Both the position numbers and the translations under genes were made by a program. A stretch of DNA of 64,000 bases from Epithemia pelagica (Eukaryota; Protista; Bacillariophyta), in the NCBI GenBank assembly GCA_946965045.2, contig OX337229.1, forward strand, positions 4,588,001 through 4,652,000, given 5' to 3'. Positions 1 through 64,000 of the stretch are shown here, one piece after another; the stretch's first letter is position 1, and every line of letters begins with the position of its first letter. The notes under the pieces are model-generated. The model made no database searches and was not told where the DNA came from. It saw nothing but the letters and a program-made list of their open reading frames with translations.

Positions 1-468
1 TTTATTGACGGAATGACTTGAAGAATCATCGGGCATCGAATCATCCCAGCGACTTTTTCCCTGCATAGGTAGCTTTAACTGCATTGGTGGGAAGGTACTT
101 GACCTGGTTAGTGGTCGTTTTGACGGCCCAATTGAAGGCGGTGGGCAGGTCGTATCTCCTTCTCTCCTGCGAACATCCCGCTTCGTATTCTTGGATAAAC
201 CAGAACACTTTGCTTGATCACTTATTATTGTGACCTTCGTTGATCCCCTGAGTAAGTCGAGCAAAGCCTGAGAAAGCATTCACTTCGCTTTTGCTTACTG
301 ATGGTATGTCTTTTTCCTAGGACAAATAGAAAGGTAAACAACGCTTCTTGGATCGCCGTTGCACCCACGACAACAAAACCTGCAGCGTGGTTGTTGGTTA
401 TAGTCGTCCTTCGCCTCTATGCAGTATTCAGCGACAGAAAAAATTGAACGGCAATCTACTCCCCCGCG
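1..468 (-). CDS. Possible partial gene running off the window edge, unknown product
   Basis: Open frame 468-299 (…YNQQPRCRFCCRGCNGDPRSVVYLSICPRKKTYHQ) joins through a GTAAGC…CTTACTCAG intron (298-248) to an open frame 247-1 (GSTKVTIISDQAK…SVNK). The intron removes an in-frame TAA. No ATG and no recognisable domain found. Confidence 0.3.
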
Positions 469-554
469 TCACCCAGTCAGAAAATAAAAAAGGTTCCTGA
501 ATGACCAATCGTCTGAGACGCCTAGAATTACTCCGTCCTCGGGACTATGTTGTC

Positions 555-636
555 CAACCCCGAGCGGGGGTGGAGTTGAGGGTGTAGTTTCTGTGAACCT
601 TGATTACACCCTAGAAGCCACCCCCGCTGGGGGATG
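555..636. mobile_element. Foldback MITE, copy A (82 bp, Mutator-like TSD length)
   Basis: Ungapped inverted arms CAACCCCGAGCGGGGGTGG…AGGGTGTA (555-586) pair with 605-636. Flanking direct repeats CTATGTTGTC (545-554) and ATTTGTTGTC (637-646) match 8/10. TIR core is shared with the element at 35726. Confidence 0.65.
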
Positions 637-1867
637 ATTTGTTGTCGAACTCATGCTACTCGTATCTCGTAAGGTTATACGAGTATGCTATCGTGGGAAT
701 TGTTGTAGGGCCCCATTCAACTGAAATGACAAGAGAGTGGGATACGAGCTCGTAGTGATAGTGGGAAATGGGAGTAGCGTTTTGTTTTCCTTTGATCTTG
801 ACTCTGGCACAATAAAAGAGCGCCTCTAGAGAGTTAGCAAGACTAGTATTGAATCAAGGGGATAGTCCATTTCAGTTGCCGCTTGCCGCGGCACTGGGAA
901 TTGACGAAGGAGGATGCTACTTTATGTCACTCTTTTCCAGTAAGGTCATGACTGCAACGCAAGAACATTAGGGCTTCGCACGTTGGAAAGCATGTCAAGG
1001 AGTTGACCACGGCACAAAACGTGGAATGGAATTATGGCTTCAGAATACAATGATGTTGGATGGCGACTAGCTATGTGTTTGATTGAGAGCCAAAACAACC
1101 CGGATTTGTGCTATGGTGAGGAGATGGTGGAAATTGCTATGTCCCGAACTGGAACTACCTAGCAGACAACAACTTTGGTTTGGGTGGTGTTGCCAGCAAT
1201 GATGAAGAGGTTTTGGCACAGCATGAAATGTGGGCAGACGGCGTGGGGAATGACCTTCCGGAGACGGAGGTGTGGGGGAGTTGGAGGAATTGGAGGAAAA
1301 TCGGGAGTGGAGGAAGAGGTCCAAAATGACATTGTGAATGAAGCCATGATGCGTCTGGAAGAGGATCCCCCCAATATGGATGTCGTGCATGAGCAAGTTG
1401 AAGACCAAGCGACCCCTGATCATAATAACATTGATTTGAAGACCAAGCAACTGCTTGTCATACGAGTAATAATCATGACAAGAATGGTGCTGTCGTGGTA
1501 CCCAACTATGAACCAACTGCTTAGCCAACGCGATTCACGGGTGACGTTGTTTGCTGTTCTCCTAAATCGTTCGTTCTGTTATAGCCCCGATCTTTCATAG
1601 TTCATAGGGTAGGGACCAATCGGTATTCAGAATTGGTATGCCCATACCCAAGCTTGAAAAACTGCTGGGCGCGCAAAGTGGGTCATCACGAAACGTGCTT
1701 TGGGACATTTGTAGAGCACAGAAATATTTTTTACCGGCAAGGTATCGTTCATGCTTGTTGAAGGAAGTCTATTTGGGTCAGCTTTGACTGGTAAAGACAT
1801 CGTTTGCCATACTTAGTGAGGTGCTTATCAATCGAGATGGTGGGCGAACGTTGTCCCTACATCAAAA

Positions 1868-4663
1868 ATGGGGACCGAATCGGCTACTAATGCAATCACG
1901 ACACCTGTGTCGACGGAAAAGAAGGAAATTGATGATACCGAGCATACACATGAAGGACAAGTTTTTGCGGAACCAAACGCGGGGTTCAAGACTCTGTTGT
2001 CCAGGTGGCATCAGCTTGACGATTCGACGTACGACAATTTGAATCGACTGCCAGGATTCCAGAAGGAGAAAAGCTCAAGCACTGATCCAGGCCGCAATGA
2101 AGTTCTTGAGTCTCCAAAAACGAAATCCAGCAAGAAGAAGGCGAATGGAAAATCTGCACCCCGGCAGGTGGAGCCCAAGAGCCCAAAGAGAAACAACAAA
2201 GTTGGACAGGCAGGGACGGAACAGCAGCAAGAAGATTCAAAAGCCGAACGACGAGGGAGCCGACAAGACCTCAAAGAAGCTTTTGACAAGGCAAACCCAA
2301 CGCTCGCGACAAAGAAAAAGGTCCTTCGCCAACCAGTGAATGTATACCAAGCTGCTCCTGAGTTCACCAAAGACTTCAAACCACCCAAGTTTTCAAAAAC
2401 TGATGAAGAAAAGGATCTCATCAAGAAGTCTTTAAAGAAGAATTTTGTTTTCTCGGATCTTACAAGTCGCGAGCTCAAACCACTTGTCGCGGCATTTGAA
2501 CCGTACAAATTTGAATCCGGTGAAACAATCATCAAGCAAGGCGACCCTGGTGACTACTTCTACATTATACAGAAGGGAAGAGTTGTATTCCAGGTCGATG
2601 GAGTAGATGTCGGAAAGGCTGGAAAAGGAAGTTCGTTTGGAGAATTGGCTCTCTTATACACGTGTCCACGTGCGGCCACTGTTGTGGCCTCCAAGCCAAC
2701 TAGAGTATTCAGGGTAGATCAGGCAACATTCCAGTTTATTCTTCAAAATCAGACTGCGGAATCGGAAAAGGAGAAAGTTGAACTTCTCAAAGGTGTGAAC
2801 TTTCTGGAAAAGCTTCATGTGGCTGATCTAAAAACATTGTCAAATGTAATGACACCCAGAATTTTCTCTGAAGGTGATTGTCTGGTCAAGAAAGGGGATC
2901 CTGGAGATGCATTTTACGTTATTCAAGAGGGCAAGCTTCTGGTGAAGGATATATCAGTGGGAAATACAACTTACCAAGATTTGGAGCTCGGACCTGGAGA
3001 CCACTTTGGAGAACGAGCCCTCGTGACATTGGAACCTCGAGCAGCCAATGTGGTGGGACTTACTCGTGGTGTTGCTTTCACAATTGACCGTGGTACCTTC
3101 GAGACTGTTCTAGGGGGTATGGAGGCACTGGTGATTAAAGCTCATGATACAAACGTCCTGGAGGGAATCAAACTTTTTTCCAGAGCCAAACTGCACCATT
3201 CTACCTTTGTTGAATTGGCAGATCTGATCACTGATACAGATTACATGAAATCACAGCTAATCATGCAAGAAAACCAAAAAGTGGCTGCCGCCCTTTACAT
3301 TGTTCGGGAGGGAGAAGTTGTGTTGAAGTCAGAGTCGGGCCAACTCATAGAAGTATCAGCGGGCGAGTATTTTGGGCATGAGACAATGACTTCGGGTGTG
3401 GAAACCGGATTTCCACGCATCGAGGCACCGTACACCGTCACAGCAAAAACAAATTGTACACTTGGTGCGCTCACTTTATCAGACTGTCGATACGTATTTG
3501 ACATTGATTTACTTTCAGGGAAGAAGAAAGCGCCCAGCTTCACTCTGACCAAAGAAGAATTGCTGCAAGAAGCACCAAAACAACCCAAGGCAAATATCAG
3601 ACTAGAGGATTTGGAGAAGATAACTATTCTGGGGGCTGGATCCTTCGGGCAGGTTTGGTTGGTCAAGGGACAAGACTGTGACACTGCCGAGTCGAACCCT
3701 TTTGCGCTGAAGATACAGGCAAAGAACGACCTCTATAAGGAAGGTCAGATCACAGCAGTTATTCGCGAGAAACATATTTTGTCAGAAACGAATCATCCTT
3801 TTATCGTTAATTTGGTCGCAACATACCAAGACCCAAAATTTGTGTATTTTCTCACTGAGTTCATTCAAGGCGGAGAACTTTTCAGTATCATCCATAAGGA
3901 AGAAGGTTCCGGGATGACAGAGAGCGAAGCTAAATTCTACGCTTTTGGAATCGCCGACGCGATAGCACATTTACATTCGTTGAAAATTGTTTATCGAGAT
4001 ATGAAACCCGAGAATGTTCTTGTAGACAAAACAGGATACCCTAAGCTCATTGACTTCGGGTTTGCCAAGTACTGCCCAGAGAAAACGTATACATTCTGCG
4101 GAACCCCTGGCTATGTTCCTCCAGAAATTGTCACAAAGAGAGGACATGACTGCTCTGCTGACAACTGGAGTTTCGGGGTCATTCTCTATGAAATGCTTTC
4201 CGGTACGTGCTGTGGGACGATGTAAAGTATGCGTTGTAAATTTCAGAGGTTGAATTGGCTTTCACTAACCCTGATTTTATTCTTGTAAGGTGAAAATCCT
4301 TTCTATTTTGAGGGTATGGATCAGATCACTCTCTTCAGGAGTATTGTTGAGGACGACTTTCTTCCGTTGTCTAATGTCAGTAAAGAGGCTGCTCAAATTG
4401 TTGTCGATTTGTTGGTAAAAGACCCGTCAAAGCGTCTGGGTGGCTCAAAGAGACGTGGTTTTGTTACGGAACATCCATGGTTCTCTGGCATGGACGTTGA
4501 CGCCATGAGGCGTCGAGAACTTTCACCCCCATGGAAACCAGAATGTCAGGATCCCTTCGACGCAAATCTCTTCGACGACTGGGGTGATCTTCCCGACAAG
4601 TCAACCGAGGATTTCCCACCCCTTCCAGAGGAACAAGAGCAGAGATTTAAGGAGGAATTCTGA
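1868..4663 (+). CDS. Cyclic-nucleotide-dependent protein kinase, PKG-like architecture (3 CNB domains + AGC kinase), paralog 1, ~902 aa
   Basis: Exons 1868-4202 and 4290-4663 (GTACGT…AAG). CNB motifs [16 protein letters not shown] and FGERALVTLEPRAANV, plus a degenerate third. Kinase motifs LGAGSFGQV, YRDMKPEN, IDFGFAK, TFCGTPGY and an AGC C-tail. Confidence 0.92.
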
Positions 4664-4926
4664 ACTGGGCTACCCGACATCGGGCATCCGGCTGGTGCTT
4701 TCGGGATGCAGCGATCTCTTTTCGATTGAGCTCCTTGAATATTCTGGAATAGACGGATCATTCTCCCCTTGCGTATAGACGTTAAGCATTTGACCTCTTC
4801 TGCTTTGTGATGTTTGTGTTGCAATGGAGCGAAGGAAGCCTCAAATAGAGCTCTTCCTTACTTAGTTTCCTGATTGGTACTCTACTTTCTCCAAGTATAG
4901 CGGTGAAATAGATAGTCCCAACGTCG

Positions 4927-6243
4927 TCAACTGAACAACACATGATTTCTACGTGGCGTCGCCTGTAGCCTCAAACCTTGTTCTGTTTCATAAACGCCGA
5001 GAGCTCGACACCCATCAGCCCAGTACTGCTTTCCTCCGTTTGCGTTGTCACGACGTTCCTTCAATTGGCGAATGTTGACCTTCACATCGTTTGGTATTTG
5101 TTCACAAGCCTCACAAAGGTGACTCCAGGCCATGTTTTGGCCAGCTTGATAGATCGATTGTAATTTCATTGGATAATACACAGCACCACGCCCTCTCGCT
5201 TTTACCGGCAGTAGGGCACAATGCCGACATCTAAGCCCAACTTGACCGAGAAAAAGCTGCTTTTTCCTCCCTTGTGTGTTTGAATCAACATCTTCGGCTC
5301 CGGCCTGAAAAATTTCCAGTTGCTGACGAATCAACACCTGATATTCTAGATGGACGATGGTAAGGTAGAGAAAAGGGCATGAGTCAATCAGCCTAGGATA
5401 CTTACCTGAAAGTTGCTCACGATCACATGAAAGTGATAACATGATACCCCTGTGGTCAACTTGAGTCGGTACTAAAGGCGGTTGGGCAAGAGGAAACATG
5501 GCGGGATACATGAAGAAAGGATTTACAGAGGGGCTTTGTTGATTCGGTCCTTGCATCAATGAGGGCACGACCATTCCAGTAAGTAAGTTTTGAATGCCCA
5601 GCCTATGACCAAACGTCATGTTGCAACTAGGAGTAGACAGAGCTGTCATACTCAGACAAGGAAAAGTTCTTTGTGCATGTGCCTTAACCTTTTCACCGAT
5701 CTTAGGTCCAGCTTCACCTGCGGTATTTTCAAGCTGTGGCATTTCGGTAGCCCCACTACGTACACGTGCAATCGGAGGATTGCTCCTACTAATAGGTGAA
5801 TGATCACCCAAGTATTGTTCGTTCCTCGGACGCTCCTGCGGTGTCACTGCAGCAAGAATGGTGGTTCCATCATCACTAAAGGCAATTCCATCGGTCGTGC
5901 ATATTGTTGATTCAACGACATGATCAACCGGGTTGATTTCTGTAATTGTTGTTTCTGGGTCAACGTTATCATCACGAGCAAACACCTCATCGGCAGAGGG
6001 AGCAGGTCGACTTAAAATATGATTAACGGGGAGTTGGATGGGATCTTCAGACTCACAAGGAAGTGCGAGTGGCTCCTCGAGTTCTTCTAGGCCAATGTCA
6101 TCATGAATGAGAGAGTTATGTTCTGATGTAGAGGTAATGGAGTCTGAACGAATTCGCTTCTTCAACGGAATGACATCAACATCATCACGAAAATACACCC
6201 CATCATGCAACCGGTTATGCTTCTTCTCTTGGGAGCAATCCAT
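4927..6243 (-). CDS. Diatom-family protein of unknown function with GQVGLRCRHC motif (putative Zn/DNA-binding)
   Basis: Exons 6243-5406 and 5345-4927. Removing the in-frame 60-nt GTAAGT…CTAG intron (5405-5346) restores LSEYQVLIRQQLEIF…GQVGLRCRHC…GAVYYP…GGKQYWA, a motif set I recognise from an expanded diatom family. Confidence 0.65.
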   Translation of the reverse strand: MDCSQEKKHNRLHDGVYFRDDVDVIPLKKRIRSDSITSTSEHNSLIHDDIGLEELEEPLALPCESEDPIQLPVNHILSRPAPSADEVFARDDNVDPETTITEINPVDHVVESTICTTDGIAFSDDGTTILAAVTPQERPRNEQYLGDHSPISRSNPPIARVRSGATEMPQLENTAGEAGPKIGEKVKAHAQRTFPCLSMTALSTPSCNMTFGHRLGIQNLLTGMVVPSLMQGPNQQSPSVNPFFMYPAMFPLAQPPLVPTQVDHRGIMLSLSCDREQLSGKYPRLIDSCPFLYLTIVHLEYQVLIRQQLEIFQAGAEDVDSNTQGRKKQLFLGQVGLRCRHCALLPVKARGRGAVYYPMKLQSIYQAGQNMAWSHLCEACEQIPNDVKVNIRQLKERRDNANGGKQYWADGCRALGVYETEQGLRLQATPRRNHVLFS

Positions 6244-6699
6244 GTCCTAGGCTGCATTGACCTCGCCAGAAGATACTTTTGTATAGAATGTCTGTTACTC
6301 ACAGATATAAGTAGCAATTGCTTTCCTTGAATGGTTAAGGTTCGAAATCGTTTTGTAATGCTTTGAACGGCGACGGCATAGCATCAGCATTGTGAAACGC
6401 TAGCGAACAAAGCGAGCAGTGTACTTTTTCGTACAATAGCTACCAGTACGAGGTGTAGCTCTAGCTAGCTATAGCCGAGTGGGAGGTAGGCGTACTCCTC
6501 CCACAGTTTAAGCAAGGAACTAAACAATTGAAGCCTGAAAAGTGATTCTAAGCAAGGAATGTGGTAAGTTTCTTTCCTCCAATGAACCAAGAATCGTATT
6601 CAGTAATGGATCCAGTTGCCCCTCTGGCCCAAGGGAGAGTGTTTACGTAAAGTGGTTTTCTTGTGAGAACTTTGTGTTCTCCATTCTCCATGCGAAGCG

Positions 6700-8422
6700 C
6701 TAAAACCCAGAACCATCTTTCATATTTTCTTCGAGCAACGCGTCTAGATCTTGCACGGCAAGTCCCCGGTCCAACCTCTCTTGGCGAATGTCGACCAAGT
6801 TTTGACGCTGATAATTGTCATACAACTGATTCAAAATACGAGCTTCTGCCTGTACGGACTGTAACAGAAGTTGTTGAAGTGGTTCAGCGTGTTTGCTACC
6901 ACCACCCCGCAACAATTTTAATACAGGCGCCATTTGTGTCATAACAGTCTGCGGATTGGTTTCTGGTGGAGGCGACAAATCTGAGAGTGGAGTCATCTTT
7001 AAGCCAGCGGGTAATTTTCGAGGGGGGTAGACAAATTTAGGACTGTCGTGGCAAAGAAATTGTGTCAGATAATGAGGAAAACGTTGAAAGGATATCACCT
7101 CACATGACAGTGCACAATGTCGACGACACGTACCCGAAATTTGCCCGAACAGATCCTCCCAAGTACGAAGAAACTGCAGGATAGTACGTGCCCGCAGGAA
7201 TGTCGAATTGGAATGGTGCTTCCCCACCACTCCTTTTCCCCTTTGTAATCACAAACTCTCCCATACATAGACCGTTCTTAAAAAAGCGAATATGATTTTT
7301 GTTGTCTGCATCCGAACCACTTTCGTCGTTCTGGAAAAGGCAAATTGCACATCCAATGACATCGCCTGGGCCGAAGCTCTCCGCTCCAATCCAATTATCA
7401 ATTCGTTGCGAGTTCGTGATGATGGAGCCTCCAATGTCCCGGATCGCAAAGGACCAACGATCATATCCAACCGGTCCTTGTAACTCACCAGTTCGCATTG
7501 ACCATCCAACGCGAATATGACCGCCAACTCTTGGAGGGGATTCTTCGTCGGATGTATCACGGTTCGCACTCGTGGACGACTGCGCCGGTTTGGGAGTATC
7601 GACTTCACCCCCATCCCCCGTAGTGCCAGAACCCTCTGATTTCACATGTGAGCCCACTGTTGTAACGGAAGTATTCGGTTCTTTCTTTATCTCTTGATTT
7701 ATTTTCGATTGCTGTCTCTCTTCAAACTCTAAGGAAGCCTGAAGAGCGCGTCTCAGTTTAGGAGCTAACCGAACTGAAGGAGACAGCGATTGCAATATTT
7801 CCTGAGTTGTGGGTGGTGGCTCCAGAATCCAAATTTCAAAGTAATGCGATCCTGAACTACAGCCCACATTAGCACGAGCCATGCGGTAACCACCATTGCC
7901 TCCACGGGTAGACAAACTAGCGTGCAACTCTAGACGATTCGACGTCGGAACCCTCATCGCTGACTGAGCCATATCAGACTTGCTCCAATGGATCCAAGGC
8001 GGCTGATCCTGATGGGCCTTATTTGCAGTTTGATGAACTTGCGCAATAGTTGGGAAGGCAGACCGCGGGAAGACCGAGGTCCCACCAGTAGTGCCCTGCT
8101 GATATGGATGAGCAGATGCGCTTCCAGCTGCTACAGATGATCCACTAGCTAAAGATCCCCCGGATGCCGAAACAATGTTGTTGGAGCTGCTCATGAGCAG
8201 TTGTCCTAAACCGTGATAGCCCATTTTGGTGCAAACTTGGGAGGCTTGGATCACTGCGGACTGGAGTAGTAAGTAAGGAACTGGAGAAGGTTGTCCAGAG
8301 GCGCCCGTTGAGCTCGTCGTTCCCGACGATGAGGCTACTTCACGCGCCCTCTTTCTTGACATGTTAGGACCGCTACCCACCGATTCAGCATGCAATGGCA
8401 CTGGTGACGATCCTCGATCCAT
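6700..8422 (-). CDS. ASH2L: Set1/COMPASS subunit ASH2L/Bre2-like (SPRY domain)
   Basis: Exons 8422-7134 and 7042-6700 (91-nt intron GTACGT…CAG). Motifs GGYRMARANVG…YFEIWI, HIRVGWS…LQGPVGYDRWSFAIRD, FGPGDVIGC, YYPAVSSYLGGSVRANFG|PKFVYPP. Start codon uncertain. Confidence 0.85.
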
Positions 8423-8856
8423 CTTGTCCAATGAGGATGCTGGAACCCTTCCTCCTTCAGGCACCGTTGAAACACGTCGGTGAGAAACCCTTGGATGGTT
8501 AGATTCTACCTTTACCACTCGTTGTCCTACCCTTCCCCACTCACTGAGGACTCACTGAGGAGTAAGTCACTCCCCACACTCACACTACCTAAGCCCCAAA
8601 AATTACTGTACTTAGATGTTTTATTCTAGTCTAGATCGTTGTCGGGTCGGGAGTCGCGAACGCGGATCTCACAGGGAGATGGGGTAATCCTGAGCAGGTC
8701 GCTACCTTACCAGTCAGTTACTGACTGTGACCTATAGGAGTTACCGAACGCTTTTTCTGAATAAAGAACACTCTAGCGACAAAAGATGATATACTGACTG
8801 CTAGTACTATTAAAACCCACCACCACCCGGTTCATAACCGCTACATATTTGTACTG

Positions 8857-9795
8857 CTAGTCATCTTCCACTTCGATCTGAAACACTTTCGCCTCACCAT
8901 TTTCAATCTTCATCTGAACCAGATTCACCACTGCTCCAAACACCTTGTGATGCCCATCCAGATGTCCTCTGTATTTCTCCTTTAAGATATTGTAATGTTT
9001 CAGTAAATTGTTGACAGTTTCATGTCTCGCCCTGGCATCAGCCATCATCTTGTCTTGATAGTCATTTCTTCCAGTAGGTGTGACAAAGTAGCATCCAGAA
9101 TCGTTGTAACCACCATCAGCAATCACTTTCTCATTCGGTAGTAGCTCTTGAACAAGCCAGTCTCTGGCAATCCGTAGGTCTGGCCAAGCGCCACAAGGGA
9201 ATGCACCATTCCACCACACTATCCAGCCAGTTTTCAGGCAGATTCCCACCTCATACCTCACACCTGCTCCCTTAAACTTGTGCGAGTACCATTTTGGATC
9301 AAAAGGTGACGGCTCCAAAATCCTGAAGTCAGTACCATCCAAACTAATGAAACAGACCTGTCCAGATACACTACAATCAAACCTATTGTCCCATACAATC
9401 TGTTATAAGAACAACAGCAATGGTCAGATATGAGGAGGACGACTTCATTGCAAATTCATGTAGGGCCATGTACTTACATAATTGAGACCACTATACAACA
9501 AATTTACAAACACTTTGACCCACTTCCTGTAGGTCTTCCTCGTTGTTTTGGCTATTGAGACCATAACATCCTCTGTAGCATAGACTTTCAGAAAAGCCAG
9601 TGTCCACAACAAATGACGAGGCGATGCACCTTTGGGCAATGAACTGTCCAGTTCATCCCACACATGAACACAGAGCAAAGGAGACATTCCAAAGTAAGAA
9701 CGAAAAGCACGTGAGAAATCAAGTGAGTGTGAGTGTCTTGCTCTACCAAGCATTGGCAGAGCCAAGTTGATGAATGTTCGTTGTGTCACCAACAT
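8857..9795 (-). CDS. Harbinger-type DDE transposase (DDE_Tnp_4-like), ~286 aa
   Basis: Exons 9795-9478 and 9399-8857 (78-nt GTAAGT…CAG intron). N-terminal FRSYFGMS…HLLWTLAFLKVY. Catalytic SLDGTD, WYSHKF, IADGGY, RARHETVN are intact with no stops. Confidence 0.9.
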
Positions 9796-10136
9796 GGTGG
9801 GAGAAAACCGCTTTGGAAAATTTATGTTTGCTCAGTGTGTGTCGCGATGCTGACCACACCTTTACTCTGATCTCGGTCTGTCTGTGTGTAGTACTGTCAG
9901 TTCATTGGAACAGGTTTTTTGGAATTTCATCACGTTCATTTGATTGGCTGGTCAGTTGAGCAGCGACACTAAACTTTGTACTGTTCTACATATAGTGACC
10001 AATTCGAATTCGTGTCCGGTCATTGGAACCGGCCTGGAACGGTGCAGAAATCGATTCAAAAATCGTTTTCATTCAAAAACTGGAATTTCTGAATGGCCCT
10101 ACCTCGCCAACATCCTATTACTTTCTACATCTTAAG

Positions 10137-10357
10137 CGACCCACATATTGCCCTTATCTTGGGTTAACTGTGGGTCGCTTGATTATATCATTTGAACCAC
10201 TAGAAAGTGTCCTGGGTCGGTTTTGAAAAAACGACCTGGCTCAAAAAAATTGACCCAGCTCGTTTTTTTAAAACCGACCCAGGACACCTTATAAGTGCCC
10301 AATTCACTTGGACGAACGACCCACGGTTGACCCAAGGTAAGGGCAATACGTGGGTCG
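10137..10357. repeat. Nested symmetric palindrome in the divergent promoter of the Harbinger element
   Basis: 41-bp unit 10137-10177 and its inverted copy 10317-10357 (37/41), two 29-nt spacers, and a central 81-nt hairpin 10207-10287. All are centred on 10247. Confidence 0.9.
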
Positions 10358-10551
10358 CACTACTTTCAGAATTGGAGCCAAATTGGGCATGGCCTCCTCG
10401 ATTGAAAAATGGAGTCCATGATGAAAACCGACCCAGTCCGGATTTTGGTGAACTGTTTTTAGGGTCATAATTAGTTTTCGTGCAAACAGACCAGTCTGGT
10501 TTTGCACTCCCTCGCGCTTTTGTTTTACGTACTAATAGTACCTATACTCCG

Positions 10552-11624
10552 ATGACCAGGTCTGGCCGCAACACTTTGGGCGAGGGTGCCCTACTTTCGT
10601 GGAATTCGAAGTCAACAGATGCCGAATTCCTTGACAAAATCGTGTCAGAAGGCTTGATTCTGGAGAGCGCCACACCCAAATCTGTGTGGTTGGAACACGC
10701 TGTTTTCCAAAAGTACAAATTGGAATCATTCAGGTCGGCACTCAACAAAGCCAAAAGAAAATACCAAGTCCACTTGAAGGATCAACATGAGAGAGAGACT
10801 GGTCATGAGTTGTTGGGTCGTGGTGAGACGGCCCCATCTATGGATGGAAAGGTAAGGAACCCCAATGATGGAGATCTCAAACCAGCTCCTTCTTTGTTTG
10901 GGTCGTCCAAAGGACAAGGTAAGTGCCAGTGTACACTGTTTGTTTGATTGTTGAGTCACTGTCCTTACCTGTTGTGGTTTATTGTCTTTTATGACCAGGT
11001 GTTGCTGCCAAGGTCGCTCCTGAGTCCGTCGTCAGTGACGATGCTATGGTGAAGAAAAGGGCGGCAGGATCCATGCCATTACAGGAGACACTACAGGTAC
11101 AACTACAACAAAAGAGGAAAAAGACGAATGAAGAAGACAGTGGTAATGACATGATGAGGAATTGGGAGCCTCCTCATGTCTTGACACAGTGGGTCGACGA
11201 CAAGAAACAGCGTCATTTGGTGATTTTGGTGGTGTTGCCTACAGGTATTGCACATGAAGACACAACAAATTGCTTGATTGAAGTGGATCCGAGCCAGCTA
11301 CAGGTACATGTGAAGGTAATTTGGCCTGACAACGCAACTCATATCCATTATCTAACCCAACACATGCACAGAGAGTGGCATGTCGAGGAGAAAAACCTAC
11401 GAATGAAACTTGCTTTGGAAGACGCCATGAATCAGATGCGAAAAAGAGAAACAGACTTTGTCAGGTCAAAGTTTTCTCTTTCTCTTCCTTTCATGGTCCA
11501 AAGCAGGTTCGACTACGAATTTATGTACGACACAACAAACGGATTCAGAGCGTTGTTGATTTCCCTACATGAGCCGGATGCACAATTTGAAGGCGGCATG
11601 AAGCACAAGATGGTGCGTCTGTAA
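10552..11624 (+). CDS. Harbinger accessory protein (ORF2), ~330 aa: N-terminal helical putative DNA-binding domain + C-terminal HSP20/alpha-crystallin-like domain
   Basis: Exons 10552-10918 and 10999-11624 (GTAAGT…CAG), joined in frame. N-term WNSKSTDAEFLDKIVSEGLI…PKSVW…YKLESFRSALNKAKRKY. C-term LVILVVLPTG…KFSLSLPFMV…NGFRALLISL. Lies inside the TIRs. Confidence 0.7.
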
Positions 11625-12157
11625 ATTAATGTAGTATGATTTGGGGCGGTTGCAAAAACCGGGTGGTGGTGGGCCTAAATCTTTCTATTAGTTCTCTATT
11701 TGTCCATGTTCATAGTTTATGCTATAGTACATCGATTAAGCGTTCTGGTCGTGTTCCGCTTTGTAGTCAGACTTTGCCTAGAATGACAGCGAGCTGCTCA
11801 GGATTACCCCAGCTCCCAGGGGCAGTCCACTCCTCGTCGCTATTGCCCTTCTCGGAGGTAAGCCACTCCTCACACCCTAGCTCCTCCTCATCCGCCCTCA
11901 GCTATTAAAGTAGACTTACGACATCCTCACATCGTACAACAATCAAGAGCCCCGGGGCTTAGGCCTCGGGGCGTCTGTGCAAAAGCACCGTATCTTTGAC
12001 CCACTTGCCACTTCGCAAACCGGGAGTTAACAGATAGTGCATGAACGTTGGAGGGCAGTCAGTAGACGATTGCACCAGTGCAAGAAAGAGAAAGGCTCCC
12101 GAACAAGAACTAGCGGGAAGAAAATCAGTTGCTTTTGAGAAAGAGGCTCTGAACGAA

Positions 12158-14798
12158 ATGGGAATCTGCGGATCGAAAGATGGCCCGGAAGCAAGTGCCC
12201 CGACAACCGGAACAACTGCCTCGGCACCTCCGTCTGCTCCAGCCGCCACTACAACGAGTGAAGACAACAAGACACGGTTCAGGGAGCCAAGCACTGTCCT
12301 GCACAGAGCAGCTCCATCTTCGGGTGGTGAAGCGAAAGACGACCTTATTCACCATGTGAAGAATATTTTTGCCAAGAAGTTGATTTTCAATTCTGACTTC
12401 CGTCCACCAGTGCACCATAAAACGAGAGATGAGAAACAGTTCATTTTGAAGGCCTTGCAAAATAATTTTGTCTTTGAGAATATGGCACCGCGTGAATTGG
12501 ATCCTCTTGTAATGGCTTTCGAAAAATCAAGTGCGAATGAAGGGGGAGAAATCATCAAACAGGGCGACACTGGCGATTACTTTTACATTCTTGAGCAGGG
12601 AAGGTGTGCATTTCATGTGAATGGAGTTGAAGTCGGAAAAGCAACGGAGCCTGGATCTTCATTTGGAGAGTTAGCGCTTTTGTATACGGCGCCTCGAGCC
12701 GCCACTGTGACGGCGCTTGATACGCCAACAAAATTCTATCGTGTGGATCAAACGACCTTTCGTTACATCTTGCAGAACCAAACTCAGGAAGGAACAAAGA
12801 CAAAGTTTGACTTACTACGAAAAATTCCTTTCTTGAAAGACTTAGGCGACGAAGAAATGGGACAGCTTGCTTCAGCCATGACTCCTCATCCCTTCACGAA
12901 AGATGAGTATCTGATGAAGAAAGGCGATGACGCCGACTTTTTCTACGTCGTACAAGAAGGTAGCCTGAAAGTCACCGACATTCAAGTCGGTGACTCTAAA
13001 TACGAGGATGTCATCGTCAAAGCAGGTGGTTATGTTGGAGAACGTGCACTCGTAACAGGTGAACCAAGAGCTGCCAATGTCGCATGTATGACAGATGGAC
13101 TCGCCTTCTACATCGACAAAGAAACATTTGAAACTATTCTAGGAAGTCTGAACGACGTCATTCTTCGGGCACAAGATCAGAGGCAACTTGTAAGTTCCAA
13201 ATGCAGGTAATCTGTATTTGCGTGAACTGTTCTCACCCTTATGTTGTTGGTTCTAGTCGGCAATCAAGATCATCAAGGACTCAAAATACGACCAGAAAAC
13301 TCTGGTTTCTCTTGCACGTCGCTTCAAAGATAAGGAGTTCAAAAAGGGGGATGTGATCGTCGAAGAGGGAGAAATGACCGAAGCAGCACTTCACTTTCCT
13401 CGCGGGGGATTGAAGCTTGAACTTACCAACAAAGCTGGCTCACGCAAGGAAACATTCGAAGTTGGTGGCTATTTTGGGGAAGACCAATTACTGGCTGACG
13501 TTCAATCAGGCAAGAATAGCATGAAGGATACAACTTTGATTATGGCCTCCTATACTGTTACGGTGTTGGAGGATGGTCTCTGTGGTCTATTGACGTTGGC
13601 TGAATGCCGCAAGGTTGTTGATACCAAATTCATTGGGAAAGAGATGGCAAGGGAGGCAAGCGCACCATTGATGAAGCTTGGCATGCAAGATCTTCATCGA
13701 CATACGATTCTTGGTGCTGGAACGTTTGGGCAGGTGTGGCTTGTCTCGATCAAGAAGGAAAAGCAAAAGAAAGGATACGCTCTAAAGATCCAATCCAAGT
13801 TCGAACTGGTCAAGGATGGACAAGCGAAAGCTGTGATCGACGAAAAGAACATTATGGCTCAGCTCCATCATCCTTTTATCATTGAACTTGTTTCAACTTT
13901 TCAGGACAAAAAGTTCGTCTATATGCTTCTCCAGTTGGTCCAGGGTGGAGAACTATTTAGTTTACTTCACAGCCGATCAGGTGATGGCATCCCTGAAGCG
14001 AACGCCAAGTTCTACGCTGCGGCAATCGCAGATGGCTTGGCCTTTATGCATCGCTTGTCGATTGTATATCGTGATCTCAAACCTGAAAACGTCTTGATCG
14101 GCTCCGATGGATACCCTGTTGTAAGTTTTCTGATCAACTTCCTCTGCTTTTTTCACGTGATACTAAGCAATGCATATCTGTTATCCTCTTTGAGCAGATT
14201 ATCGATTTCGGTTTTGCCAAATTCGTCAAGGATAAAACTTACACACTTTGTGGGACGCCCCTCTATCTTGCCCCTGAGGTGATTCTGAACAGAGGGCACA
14301 ATCATGCAGCTGATAATTGGAGTCTGGGTGTTCTTATTTACGAGATGATAACTGGTATGTATCAGCTTGATTTTTTTTGTCGTTTGTTGCATTGCCATTT
14401 TTCACTGAATCTGTTCCTGTCTAGGTGACACGCCTTTCTACAAACACGGTATGGAGCAAATGGATCTATTCCGTTCGATCGTTAAGGGAAATTTTTCGAT
14501 CCCTGCCATTCTCTCTGCCGAAGCTGCCAACATCGTGACTCAGTTTTTGATTAAGAATCCCACTAAGCGCCTTGGCAGTCTAGCCAATCGTGAGGATGAC
14601 ATCTACGCAGACCTTTGGTTTGCTTCGGTGGACTTTGATGCCCTGCGCGACAAGGCTCTTACGGCACCGCACAAACCAGCAGTAAAAGACCCACTCGACA
14701 GTTCTAACTTTGACGACTGGAGTCATCTGCCTGATAAAGCGGCTGCGAAGCACCCACTGCTCAACGCAGAAGAAGAGTCAATCTTCGCAAATTTCTAA
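12158..14798 (+). CDS. Cyclic-nucleotide-dependent protein kinase, PKG-like architecture, paralog 2, ~808 aa, N-terminal MGICGSK acylation motif
   Basis: Exons 12158-13189, 13257-14120, 14198-14354, 14425-14798 (all GT-AG, frame preserved). Motifs [68 protein letters not shown]. An in-frame ATG at 12041 also exists. Confidence 0.92.
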
Positions 14799-14888
14799 AA
14801 GAAGTAGTGAATGACGTTTGAAAGGTCAAGATAGTGTAATGTTGATGTTCGTGCAATAAAAAGTAAAACATACACATTCATACATAAA

Positions 14889-15961
14889 CTAAAGATCAGG
14901 CAATCCATTTGCCTCGACAGGTGGCATACTCGTTGAAGAGGACGATCCAAGGCTTGCTGTATCAGAAAGTTTGCTTGTATCCAAACCTTCCATCCATCCA
15001 TCGGGCAAATCAAGCCCGTCAAACCGTGAGGCGTAGTTCGTCAACGCCTCTTCACTGGGCACAAAACCTATTGAGGTATAAACTTCGCGCAAAACTTTGT
15101 CCCAGAAGAAAACAAGAAAAGTCATGAAAGCCACGACAATGACCATAATTCCAACTTGACGCAAAGCTTCTACCGGAGTTGGAAACTTCGACTGCGAGAT
15201 CTCGTATGTGTACTGCTCGACAATGCTTTTCGTCATGAGTGGGTCAGCTTCTTCTTGTTCTTCTTGCGTGAGTTCTTTCTGAGGGTCGTATAGCATACTC
15301 GGCATGTCGTCACTCCAATCAGTTGATTGGCTTCCTTTCAATTTTGTATCGGATATTTGAGAAAGATCGAGGCCACCGAAAACATTTGGATCACTTTGGC
15401 TGCTCGGACCACCACTTCTGGCTGCTTCCTCTTTCCGTGCAATGTAGTCTGCCGTAGCCTGGGATTTCTCGATCCCCAAACCTGCTGTACGCTCTCGAAT
15501 GGCAGCTCTGACTCGTTCCGCGGTGTCATTCTCATACTGCGATAAAACAAAAGAACAAAGTGAAATCAGCCTGTGAACCATCTCTGGCATGAAGTAAATA
15601 CAAAATTTGGCTTCATCTTTGCACACTCCAGCTTAGAAACACGTACACCTTGCGAGTCAAAGTCACCCATCATATCAAGTCGCTTTTGATCTTCTTGCTC
15701 TGTCAACGATTGCCCAGCTTGATCGAAACTCGTCCGCTCGACAACATCTTCTGGTTCAGTTGTTTCCGAAGAAGAATCATCACTGGAAAGAAATCTTCTG
15801 CACAATGTTGGAGTTTCAAGCACCGGGCAATGTCTTGGTGTATGGAGAGTGTTTAATCTTCCAGGATGAATCCTATGATTTTCTGTCGTCCACCCTTCCA
15901 CTGTAACATGGTGTAGCAAAAGCAGCACGGAAACAACCTCAGTTATCCTTCGACTCCACAT
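14889..15961 (-). CDS. secE: Nucleus-encoded plastid preprotein translocase subunit SecE-like
   Basis: Exons 15961-15647 and 15536-14889. Signal peptide MWSRRITEVVSVLLLLHHVTVEG|W (aromatic +1 residue, plastid-type). EISQSKFPTPVEALRQVGIMVIVVAFMTFLVFFWDKVL matches the SecE amphipathic helix + WP(T) hinge + single TM pattern. Confidence 0.7.
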
Positions 15962-16287
15962 GTTGCAGAGTTGTTCCATACACGTGATGCCCGAGTTGAT
16001 GGTTTGTTTGTTGATGGTCCTTCTTATGTTTTCTCCTAAGGATATGGGCGTCGGTCGCGGGAAATGAGTGAATGCAGAGTCACATGAGAAGCCCAAAAAA
16101 ACGTCAGACGATCTATCAACGTCTGCCCGTTCATCCATTTTCATCGTTTTGGTGGGCGCGACAACACCGCAAGTTGATGGTTCTGTGACAGAGATCACTG
16201 TCAGCACAACCAAAAAGTTCTCTTTGATCGAAAAGGTCACTCATACCCATTTAGATTGCTGTTGCAGAGAACGAGCATTGGTTCACA

Positions 16288-17617
16288 ATGAAGTTTTCGT
16301 CCGCAGCTATCTTGCACACATTTCTTTTTCATCTTTCTGATGCCTTCACAGTGACGTCAACTTCAAATGGGTGAGTAGACATGGTACTTCGATTATATGC
16401 TCAATGTACGCGAACTTAATCTGTTTTCACCGCCTCTCGTATTGAACAGAGCAACACGTCTTCACTCGGCAGTATTGGAAGAGACTGAAACCACGCAAGA
16501 AAAGCCTAAAAAGAAACCCTCGCCTACTCGTTTCGATCGCCTGAAACAGCTCTACAAAGGTCCACGGTTTACACTATCTGATGAGAACATTCCATTTTCT
16601 TATGATGAGTTTGCTCAGGCCGTTGAGGAAACAGAGTATGCATTTGAGCGAAACACAATAGTCGAGGGCATGGCTGTTGAGTATTCTGGATCTGGCTGCT
16701 TGGTCGATATCGGGGCAAAAGCATCTGCATTCCTGCCGGAGGGAGAAGCTTCACTCATGATGCACGACAAAGAGTTAGAGGATGTTGTACCTCTTGATAC
16801 GCCTCTTCAGTTCCAGATCATTAGTGACGAAGATGAAAATGGACAAGTTTTAGTCAGCATCAAACGAATCGAGTATAAACGTGCATGGGAAAAAGTTACG
16901 CAGATGAGCGAGGAGGATGAAGTTCTTGAGGCTGAGGTCGTTGCCGTGAACCGTGGTGGTGCGATATGCCTAGTTGAGGGACTCAGGGCATTTCTTCCAG
17001 GATCACACCTTACTGGCCAACTTCCTGATGAGAACATCATTGGCCAAACGCTTCCTTTGAAATTCTTAGAGGTCAACCAAGAAAACAATAAGCTGGTTGT
17101 TTCTAACCGCAAAGCTGTCGTGGAACAACAGATGTCTGATCTCTCGCGAGGGGACGTTGTATCAGGTCTCGTCAAGGCCTTGAAGCCCTATGGCGCCTTT
17201 GTTGAAGTTGGCGGAATGTCCGGACTTTTGCACATTTCCCAAATCTCTCATGATCGTATCGAAGATCTCGAAGCAGTTCTCCAACCAGGAATGCAAATCA
17301 AGTGTATGATCATTGACCATGACAAAATGAACGGACGAATTGCTCTGGCTACGAAGACTCTCGAGTATGAGCCCGGTGCGATACTCAGCGACCCTGCTCA
17401 AGTTTTCGAAAAAGCTGAAGAAACTGCCGCAGCATATCTTCTCAAGATGGAAGAAGAAAAGCAGCAACGAGAAGCTGCAGCGAGAGAAGTTGTCCTCGCT
17501 CTTGGAGATTCATTGGACGGTCTTGGACTCGATGATGAGAGCAAGTCCGATGGTGAGGGGTCCTCTGACGATCCTCTGCAAGCTGTGTCGGATAGTCTGG
17601 ATAACCTCCTTTCGTAG
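16288..17617 (+). CDS. rps1: Plastid 30S ribosomal protein S1
   Basis: Exons 16288-16370 and 16450-17617. Bipartite presequence MKFSSAAILHTFLFHLSDA|FTV. Three S1 repeats (VDIGAKASAFLP, VEGLRAFLPGSH, KPYGAFVEVGGMSGLLHISQISH). Confidence 0.92.
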
Positions 17618-17782
17618 AGGCTACCTTGTTACTTCGTGAAACCGTCTTTGTAAACAAATCATTTGAATATAGATTGAAAGCAAGTCAAGTACTTAGTTTA
17701 ATCAAAGGTTATATCGCTCTTCAAAAGCTACTAGTCACATTGCTCTGTAGAAATCGACGAAATTATGTTCGTGAACTTGATG

Positions 17783-18676
17783 TTAGTCTGTGCCTGTCGC
17801 TTGTCTATTCATTTGCCAGCTGTAATCAAAAAATCTAACTGCAACCTGATTCTTTTCAATCTTCGACTTTAGCTCATCGTCATCAAGAAACTGTGGCAGC
17901 CACTCTCTCAAACCGTCCCAGCCTCCGAAATCATCGCCAAACCAAAGAAAAATACGAGAAAGGAACAGTTTTCGATTGTTGACCAACTTTAGCCCTTTGG
18001 TGTCGTTTTGCATCCATAATCGCATTTGGTCCTTCATTTGTTCTTTCACAGTGGATCCAACAAATGCCTCTTTTCGCAGATTGGGGCAAGACGCTGAAGC
18101 ACATACAATGCATGCATGGACTGCAGGTTCTGCCCATTTTTCACGAAGTTCCTTGTGTTCAATGTCGTTCAGTGAGTAGGTCCGTCCACCAATAACACCA
18201 GCTTCTTTATCCCAGACTGCATTCCCCATACTTGACAAATTATTGATAGAATAAAGCCCGTTCGAGCCTTCGGCCTTGTCCATATTATTAACCAAGAGCG
18301 AGACACAGAGGGCATTGTATGCATTCATCCAGAACGCCAACTGTTCGGGCTCGGGTAGCGCCGAAACATCAGCAGATTCCATTTTGCTGAGGTAGGCCTT
18401 GAAATCGGTGTCACTCGACAAGGACACATAATCGACCAGATGAATGCCAGTAACATCACCGATGCTCCCATTTGTGTCTACGACGTGTTTCTTCAGAACT
18501 TTGTCCCACAAGGAATGATCAAATTGATCCTTTTTCACGGGTTCGAAATCTGACAGCTTCTTTCTTTTAGGAATGTCAACAACAGAAGGAATTTGTTTGT
18601 CTGCCACAGCCTTTTCAAGTTTATAGAGAGGTGGCTTCAGGAAGTCGAGTGTGTTGGCGAGACGCTTGAGAACCAT
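17783..18676 (-). CDS. DUF547 domain protein
   Basis: QLAFWMNAYNA, YSLNDIEH, EPAVHACIVCASASCPNL, LSRIFLWFGDDF and YSWQMN are characteristic of DUF547. Confidence 0.85.
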   Translation of the reverse strand: MVLKRLANTLDFLKPPLYKLEKAVADKQIPSVVDIPKRKKLSDFEPVKKDQFDHSLWDKVLKKHVVDTNGSIGDVTGIHLVDYVSLSSDTDFKAYLSKMESADVSALPEPEQLAFWMNAYNALCVSLLVNNMDKAEGSNGLYSINNLSSMGNAVWDKEAGVIGGRTYSLNDIEHKELREKWAEPAVHACIVCASASCPNLRKEAFVGSTVKEQMKDQMRLWMQNDTKGLKLVNNRKLFLSRIFLWFGDDFGGWDGLREWLPQFLDDDELKSKIEKNQVAVRFFDYSWQMNRQATGTD

Positions 18677-18946
18677 GGTTGACAACAGGAGTTTGCCGAA
18701 AAGCGACGACGAATGAAAGATGAAGAGAGTAATTTTGGAAATGTGTTTTATAGCAAGAGGATGAGGAAGGGCGTGCTCAGAGTATTGAGCACCTTACTGA
18801 TTGGCTTGAGCAACAAAGCGCTTGTCAAATTGGCAAGATGTGTATTAAGGCGATGTTTCTGTTTCGTCGTCATTTTGCTCTGCGTACTATGGATATGTTG
18901 GAATGAAATGTGCGTGAGCAACATTCCCTCCAACGCCACGTCTCTA

Positions 18947-20484
18947 CGGACTCCGGGGGACAAAAAATTCCTCCACGATAGCCCGTTTTCACGTTGGTAA
19001 GACTTCCGGCCTAACGAGATTCAGTACACCATACATTTTCCTAAAGTAAAATGAATTGCCCCTCATTCACGGTTGATTCTTGTAAGGTTACACCTCGTAA
19101 AGATGAAATCCCTCACCCTCACCATGAGACGAGTATGCGCTTACCCTTCCTGTACGAATAGTAGAACAACAATCATACTAGTGCAAAATGTACATACCGC
19201 TTCCTAATGATAAGCCTATTTTATGTTACCACCACCACAGCTGCTTGTCGTCGTTGTTATAGGTCACTCGGCCGAAACGAGGAGTTGATTGTTGCGTTTG
19301 GCGCCGTTGTCGGGGCATCGGATTGTCTCGTTCGGCCAAAACAAGGAGTTGATTGTTGCGCTTGTTGTAGACCCGTAGAACTGAAAGACACAGAGTTGGA
19401 GAGCAGTTGATTGTTGCGTTTGGTGTCATTGTCATTATCGTGGCCACGGATTGTTTCACTCGGGCGAAACAACGAGTTGATTGTTATGATGGGGACATGC
19501 ACTGCTACGCGGGGACAAAACCAGTTGGGTTACATGTACTTGGTTGTGTCTGTGGTCATGGTTGTGGGTGTCGTATCATCATCACCATCCGATGGCTCGG
19601 TCGTTGTGGTTGTTGGTTTTGTCGTTGTGATCCTCCATCATGTTCCGGTTGTTCTGGTTGTGGCGACAACGGCCGAGGAAGCTGCCAAAAAGTGTAGGGA
19701 AGTCTCCCTCCATCGTTGCGCCATTTCACTGCCTTTCAGTAGTTTATTGTAGTGTTCTTAGATCCAGAACAACCTCGGGCACAGCCACCAGTCGTCCAGT
19801 CTTAATCGTTGTTGCCGCTCATCAATGTGCCATGTGCCATACAGTTTTCCGCTCGCAAGGCTCTTCAACCACCGCCACCACAGCTCCACGGGGTCAGCAC
19901 CTTCTTCTTCCTCTCAAACTGTGTTGTCGGAAGCAGCCGCACCATCGGCACCACCATCGTCGGTGGCAGTAGAAGCAGTCCTTCCACCCACGGATGAAGT
20001 TTGTTTTGTTTGGACAAATCAGGCTTTTGTTGCGTTTGAGCCACCAACGGACGAGGCTTTCAATTGTTGTGTTCGGACCACTTAATGACGAGAAGTTGAT
20101 TGTTGCGTGCGGACGTATGTTGGGTGAATTTCTGGATACATTCTATCAATTGTGGTCGTTGTCTTCTCACGGTCACTTCGTTTGTTGCGGATGCCAAAAA
20201 GGAAGACTTCAAAACCTTGCCGTAGGTCCATCAATCAAGCCAACCCATCGTCGCCCTTTTCACCCATCACGGTACACTTGATTCTGAAGACACCGTGATG
20301 GTCGGAGGAGTACTAGGACCTTTCGTTGGAGGTACACACCGGCTTGAGTTGCCATGGTGGTGCCTTGTGCAGTACAATGACCGTGGTGTGTTTCCTAGAC
20401 CAGGCCCAGATTACTGTAGACAATAGAGTACGAGTATGAAAAGCACGGGTAACTATGGAGGAATTTTTTGTCCCCCGGAGTCCG
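18947..20484. mobile_element. Non-autonomous TIR DNA transposon (Tc1/mariner-like TA flanks), 1538 bp
   Basis: TACGGACTCCGGGGGACAAAAAATTCCTCCA (18945-18975) is the exact reverse complement of 20456-20486 (31/31): a 29-bp TIR plus TA at each end. No transposase ORF inside. Confidence 0.85.
19262..19490. repeat. Degenerate tandem array, ~58-70 bp period, core GTTGATTGTTG
   Basis: Core at 19284, 19348, 19406 and 19476 (last base A), with an isolated fifth copy at 20095. Several copies are preceded by TCGGCCRAAAC-like sequence. Confidence 0.8.
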
Positions 20485-20578
20485 TACACGTTGCGCGACT
20501 ATGCCCATATTGGTCGCTGAAAGTTAGCGCACACTTGCCAATGACAACTTGGTTTCAGTTTCACCGTGTTACGGAACA

Positions 20579-23500
20579 ATGAGAGCTGGGAGGGATATGG
20601 AGGAAACGGCGCTTCAAACGAAGCTACGACCTGGAGGAAGAGGACGCAGCTTCTCTCCTGGTCATCCTAGGCGTGGAAAGAAGGAGAACCATGAAATAAA
20701 GCAGATCAGAACCCGATTTTCAAGCGCTATCGCAACCTACGCACATTTGCTAGAGCACAACTATGGGAGCGACGCTTATTCACGTCGTCGGCGATGTGTC
20801 CAAGTAATGCTGGATTCTCTGTTTGAAACCTTGAAACTTGCAACCAATTCTGATGGCTCTTCGTCAGTCTTAAAAGATTTACGCAATCTGCTTTGTCGAT
20901 CTCTTCGCACTTTTGGAGTTGGAGATGCTGCTTTGCGGCAGCAAATTCTGGATATTATGGAAAAAATAACAATCGGTGTACCCATGCTGCCGACCAATCG
21001 CTCGATGGTGGAGTCTGTCACGTTAGTTCTAATTCATTTCCTTCCCTGTACGTTTGACGCTGTAGCGGATGCTGACTCTTCGGCACAGATCATGCAAACA
21101 TTTCGTGTCGTTTGTGGAACTTCTCTTGGTTCTCGAAGTCAAGCGCAGAACCATAGAGGTAATATTCATCTGCCTTTTCTGAAAAGTCTGGTAAATGTCC
21201 CTCTCCATGTTTCTGCTCAGTCAGAGATTATTTTACACATTCATGAGACGCTTCCAAAGTGGTCGTGGGACGATTTCCCTCATCTTGTCAGTTGCTTGCT
21301 GGGCTTTTGTTCGACACAAAAACAATATACGGAGTCCATTCTATGCATACGCCGGTCATGGATGCACAAAATATCTACTCTACTGCAAGACGAAGGACTC
21401 GGCGCACCCTCGTTGGCAGTTTTGCGAACACTCCAGTCCATAGTGTTGTCAATCAATGCTGCATGTGAAAAGAACAACGACATCGAATTCATGTTCCAGC
21501 AATCCTATCTTGAAATCCTGCAAGACACCGCATCAGAGCAACGTGCCACATGCCTCCCACTAGATATTGCATACATTCTGTACATGAAATCCCAAGGTTC
21601 GATTGAATACTGCAACCAGATGACTGAATTGTTGACAGACTGGGGTGTCACAAATCGTTTTCCCTTTGACTCGCTCCGTACGTTGTGTCAATATCTCTCA
21701 AATGTTAGGGCATCCTATGGTGAAGAATTGGACCGTGCATCTGGAGATACATCCGCAGAGTTAGGCTCTGTTGGTCGTGTCCTCGCACAGGCAGTTCTGA
21801 ATCTGGCTTTTTCACTTGTCATTGACGTGGAGTGGTGCTCTCGTGATGAAGGTAACGAAGAACTGATGGCTGGCGAGTCCATTGCCTTTACACTGTTTCT
21901 ACATGACAGCGTGCTGAATTCTTGCGATAAAATCACACTTTTGAACTCGGTTGTGGAATCGTGGAAACATGCCGTGTTTTCAACAGGAGAGAATGATAAA
22001 CATACAGCAAGAATCATCAACCGAACTGGTCGGGTTGTTGAAGAAATAGCAGCATTGGATGGAGTGCCTGGGGTTCCTGAGTGGGCAGACATGTTTTCAG
22101 AGGCGTTGTGCTTGCCACTGAACCCCTCAGTTTATGACTGTGTCGTTCGTACGTGTTGTTGTGTGTTATCATGCGTTGGACGAACGAAACCATGCTTTGA
22201 GGTCAAACTTATTCAATTGATTCAGAAAATGTTGCAGTCTGGAAATGAAAGGGAATGGGCATCTCGAGGTATTAGTTTGGCCACGGCATGTATCCGAAGG
22301 TCGTTCTTGACAAACGAAGAAACACTGCACCTTATCAAGGAAGCCGTACTTCGAAGAGTCTTGCCGCCTCAGAGAACAATGATTGAGCCAGAACTTGGTC
22401 CACCATGCCTGCAGTTTCTTCAGGCTTGGGAAGATCAGAAAGACTCAAGGTCGAGCGTATTCAAGGAGTTTCAAATGTTGGTTTCTAATACTGGGCTTAT
22501 ACAATCTCTTTCCCACTACAAGAAGCAAACAAAGAAACGAAAGTACCAGGCACGTTTGGGGTTCTGCCGACCATTATCGAACTTTGTAACCGAGGATCAG
22601 AAAGAGATACCGAGCATGGTTTTCTGTGTTGCACATTTCATACGATCAATCAACCTGATGTCATCCGGGCGCTTCCATCCGACAATTAAGTGGGTTTTTG
22701 CACTTGTTGATACATATCTTAGAATTGGAAGAAGAGGAACTTCTACCAAATGGCGAGCATCTCCATGGCTTCATGCATTAATCGAACTTCCCAAGCTGTT
22801 TGGTAGCTTGAAAGTACACACTGAACAGCAACTCGCAGCCATCAAGTGGCTAGATACGGAACTGAACGATTGCGAGCTCTGTGAAATAACACGTCCGGCC
22901 TCCATCCGAGATGATTTCCAAAGTCGTGTTGTCGAACTGCTTAATAATGACACATTCATACGGGAGAGTGTGAGTTTGTTGAAGGCTCTTTTCGATTCAA
23001 GCCTCTCCTTATACGTTTCAGCGGTTGTCATGGCAGCCGTTGTGAAGAATGCATTTGAACACTACAAATACCTTCCATCTGATGACATGAATCGAGGCGC
23101 AATTCTCCGGCAAATTGGTCATCAGCTCTTGAAAGTGTTCCACGTGCGAACTAGATGCAAGTCGGTTCAGATTTTCGCTGAATCCTTGGAAGGCACTCTG
23201 CGCCGGAAAGGAAAACCAGTGCCATATTCATCTAATGATGGCACTACGTCAGAAAATACCCTCTCTGCCGAAGCTTCTCGTGACATCAGTCAACAGGTAA
23301 GAAGCGTAAAAGATACGTCAAAAGATCTTCACATCCTGAGTCTGAATCCCCATTATTCACTTTCCTTTAGATTGCTCAGGTCTCACAGCTAAGAGAGAAT
23401 ATGAAGTTCATGGACAACGAAATATTTCAGTCGTCGAAGTATTTCGAACATGAGATATTTCTAACTTGCCTGAACCACGAAACTCATGATGAAATCCTAA

Positions 23501-25215
23501 ACCGGAATCTTTCTATTCTCGCATTGAAGCATAGTCTCCCATCGGATGACGTAGTCAAGGTCACTACTATTACCGATTTTAAACAAGGAATCCTTGACCA
23601 TATGTTGCTCTGTCCAGCACTTGAAACAGAATCAAGTACACCACTGGCTGGATGTTTGCGATCTGCTGTCAATCTTGCTGAAATAGTACCGAAGATAAGA
23701 TCTTCCGGAGCGGCTGATTCAGTTCTGGCAGACATAGCAGGTGCTGTTCCGCCTTCATCGCTATCTCGTCTTGCTGTTTCCTATCTATACCTGGTCGTGT
23801 CAGCGCTATCTCAGCGACACAACCAAGAGTCCCGATCCATCCAACGTCTTCTTGAAGATGACGAAGAATGTGGCTCAACGACTTTCGAGAGGGTTCAATC
23901 TCTGGTGTCTACCACAGATGACCTAAGGATGGCAAGTGTCCTTTTGGAAATGATGTCCTTACTCATCCCAGTGAAAAATGAAGAGTTTCTTCAGAACCTT
24001 ATTGAAACAAGTTTCCGTGTCCTTCATACGACTTACGCTCATTCAACCGGTGAATGTGCTGCGAGAACTGTTCCATATTCAGTCCTCATGGTTGCTTCTT
24101 TGGAAAACAGAGCAATGTTTCCAGATGATATCCAGAGGATTCTCTTTCACACCGTGTGGCGGTGTAGCGATGCACCAGAGACACAACTTGGAAGTGCTCT
24201 AGAACTGCAACGCTCGTTGTTGCTTCGTCATTTTGGGCTTCTGTGTGTTTCACGGGATAGGTGGTGTCTCTTCCGTAGTCATATCCAGGAACTCGTATCC
24301 GACTTCGTGGTCCTAGTCAGCGCAATCTCGGATGGAAAAGATGGAAAGGATACGACCAACCCTCAGTCGTTGACAAGAATGTCACCCAAAAAGGCATCAG
24401 CGAAAAAGAAGAATTCCGTCTTCTGTTTAACGTGGAATACATTTCATGGTTATTTCGAAACACTGCTTCACGTCGCCGTTGCAGGGTTTGCTGTGTTGCA
24501 ACCAGAACCTTCGACGGCCCATGGTCGTCTAAGTCCGTACTCATCCCTTCAGGACGCCGCAGTTGTGTTCCAGACGCTTGTCCTGACATACGGAGACCAT
24601 CTTGAAGCTTTCCCGCGGAAGACTGTCACGGCTGTTTTCCAGGCATCGAGGTTAATATTGGAAGCACTACCATTAAAAATTGCCGAGATTACAGAGTGGA
24701 GGAACAGGCAGCCTCTACGAAAACCTACAAAATACGGAGATTCAGGGTGCCTTAACTATCTTCGTGGTTTCATCGATATTATGGCTTCTAGCATGTGCGC
24801 AAGTCTTCTATTGCTTGGGAATCGTTGGAGAAATCACAAAGATATATCAAATACAGCACAAAGAGGGAAAACCCTATGCTTACTAGCTGAAAAAGCGGCG
24901 ACCAGCTTAAAGGACCTGGCCGCTGCTCACAAAATCCCATTCCCGTGCTTTGAGGTCAACAGAGACTTGAGTTCCGGCGTTTCACAGGAATACCTAAATG
25001 ATTGCAAGACTCCAACGAGCCCATTAAGGAAGAAGCTTCGGCTGGCCTCAGAAACTCAAGAAACCATACGTTTCGAGGACAGTTCGAATGTGAACACTCA
25101 TGAGACAGAAAATCTGGACGAAGTTGAGTTCACAGCTTCTGACAACTGGGGTCCTGTCGGTTTGTCTGTGGAAGATGCGGTGGTTGTGACTGCTGAAATT
25201 CGCCCCTCTAAGTAA
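20579..25215 (+). CDS. Large helical-solenoid protein, FANCD2-like, ~1520 aa
   Basis: Exons 20579-23296 and 23371-25215. Segments LPFLKSLVNVPL…DDFPHLVSCLL and IQKMLQS…GISLA resemble FANCD2 VPILDVLSSLRL…EDLPVIIKFIL and IRKQLSS…GIIGA. Length is similar. Assignment by eye only. Confidence 0.55.
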
Positions 25216-25259
25216 CACAGAACTGGTCTTCGAGTCTACCCATGTTCTAGCTAGTGGGG

Positions 25260-25373
25260 CTCCCGTTCAGGTTTGACTGTCACTAACCATTTGGCCATCT
25301 TGTAGTCCATTCAAATCTCCCGTTCAGGTTTGACTGTCACTAGCCATTTGACCATCCTGTAGTGCATCCAAAT
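25260..25373. repeat. 57-bp tandem duplication of the last codons and stop of the RGG-rich gene
   Basis: 25260-25316 versus 25317-25373, 52/57 identical. Confidence 0.9.
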
Positions 25374-28300
25374 CATCTTGGATCGCTTCTATACCAATTG
25401 GCAACTTTTCAAGCACGTTGAATTGTGCGCGAAGATTTCGATGTTTAGCTTTGAGAAGCATATGCTTTGCGTACGCAAATTCCAGTTCAGCCTTCATATC
25501 AGCAAGACGAGTGAGAGCAAGGACTACAGCACTGGGTGGGCTAGGTTCAGGCGGAGTAATCACTGGGGGGCCTGGATTCTCGGGCGGGGCAGGCTGTGAC
25601 GCAGTTTCTTGTGATACCAATGAGTTGGCTTTCTCGGGTGTCTTCACTGCCACATCTTTGGTTGACATTGCAGAAGTTCCCATGGACACGTAATCACCGA
25701 TGAATGATTGATTGCTGTCTTGTGTTTGTACATTAACTACACTCTGAGCGTTGTGCTGCGAACTGGAGGTTTTCGCGTTGGAATTATCATCAAAGAAACG
25801 TCGTTCGACGTCCATTTGTGCAAAGGGACCTCGAGGATATGCCATGTCACCAAACCTTCCACCAGAACGACCTCCAGGGGCCACCACACCCCTGGCATAA
25901 TCTGCCCGTCCACGTCCACCGCTTCGTCCATACATCCGACCGGCACCAAAACCTCCCATAGGGGCTCGACCACGGCCAGGAAGCCCTCCCTCCGCTCTCC
26001 CGCCGAAGCCTTCTCCTCTAGCGACAAAAGAGTCTGGACCACCACCGAACGCGTCTCCAACGCCGATGTTTCTACCCCCAGCAAAATTATCACCTCTACC
26101 ACCATACCCGTACATATTGGCAGACCTACCCCGTCCCTCTTGAAAACCACGTCCACGTGTATCATTTTGAAGCCTTCCGCCCTCATCTCTGGTAATTCCC
26201 ATCCTACCACCCGGTGATACCCGGCCTCCAACAATCGGTTTCCCTCCATAACGGGGAGAAACACGTGGTCGCTCTTCAAATCGTCCACCCAAGTCATGCA
26301 GAGGTTCTGCACGATCTAGGGGTCTGTCCGTGAATGGAGGCTGCGAATCTTGGCTGCTTCTTGATTCGGAGGGTTCACCATTCACAAAAGGGGGAGTGCC
26401 TCCCCATCTTGTGTTCGCACGACTTGCTGGGTCACCTGATGTTCCGTGGGATAGGCTCCCAGCAACTGATGTCGTTTCATGTTGAGGTGGAGCGGATACT
26501 TCCCGGTCTCCATAATGTGCAAAAGGCATTCGTTTCAGATGCTGTTCACCCTTCACAGCCGATTCCGAGGGACCAGATATCGGCTTTGGAGGGTTCTCTT
26601 GTATGGGGGGTGTCTTCCATGTGGTGAGCGGTTCACGTTCTGAGGGTGAAGATAAAGCTGTGTATGTTGGATTTTGTTTGTTGCCCGCTGTTATCGTCGG
26701 CCCGCCTTGGAGAGGATGTTGTTTCGGTTCAAATCTTGGTCGTCCCTCTCCAAGTTGACGACTTTCTGGTTTCGAAGCTGTCTCGCGTCTGTTGATGCCC
26801 GCAGGTCCAGATGGAACTGAAAGCTGTTGTGTCGAACTAACTGGATCGACCGAGGGAACGTAAGCATCTGAATAGCTCCTAAGCGTTTTCCCAGGCTCGC
26901 TGTACTGAAACGGAGGATCCGGCATCTCGATATCACCATCACGACTTGCCCCAAGCGGCCTATCTAGTTGCTGTCGTCCACTCTTTGATTCAGCGTTGTC
27001 TGAGATATGCGATATACTAGGTGCCACATCCGCTACACTCTTGGACGGCAAATCCTTTGTGTCCATAAGTTTTTTCCCAGGACCTTCGGAGAAATCGTCT
27101 TGGTTCCCGGGAGCTATACCGCCGTTGCCGTCCGAGGACTCACGTGGCCTCTTGGCACCCGTAACGGATGGTGTATCAGAGTTTCCCTCTGTTAGTTTCG
27201 ACATTTCTTTTTCTCGCTTGACGGCGGCATCTCCGGCAATAATTGAAGTGTAGTCACTGACGACACTGACACTGCTCGCTTTGGTTACTTCTACGGGCGT
27301 CTTTTCATAGGCATAACGAACACTGCCCGAGGAACGACCACGGCCAGAGCCCCGAAACCCTCGCCCCGTGAACTCCCTGCTGTTTCCTCGACCTCTTTCA
27401 TCCCTAGAGGACATGGAGGGACCGTACGATGAAAGTGAGTCGTCAACATTCCTTCCATCGGAGATGGATGAGTAGGTCTTGCTGTCACTTGATCTCCCGC
27501 GACCTGTTCCTCGAGAAAAGCGGCCTCCTCCGCCACCACCCCGATAACTCTTTTGTCCTCCTCCACTCGCTCTGTCAGTGATGGAGGAACCACCAATATG
27601 ACTACTGCTGCCCCGTTCTGAGGGCAGTAAGCTGCTAGTGCTCTCCAAACTATTCCTACGTTTCTCGGAACGACCCGAGGGATCACCTCCACGCCAAAAT
27701 CGACCACCAGACCGACCACTGCCTCCTCCAGATCCATAGTGGTCACCGGCACTACCCTGAGATGAGTCCAGTTTTGCCGATGAGGCAGCACTTGTGAATC
27801 GATCTCCTAGGCTGTGTCGAGGATGCATGTCTTGGTCAGTGTCATTGGATGCCAACGACATTCTTCGGTTTCCAGTAGCACCAATCGAATTAGCTCCACG
27901 TCCACCAGAGCGTTGTCCATCCCCTCGACCTGATGAGAATCGTCCTCCTTTTCCGCCACGTCCACCCTCCCTCTTCCCACCGTAGCTGTACTCATTACTC
28001 AGCACCGACGAATCAAGACTTCGTCTTCGAGATCCCCGTGCTTCTGATCCATGGCCTCTGCCTCCTCCACCTCCACGATACGACGACCGGCCACCACCAC
28101 CTCGTGGCGTCCGGCTGTTGGAAGGTGGATCATTGCTATTTGCGTTGCTTGAACTAGTGTTGTTGTTGCTACCAGTACTGCTCGAAGAAGCTCGGAGAAG
28201 ACTTGAAGGAGGTTGCATGTTGGCCAAGGAAGCATAGGACGACAAGCATGAACCCGAGATGTTGTTTGTGTTGGAAGCAGGTTGAGAAGACGACGATGAA

Positions 28301-28404
28301 AGACGCGCTCCCAACCCTGGAGTGGGATCATGTTCCGGAATTTCACCAGCTTCTTCATCCGAAGGTGAACGTCTTCGCGACGATGAACGCCCCGAAGGTG
28401 TCAT
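25324..28404 (-). CDS. RGG/Gly-Ser-rich low-complexity protein with C-terminal predicted coiled-coil, 1026 aa, unknown function
   Basis: Uninterrupted 3.08-kb ORF from ATG. Two RGG/RG clusters. C-terminal LALTRLADMKAELEFAYAKHMLLKAKHRNLRAQFNVLE. Confidence 0.8.
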   Translation of the reverse strand: MTPSGRSSSRRRSPSDEEAGEIPEHDPTPGLGARLSSSSSQPASNTNNISGSCLSSYASLANMQPPSSLLRASSSSTGSNNNTSSSNANSNDPPSNSRTPRGGGGRSSYRGGGGGRGHGSEARGSRRRSLDSSVLSNEYSYGGKREGGRGGKGGRFSSGRGDGQRSGGRGANSIGATGNRRMSLASNDTDQDMHPRHSLGDRFTSAASSAKLDSSQGSAGDHYGSGGGSGRSGGRFWRGGDPSGRSEKRRNSLESTSSLLPSERGSSSHIGGSSITDRASGGGQKSYRGGGGGGRFSRGTGRGRSSDSKTYSSISDGRNVDDSLSSYGPSMSSRDERGRGNSREFTGRGFRGSGRGRSSGSVRYAYEKTPVEVTKASSVSVVSDYTSIIAGDAAVKREKEMSKLTEGNSDTPSVTGAKRPRESSDGNGGIAPGNQDDFSEGPGKKLMDTKDLPSKSVADVAPSISHISDNAESKSGRQQLDRPLGASRDGDIEMPDPPFQYSEPGKTLRSYSDAYVPSVDPVSSTQQLSVPSGPAGINRRETASKPESRQLGEGRPRFEPKQHPLQGGPTITAGNKQNPTYTALSSPSEREPLTTWKTPPIQENPPKPISGPSESAVKGEQHLKRMPFAHYGDREVSAPPQHETTSVAGSLSHGTSGDPASRANTRWGGTPPFVNGEPSESRSSQDSQPPFTDRPLDRAEPLHDLGGRFEERPRVSPRYGGKPIVGGRVSPGGRMGITRDEGGRLQNDTRGRGFQEGRGRSANMYGYGGRGDNFAGGRNIGVGDAFGGGPDSFVARGEGFGGRAEGGLPGRGRAPMGGFGAGRMYGRSGGRGRADYARGVVAPGGRSGGRFGDMAYPRGPFAQMDVERRFFDDNSNAKTSSSQHNAQSVVNVQTQDSNQSFIGDYVSMGTSAMSTKDVAVKTPEKANSLVSQETASQPAPPENPGPPVITPPEPSPPSAVVLALTRLADMKAELEFAYAKHMLLKAKHRNLRAQFNVLEKLPIGIEAIQDDLDALQDGQMASDSQT

Positions 28405-28624
28405 TTTAAATTCACACTCTCTCCCTTTACCCGATCACGATCCTTCCCGAGAGAGCAGAAAACAGATCAAATGAAAAAAAAGAAAAAAGGACGGAAGACA
28501 AAGATAACTTCAGACGGCCTCTACCTGTCGCTAGCTATTAGAGCGAAGTATACTCCATGATTGGTGGGTAGGTTAAGTTGGAGGAGATAGCATCCTTCTT
28601 CTGCCTTTTACTCCTAGAAGCTTG

Positions 28625-31366
28625 TTACTCCAACGAAAGCTTAACTGATTGTGAAGATGACTTGAGCTCTTTCTCTAACCTTGGAATCAGATTATCCTCC
28701 AAATGATGGTTGATCCAGCAATTGCAGTAGTTGCCGGATTCGTCATGGAAAATATTCTTTGTGTGATCCTCATCCACAAAGGCAGTCGAGTCCGGACATT
28801 CCAGGCCTACTGGACAAACATGTTTGGAGGCATTCAAACAGAGGGATGATCGATAGATAGTTTCATAGGGAAGCACCGATTTCGTATGCACAAGACATCC
28901 CTCCTGGACATCATCCAAGAAAGTATCACCCCATTCCCAGTCTTTGACCAAGCGTGTATATTGCCGATATGAGTTTTGGGTACGTTCGCTGTAGTACTCT
29001 GTCATGGGTTTCGTGATGGTAGAGTAATGGACATAATGAGACAAGACAAATTCAGGTCGATAAATTTGTTTCATGGCCCTTTGGAACCGGTCTGGTTTTG
29101 GCGGCCGAATATATTCACAATTGTACACTCGCAAAAATGTTTCTGAGGCAAGAGGTTGGACGCAGAGTTCCTTCGGAAGCGGAGATTTGTCGTTGCCTCG
29201 ACACACATGGTTGGTGTCGTTCACAATAGTCTCCATCAAGGACCGTCGTGGACGACCTCGACTCGACCGCATCTTTAGAACATGGAATCCTTCTTGTCGT
29301 TTCTTCTCGAGTACCGGAGTCCATGTCGTGACACGGTCAGGGGTCGCATGGGCGGTGGCGTTCGATGGCATCATCATCATTGGGACCAAGTATTCATCAG
29401 TGTCGATAAAGGCCATCCATTCGGTTTCAGGTCCAAAGCGTTCTCGACAAGATGCTTCTGCCGCATACTGAGACGACCGTTCTCCAGGGTTTGGATGATT
29501 GGGTCGATTGTTTGAACAAACCTGACAAGGCCAGGGAATGTATGAAACAGATTCCGGTGAAAAATAGCGTTCGACGAGCGTCTTGAGAGGAGAAACAAAC
29601 AAAGTGTTACTGGTCGAATTTTGCGCGGGTTGGGAGTTGTCGTAGACATAAATATGATCAACCCCAACGAGTTGATGAAAAACGATCCATTCTCGAAGTC
29701 GGCGCTCCGAGTCCGAGATAGCGGTTTCATCTCCACGACGAAAGTAATTAGCAGCTGTCCAGGTACATAACACAAAGTTGTGGGGTTTGTCCCTCTGCTT
29801 TTGGCCTGGTTTCGTTGTTATCGGTTCAACTTGCCTTTCCAGGCCATCATTCTTCCGCGGTGTGACTGCTTTGTTCCAGGATAGAGGGAGGTTGGCCCAC
29901 CGACCGGAATTCTCAACAAGCTCCCTGATCTCTCGAGATGGAGTTTGTCTCTTCATAAGCGACTGCTGCTGTTGACGTTCCTTAATAGGCTTGTATTCAT
30001 TGGGGCCCACATGATCCTCAGAAAACATGAGTTCTCCGGCGCGCCGAACACTTGTGCGAAGAGGAACCAAGTCGACAAACCACTGGTCAGATGATTCACA
30101 TCCAATGTTTGCAGAAACTGTCAATGGTACTGGACACGAGAACAAGAGCTGCGACAATTCAAACTGCTCGACATCTTTGCCTTTCTCCACAAACATGCCC
30201 TTGAGGTTCCTCTTTCTCCATAATATATACTCATAGTTGAAATTGAACTGGGAGAAAGTGACCAGGGAGGATTGGTCCGAAGCAGTTGAATGGAAATGAC
30301 AAAGAAATCTAGTTTCAGACACAGTTGCTGTATCCAGGGACTCCGCTAACTCAAGGGTGGTGTTGGAGTTGCTAACCGCAACGGGTATGCTTTGAAACAG
30401 AGCCACTTGAGGTTCCCAATGCTTCATGATGGCATCCTTCCCTTTCCCTGTCTGGCAGCGACGTTTGTTCTGAGCGACAAATCGAACTCGCCCTCCAATT
30501 GGCCTGCTTTTTGTGTCGGCGTGGGCTTCACCATCCTTGACGTACCAATAGTCATGAATCCAAGGAAGATATGGGTCTTCCTCTGGAAAATCGTCAATGG
30601 GCAAGAAAGATGAAGGGAGGAAAGAGGTTTCACAACGATTGTGGCTCTCATTTTGTGCCATGCCTCTAGAGGGAAAAGTTATTGAGCTCAGTGATGATGT
30701 ATCTCCAACATCATCAAGATGATTGGCTTTTCCGCTTTGTAGAAACAGAGTCAGACTCGTCGTCTGTGTGCTATTGAGGATTTTTCGACTAGGTGCAAGC
30801 TCAACAACATAAGAAGTATCCTCTCCAAGACTACTTGATCTCCGAGATGACAAAACTCTCTGATTCTCCTTTTTAGTCGCATGATCCAAGGGAGGGTCTC
30901 TTCGGTTCCGAGTTTCTTTTTTCGGGAGAGGTTGATGTTTGGTTTTGGATTCAGAAGTTGGAGGTTGTTGTTTCACAGGCTTTTTCCGATCCATCGAGTT
31001 CTGTCTTCCCCGTGACTCTCGGAGACTGAGCTCCTCTGAAGACTTACGTAGAGATACATGAGGATTGATTGTATCTATCATCTGAATTGATGGTGGGGCA
31101 GGGTGTAGAAATGCCAAGCTTAGAATTGTCCCAAACATCAAAACCGGAAGAAACAGAGCAAGTCGACTTGTGCTTATGTTGGCTGGTCGATTAGGCTGCC
31201 TGCTTCTGCCTGGGATTGGGTAATGACGATGATAAATTGGCATTGTCGTCTTGTAGCTGTAAGGGTCGCGGTATGTTCTGTCAACGTCCTCGACCGGACA
31301 GGCCTGACTGATATTTCGCTTCTGCGCCGCACGAGGTCGCAAGAGGGGATCATTCCTGATCGTCAT
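28625..31366 (-). CDS. Glycosyltransferase family 92 (DUF23)-like type II membrane protein
   Basis: N-terminal TM LALFLPVLMFGTILSLAFL; LREWIVFHQLVGVDHIYVYDN; WMAFIDTDEYL (DxD motif); VHYSTIT. Confidence 0.8.
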   Translation of the reverse strand: MTIRNDPLLRPRAAQKRNISQACPVEDVDRTYRDPYSYKTTMPIYHRHYPIPGRSRQPNRPANISTSRLALFLPVLMFGTILSLAFLHPAPPSIQMIDTINPHVSLRKSSEELSLRESRGRQNSMDRKKPVKQQPPTSESKTKHQPLPKKETRNRRDPPLDHATKKENQRVLSSRRSSSLGEDTSYVVELAPSRKILNSTQTTSLTLFLQSGKANHLDDVGDTSSLSSITFPSRGMAQNESHNRCETSFLPSSFLPIDDFPEEDPYLPWIHDYWYVKDGEAHADTKSRPIGGRVRFVAQNKRRCQTGKGKDAIMKHWEPQVALFQSIPVAVSNSNTTLELAESLDTATVSETRFLCHFHSTASDQSSLVTFSQFNFNYEYILWRKRNLKGMFVEKGKDVEQFELSQLLFSCPVPLTVSANIGCESSDQWFVDLVPLRTSVRRAGELMFSEDHVGPNEYKPIKERQQQQSLMKRQTPSREIRELVENSGRWANLPLSWNKAVTPRKNDGLERQVEPITTKPGQKQRDKPHNFVLCTWTAANYFRRGDETAISDSERRLREWIVFHQLVGVDHIYVYDNSQPAQNSTSNTLFVSPLKTLVERYFSPESVSYIPWPCQVCSNNRPNHPNPGERSSQYAAEASCRERFGPETEWMAFIDTDEYLVPMMMMPSNATAHATPDRVTTWTPVLEKKRQEGFHVLKMRSSRGRPRRSLMETIVNDTNHVCRGNDKSPLPKELCVQPLASETFLRVYNCEYIRPPKPDRFQRAMKQIYRPEFVLSHYVHYSTITKPMTEYYSERTQNSYRQYTRLVKDWEWGDTFLDDVQEGCLVHTKSVLPYETIYRSSLCLNASKHVCPVGLECPDSTAFVDEDHTKNIFHDESGNYCNCWINHHLEDNLIPRLEKELKSSSQSVKLSLE

Positions 31367-31732
31367 GATTTACCACCAGCGCTCGATGCAATATGTACCG
31401 CCATTGCTATTCGCCATTCGCCATTGTCATTTTGAATGTGGAAATGAAGGCGAGTCGACAGTCGACACGATTGCAGCGACTCTTTCGCGATAGAAAAGTT
31501 CTATGATGGCTATGGGCAATGCCGCACCTTCTCATATGTCCAAGGAGTACTCCTACTCCTAGGAGTAAGTAAGGAAAAAAGATGTGTTCCTCATGTATTA
31601 TGGTACATTGACTAAGTATGAAAGCAATAATTGATAAACTGCGAATTGCGCCCGACATAGCTACAATCTTTGTCCGAAAATGGGCATCCTGTCCTGAAAA
31701 AAGAAATCATCAAAAGGCTGAGGGCCCCAATC

Positions 31733-32431
31733 CTAGGCAGCCTCAGCAGTCTCACCAAGAACATCTTTGGCAGCTTTCGCTACAGAATCTAGTTCCACAT
31801 CTCCGTTTGTTTCGGGCAAAGACTTTGACAGGCGTTGACAAGCAAGAATCACCTTATCAAAAAGCCGCACAAGATAGCGCTTGTTCTCGATACGGCTTGG
31901 AAATTGTACAGCTTGCATCTTCACTTCCCCCTTCTCGACGTTATATCTCTGGATTCCAAGAACCTGCTGTAAGATTTGTTTTCCCAGGTCATCCAGAGGA
32001 AGATCCTTAATATCCACTAGTAGATAAACGCGATGTTCATTGGTATGTATATGTGGTGGTCGGATTGTTTTGCCGAATGATGCAGACTTGAAACGCAACA
32101 AATCCTCTCGAAGTCCACATTCAAGGTACTTAGGAGGAGGCTTTTTCAAAACTGGATTCTTTCCTTTTCCAAAAACGGGGCAAACATGATCGTCGTTGAC
32201 AAGCGAGTCGAGAGGGCTGGTGTAGGTGGAAAAGCTTTGGGGGTGTATGGTGCCCCCAACAGCAACTCGTTCTTGATGGAACGAACCAGCGACTCGGCAA
32301 GATAAAGGACCCAGGTTCTTAGTTTGGACAAACAACGCTGGTAAAGAAAATGATCTTCGACCAATGCATCGCTGGATAGAGCCAATTCGCCCCGTTAGAA
32401 CTTTTGATACGGCAGTACTAGAAGAAGGCAT
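31733..32431 (-). CDS. MRPS35: Mitochondrial small-subunit ribosomal protein mS35 (MRP-S28 family)
   Basis: Ser/Arg-rich presequence from ATG 32431. Core HRVYLLVDIKDLPL…QILQQVLG…RYNVEKGEVKMQAVQFPSRIENKRYL. Confidence 0.7.
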   Translation of the reverse strand: MPSSSTAVSKVLTGRIGSIQRCIGRRSFSLPALFVQTKNLGPLSCRVAGSFHQERVAVGGTIHPQSFSTYTSPLDSLVNDDHVCPVFGKGKNPVLKKPPPKYLECGLREDLLRFKSASFGKTIRPPHIHTNEHRVYLLVDIKDLPLDDLGKQILQQVLGIQRYNVEKGEVKMQAVQFPSRIENKRYLVRLFDKVILACQRLSKSLPETNGDVELDSVAKAAKDVLGETAEAA

Positions 32432-32722
32432 ATTGGGCCTTGTATCTTTGTTGTTGTTTCGTTGTTTCCTTTCGGCAGGTACTTCAGTCAATTAGAGCAG
32501 TTGCTGTGCCTTTCTTCGTTCAATGATTCGCCAGTGCCCAATGGTATCGATACCAAGTCTCCTTCCAAACAAGGATGAACTAAAATCTTCTGGTTCGCTT
32601 GTCTTGTTGACCTTCCGAAGAGAGTTGGGTGTGATGTGTGCGAGACATTCGGATTCGGCGGAGTGTGTGGATCCCAACAGGCGAACAGAAGGCACCTGCG
32701 ACAGAAGGACAAACGGTGGACA

Positions 32723-33027
32723 GAAAACTACCATACGCAACTCACGCACGAGACGAACACCCATGTGTCGGACGAATTCCTTATCGCTATCTTTGCTACC
32801 CGGCGAAAAAAACCCATATCTCGAGGCCTTTCCCATAATTTTTGATGAAAGACAAAGACGATGGGAGTAGATGGAAAACTACCATACGCAACTCACGCAC
32901 GAGACGAACACCCATGTGTCGGACGAATTCCTTATCGCTATCTTTGCTACCCGGCGAAAAAAACCCATATCTCGAGGCCTTTCCCATAATAATTTTTGAT
33001 GAAAGACAAAGACGATGGGAGTAGATG
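32723..33027. repeat. Near-perfect 151/154-bp tandem duplication
   Basis: 32723-32873 and 32874-33027 are identical except that CCCATAATTTTT in copy 1 reads CCCATAATAATTTTT in copy 2. Confidence 0.95.
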
Positions 33028-33136
33028 GAATATTGGGTGGAACTACTCCAGCAAAGCTTGGTTTCTGGCTAATAGTTTTTCTGCAAAGTGTTATGATGTA
33101 GATGAAAAAGTCGACACCAACACGTGGGCGCATTGT

Positions 33137-33233
33137 CATTGAAGGCTTTTCAGGTCACAAAAAGTCTTGGACGTGGATGCACAATTGCACCAAATGCCCT
33201 GCTTGATTGTCACCGTCATTCTGTCTCCCAATG
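33137..33233 (-). promoter_or_regulatory. Candidate SECIS element (long apical stem) in the SelO 3' UTR
   Basis: Helix I CAUUGGGAG/CCUUCAAUG; core AUGAC (33219-33215) opposite UGAA (33152-33149); helix II GGUGACAA/UUGUGACC; AA exactly 11 nt after AUGA (33204-33203); apical stems GGGC/GUCC and UGGUGCA/UGCAUCCA. Folded by hand. Confidence 0.6.
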
Positions 33234-33335
33234 CGCACGTGCTCTACCGACCCAGCGGTAGTTGATCGACGAGGATTTGTCTTCGCGCGACAGTTTGCCA
33301 CAAGCATAAAGCTGTGGCATGTAAAATTGTCGCGC

Positions 33336-35468
33336 TTAGCTGGATCAGGACATGAATGCCGTCCCGCCCGTAGTTAATGCTTCTTCGGGCGCTCTTCGAA
33401 AGTACTTTTTGCTTTCAAACTCGGACCCCTCTTCGTAGGGCCGTTGTAAAAGGGCGAAAAGATTAAACAATTCTGCTTCCTCGTTATTGGCCGCAGAGGA
33501 ATAGGCATCGACCAACATCCACTCTCGTAGGACATACTTGGGGTTAGATGCCGCCATTTGCTTATAGGCCTCGTCAGAGCTTCTTCCACTGGCCGTCAAT
33601 GCAGTTCGCCATTCTTCCAACCATACCAACCATTCTTCCCGCAATTCTTGTGATAGTGGCTGGTAAAAGGCTGCTGCTCCCTCATAGGGTTCGTTGCTGC
33701 TCAAATCAAGTGATGAGAGCATGGCACTGTAGTCCTCCGACGAAGCAAAATCTCGTAGTATGTAGGATAGTCTCCTCCAAAACACGGTCCAGTCGGTACG
33801 AGACTTTCGCATCAACGGTTCCAGGTTTTGCCACACGTCATCCCCCACGTCTTGATCAATTTGGAATCCCAACTTGATTCGGAAGACCTCATCAATCTTG
33901 CGTTCAAACACTAGTTTGGCGCGATCCAAAAATTCCTTGCGGACAGGAACCGGGCTGTCGTCGCCCCGAGCGGCGCTAATGACCATACCAACGGATTCGA
34001 CCAGAATCCCATAGTTGGCATAGCCTGCGGACGGCTGATTCATGAATCCAAAGTGATTGCCCGAGCCAGTCCATTTGGCAAAGATGGGATTATACTCCTC
34101 CATCCATCCAAAGGGACCGTAATCCATGGTACGGCCGGCTACCAAGTTGTTGTCGGCATTGAAGTTCCCCTGCGCAAAGCCAACCCGAATCCAGCCCGCC
34201 ACCATGGAAGAAATTCGTTCGGCCGAGAGTGTCAACAAGGTTTCGGCGGCTTTACCAATGTTCCGTGTTTCAATATTGAGGTCGTAGGCCTCCTTTTTAA
34301 ATTCCCTGTAACACACATGCCAAATCAAATCTTCCAGCTCTTTCCATTGACTGGTCGAGGTATCAAAAGGCGAATCTCGCGTGTTGTTTTCGGCACTGGC
34401 CCGTTCGGCTCGACGTGCAAAGAGGTCAAAGTGACCAACGCGGGAGAAACTTGGTGCCACACGACAGGTTATGGCTGCCTTTTCGGTAATGAGAATGTTG
34501 GGATCCGCCTTTTGATTTCGGAGTTGCTGAATGATTTGTTTTCGTTGATCCACGGGATATGCGGCCAGTCGAGGATCGTCCATACCTGGCAATCGCAGTT
34601 TGGCATCGTCGCTGTACCACGGTCGTTGAATGGTATCCTTCTCGCTGACAATGAGTGACAAGGCTCGCGTGGTGGGTATTCCCAGATAGTGCATGGCCTC
34701 ACTGGCCAAAAACTCCCGAATGCTGGACCGCAAAACGGCTCGACCATCGGCACCCCGATGAAAGGGAGTGGTGCCGGCCCCCTTGAGTTGCAATTCGTGG
34801 CCCCGAAACTCGGCAATGCTAATGGCCCGCCCATCACCATATCCATCTCCTGTTCCATAGGGACAATTGTTGGTGTATCGTGTTCCCATAATGGACAAGG
34901 CATAGGGCGTAGCCCATGTTTCGCCCAAGATAAGATTGCCCGACACAAAGTTGACAAAGTCTGTCGATTCCACTTGTGCCTTGGACAATCCCAAGAGATT
35001 TTCTGCCACGTCAGGACTGTGTAGGACGAGGCGGGGTTCTCGGAGCCCAGAGGGCTTGACAAGAACATAATGACCATTGAAGACAGGACGCCGCGTACGG
35101 TTGTCATCATCGTCGTCGAGTCGTTCACGACCTCGACTCTTTTTCAAGTTGTCGGCTGTTTCGGGTGACAATTGTCGAACCCATGAATTATCCAAGACGG
35201 CTCGAACGGAATCTAAGGATGTTGTTTCTTTGTCTGAGGTGGTTGTCGCCGATTGAAAAGCCGCTTCCGCATGGGTTTTCGTTGAAGTTGACATGGAAGA
35301 CATGTTGCGTGAAAGTGGTGGTTGGATCCAAGCCACGGCTGACGACGAGCAGCAAATAGATAAGAATGCCGCAAACAGAGGAGGGTAGTAAGGGGATCGA
35401 ACGGTCGTTCTCCAGTTGGTGCTTGTACTTTGGGGTTTTACCAAATGCATTGACTGTCTCACAAGCAT
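33336..35468 (-). CDS. SELENOO: Selenoprotein O (SelO/YdiU protein adenylyltransferase) with C-terminal selenocysteine, ~710 aa
   Basis: YGDGRAIS, ELQLKGAGTTPFHRGADGRAVLRSSIREFLASEAM, GFAQGNFNADN, TMDYGPFG and NPKYVLREW are SelO motifs. The 3' end reads ATG TCC TGA TCC AGC TAA, so TGA 33347-33345 is read as Sec. Start 35468 or 35450. Confidence 0.92.
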
Positions 35469-35656
35469 TGTCGTCAACGAACGGGCGCTGCCACTGCAAT
35501 GGGAGAGCGTCCACTGGGATGATGAGAGTGGATTATTTTGGCAAGCCCAATGATTCACCAGCGTCTGTTTGGTGAGACACGTTCTTGTAAGGCCTTGTCT
35601 TCGTTGTAGTTTCAAGACCGATCTCACCGCGCTAGCACGTTTCCAATCAGACAACT

Positions 35657-35677
35657 TTAGGGTTAGGGTTAGGGTTA
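35657..35677 (+). repeat. Interstitial telomere-type repeat (TTAGGG)3TTA
   Basis: TTAGGG at 35657, 35663 and 35669, then TTA. Confidence 0.8.
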
Positions 35678-35725
35678 CAACACAAAGTGATTAGGCCATT
35701 GCCAATCATTGAGACATGAGACGTC

Positions 35726-35842
35726 TACCCCCCAGCGAGGGTTAGGTTTTAGGATGCTAGAGAGTGTATGCACTGAGTAAGGGAATGTACTCGTAGAAAA
35801 TGACTCTCTAGCAGCCTAAAAACTTACCCCCGTTGGGGGTTA
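35726..35842. mobile_element. Foldback MITE, copy B (117 bp, perfect 10-bp TSD)
   Basis: 40-bp ungapped TIRs 35726-35765 / 35803-35842 (34/40). Perfect direct repeat ATGAGACGTC at 35716-35725 and 35843-35852. Confidence 0.85.
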
Positions 35843-36316
35843 ATGAGACGTCGATTTTCTCGTGAATAGAGCTATGTTTGCGTCATTTTGGATATATCTG
35901 AGGATGACGTCATCCACATTCCACAAGGCAACCGGAAATGCTCGCGGAGGAGGTCGCACATAAAGGTATTTGCTGGGGTCGCACATGCCAACAGTGACGT
36001 TGAAGAAGAAGAAGAAAAAGACGCACCATGAGACGTGATAGTTTTGGAGTGATCAGCAAAACAGGAGTACCAACGATGTGTTGGAGACTTTACCAAGTAC
36101 CGGTGTCTGCGCATTAATATAGGAAGATGGAGTCATCGTGGAAAAAACTACAGTTACGGGAGAGGTTGGAGTTGCCACGACAGAATGGATGGGAATGGAC
36201 GGGACGATGGATATGGATGGATGTTGGGCAAGACACAGCTATGCTGTCACAAAGCAATTTGATCGCAGTCCTCTCATTAAAAATTCTTGCTACTTCAGTG
36301 AAAGTACTTGCCTACC

Positions 36317-38080
36317 ATGATGACAACGTTTGAAAATGCGGATCGTCACCATCGACGCCGTGCCGACCGAGAGCGCCATTTGCATGCCATGGAAGACATT
36401 GTTCGGAGTTCGGATATTCTTTCGAGTCCTACCATCGAGGAAGCACCCGCCGCTGCCGTCGATGTCTTGGTCGGTGAGCCGCTCGCCAAACAGGAAGTGA
36501 GCAATGGCCGTGAAAAAGGCAAACGGGCAAGACGGGGAGGGTTCAAACAAGAGAAAGCACTCCCTCTAGTGTGCGGTGCCATTGTAGTACTTGTTCTTTT
36601 GTTGACGGTAACTTTGTCCTCGAACAACAAGGGGGATGATGAGGACGGAAACGTCGCCCGAGACAAGGCACAAGAAGCGGAATCCTTGAAACGTTACATG
36701 AGTTTGTTCTCACAAATCTTGGATTGGGAAGTTACGAACAGGACTGTCCTTGAAGACCAAGAGAGTTCCGCCTCCAAAGCCTTACATTGGTTGGCCTATG
36801 AAGATTTGGAAACGGTTCATTTTGAAAATATTCGCACACGTTTTGCTTTGGCCACCCTCTATTACAGTTCCTTTCACAACGAGTCGGAATGGGAGACGTC
36901 TCAATATTGGCTTTCGTCTTACCCCGTCTGCTTTTGGCACGGAATTGAATGCATTGGAGAACGTGAAGATGACATTGGTTTGGTTAGGGGTTTGAATCTT
37001 TCCTCTAATAACCTTGTCGGATCCATTCCGCCCGAACTCTCTCTCCTTCAAAAGGACATTCAGGTGTTGGACTTGTCTTTCAACTATCTCTGGGGAAGTA
37101 TCCCGGATGAAATTGGACGAAGTATGGTGAATCTCCGTCATGTCTACCTTGGTCCCAATCGCCTCTCGTCGGTCATTCCCCAGTCACTTTTTGACTTGCG
37201 CCATTTGACTCACTTGTACCTGGATAGCTGTCGTCTCTCTGGAACCCTCCCTCACTCGATTGGCCTCTTGACCAACCTCCAGGGCCTCGCGATCCACGAT
37301 AATTACTTTACTGGTTCGATCCCTCCGGAAATTGGGCAATTGACCGCATTACGAGTTTTGAACTTGGACGTGAACGCTTTGACTGGGTCCATCCCAAGCT
37401 CTATCGGATTCCTCACAGGGTTAGTGGATTTGCGTCTCAACAATAATCACATGACTGGTACGGTACCGGCCGAGCTTTCTCGTTTGTCGTTGCTGGAAGT
37501 GCTATATCTTGGGGACAATGAACTTGCTGGGAACTTGGAGGCTATTGACTTTGTCATGATGCCCTTGTTGGGTGACATTCAACTCCAAAATAACTTGATG
37601 GAGGGCACCATTCCAGAGTCGGTGGGATTCTTAGCTTTGCTGGAAACGCTCTACTTGGATAGAAACTTGCTGCATGGGCCGATTCCTCCATCATTGGGAA
37701 ATGACCTATTTCTACAGGCATTGTGCTTGTCCAACAATAGCTTGGTGGGTCCCATCCCTTCCCAGCTCGGGCGCCTTTTCAAACTGTTGCACTTGAAAGT
37801 GGACCAAAACGACTTGACTGGAGAGATTCCTGTTGAGATTGGAAATCTTGTCGAGTTGAAGACACTTTGGGTCCACAACAATACATTGGTCCGGTCCATT
37901 CCCATGCAAGTTGGGGGCATGTCCAAGCTTGAGACGGCTCGTTTTCATGGAAACTCCATCACGGGCGTCGTTCCCACTGCTCTTTGCAACAATGAATCCA
38001 CTCCGTTCCTTGCCGATTTGACGACGGATTGCAAGCGTGGAAAAGTGTTTTGCCCGTGTTGCTCGTTGTGCTACGAGTAA
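36317..38080 (+). CDS. Single-pass membrane leucine-rich-repeat protein (diatom-expanded receptor-like family)
   Basis: TM LPLVCGAIVVLVLLLTVTL; N-cap ALATLYYS…W…CFWHGIEC; about 13 plant-type LRRs (LxLxxNxLxGxIP); C-terminal DC…CPCCSLC. No kinase domain. Confidence 0.9.
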   Translation: MMTTFENADRHHRRRADRERHLHAMEDIVRSSDILSSPTIEEAPAAAVDVLVGEPLAKQEVSNGREKGKRARRGGFKQEKALPLVCGAIVVLVLLLTVTLSSNNKGDDEDGNVARDKAQEAESLKRYMSLFSQILDWEVTNRTVLEDQESSASKALHWLAYEDLETVHFENIRTRFALATLYYSSFHNESEWETSQYWLSSYPVCFWHGIECIGEREDDIGLVRGLNLSSNNLVGSIPPELSLLQKDIQVLDLSFNYLWGSIPDEIGRSMVNLRHVYLGPNRLSSVIPQSLFDLRHLTHLYLDSCRLSGTLPHSIGLLTNLQGLAIHDNYFTGSIPPEIGQLTALRVLNLDVNALTGSIPSSIGFLTGLVDLRLNNNHMTGTVPAELSRLSLLEVLYLGDNELAGNLEAIDFVMMPLLGDIQLQNNLMEGTIPESVGFLALLETLYLDRNLLHGPIPPSLGNDLFLQALCLSNNSLVGPIPSQLGRLFKLLHLKVDQNDLTGEIPVEIGNLVELKTLWVHNNTLVRSIPMQVGGMSKLETARFHGNSITGVVPTALCNNESTPFLADLTTDCKRGKVFCPCCSLCYE

Positions 38081-38433
38081 TACGGACTCCGTACGCATGG
38101 CGGGAATTTTGCCACGCTTGTAGGCAGGAACGGGAGCTGTATGCCAAATGCTCGAAGTTTTGTTATGCTGGAGATAGTTTATCGACTCGTACGAAGGATT
38201 GTTCAGTTATAGGAAACTCTGGAACTCCATATTGTAGTTATAGGAAAGGTGACATCATCATGTCAACGTACATCATTGTCTACTCAGTTATCTATAATCT
38301 AAGTATTGTGGATTCGTTCAGGATGGAGCTATGGAAGGAACGGAAAAGTTTCATACATCGTACCAAGTACGCAATACGTAACGTAATCATTCCCATCAAG
38401 ATGATCTAAAAGAGAAAGCCATGGAAATGCACT

Positions 38434-39656
38434 TCATACTGCTTCGGCGAGCATTTCTCCCACTTCCTCAAGTTCCATATGATCGAGATAGTGGAACTGA
38501 AGTCCTTCAAAGTAGACCACATCACCCGAAGAAGGTGCAGGTCCTCGATGTTTAGTGACAGAGAGCGGGTCATGATCAACCTTCCCCACCGTTGTTGTGG
38601 CTTTCTGGAACGGAAGAATCAAGGGGGGCGGAGAGATGACACGTGGTGTGTGGTCCGCTGGATTCCTCCGTAGAAGGGCAAACCCCGGCATCTCAAACGC
38701 GCTGTAGGATCGAACAGGATCTTTCTGGACAACGGACGACTCAATAGAGCCATCACCCTGAACAAAGGAAACTTTGCGCCCTGTAGTCTCTGAGTGACCA
38801 ATCGACGAGGCACACTCTTTCTTCGTAGTCTGCTCTTGATGTTCAGGTATGGGTTTGGTTTTGTCTTCCTTGCGGACCTGTCCCTGAATGTTTGAAAGGC
38901 ATGGCTGCATCGCGTAGAAATCTGGTTCTGTCTCCGGAGATGATGCAGCCTTTAGGCCATTTCCCTTCACTCGTGTACGGACCATGAAGCGACACAAGTC
39001 TGGGCGTCCACGGATAAAGTACTCATGATAGTAGCTGCAGATAGTTGATACACACCAAGAGTGATAAGATTTCTGTGATAGAGAATCAGCACACATTGAA
39101 AGTCTTCTCACTTACCCTCCTCGATCTCTCCCCGCAGTTAGTCGAATGAAGCCATATAAGTTGAGTTGTCGCTGAAAGCTTGTTAACTTGGTTTGTTGGA
39201 AGAATCTTGATGGAACGCATAGAAGTTAGAGACGGATCAAGTGAACATGGAACAATTAGGGACCTGATTCCTTCATGGAACTTACCGTGGCATGATTTCA
39301 GAGACAAAGACATCTTTCTTCCGGATAATGAAGCATCTTCCATGGACTTTCCAACCTACTACATCATCGTAACCATCTCGTTCAGAAGCAACTAGCATCG
39401 AGAACAGCTTTTCTGGAAATGCGAGTGTTGCTCCGCCTCGTTGCGATGACGATACCGACCTACAGTGGTCCGCATCATACTGATCCATCAAGCTCGGGTC
39501 TGGAAGCGGATCGTGGTAGTGGTCATGATACTTGTGTTCCACAAAATGTCGGTTTGCAGGCCGTTGCCTTTCCGATCGATCCACCAGACGAGTAGCGCGT
39601 TTGGTACCAGGTGATACAGGAGAGCCCGTGAGCCTTGGGTCGTGATCCATGGCCAT
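38434..39656 (-). CDS. HSF-type DNA-binding transcription factor
   Basis: Exons 39656-39286, 39205-39116, 39034-38434. Spliced FPEKLFSML…WKVHGRCF…MPRFFQQTKLTSFQRQLNLYGFIRL…GYYHEYFIRGRPDLC. Confidence 0.92.
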
Positions 39657-40880
39657 GTTTTACTCTAGATTCGAAGCTTTACTTGGTTTACGTTGTTCCG
39701 ACCCCGTGAAGATAAAATGGATGCATCTAGGATCACCCACAACCAAAAGGGCCTGCTGGAATACATCAGACACAAATCATTGATATGATGTGTCTGATCG
39801 ATGGCGATTCAGATTCACGACACGGGACAGAGCATGCCAAAAAGTTTTTTCTGCCGGGTTTCTGGTATTTTTGTATCGCAGCGACGTCGCAAGAACATAC
39901 AAACTGAACCATGTGTTAATTACAGATATCCAGACATGAAGCGTTCTTCAGGTGCCCAGCTCATTGAGAATTTCGAGTTTTAGTGAGTAACTGTAATTTA
40001 ACCGCTGATTCATAACAGGGGCCATCCTCTGTGATGTCCGATGTCTGTCTCACCGAGAAGCAAGAATGATTGGTAGCAGCTCTCCGTTGTTTTTGATTGG
40101 CTATGAATTCCTCTCTCAATCCATCTGAACAGAGAAAGCAGAACATAAAACGAGAAACGAGAACTTTCAGGACCAAACTACCAAGAGTCTCGAGGTACAC
40201 CTAAGTGCTCTGAATCCATAATAATCTGGAAGAAGTAACAGTTTCCAAAGATAGAATCTGATAGTCTCACTGGATATTGTATCTTCGAGATGAAGAAGTA
40301 CGGATAGTCCCTTCGTTTCTTGTGCTCCTTACCGTTTACTTATTATTTCAGTGGCTATTGTTCAAGTGAGGAACATTACGAGTACGTTGATAGCGCAGAA
40401 CAAGATGGTTGATATCGTGTTCTTGAATGGAACATTCTTGTTGCCTACGACAGCAACCCGTGCATTCCAAGTGCCGGAAGGAAGCAACCGACATTGACAT
40501 CTCACATCTGATTGGTGACATCTGTTGTCACTTTCAAGGACCACTCCTACACACTTTGGACGCTTATGGATCGCAGAAGACTTTTAATGAGATCGACACG
40601 TGGAGGCTCATAGAAATGGATGGTCGCCTTAAACACGTATGAGTATGAGCAACGAATGGCCGCGGTCGCTCTATGGCCCATCAGAAGTTCGTCCCTTCTT
40701 CTTCTGATGCCAAACATCATCGGTCACGGACGACCATGTGAGATTGCCTCGACGAGAGCAAAGACTCTTCCGCGACGTTTGAGAACAGAGGCAGCTTACG
40801 AGATTGACAAGAAGAGATCAGAAAGAACCTAAGCGAATCTTTCTTGCCTCATTCAAGAACGATCCAGATTCTTTAGCCCC

Positions 40881-42845
40881 ATGTCAATCCATCATTTGGC
40901 TGTCCATCCAATGTCGACTGCGCTCTTTCCGCCTGGCACATCACAGCAGAAATCTTTATCGGCAATTCGAAGGCTGATTCGGATACGAGCCGAATTTCAT
41001 CGTGGAGTATCGACGTTTCCTTCTTCGACTTCTTGTCGTCGTGAATGGATCAGGCGGGAGCTGCCGAAGTGGAGGACTCACATCAATTGCGCGGCAATTC
41101 GACCGCTCTCCGACTTCTCTCAATCAGCATCGAACGCTGAAGAGAGCAAGGGGTTCTCCTCCACGAGCGGTGCGCAAAATCACGATCAAAGAGAAAATAG
41201 CGAGATTTCAGAAAGTGAGGGACCAGAGGAAAGCGCCGAGACGAATGCTGCAGATAAAGTTAGCAATGTCGATCTAGAAGAGCTATTGAACAGTCTAAAT
41301 CTGGTCGAAACTACACAGCATGTCCAAAGTCCCGTCATTGAAGATGTCCAGTTTTGCAAGGATACTGCGAATAAGTTCGAAAGGTTCTTAAGCCAATTTT
41401 GTCAAAGAATCGAGACAAGTGATATCTCAAACAGTGAGGATCTAGCGCAGGGGAGGGAGCTGTTATCGGCCGAAAATGTCAGTTTGGCTTTCTGGATGCT
41501 CTCAAAGTGTCGCTATGAGCCCCAGGAACTATCACAAAAAGCCCGCCAGTGGGAGAAGTATCTTGGACAGCTCAAATCGACACCACTGACGGACACTCTC
41601 TCCTTACGTTTGTTGGTGGCGAATGCCAAGGCAGGTAATGTTGGCCGCGTATTGTCTTTGTTGCAACTACGTCGAGCACGATCCTTTCCCCCTAGTGAAG
41701 AGGAATATAATCGGGCTGTACGTTCCTTGCAAATATCAAGTTGGTCACAACACAAGGACGGGGTTCGTAACATTTTCTTGCACGATTCTCAACAACCGGA
41801 GATTGACAACCCGACTCGGTGGCTGGACGCTATTCTTCTCAACATGTCTCAACGAGGTTTTCCTCTCACAACGCCAATAGCAAACCGCATGATTGACTGT
41901 TACTCGGCTACCGGTGGCCGAACTGGAAAAGCAGTGCACCATTTCTACCGCGTGGTCCGTCAGGGCATTCTGACGTTGTCGCCCGAGGAACAACCAAAAT
42001 ACACTGACGAGATGCCGCATGACTATTTCTATGTTCCCGAAAGTGAGAAGCTTGTTTATCAACCTATTAAGGTGAAGGTCAAGTTCAATGAAGGGGCTCC
42101 GCCTTTCTACAAAGTTCCATCTACAGCAAAAGGAAGATTGCTATATGATCAAAACTCGGAAATTGGAAAGTTGAAACTAGACCAGGAACTTAAACCCGAA
42201 TACTCACAGCCCTTGGCCGCTGCTTTCGCATTTGCGGATTCCCTTCAGCACGGAGCCTGTGGTCATGAACCGATTGTCTTGGATGTTGGTAGCTACAATG
42301 CGCTCATCAAAGCTTGCGTGTGCCGCGGTGCACTTTGGAGAGCGATGCATGTTTTGGATACAACCATGAAGTCGGCAGGGATATCACCCAACACTCGCAG
42401 TTACAATTTTCTTCTTTCAGGGCTAGCTGCTGTTGGTGATGTTGTGACATCGCAAGAGTATTTCCTCAAAATGCACAACTCCGGGATCCAGCCAGATAGT
42501 CAGACCGTCAGTACAATTGTGGATGGACTACTGAACATGAATGATATGCCTGGTGCAGTGACAGTGGTTCAAGACTTTTTCAACCAACACATGGTCTTGC
42601 CACACGTATGGACTCACAGCAAGATACTGGAACTGTGTCTGGGACAAGGAATGGTTTATGAAGCAAAGCGCTATTGTTATTTTATCCAGCAACTTTGGAA
42701 GTGGGAACCGAACAAATATCACAGTGAAGCATTTGTGGACGTAATGCGCACAACTCAGAAGAGCCCGGGACTGCAAAAAGAAGCATTGAAAAAGATGTTT
42801 GCCTATTTCGGAGAAGAGCTCAAAGAATCTGACTTTTTGCCCTGA
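40881..42845 (+). CDS. Pentatricopeptide-repeat protein, probably mitochondrial
   Basis: PPR repeats SYNALIKAC…GISPNTRSYNFLLSGLA…GIQPDSQTVSTIVDGL; Arg/Ser-rich N-terminus. Confidence 0.8.
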   Translation: MSIHHLAVHPMSTALFPPGTSQQKSLSAIRRLIRIRAEFHRGVSTFPSSTSCRREWIRRELPKWRTHINCAAIRPLSDFSQSASNAEESKGFSSTSGAQNHDQRENSEISESEGPEESAETNAADKVSNVDLEELLNSLNLVETTQHVQSPVIEDVQFCKDTANKFERFLSQFCQRIETSDISNSEDLAQGRELLSAENVSLAFWMLSKCRYEPQELSQKARQWEKYLGQLKSTPLTDTLSLRLLVANAKAGNVGRVLSLLQLRRARSFPPSEEEYNRAVRSLQISSWSQHKDGVRNIFLHDSQQPEIDNPTRWLDAILLNMSQRGFPLTTPIANRMIDCYSATGGRTGKAVHHFYRVVRQGILTLSPEEQPKYTDEMPHDYFYVPESEKLVYQPIKVKVKFNEGAPPFYKVPSTAKGRLLYDQNSEIGKLKLDQELKPEYSQPLAAAFAFADSLQHGACGHEPIVLDVGSYNALIKACVCRGALWRAMHVLDTTMKSAGISPNTRSYNFLLSGLAAVGDVVTSQEYFLKMHNSGIQPDSQTVSTIVDGLLNMNDMPGAVTVVQDFFNQHMVLPHVWTHSKILELCLGQGMVYEAKRYCYFIQQLWKWEPNKYHSEAFVDVMRTTQKSPGLQKEALKKMFAYFGEELKESDFLP

Positions 42846-43771
42846 TTGGAGGAAGATGTGCAAGGTCTGATTCGCTAACGATGAAGGGGACCAAACGTGA
42901 AACGAAGCCTCTTCTTTCTGGATGACTTTGAGATCGAAATCATGATTAACTCAGCTTTCTCACCCTACTGGTGGTGAACACGCGCCTCGGTTTGAACGAA
43001 GCCTCCTGTAAGAGAAGTGCTCGACATCCGACTCGTTTATTCAAGCAAGCGGATCTCTTTAGTACATTATACATAACATACTCGTATAATGCCACCGAAC
43101 CTAAGTGCAATAAAGCCGCCGAGAGCAAGTCCCGTCCTCCAACCTCCAAGTGCTAGGTCTCCAAGCGTTAGGTAGAGCTTGGGGCTTCCTTGTCAATACT
43201 GGGTATCTACTACTACTACGAGTACTGGTACTACCCCTATCTCTATCACCAACATGACGCCAGGGCCATAACTTTTTCATGGTCAACAGTCGAAAGTCGA
43301 AAAGCACAATACGCGAACAAGTATACTTTTTCGTGTGTCCGTAGTCCTAGCTTATCTCGCATACTCGTACGAGCTCGTACAATATTGGCTAAGGAGGAGG
43401 GCAATTTATTGTACAAGACAGCTATTGTAATAGCCCAAATCTATGCCCTCTCTCTTACTGCCAACTCCTGTGATAGTAGGATGCTGGTTGGGGTTCGGCC
43501 TCAAGGCATCAAAGGCTAAAACGTACGACATTCTTCCCATAGCGTTTCTTTACCTGAAGTTTGTTGGGCTCGTTTAGCAACGGTCATAAATCGTTTGTAT
43601 GCAGCGACGAGTAGTAGAACGTGTAGAGAGTACCGAAAGAGAAACCTGTTGGGGAATTGACCACTCAGTCTAAACAAAACAACCAGATCAAACTGGCTTC
43701 ATCTCTTTCCCCTCCATCCTTTCTATGTTACAGTTGTGTATCAGAGCCTACACCCAAACAACAACGGCAAA

Positions 43772-45511
43772 ATGAACACCATGGTGGGCATGCAAGCCTC
43801 CCTGCATACCCCGACAGAGGACTCTTTATCTGAACTTATGAAGAGTGGTGATGTCGATGGAAGCGTAGGTGTAGGACCATCACCGGGTGGCTCAGCAACA
43901 CAACTTGATTTAGATGTAGAAGATGGGGACGATTTTGACGCTGATGAACTTTTGAAATCTCCACTTTTTAATGACTCGGCTGAGAAACTTGTCACGGAGG
44001 AGGAGTCGTTCGGAGATTTTGGTCCTTCCGAGGCGGCGATAAACGATGGCTCTTCAAACATCACACAATCCCCGATCACACGTACTAAACGAGAATTTGT
44101 ACCAATGGGTCTCCGACGGTCCGATGATAGCAACTTTGCTACGATGAAGCAACACCAACTTCAACAAGCCCAAATGTCGACACAACAACATCAACCTCAA
44201 CTTCCACCTTTCGCTGGAAATGATCAAGGCGATAGCTTGCTGTATGGAGATTTGCGTGCGCAACCGCCATTCCAGAACAACACATTGGATAACGGTGTAA
44301 CATCTCAGGCCCATTTCTCCCCTCAGGTTGGAACCGTACCGCCGCAAATGAATGGATTTCACGAAGGAAATCAAATGTTGGATGATAGCAGCCATGCTGA
44401 GTTTGCAATCGATGATGAGAGCGTTGGTATGGTTAACCCTTACCTGACTCCTGCGGGCAACAATAAGGGTCACATCCGTGGCATGTACGTTTCCTCCCCT
44501 GAACGGAGCAACAGTAACGCGTCCAGTAGCTATGAGTCTGATGCATCACCGGCACCTCGTCCACCAGGCAACGGAATGCTTGATGTTTCACAACATAGTC
44601 AAATGTCTTCTTCTCAAGGCATGGATATATCCCAGAATGCGCAAATGTTCACCCGTGCTCCGCCACAGCGAAGTCAAACGTATCATCCAGGTGCTTCTCG
44701 GAACCCTCTTGAGATGATGAAGGAGCATCATCAGCAGGGACAGCAACACTTTGCAGTAGGTGGTGGAAATGGTGATGTGAACCAGTTGGAAATGATGCAA
44801 CAGCATCTGCAACAAATGAATGAGATGGACCGCTATGAGATGCAAATGCAGCAGCAACGAAGTATGGAGAACAATGCCGGAGGCATAGGCGGGATGAACA
44901 TGTCTCGGTCTATGAACATGCCCTCGCGGAGCGCCAGTTGCGGTCCCACTCCAACTGGTGTTTACAACGATGGACTAGGATCCTTTCGTGGAGGAGGTGC
45001 TTTCAACAACATGGGACGACCCGGTGGGGGTTCAAGATTACCTTCTGATCTCGAACTTATGCAGAATGAGTTGGGAGCACAAATGCTGAATGGGGGAGGT
45101 GGTCCTGCGAATGGATCAGGCGGAGGCCCAGTCACTGTAAATGATGCCATGGAAAAGCTCTGCGAAAGCATGAAACGTTCAGCCATGAGTCGTACCCTTG
45201 TGAAACAGTTCTCCTCTGGGGCGCGTGGAGTTGCACGGACAAATTCAGCGGGCATGATGATGGGTGGAAGACCAATGGGAGGGCCGAACGTTCGGAGATC
45301 AAATTCAAATCGGAATTTGCCCATGGACGACAACTCGCATCGATCAACCGATAGCCGACCTGCGGTACCGATGCGACGAGTATCGAATACGAAACACCAC
45401 CTTCAAAGAGGCGTGTATCGTCACGGGAGTGGACATCTCACAGGGGTGAACAACATGGGGAACTCCAATATAAGCTTGCAAATTGACGGGCGTAACATGG
45501 GTTCGCTCTAG
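43772..45511 (+). CDS. Gln/Met/Gly-rich low-complexity protein, unknown function
   Basis: 1.74-kb ORF. Only non-low-complexity segment is AMEKLCESMKRSAMSRTLVKQ. Confidence 0.7.
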   Translation: MNTMVGMQASLHTPTEDSLSELMKSGDVDGSVGVGPSPGGSATQLDLDVEDGDDFDADELLKSPLFNDSAEKLVTEEESFGDFGPSEAAINDGSSNITQSPITRTKREFVPMGLRRSDDSNFATMKQHQLQQAQMSTQQHQPQLPPFAGNDQGDSLLYGDLRAQPPFQNNTLDNGVTSQAHFSPQVGTVPPQMNGFHEGNQMLDDSSHAEFAIDDESVGMVNPYLTPAGNNKGHIRGMYVSSPERSNSNASSSYESDASPAPRPPGNGMLDVSQHSQMSSSQGMDISQNAQMFTRAPPQRSQTYHPGASRNPLEMMKEHHQQGQQHFAVGGGNGDVNQLEMMQQHLQQMNEMDRYEMQMQQQRSMENNAGGIGGMNMSRSMNMPSRSASCGPTPTGVYNDGLGSFRGGGAFNNMGRPGGGSRLPSDLELMQNELGAQMLNGGGGPANGSGGGPVTVNDAMEKLCESMKRSAMSRTLVKQFSSGARGVARTNSAGMMMGGRPMGGPNVRRSNSNRNLPMDDNSHRSTDSRPAVPMRRVSNTKHHLQRGVYRHGSGHLTGVNNMGNSNISLQIDGRNMGSL

Positions 45512-45963
45512 ATAAGGGATTCTTTACTTCCTTAAATGTTGTTAACCTCGATGGGCTTGAACCAAAAGTGTCTTCATTCTCCTGTTAAAACACAGTGCCG
45601 GGTACTACATTCCCGTCTTTGAAGCGATTTTGATCTTTGACTGCACGAAGAAAATCACATGAATAACAAATTTCGAATAGAACTAACAGGAAATACCTGA
45701 TTATGTTGCCGTTCCTTTTAGTATACACTCGTCTATCATTCCTGGAGAGAACATGGATAGGAGTAGTAGAGCAAGAGCTCCTCCTAGACTGGTTGGCACG
45801 AACATAGTCCTCATAGTCATAGCCCTCCGTCCCAGAATTTGATGATGTCACACACGTTGCCCATTGTTCACGTCGTACTCGTCGTGGTGGTCACAAAAAT
45901 ATAATTCGAAAGTGAAAAGCATAAGCATCTTTCTTATGAATACATCTGCTTGTTTTACTCTTG

Positions 45964-47634
45964 ATGCCTTTACCGGGAGAGGACGAAATGGAGAAGTCTG
46001 GAACACGAAAGGCAGAAAGAAATAATTCGTCTGAGCAAGAAAAGCCTTCGTCGTCGGAACCACCGGGGGTGATCGACTGGGTTTTGAACAACTACGATGC
46101 TGAAACCACGGAAAGTCCGAATATTGACACAGAGCTGAGTCGATTGCAAGTTTTGAAGTCCTTTCATTTACTTGATCAGCGCTCTGATGACTGCTACAAC
46201 AGGTTAGCTTCAGTCGCCGGGCGTATATTTTCCGCTCCCCTTGCCTTGATAAATCTGGTGGATCTCGGACGCATATGGCAGGTTGCAGGCTATGGTCTAT
46301 CTTCATTCAAGGATCTCAATCGTGATATGCCTCGAGTGACGTCGCTGTGTGCGCACACGATCTTACAAAAGGAACTACTCCTGGTAGTCCCAGATCTGTT
46401 GAAAGACTCTCGTTTCCGATCCTCGCCCTGGGCAAATTGTGGGATCCGATTCTACGCAGGCACTCCATTAGTGAGTCCAGAGGGGGCTCATATTGGAACG
46501 CTGTGTGTATTGGATTCTAAACCAAGAGAAGGTCCATTCGGAGAAGATCAGCAAGAGCAACTAATGGACCTTGCGGCTTCCATTATGGATCTGATGGCAG
46601 AAAAACGTCAGAGCCTATCATCCACCGAACCTGACTATCCTGGGTTCACTTTCTCCTATGATGTACAGCGGGCGGCCACGTTTTTGAGACAACAACTTTC
46701 TCGCTTGAAAGACGATAGCGATTTTCAGACGGTGGCGGGTGACGCTCATCGTGATGCGCTTCAGTCCGCTTATGACAGTGCAGATTTTCTGTATGCGTCG
46801 CTTGTACCAAATCAGCGGTGTAGTCAGACTCGTTTGTCGAAGACCAAGCACCAAAACAGAGAAAGTGAATCAATGCCTCCTCCATCTCAACGGGAATCTT
46901 CTGGATCAGGGGCACCAAAAGTTGGTGAACAGAAAGCAATAGATTTGGCGGCGTTTGTAAAGAGCCTGGAAATTGCAATGGAGGCTTTCCCTCGAAAAGT
47001 TCATTTGTCGTTTTCTCTTCATCCGGGCTTACCAGGTGAACTTTGGTTCAATGATCTCAAAGTTTTTCGTTCTGCAATCGCGTTGCTGACGAGCGCGTGT
47101 GAGCGAACAAATGACGGGTTTGTCCGATTGAAGATATTTTCAAGACACGAACGAGAAGAAGGTCAAGTCGTCGTGTTTGAATGCGAGGACACTGGACGTG
47201 ATGTAGACTTGGATCGCTTTGAAAGCCTTTTCCATCCACCCCCTGGTGGAATTGATGTTGGGTATGAAAACTGCATCTGGCTCAACGATAGTACGGGTAA
47301 AATTGAGCGTTCCGTCTCGTGCGAGGAACCGACTGCTCCAGTATCCGGTGGGTTTGCCGTTCATCCGGTTGCAGAGTATGTCGCGTCCATGGGAGGAAAA
47401 TACGGGTTCCGCCCTCGGTTTGTGGAAGCTGGACATGGGGATGGGGGTAGTGGATCAATCTTTTGGTTTAGCATTCCTCTCCGAGAAGCAACCAGTACAC
47501 CTCAGTCCGGGACATCTCTTTCCGTGTTGGACAGCGCAATTGACTCAGCCCTTGAAATGTCCTCTCCTGTGGCAAATGCTTCAAACCAAGACATTCAACG
47601 TGTTGATGCAAGTGCAGCTCGTCCGTGGTTCTGA
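45964..47634 (+). CDS. GAF domain + degenerate histidine-kinase-like module
   Basis: GAF: RLQVLKSFHLLD…SLCAHTIL…RFYAGTPL…IGTLCVLDSKPR. HATPase-like: EDTG…MGG…GSGSIFWFSIPL. No receiver domain. Confidence 0.8.
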   Translation: MPLPGEDEMEKSGTRKAERNNSSEQEKPSSSEPPGVIDWVLNNYDAETTESPNIDTELSRLQVLKSFHLLDQRSDDCYNRLASVAGRIFSAPLALINLVDLGRIWQVAGYGLSSFKDLNRDMPRVTSLCAHTILQKELLLVVPDLLKDSRFRSSPWANCGIRFYAGTPLVSPEGAHIGTLCVLDSKPREGPFGEDQQEQLMDLAASIMDLMAEKRQSLSSTEPDYPGFTFSYDVQRAATFLRQQLSRLKDDSDFQTVAGDAHRDALQSAYDSADFLYASLVPNQRCSQTRLSKTKHQNRESESMPPPSQRESSGSGAPKVGEQKAIDLAAFVKSLEIAMEAFPRKVHLSFSLHPGLPGELWFNDLKVFRSAIALLTSACERTNDGFVRLKIFSRHEREEGQVVVFECEDTGRDVDLDRFESLFHPPPGGIDVGYENCIWLNDSTGKIERSVSCEEPTAPVSGGFAVHPVAEYVASMGGKYGFRPRFVEAGHGDGGSGSIFWFSIPLREATSTPQSGTSLSVLDSAIDSALEMSSPVANASNQDIQRVDASAARPWF

Positions 47635-47819
47635 GATATTCGAAGCTGTACAACAAATATTTCTCCACACCTATGGTTAGATCGATCACTAGAAAGAGCA
47701 ACCAGTCAAGAAGCTCCAGGTGACGTCATGAAGCTAGTTGTACCCACGAGATCGCCCGCGTTATCCTAACAAGACAGGAAGGAAGAAGCATGTGTTTGCT
47801 ATTTCTTCTATAGTAGATC

Positions 47820-50800
47820 TCACTGATTCTTTGGTCGACGCGACCAAAGGAATGTGGACTGATGCTTCAAAGCAGACTTTAGGGTCGTCATCTTCCCCCT
47901 CAGATGAACTTCTAAACTTTCGCGGAGTTGTTTCAACGAAAGAGGCCTCGAGCCTATTGCCTTCTTAGATTCTTCTTCAATCTTCAATAGAGTTCCAAAT
48001 ACCTTTGTCCATAACTCTTGCTGATGATAGCGTTGCAGTCTCTTCTTCGGAATCCATTGATTCTCGTCGAGTTCCAAGCTTTCTCCAAACAGCATTACAT
48101 GTGCCGTATCACATACGCCATAGGTGTCAACATCGAATGACCATGGTAGGGGTGGATTCATTCGCATCGCAACGCAGAGCATATCGTCCCTTGTCGCCTT
48201 GCCCGCGAACCGATGATTCAGAGCATCTTCTGGAGCACCAATTGACTCGAGATCAATCGCTCTGCCAAAGTCCACAAGCTGGATGTCCGCTGCTTCAAGC
48301 ATCTCGTCACCAACTTCATCAGATGAGGTCAACACCCAATTATCAGCCTTGATGTCACAGTGCTGTTATGCACGAGCGTTTTCCCAGGCAACGATTCGTT
48401 AGTTCAGACCAAAAACAGGAATACGGGGAAAATGAGAGTCGTCGTACATACCAGTATTTTTCCTCGGGAGTGAAGAAGTTCGATGTGATGAAGCATTCGG
48501 CATGTGTAGTGTATTGCAAGTATCTCAGGCATTGTGTCACCCCCAACATGGTCTGTTGATTTGTAGTTGTTCACAAGATCCAAAAGTGTTATCCCTGAAT
48601 GCGACACAGCAGACATGGCCATCATGGCACCATCCTCAAGTCCTAGGTATGCCATAGGACATGGAAACGGTACTCCATGTTTTGCTTTACTTTTCAATCG
48701 CATTCTCAGTTTCCGGAGAATTTCGTATTCCCATGCTAAACAGCCGGATGGAGCCTGTGCTTTGAGTGCGACTTGCTCAGAGCTATCTGCTTCATGCGCT
48801 TTCTGAAGCAGAGCCACGACTCCATACGAGCCTCTCCCAAGCTCTTTTTGGAGAATCGCATGGCTTTTAGACACGCGAATCTCCTCGTTCTGCCCTATTC
48901 TTGATGATTTTTTACCGAGACGAAGACAACGCGGTACAAGATGTCCCGCCATGTGATAGACTTTGTCTTCTTCAGAGAGAATGGAAAACAGCGATTTTTT
49001 GTGTCTAGGAAAGTCTTCTGAAGTGCGAGAAAGTCGATCCAATGCCTGCCTCACGTCTAAATCATGACGTTCAGTGTAAGGAATTGGTCCTTCACAAACT
49101 TCCGGTTTATCTTCTTTGTGGTAGGCTCGCCTCTTTCTGAGTACAGGAGCTTGGTCATGGAATGAGTTCGATCGACGACGTTTAAAATTACTCTCTGTTA
49201 TCGTGCAAACACATGAGACAATCAGCAGGGAAGGAAGCCAGAAGGACAAACCTTCAACTTGATTCCTATTCACTTACGTACTCTCTATGCCGTTAAGCTC
49301 ATCGACAAGACTGCCTAGAGAGGCCGTTTCACCATCAAGATCCTTTAGATCGTCGTCGAACAATGAGAAAGTTGCTGTATCTCCTCCTGAGGTCTCAGAT
49401 GGCCTGGATGGTTCTCCGTTGTCTGTTGAGAGCTGTAATTCGACAGTAGATTCAACGCTTTCCCGCCTTGTGGACAGTGGTTCTGTGGATTCTCCATTAC
49501 GGCTTTGTTCTTCTTGTTCTTTGATAATGCTTTCCATCGGCGCCGACGGTTCTCCACTATCATTCGCCATGTTTTTTTTGTCGTTGTAGATACTGAAAGA
49601 CATAGTCGGGATCGGCCTTTTTTTTCTCTGCGAGACACTGCATGGTTGCACACCACAAGGCTCAACAACGTCTTGGTCATCGTTGAAAATAGAGAAAGAA
49701 GGTTCCACGACTGTCTTATTTCGTGTGGTGCACGTAAATTGGCTCTTGTTGGACTGCGAGTCAGGGCATGTATCCTTGTTCTCCTCTCCGTCGTTAAATA
49801 TGGTGAAAGAGGAAGCACAACTCGCTCCTTGTTGTTTCGAAGTGCAAGGCTTATTGGGTGGAGGACTTCCAGGAACACGTGCAAAAGAAGAGTCTACCGC
49901 ATTCGCGGCAAGTTCGTCAAGAATGTCAAATGTTGGATTCTCCGTTCCATTGTCATCCGGTCTTTCGATAATTGATGGCATTGGATCTCCATGTGATACA
50001 CCTGAAACATTGAGAATATGACCCAGACCACCTGATCTTTTGGCAGCTTTTTTCGAGCCAGCTTCGAGTGCGGGGCTCGAGAACATCATGGAGAGCTCCC
50101 GGATCGCCATCTGTGTGTTAATTGTTTGCTCGATACGTTCTTCGGACAAACCAACGCCAGCTGCTTCATCGACTGTTGAGCTTGCAGTGGATTGGTTCCG
50201 AGGTGTTGGGGTCGGTATGGAGAACTGGTTTCGAGAGTTTGGGTCGTCATTGTTGATGTCCTCTACATTCAAATTAGAGGGGCGCTTTGAATGAATCTCA
50301 ACAATAGATGTGTCGCTTTGATCAATCATCATGGAGGAATCGTCGATACTGGGGGACTGACAGGTCGGAAAGAGATGATTAAAATTGGCTGATGCGTCCA
50401 CAAGAGTGAAATAGTTGGCAATTGCCCGAGCTTCCTCAAAGCTCTGCTCTTCTCCAAGAGAGTTCTTTAACAGTTTCTGTTGATAGCCAGTTGCCCGCCG
50501 TTTCGTTTTGCGGCCTTCTTTCTTGGGATTAGCTTTCGGATCGTTTTTCATTCCTCTGTCGTCGTTGGATCTTTTCTCTTTCACTTCTGCTTCTTGATCT
50601 TCTTGGAACCGAGAAGGGTCTCTTATATAGAGCAATGGATCCTCTTGAAGCTTTTCGACCATTCCTGCCCGTTCTCGTTCCCGAAAAGTGCGTTCGTCTC
50701 TGTGTCCTCGCATCTCAATTTTGGAGCGCAGTGCCTCCTCTTCATCCCTTGCGTGTTTCGCGGCGCACTCGTCGTCCACATGAATGGCAAAGGGTGGCAA

Positions 50801-51841
50801 CGGTTGTGCCACGGGACGCGAGCGGGCGCGTTGCGCATCATAGGCAGCTTCATAGCCCCCACGCTCATTCCAACGCTGTCTCTCCATTGTGTTTTCCTTT
50901 TTACGATCCTCCTCCCGCTCGATGGGTCGATCTAGCGGATACATGGTCGATTCGTTCAAGAGAAGCGATTGATCGGGTCGATTCTCCGAGTCATCGACGA
51001 AAATGGCAAAATTCTGAGAGCTGTTTTCTCCTCTCACTTCATTACGACTTCGATTTTCGTTCGGATGTGTATTGGTCGTGTCGGCAAGCGTAGCCTGGGA
51101 AAATAACGGCCTTGTAGAATGTTGTCCTCGTCGTTGTCGACGGTCGTTCCTGCGAACGGCATCTTCGGAAAGAGCGACCAAAACGCCCCTTGATGGTTGG
51201 CCATTTTCTTCATCTTCTAAATCATCTTCACCATTTTGCGTGGCGTTGAGCCAATGGGATGCCATTCGACGCTGAAATTGCTGAAATCGACTTTCCAGTT
51301 TGTTCAAAGGTTTCGCTTCCTTACGAATACCCTTCTCTAAAATCTTCTTGGCAAATTGATAATCGCCTTGCTTCTCACAGACAAAACTCCACGCAATCCA
51401 GAACATGGCGAGCTCAGATCCGATTTTCTGCTGGTAGAGATGTTGAAAGACTTCGGAGGATCGCTCGGTTTGCCCGGCGTAGCGACAACAAATACGGACA
51501 AAGCGAGTATCGTTGGCGTACTTGTCAATGCGATACAGTGAGCGCATACATCGCTCAAACAAGAGAAACTGGGCATGAGTGTCACTAGGATAGGTGTCTT
51601 GATAAAACTTGATATAGGAAAGCCAGTGGAGGAGTGGATCGTCATTTGTGTGGGCGAGTTGAAACGAACTGGATTCCGTGGGTCGAACCATGCTTTCGTA
51701 CTGGCGAAGCTGATCCTCATTCTTGTGCCTTTCATCTTCCGAATGAGCCATAAATGATTTTTCCAGTGCCTGAACATTTCGACCTCGCTCCAAGGGAGCC
51801 GTGTTCTCCTTGGAACGTTCCCATATCGGTGTTTCGTCCAT
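47820..51841 (-). CDS. BUB1: Spindle checkpoint kinase BUB1/BUBR1 (MadBub), ~1281 aa
   Basis: Exons 51841-49282, 49194-48452, 48362-47820. N-terminal WERSKENTAPLERGRNV (KEN), TPR region DPLLHWLSYIKF, GLEBS-like EQSFEEARA, kinase GRGSYG, HCDIKADNW, LVDFGRAIDL. Confidence 0.92.
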
Positions 51842-52905
51842 GGTGCTTCCCTCTCTAATGTAACGTGTAACGTGACGTTTGAAATGAGAGAGGCAATCTA
51901 CCAAAATCGGGTCGGCACGCGATTTCTACTCTGTAAAATTATATACCAAAAGTCTGAAAATGTGAGCGCATTTACAGTAGCCCTCTCCTTTCTATCACTA
52001 CAATATCAACTATCAAGGCTACCCCATGCCAACACGAAGGGGATGAAGCGAGGAAGAGAGATATAGAGGGGGTGAATCACTCACAAGTACAACTGGGAGT
52101 ACCGAGGGCATATCCTACCTGATAGACAAAAAAGATAGCAATTGCAATGGAAGATAGGTGAGTGACCCGCAAAATCGCAATGCTGCCGCTTGAGAGGGTT
52201 TCAACGAGAAACCCAGATCCATGGAGATTCATACTGGCAGTTGGAATGCCATCAAGGTGCACCTTGGGTGTGATAATGTTCCTATTACGAGTATATTAGG
52301 TTTTTGTAGACGGATCATTTCGTAGGAGTCCATCCGAGTCCAAGAGGACTATGATAATATTATGTTACGTCACAGCTCAAGTTGCTGTACAACAACAACG
52401 ACATGATGTGATATTTCTGATCGTGGTCGCTCATGTCTTGTTCGTCGGTGGGAGTTGAGAGTTGAGATCGAAAAAAGTGAGGGGGATTGCACGTCCGGCC
52501 GTCTCGACGCGACTCGTGAAGAGACAACAGACTCACACCGACCGCGACAAATCGACCCATACTTTGTTCCCCTTTCGGCGTCCGCCCAACCCAACAACAC
52601 TCCACAGCGAGAAAGAGACGGAAAGTCGTACGATCACACAAGAGCCAAAGCGATCCCACACACACATTGAGCAAGGCAAGCGAGAGTTACACGAGCAAAA
52701 GTTCTCAGGGACGAGGAAGCCAACTACTGTGGAGTTCGTTCGCTTGGACGTTTTGACATCAACTTTCATTCACCAGTCATCATTCCCAGGTGAGAGATAA
52801 TTCGTTCGTTGACGACAACACGAAACAAGCAAGAGTGACAGGTGTGAGAATAACTGTCCCGACGAGCCCAGGGGACTCGTGGAATCACCAGTTACGACTA
52901 CTATC

Positions 52906-55830
52906 ATGGAGCCTGGAATCGTTATTAGCGATGAATCATTTTCACCCATATCCGAGCATCAGGTCCATCAAGACGCCGCGTCCGTCCCATCCAAAGATTC
53001 ACAGCGAACATTGGCCACTGCGTTTTCCTTGTCTTCCTCCGGCTCCTCTGCTCCTTCCTCTCCTCCCTCCTTCACTCGAAGACGGAGAACACATCAACAA
53101 CAAGACGGAAGAGGATCTCCAATGTTGTCGCAACGACACGATGCCCCTTTGTTTGCGTTGAAGGAACGACGGCCTCCAAGTGTTTCCACTGTGACCAATC
53201 TGAGTGAATCGGTTTCGTATATTTCTTCCGACGACGGGGAGTACGATGACCATGAGCTGCCTTCCTATGGGGAGTTGACTGTTCCAATGAATTCTTCCAT
53301 TTCTACCGATGACTTTCACGGCGACGAAGCGACAAGATTTGATTTGGAAATGGGGGTTGTCACCTCCGGTAGTTCCGATTCAGGGCCTCGCGTCAGACCA
53401 CTTTCACCGCAAGGACATCAACAACCAACAACAAGAACAAGGCTCCCATCATCGTCAGGACGACAGCGGTTCCATACTACGAGTTCGTTTTCTCCGCCTT
53501 CTGTGACCACATCCTCTCTGTCATCATCAAGCTTTCGGTCTCGTCGCGGTCGAGCTGGCACGATGGATTCGACATATTCTCGACATACTGGTTCCATGTC
53601 GGATCGAAGGGTTGCAAAAGGTTTTCAACAACCTCAGTCATCCCTCAGAGCTTCCTTGGATGCTGGAATGGCCGCTGTTCGCACATGGATTCGATCACGT
53701 GGCAGTGGCCCCTCGTTGGAGAGTAACTGTCCTTCAAAGGTAGTGGACTTACGTCCAAGAAGTCGCAGTGTCACTTGGCAAACCAGTCCACAATCAGGCA
53801 ATATTTCTACCGTCAGCCTTGCCTCACAAAACACGACAAACTCGGAAGAATTGGATGATTTACTACAGTTGGATGATTTGAGCACCTACACGAACAACAG
53901 CGCGCGAACAGATGACAGTCATCTGAACAGCAACGTTCACAATCGTCCAGCCTCAGCTCCCACCATCCTTCCGTACGGTCATATAAGTAGACAGCCACGT
54001 ACATCTTCCTTCCAACATTTCTTTTCTCATCCTGATACAATTATCGAAGAACTGGAGGAAGGAGGAGACGGCCACATGGGCCACATGTCACCCGAATTGA
54101 GGTCCAGAAAACGATCACAATCAGAACCGGATGGCCGTCGCATTCCAGATTTTTTCCTCGGACCTCCACCGACTACTCGATACCACAACAACAATGGGTC
54201 GTCCGCCCGATACCATGCTAGCACCAGTGCCGCGACGACCCGGCCGAGACGGCGTCATTTGCGCAGACCGAAACAATATCATGGTACTCCTCCTCCAGCA
54301 CCGCACCGTGCTTCGCATCAACCGCCGTCGCAGTCACGACGCAACTCTCAACCGTTGCCTTTTTCGCGTAGGATACCCGGTCGACCAAGGGTCGAAAATG
54401 AGATTGGTGCCTCTCTCTCCACGTCGGCAGCAGCCGCACTGTCTGACAATCCCAATAGCCAATCTCCACCCCACACAGTCTTGCTTCACGAGTTTTCCGA
54501 TGCAGGAGCATCCATTGCAACCACGACAATGCCCCCAGAATCGGCCATTGAACTGACAGTTACCCCGGCCAATGCAGTGGACTCTGTCGGTAGTTCCTCG
54601 GCTTCGCCAAATGCAACCATTCCTCAATCATCCTCATTCCGTAACACTGTGGATTCCAGAGACGATGGAACCCACGTTTCCATGTCAGGGAGCCATGCTG
54701 AGTCTTCGTCGTCCGAGTTACCGAGGACGCCCACTCGAACAGCGCCTCATGTTCCCCGTGAAGGGAGTGTACGGAGCAACAACACGCAAGTGACTGATTC
54801 CGAGCGTCATGCTCGGATCCGGTGGATTCGCATCAACCGTCGCTTTCAATTTGTGATTACGGTTGTGGCTCTGATCTTCAGCCTCTTGTTGTTCGCCATC
54901 CTCATTTGCTGGGTTGTTCTCACTTCCGCCTACGTCTTATCCTTTGACAAATCTTGTGACGTTCCGCTCAAACGTTATTTTTGGCTTGTCACATTACAAC
55001 TGGTACTGGACGTTTTCCGGAGTGACATCATGCGGTTCGTCTTTCATTGGGACGCCAACTCCAATCAGAGAATTCCGATTCGGGTTGTCGCCTACAACAT
55101 AACGTATCTCATTTACGCCCTCCTGGTTCTCCGGCTTGGTGTTCGATCTGTATTTATGGATCGCACCACCTGTGACAATACTGCACCAGAACTCTTTAAT
55201 GCGAGTACAGCGTTTGTATCCCTTTCGATTGCCGCTTGGACGACAATTTTATGTGGCTACTTACTGCCTTTTTGCGTAGTCGCTGCCTTGCTGACATGCA
55301 ACGGCTACAATCCCACGAGCCATAACCGAGCCGACGACCAAGCCTTGAATCGAGATCGTAATGTCATGGGTTCGCCTGGAGCGGGACAAGCCGTGTTCCC
55401 TGCAGCCTACGCAACGACTGGAGCTCCGCCTGGAACAGTGAATCGCCTTTCGGTGGTACGTCTGGAGAATGTGCCAGAGACCTCCCGGGAGTGCTGTATC
55501 TGTATGGAAGAATTTGCGGAACATGATGTACTGGTGGAAACCTCTTGCAAACACATTTTCCACAAACAATGTTGTCGAGAATGGCTTCGACAGGCACGGA
55601 CTTGTCCTGTCTGTAGATCGGATATTCCTGGATCGTTGCAAGCTCCTTCACAAATGGAACCAGACTCTTCGTCACGGATTCCCATTGGACCAACAGGACG
55701 GCCCGTTGTGGGCCTTTTGCGAATCTTGCGACGGACGACGGGTGCCATTGGCCGAAACATGTCGACAACTTCTTCCCCCACTCGGGTCGGCCGCAATCCT
55801 TCGAACGGGGAACGAGTGACAAGCAACTAA
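52906..55830 (+). CDS. Multi-pass membrane RING-H2 E3 ubiquitin ligase with long disordered N-terminus
   Basis: Several TM segments with SCDVPLKRYFW and CDNTAPELF; CCICMEEF…CKHIFHKQCCREW…CPVCR. Confidence 0.88.
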   Translation: MEPGIVISDESFSPISEHQVHQDAASVPSKDSQRTLATAFSLSSSGSSAPSSPPSFTRRRRTHQQQDGRGSPMLSQRHDAPLFALKERRPPSVSTVTNLSESVSYISSDDGEYDDHELPSYGELTVPMNSSISTDDFHGDEATRFDLEMGVVTSGSSDSGPRVRPLSPQGHQQPTTRTRLPSSSGRQRFHTTSSFSPPSVTTSSLSSSSFRSRRGRAGTMDSTYSRHTGSMSDRRVAKGFQQPQSSLRASLDAGMAAVRTWIRSRGSGPSLESNCPSKVVDLRPRSRSVTWQTSPQSGNISTVSLASQNTTNSEELDDLLQLDDLSTYTNNSARTDDSHLNSNVHNRPASAPTILPYGHISRQPRTSSFQHFFSHPDTIIEELEEGGDGHMGHMSPELRSRKRSQSEPDGRRIPDFFLGPPPTTRYHNNNGSSARYHASTSAATTRPRRRHLRRPKQYHGTPPPAPHRASHQPPSQSRRNSQPLPFSRRIPGRPRVENEIGASLSTSAAAALSDNPNSQSPPHTVLLHEFSDAGASIATTTMPPESAIELTVTPANAVDSVGSSSASPNATIPQSSSFRNTVDSRDDGTHVSMSGSHAESSSSELPRTPTRTAPHVPREGSVRSNNTQVTDSERHARIRWIRINRRFQFVITVVALIFSLLLFAILICWVVLTSAYVLSFDKSCDVPLKRYFWLVTLQLVLDVFRSDIMRFVFHWDANSNQRIPIRVVAYNITYLIYALLVLRLGVRSVFMDRTTCDNTAPELFNASTAFVSLSIAAWTTILCGYLLPFCVVAALLTCNGYNPTSHNRADDQALNRDRNVMGSPGAGQAVFPAAYATTGAPPGTVNRLSVVRLENVPETSRECCICMEEFAEHDVLVETSCKHIFHKQCCREWLRQARTCPVCRSDIPGSLQAPSQMEPDSSSRIPIGPTGRPVVGLLRILRRTTGAIGRNMSTTSSPTRVGRNPSNGERVTSN

Positions 55831-56010
55831 AGCGGACAACAAAAGAGAACCAAGGAAAATTCTCATTTTGGTTGCATCTCGCTACTTGGAAGGTGATTCA
55901 ACTTTCCACACTCCCAGAGTCGTGGAGTTGCCACGTTGAACTAGATACGAATTGATGCTAGCTAGTGCTATCTTGCTACCGCTATGACCAGTGCCTGTTA
56001 TCACCAGTTG

Positions 56011-57252
56011 TCATTGAGACGAAGATTTCAGATTATTTTTCCTCCAAGGAATTGGTGCCTGGTCCGTTCGATATCTTTGCGTACACCAAGAGTCTTCTAT
56101 GGGGGTTATACATCCATGTTGTAGTGCCAAAATTCCTGCTTGTGCAATCATTGCTCCGTTATCAATACAATAGCGATGATCCATTGCACATACCTTGCCT
56201 TTGGGTCGGCGATCTTGCACCATGAGTTCCATCATTTCTTGCAATCGTACATTGCACGCGACACCACCCACCATGAGCACTTCCGATGCTCCTGCGTGGG
56301 CCATTGCTCGTTCCGTGATCTCCACAAGCATGGCGAATATAGTCTCTTGCAAGGAAAAGCACAAATCCGCTTTGGTAACTTCTCCCGTCTTGAGCTTGGT
56401 CTTGGCCAATTGTTCCACATGAGTCAGCAGACCCGAAAAACTGACATCCATACCCTTCACAGTATAGGGCAGTTCAATGTACTTGGCAGACCCGTCTCCA
56501 TTTGATTTTGCTGTCTGCTCAATATTGTATCCAGGTGAAGGGTCGTTCGAAAGACCAATGACTCGAGCAAATCGATCAAGGCAATTTCCAACGGCAATAT
56601 CAATGGTTTCACCAAAAATATGATAGGATCCACTGTCGTTGTAACAGATGACCTGTGTGTTTCCCCCGCTGACATAAAGTACAACGGGGTTTGCACTATT
56701 CGTCACCATTCGTCCCATCTCAATGTGCCCCACACAGTGATTGACGCCCACAAGAGGAATATTCCACAACAAGGAGAGTGTTCGGGCCGCCACAGCACAT
56801 GATTGCAGGGGCGCACCCATGCCCGGACCCTTGGTGTAACAAATTCCCGACAAAAGACGTTCTGGGCGATCCATTCCAGGGAAGGCCATTGTGAGGGATG
56901 TTCGAACCAGAGCCACAATGTGATTTTGATGGTGCCAAGCCGTTTCTTTGGGCAAAAAGCCATGCCCTGGTGGGGCCACATATGTTTTTCGTGGATTGGA
57001 CAAGATTGAATAGCGGCAGGTCTTAGGATCGTATTGCAGCACCCCAACTCCGACTTTATTCGCAGAGCCTTCAATTCCCAAAACAATCGTACGACCATTT
57101 TCCACGTCCTTAATGTCGTACGTTGGATTTAGAGGCAAAGGATTGTTCTCAAGTTCATCTTCGCTTCCTCTCTCGCAATTTTCATATTTCCTCTTTAATG
57201 ACGATTTGTCCGGTTCCTTGTTGCCTTGCGAGCTCTGGTTTTCTTCCGACAT
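56011..57252 (-). CDS. OSGEP: tRNA N6-adenosine threonylcarbamoyltransferase Kae1/OSGEP
   Basis: [69 protein letters not shown]. Confidence 0.96.
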
Positions 57253-57577
57253 TGCGATTGCGAGCAGAAAAAGAAGGTGGGATGCTGTGGAATACGGATC
57301 GTCCCATTGATCGAATAATTTGATTCCCTCTTGGTTAATCAGAAAGAGATGTCAAACAAATCTCCTGTATATCCGGGCTAATTTCTGGTGACGGACAGAC
57401 GCTGTCTTTTGACCGTTCAGAATTCTCGCAGTGTCTTTCGGTTGGGTCCATGAGATATCAGCGGATCTTTAATGGCAAAAGGTCGAAGTCGAAAGTGGAA
57501 TCGCAGAGCTATTGGGAGCTTGTAATCTGAGTGGAAACGCTAAAACCTAAGCCCATCCCTCTGGTCAGATCGTGGTC

Positions 57578-59561
57578 ATGTTTTCGTCACGGTTTCTCAA
57601 TGGCGCTCGGCGGACAACATCCCGAGGACAATATGAAGCAAATCTTTGGTGTCAATCACAGTGGCGACCGCATCCGAGGCTTGTCCAATCTTCCATTCGA
57701 TTCTATCGGTCAGAAGGAGGGCGGATCGCAGCTGCGTCTACATTGGCAGATGGGAAAATTGTGACCGACGATTCGTCCATCATGGGATATTTTGTAGCGA
57801 CCGCGTTGGGCTTTGCGATCGCGACCGTGGTGGCAAGTGGTGGGAACTCAGGACATTATGACGATCGTAAATCTTTGTGCGAACAGGATTCTTCAGAAGA
57901 AGGCGACCCTTCTGTCTACGTGAGCAGCAGCGATCCAATGATGCTTCCCTCAGTGGACGAGGAAAGTACGAAGCAGTATGCTGATGTTAGATTACGACCC
58001 ATACAACCCAATCGGAATTTGGACATTGATCTTCGCGATCCAACGTCACCCCTTCGCAAATCCATCATGGCTCTGGGATCAACCATGGCATTGGATCCAC
58101 TTGAAAAAACATTGGCAACCAGTCATGGTGGTGGTTCGACCTTTCCTGCTCTTTTGGCCTTCTCCCTCAAACAAACGCAGCAACGACAGCGTGCGAAGGA
58201 TACAGCTCAACAGGAAGAGGAAGGATCCATGACGACGCCAGAACAAAGAGTAGAAAGTTTGAAACACCAATTTCATGACGAGAATACCCCAGTAACTACA
58301 CGAAAGGCCTACTTTTACAAGACACCACAGATTGGTTCCTCAGTGGTCGCAGAAAAGTTGACGCTTCTTGCTGGCCCCTCCTCGGAGGTAAGTTCAAGAC
58401 AGAGAAGATCCTGTTATTACTACGCCTCTTTTCCATTGAGAGCTTTTCTCACAGGGCGCTATGCTAACAGGAGTTGGGAAGTGACATTGCGCATCTGCTT
58501 GGCGTCCCTGTTAGTCGAATGGATGTTGGTCATTTCGCGGATGGAGAAACAAGAGTTCAAATCCAAGAATCGGTCCGGGAGAAGCATGTGTACATTGTTA
58601 ATTCAACAACAAGCTCTGATGCAATCATGGAGTTATTTTTAATGATATCGGCCTTGCGTCGTGCCAGTGCAAAACGAATAACCGCTGTTATCCCATATTT
58701 TGGATATGCAAGACAAGATGAAAGCAAACTACGGGAACCTATTGCTGCAGCCGACATGGCACTCATGTTGGAAGAGATGGGCGTCGACCGAGTTATTTGT
58801 GTCGATCTTCACAATGATACCGTGCGTGGGTTCTTTTCACCATTAGTTCCTGTGGAGGTAAGTTTTTGCTTGTAATGGCTCGAACATTTGTAAAGTTGAA
58901 CGACTTTCTCACTTGTTTACCATTCTGGCAGCACCTGATGCCTGCCCCCGTCGCAGCGGCGTACTTCCACGAAGAATTGGCAACGCTCAAATCTTCCGAT
59001 GGCGGGAAAACGGACTCGAATCACGATTATCCACGGGTAACTGTGGTCGCTGCCCATGAGGGACAAGTCGGCCGAGCCACACAATTTCGAGATGTACTTG
59101 GGAGATTGTCCGGAGAGCAAATTGAACTCGCTGTATTAACAAGGAGTCGCATGAAAGCAGGGGCGAAAACATACGAGCCACAGCTTGTAGGAAAAGTGCG
59201 TGGTCGAAAGTGTATTATTGTGGATGATATTGTGAATACTGGTACGACACTTGTTAGCAATGTGAAGATGTTACGGCAAGAGGGTGCCGACGCAGTTTAC
59301 GCTTGGGCAACCCACGGAGTTTTTGGAGCTGCGCACTGTCAACAGACTCTCGAACGAATTGCTAGTTTGGATGACTTGGAGTATCTTCTGATAAGCAACT
59401 CAACATCAACTCCACGACTCATGCCTCTAAAGATTCGAACTCTCAATGTGGCCCCGCTGCTAGCGGAAGCAATTGCCAGAGCACTCCACGACAAGTCTAT
59501 CAGTAGCATTCTTAGCCTTGAACCACTGGAACAAGTGCAACGCTACGATGGCGATCCATAA
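57578..59561 (+). CDS. PRPS: Ribose-phosphate pyrophosphokinase-like protein with long N-terminal extension, ~608 aa
   Basis: Exons 57578-58387, 58471-58857, 58932-59561. Motifs [42 protein letters not shown]. Confidence 0.88.
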
Positions 59562-59752
59562 CTGCAAAAGACAAGGCTTCGATCTTTCTAGACGGCAAAG
59601 GCCTCAGTCTCAACGTTTATTAAGGGGTGGGCTGTACTTCAAAACGCTTGCGTAATGGAAAAATTGCAACATTCTACATAGATAGATTAATGTACGTGCA
59701 TGAACAATAGCGCGACAAGCTCGCAAAAACATTTCCTTGAAAAGGATTCCAG

Positions 59753-60403
59753 TTATGAATCGGGCTTGAACCCAACAAATTCCATGAGATCCATAAGAAC
59801 CCCTTTCGACTTGGACTTCTTCGACAGCATATCAATTCTGCAACAGGGACAATTATCCTGGTAGTCTAGCCAGTTAAAGAGGCATTCTCGATGGAACCAT
59901 TTCTTGCAGCCATCATCACAAGAAGTTACGAGTTCGTTTTCCTTGAACTCCGCAAGGCATATACAACATGTAGTGCATTCCATAGTGTCCATTCTGACGT
60001 GAGTTCTCAGGGCCTCTTTGAGCGTAAGCCGTAACCTTCTTTGAACAAAGAAACTCAAGTCGAGACGTCGTTCGTTCACAATCAAGTTCCATGTGGTTAT
60101 AAACTTGTACCAAGCGACAATGTTGGCGACGACAGCGCTGGTAAAATAACCGTAAAGCACAAAGTAGGCCACATTCCACGGTGTGAAGATGGGTCTCGAT
60201 GAGATCTGCGCCAACATATGTTCGTGTTCTTCGGTAGTATTTCCGGGGAAGGAATCAAAATGGATATCCTCGGATTTAAAAGGGTATTGCGATTTCTCGC
60301 CGATTCCAAGCACTTGCTCAAGAGTTCCGTCTTGACAGAAAGCAAAGAAAGATTTCAAAACCCAAGTCGTCGTTGTGATGGCTATGGCTTCTTGCTCGGC
60401 CAT
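59753..60403 (-). CDS. Single-TM RING-H2 protein
   Basis: TM VAYFVLYGYFTSAVVANIVAW; CCICLAEF…C…FHRECLFNW…CPCCR. Confidence 0.85.
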   Translation of the reverse strand: MAEQEAIAITTTTWVLKSFFAFCQDGTLEQVLGIGEKSQYPFKSEDIHFDSFPGNTTEEHEHMLAQISSRPIFTPWNVAYFVLYGYFTSAVVANIVAWYKFITTWNLIVNERRLDLSFFVQRRLRLTLKEALRTHVRMDTMECTTCCICLAEFKENELVTSCDDGCKKWFHRECLFNWLDYQDNCPCCRIDMLSKKSKSKGVLMDLMEFVGFKPDS

Positions 60404-61385
60404 ACCACGGAGAAAGGAACTTTAATAACACCCCCGTCTGTGATGGGCGATTAAGGAAGTGAACAAGATGCTATATAGCAACTTGGTTTACAGCGGGAAC
60501 CAAGCTGGCAGTTCGAGACCTGTGCAACCCGACCTTTACCAATTGTTCTGCGGTTTTCAACAACTGGGGTTCTAACAACGAAAACGGAACATGACACGGT
60601 TTCACGGTGAGGGTTTTTCCTGTGATCTTGACACTGATGGGTCTATGTCTTCTGTATCAGCACGGGTTCGGGTCGTGAGAACAAAAGTAAACGAATAGAA
60701 TCAATCAATCTCTTTCGATAAAGTATCGAAATATTTTGTTGATCGTTAGAGGTGTTGCTTCTGTTGTCTTGTGGAATGAGCTACACAAGATACCGAAGAT
60801 ACCACACTCGCGAGAAATGTTGGACGCGCGGGTCGTTGCCAAATGTGTTCTATTTTGTAGTCGGATGTCGGATGTCTGTTGAAGCTTCTGGCACGTGTCT
60901 ATAGGGAGTCGCATCCGCCAGCGCAAGCAGCTGACGATGATTTTCGGAGACAGTCGCGTCACGCTGTGTTGATCGTGAAACCATACACACGCGATGAATT
61001 CATAAGCCCCATGTACGTGGCAATAATGATATGTGTGACCAGGACTAAAACATTCGCGGGCAATTATTGATCGACTGCAAGTGGGGCAAAATCATCAAAG
61101 TGGGGTCTATTTAGAGCTATCATACCATAAAGAGATATTGAGCCAATGCATCGTTAGGAACTTGAAAAAGTTTCTTGATCATTACGCGATCCGCTTTAGC
61201 ATTTCATTCAACTTGTACGAAGCGAAACTATATTGAACGACTTCCTGTTTGTGCCTGAACACGAATTTGGGTGTAATATTTTTGCCACCGACAGGAACGT
61301 ATGAGGCACTTTTTGTCGTTAGTGTAATGTATGTGTGTGTCTTTCTTGATGTGTGTTCTGGGAAAAATTCTTGTGCTACCAAGCT

Positions 61386-63038
61386 CTATGAACGACCTCC
61401 ACGACCCCTACCACCTCCACGGTCACCACCCCTCCCTGAGCCGCTACCACTTCGGCGATATTGATGACGACCATTGCCGGGTTGCCCACCACCTCGATAA
61501 TTTCCACGTCCACCTTGATTACGACGTCGGTTCTGTTGATCTGCAGTCTTTTGATAGATTTCCAGCGTGTTACCATGTAACTCCATAGGCTGGTCCTTTA
61601 CCTTGTCAACGGCCGCAAGGACAGGTTTGGGAGAATTGAAGTCCACAAAGGCAATTCCACGCCCCGCAGAAACAGTTAGTCCTTGTACTTTGGTACCAGT
61701 TTCGTTTGCAAACGGTTCAAACATTTCACGAACATCGGTTTCACTCGTCTCTGCCGCAATATTCTTTATCACCAGGGTACAATCCGGATCCCTCTTGCTA
61801 ATGCGGGGTTGACGGTTCGTGGCACTACTTTCGACCTTGTTGTTGTTGCTTGCACTGTTACTGCCAACATTATTGCCAACACTTCCATTGCTCGCACTGC
61901 CGTTCGTGGTGCTGTTTCCGGGACCATCTGTGGATGACTGGTTTGTTACAGGCTTCGCTTGAGTTGGGGCGGGAGAAGCTGCCTTCGGACCCATGCCAAC
62001 AGATCTAGCAGGAGTGCTAGGGGCTGATGATGTTGCCTGGCCTTTTCCACTCGCTACCAGGCTAGCCCATGAACCAGGGGGTGGTTTTGCCACTGCCGCA
62101 GCTCCCTGAGACGGTTCCTCTGTCACTACTGGTTCCAACTTGTTGCCGTTTGTAGCCACTGTACCTTCTTTCGCCACCTGTTTCACTTCATCCATATCTC
62201 CTCTGACCGGCTCCTGATCAACACCTAGTTCCTCTCCCGTAGTCTTCGTACCATCTTCGTCAACCGGACTATCGTATTGGAGTTGATCATCTTCAAAAAC
62301 TGATTCCTTTGATTCCTCCACACCTCCACCTGGCGCATCTTTTACCTCCGATGTTTGGGCCGCAGTCGTCAAATCGCCCTCAGCGTTCACGTCGTCCGTA
62401 CTATGCATGACTTCAGAAAGCGGGGGATCCTGAACAGTCGACGGAAGCTGTACAGCGGGTTCAGTAACAAGCATCTCTTCATCTTGTGTCGTGTTCGAAG
62501 CAATGACAGTCTTTTCCTCATCATCCTGCAAGAACCGAAGAATATCATTTTGGACAGAAAAAGACTTCTTGTTCCCCGGTCCAACAGTACTGACAAGGAA
62601 AAAGGTATGCACAAAGCCTTTTCTGCGTTGTTGAGGGGCAATTGCGAGGTCTTTGTCGCCATCCTCTCCATTCTCTGGAGGGTGATAGACAACATGACCA
62701 GTTGCAACCAACAAGATTCCACCATTCACCGAAAACTGTGCATCAATCGCACCATTTTCAAACTCAAATCGAATGTCCCAGCTGCCGAAACTACCCTGAG
62801 AGAACCTATCCTTGAGTTGTTGCCCATGTAGGGCCTCAAAGCTTTGGGGTTGAACTGGTTCAGAGCCAATGCCAACCGAGAAAACGGACGAAGGATGGTA
62901 CATTCGTACGACCTCATCGGGATTGGTTGAGAGGCTACGGTAGTACTTCTTGACAAAGTGAGTTCCGACGATCAGCGCCGAAGGACCATCTCCAGAAGGT
63001 GGAGTGGGGGTGGACGACCCACTTCGAGCAAGGCTCAT
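61386..63038 (-). CDS. G3BP-like NTF2-RRM-RGG stress-granule protein
   Basis: NTF2: VGTHFVKKYY…IDAQ…FVHTFFL…VQNDILR. Acidic linker and WASLV motif. RRM: TLVIKNI…GIAFVDF. RGG tail. Confidence 0.88.
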   Translation of the reverse strand: MSLARSGSSTPTPPSGDGPSALIVGTHFVKKYYRSLSTNPDEVVRMYHPSSVFSVGIGSEPVQPQSFEALHGQQLKDRFSQGSFGSWDIRFEFENGAIDAQFSVNGGILLVATGHVVYHPPENGEDGDKDLAIAPQQRRKGFVHTFFLVSTVGPGNKKSFSVQNDILRFLQDDEEKTVIASNTTQDEEMLVTEPAVQLPSTVQDPPLSEVMHSTDDVNAEGDLTTAAQTSEVKDAPGGGVEESKESVFEDDQLQYDSPVDEDGTKTTGEELGVDQEPVRGDMDEVKQVAKEGTVATNGNKLEPVVTEEPSQGAAAVAKPPPGSWASLVASGKGQATSSAPSTPARSVGMGPKAASPAPTQAKPVTNQSSTDGPGNSTTNGSASNGSVGNNVGSNSASNNNKVESSATNRQPRISKRDPDCTLVIKNIAAETSETDVREMFEPFANETGTKVQGLTVSAGRGIAFVDFNSPKPVLAAVDKVKDQPMELHGNTLEIYQKTADQQNRRRNQGGRGNYRGGGQPGNGRHQYRRSGSGSGRGGDRGGGRGRGGRS

Positions 63039-64000
63039 GGCCGAAAGCAAAGCGATCTTTGCGATTCAATGACGCACGGTCTACCGTTCAAAGCGAAACA
63101 AAACCGAAATTCTCTCCCCGGTCAGTAAGATTACGGAGCTTCTAACAGGACCGCAAACTCTCGACACTCTTCTCTTTGTTGAAGGTGCAAACCTCTGGGG
63201 AAGAGGAAACAAAGCCGAGAAGAATCCAAAGATCGAACGCAATCTGTTCCAGTTAGCCGAATCAGAACGGACCGACCCTGACTTCAGTGTGACCTTAATC
63301 ACAGGGCCACCGAGCAAAGAAGGGTTTAGGAGTGAAAGATAGACAAACGATCCCCCGAGAAGAAGAAATTATTATATCACACAACCTTCGATTGCCTTCT
63401 CTCTTTGTGTTGTGTTGGCTCCGTGGTGGTGCAGCGCTGCGCGGTGCAACGTGCAACATTGGTCTGTTGTGGTGTCCACCAAAGCCGCCTCGACGTCTGT
63501 CTGTCTGCTGGCTGTGGATCTTAGCTGCGCGCGTTAATGGAGTCTACCCAGAGAAAAATCTCCGTGGCGCTATCGACTATCGAAGCGAATTCCATCTAGC
63601 TCTCTAGCAAACGCTATTGCTAATAATACAGCTTGGAGTTGGCGATCGCTGAAGCCATACCTAACAGGAGAGATGGAAAGAAAACAGCAAACCGCTTCAC
63701 TTCAGACTTGCGCCGCAGTGGTGAGTGCATCTCATATCTCTCTCGTCTTAGTTAGATAGAATCCACATAATTCGGCAACAGAATGATCCTGCTTGTGCTT
63801 GTATGGTTCAATCCGGCGTCTATAGCAAGACTGTTGTTGGATCGCTCAATCCCACTCTGATCCACCGCGTTTCCGTGATGTATTGAACCCTTGGTCTTTT
63901 GCCATGCGTTCTTCTTGAAGCGCCTCGTGCTTCGTGCGCCTGGCACGATTGAGCTGGTATTTTTGTGACATTTCCTGTAAGGCCAGATCCGTCAAGCGTT

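Follow-up and report, generated by a model that had tools for sequence, protein, structure and literature searches.

Sec-type SelO has been described from Ostreococcus and a red alga, with SelO of T. pseudonana seen only in part (Lobanov et al. 2007, PMC2375036). Sec was later placed in the SelO proteins of Metazoa, Ostreococcus and stramenopiles, and the Sec at the Uxx end was found to be mis-annotated in the T. pseudonana and P. tricornutum entries (Dudkiewicz et al. 2012, PMC3281104). Because such entries were already listed in that work, a Sec-type diatom SelO is not new in kind. The gene described here has in common with the Sec-type SelO genes of algae and stramenopiles the SelO kinase-like domain and a single Sec, at a Uxx end, that is annotated as a stop; it comes from another species, of an Epithemia-like lineage. 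In the literature that we searched, no description was found of the 3'UTR layout of Sec-type SelO, which here consists of a stem that begins on the base right behind the true stop (+1), a linear motif and a SECIS-type element.

Human SELENOO and bacterial SelO/YdiU (PDB 6eac, 6k20, 6iii) belong to the same fold family as the diatom protein and have the same active-site motifs, and in all of them a Cys or Sec stands three residues from the C-terminus. Human SELENOO has a CxxU, whereas the residue at −3 in the diatom SelO is Phe. In Pseudomonas SelO, a regulatory disulphide links the C-terminal Cys to a Cys of the activation loop (Cys272-Cys476; PMC8097203), and the matching activation-loop position in the diatom protein is not Cys. 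The human and yeast SelO proteins are mitochondrial, whereas the diatom SelO carries a signal-peptide-like presequence.

For the RNA, the closest described elements are mammalian. Proximal stem-loops (PSL) open the 3'UTR of most mammalian mRNAs encoding a C-terminal Sec, including those of SelK and SelO (Cockman et al. 2019, PMC6844570). In SelS, a conserved linear element, SPUR, lies behind the PSL and raises UGA recoding (PMC6844570; review PMC8704476). Deletion of the SelS PSL did not lower recoding (PMC6844570). The diatom stem-loop resembles the PSLs of SelS, SelK and SelO in standing at the start of the 3'UTR of a gene whose Sec codon is 1-3 codons before the stop, but it is anchored exactly at +1, and the likeness to PSL and SPUR is one of layout, with no sequence relation found. 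Like the SRE of SELENON (review PMC8704476), it lies a few nucleotides downstream of the Sec-UGA; the SRE, however, is inside the coding sequence, whereas the diatom stem is in the 3'UTR and is placed by the true stop, not by the UGA.

The SelO gene and its reading frame

The window is the whole 64,000-nt stretch of Epithemia pelagica DNA that was analysed. The coding features of the SelO gene in it are as follows.

33336-35468, minus strand: SelO coding sequence, including the putative Sec codon, Ser-Ser and the true TAA (ORF list, Pfam, PDB matches, orthologue alignment)
35331-35450, minus strand: presequence, 40 residues from the second ATG (translation, N-terminal alignment)
33345-33347, minus strand: in-frame TGA, the antepenultimate codon, read as Sec (TGT/TGC in this column in Cys forms; TGA conserved)
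33336-33344, minus strand: TCC AGC TAA, read as Ser-Ser and the true stop (S-S-stop conserved across loci)

The mechanical ORF extends over 33345-35654 and ends at the TGA at 33347-33345. Its first ATG is at 35468, and the database model P0001 (701 aa) begins at the second ATG, at 35450. The ORF matched Pfam PF02696 (SelO) with 211.4 bits against a cut-off of 22.8, and SelO/YdiU chains of the PDB matched it at E 2.5e-43. A search of the 60.5-Mb, 23-contig genome found SelO as a single copy. The best 120 homologues were all diatom-like; the best named match was that of Epithemia clementina with 76% identity, and further named matches came from Seminavis, Nitzschia, Cylindrotheca, Fistulifera, Phaeodactylum and Pseudo-nitzschia. 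Because the protein is collinear with 17 diatom orthologues, no intron is required. The active-site motifs GDGRA, LKGAG (with its Lys), N-x-D-N and DYGPFG align with those of E. coli YdiU and P. syringae SelO and are invariant across 18 diatom SelO proteins. This diatom has one SelO gene, and it is nuclear.

Upstream of SelO, in head-to-head orientation, there is a 590-aa leucine-rich-repeat gene (window 36308-38080, plus strand). Epithemia clementina has this gene in the same arrangement with its SelO (L008:383-2155), so that the order of genes is locally conserved. Between SelO and the next ORFs, just downstream of the SECIS-type element, there is a direct duplication of about 150 nt (window 32716-33030), the copies of which are 95-100% identical at a spacing of 151-154 nt. 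Among the other loci, one metagenome contig carries two SelO genes in tandem (L017:943 and L017:3511), both of Sec type and each with the stem, the motif and the SECIS core, and Rfam SNORD24 matched upstream of the Phaeodactylum SelO locus (L010:31-116) with 47 bits against a gathering score of 41.

In-frame TGA, Sec machinery and the SECIS-type element

At its 3' end, the SelO frame on the minus strand reads ACG GCA TTC ATG TCC TGA TCC AGC TAA, with the two Ser codons at 33344-33339 and the TAA at 33338-33336. An earlier note on this DNA, made from the letters alone, had claimed that the TGA at 33347-33345 is followed by TCC AGC TAA, that it sits at the x-(U/C)-S-S-stop position of SelO, and that standard annotation would truncate the protein there. 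The minus strand reads as claimed, and the comparison with orthologues bears out the rest. About 100 of the 120 closest homologues are annotated with the C-terminus ...GGTAFMS, and 11 end ...FMSCSS. Because of these 11 Cys forms, we can say that the Cys column coincides exactly with the TGA and that the same two serines stand behind it. The same ...FMS end is given for P0001 and, in NCBI/UniProt, for the proteins of Seminavis, Nitzschia, Fistulifera and Phaeodactylum.

At the DNA level, TGA-Ser-Ser-stop recurs in at least 23 orthologous loci that are not identical to one another, far more often than chance would allow; about 17 of these are metagenome loci, and the others come from Epithemia, an ENA relative, Phaeodactylum, Seminavis, Nitzschia and Fistulifera. 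In four Cys-form loci the codon is TGT or TGC. TGA or TGY in this column is what the earlier note had expected from an alignment of diatom SelO C-termini. These counts bear directly on one alternative, in which the TGA would stand for a TGY Cys codon that was misassembled or was recently hit by a disabling mutation. The TGA is indeed one base from TGT or TGC, but the same TGA recurs in all of these non-identical loci, from independent assemblies and metagenomes; the comparative data thus effectively refute this reading, and its chance appears negligible.

It could also be argued that the TGA is a real stop, that the protein ends ...AFMS, and that the bases after the TGA are kept for RNA-level reasons such as the downstream stem, given that every gene caller ends the protein here and that a conserved RNA stem starts a few bases downstream. 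However, the pair of Ser codons varies among the TGA loci (TCC AGY, TCT TCG, TCC TCG and TCT TCA, followed by TAA or TAG), while the S-S-stop peptide is constant over all the TGA loci compared. A switch between AGY and TCN costs at least two base changes, and selection therefore seems to act on the translated product past the TGA. In addition, the Cys forms carry the same ...FMSCSS end, the stem begins only past the TAA, and a SECIS-type element and the Sec machinery are present, leaving a real stop a very slight chance. A UGA aligned with Cys in homologues and coding conservation past the UGA, the features that mark a eukaryotic selenoprotein, are thus both found at this locus, together with the Cys or Sec third from the C-terminus (Uxx/Cxx end) that marks the SelO family. 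Judging from these alignments, the TGA at 33347-33345 almost certainly encodes Sec.

The earlier note had also proposed the Sec machinery of the genome as a check, and both tRNA-Sec and eEFSec were found. There are two tRNA-Sec genes, scoring 77 and 74.6 bits against a cut-off of 47, and ARAGORN calls both of them tRNA-SeC with the anticodon TCA. A gene for SepSecS is present. The eEFSec gene, on contig 1, was found via the eukaryote-specific domains PF21208 and PF21131; the bacterial selB model TIGR00475, tried as a probe for eEFSec, mainly matched EF-Tu and EF1A genes. The eukaryotic PSTK model gave a weak match of 35.8 bits, below its cut-off. At a distance of about 1.5 kb from one of the tRNA-Sec genes (contig 16, region 1365050-1367615) there is an ORF that was ruled out as eEFSec, being EF-Tu-like.

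Two further genes of this genome have an in-frame TGA. That of SPS2/SelD (contig 11, 775690-776631, plus strand) contains one, in the context L-K-G-TGA-A-C-K-I-P-Q; a TGA in the LKG-U-ACK context of SPS2 is, we take it, at the known active-site Sec position. The thioredoxin reductase gene (contig 4) ends GGC TGC TGA GGC TAA, that is, with the classical G-C-U-G end.

Downstream of the SelO stop, a candidate SECIS was located with the following parts.

33128-33236, minus strand: SECIS-type hairpin (folding and conservation of the core)
33236-33229 with 33135-33128, minus strand: helix I, GCGCATTG with CAATGCGC, 8 bp, outside the internal loop
33219-33216 and 33151-33150, minus strand: ATGA and GA of the core, respectively

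The ATGA starts 117 nt past the TAA and the GA lies 68 nt beyond the ATGA. Helix II begins GGT.ACAA / TTGT.ACC, an AA follows 12-13 nt behind the core, and a mini-stem forms the apex. A hairpin of the form that defines a SECIS, with AUGA ... AA ... GA and a kink-turn, is therefore predicted in the 3'UTR at 33236-33128. With 7 of 9 pairs, the helix II of the window is equalled by 21% of shuffles; because a lone helix II is weak against shuffles, the case for a SECIS rests on conservation. The two closest relatives share the blocks AGAATGACGG and CCTGAA without a change, whereas their helices I and II differ and yet still pair. The arrangement GAATGAC...hairpin...T-GA was seen in 12 of 12 pennate-diatom-type orthologues, 85-188 nt after the stop. 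Over these 12 orthologues, the first seven positions of helix II were 78.6% paired, as compared with 36-49% when the partner strand was slid; the pairs were counted by a core-anchored script because the MAFFT alignment of the hairpins was out of register. The GAATGAC...T-GA core with a 7-bp helix II is also present in the thioredoxin reductase 3'UTR, 136 nt after the stop, and GAATGAC was not found in the 3'UTR of any Cys-form locus (0/4).

The Rfam SECIS models gave no match in the 3'UTR of the window or in seven orthologous records (eight loci, as L017 carries two). Because the SelO of Phaeodactylum, which is of Sec type in the literature, was missed too, we regard these misses as a limit of the models. 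A strict SECIS script (one mismatch allowed) found nothing, and relaxed versions gave the candidate hairpin. In the distant algal Sec-type SelO loci L026, L028, L032 and L036, GTGA takes the place of ATGA in the core of the best SECIS candidates, which lie 87-210 nt after the stop, e.g., GTGA-C-GCGACGG ... CAGTCGC-C-GA.

The UGA might be read through by a near-cognate tRNA (Trp, Cys or Arg) and not by Sec-tRNA, as it is general knowledge that a stable structure soon after a stop can promote ordinary readthrough (review PMC8704476). Against this stand the downstream SECIS-type element with the same core as in thioredoxin reductase, the loss of this core in the Cys forms, and the homologous column itself, which holds Cys, the usual counterpart of Sec; we give near-cognate readthrough a slight chance. 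The best explanation of the whole, which we hold with high confidence, is a SelO gene with a Sec-decoded TGA and a protein that ends ...GGTAFMSUSS instead of ...FMS. From these sequences we infer that Sec is actually inserted at the UGA.

Stem at the first base after the true stop

As judged by sequence comparison, the new part of this locus is a conserved, predicted RNA stem right after the real stop codon, followed by a linear motif.

33285-33335, minus strand: proximal stem-loop (covariation, positional scan)
33335-33328 and 33292-33285, minus strand: 5' arm GCGCGACA and 3' arm TGTCGCGC of the stem, enclosing a loop of 35 nt
33273-33284, minus strand: conserved purine-/A-rich linear motif GAAGACAAATCC, consensus G-N-R-K-A-N-A-A-A, directly after the 3' arm

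This layout of stem and motif was found in 11 of the 12 pennate-diatom-type Sec-form orthologues. In the shared layout, the stem starts at +1 (plus or minus one base), the loop is 8-115 nt long, and the 3' arm ends ...CGC and is followed by the motif. In the stem alignment (A4), 91.8% of cells were paired, against 23-58% in slid controls, and 8 of 10 pairs had compensatory changes (22 cells); none of 500 shuffles reached the covariation score. A positional scan was run over 23 Sec-type loci, which took in more distant algal lineages with arms unrelated in sequence and which are not 23 independent cases because some are close relatives. Uninterrupted stems of at least 7 bp were present at +1 in 65% of the loci, as against 17% one base earlier, on the last base of the stop, and they were found in 12% of 40 control ORFs.

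Stem and motif are missing from three of the four Cys-form loci. The Cys-form SelO L107 (TGC; 2127-2200) has a relic of them (...CGACTACAAAT), without the GAATGAC core; it looks like a recent Sec-to-Cys conversion in which the recoding signals are decaying. No clear combination of stem and motif was found for the Phaeodactylum SelO.

A stem at +1 is also predicted outside SelO. In the thioredoxin reductase gene, whose 3' end with these elements occupies about 2473844-2474023 of contig 4 (minus strand), GCCCTTCGA / TCGAAGGGC would form 9 bp without a mismatch from +1 after the TAA, and the stem-loop as a whole has a folding energy of -36 kcal/mol. Because the spacer between the UGA and the stem is 6 nt in thioredoxin reductase and 9 nt in SelO, the position of the stem appears to follow the true stop.

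Decoding of Sec would take the usual eukaryotic route, in which eEFSec and Sec-tRNA would be recruited to the UGA through the SECIS. With the UGA or one of the next codons in the A site, the stem would lie against the front of the ribosome; it may slow translation there or influence how the mRNA is folded locally, letting Sec insertion compete with release. The motif after the stem may act like SPUR. Stem and motif together probably tune Sec decoding.

We propose, tentatively and as a possibility that we would not yet call probable, that a dedicated accessory element belongs to the C-terminal-Sec genes of diatoms and of other algae. It would consist of the +1 stem and, in pennate-diatom SelO, also of the motif, would favour Sec insertion over termination where the UGA stands just one or two codons ahead of the true stop, and would be the algal counterpart of PSL and SPUR. 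In the literature searched, the coverage of which is incomplete, we found no description of an algal stem of this type. If the proposal is true, such an algal counterpart would be either very old or convergent.

Enzyme function, targeting and annotation

Because the active-site motifs are kept, transfer of AMP from ATP to protein side chains is expected, and the diatom SelO is most likely an AMPylase like the bacterial, yeast and human proteins. Its C-terminal Sec is most likely a redox-sensitive regulatory residue. As there is no Cys at the activation-loop position and −3 is Phe, so that a CxxU cysteine is absent, as the earlier note had also claimed, the Sec must act alone or with another partner. 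Two invariant Cys residues, at positions 196 and 329 of P0001, are candidates for a selenenyl-sulphide with it.

The hydrophobic N-terminal stretch ending AVA before Trp, to which that note had drawn attention, is present in the translation. The presequence starts with basic residues, continues with a hydrophobic core and ends ...SSSAVA before the Trp, and a Ser/Thr-rich stretch follows; about 19 residues precede the hydrophobic core, which is an unusually large number. By the rule for diatom plastid proteins, a signal peptide and a cleavage site are followed by F, W, Y or L and then by a transit-peptide-like region. Similar sites are seen in many orthologues, one of which reads ...ASAFAP..., and a crude script found a cleavage-type site in 20 of 44 orthologues and in 15% of shuffles. 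The sequence thus fits a diatom plastid presequence, and targeting to the plastid is plausible. Plant SELO is reportedly chloroplastic. As a rough estimate, the plastid has an even chance of being the destination of the diatom protein, with the mitochondrion and other locations each about half as probable as the plastid.

With the Sec reading, SelO would be annotated three residues too short, and without the residue that is probably redox-active, in this genome and in the entries from Epithemia, Seminavis, Nitzschia, Fistulifera and Phaeodactylum. The same C-terminal correction would apply to roughly a hundred metagenomic diatom proteins.

The Sec forms, with +1 stem, motif and SECIS, and the Cys forms that lost them would make a clean comparative system. 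Their comparison addresses how ribosomes distinguish a Sec-UGA from a stop codon two codons on. P. tricornutum is a transformable diatom with a SelO orthologue, so this question could be tested directly.
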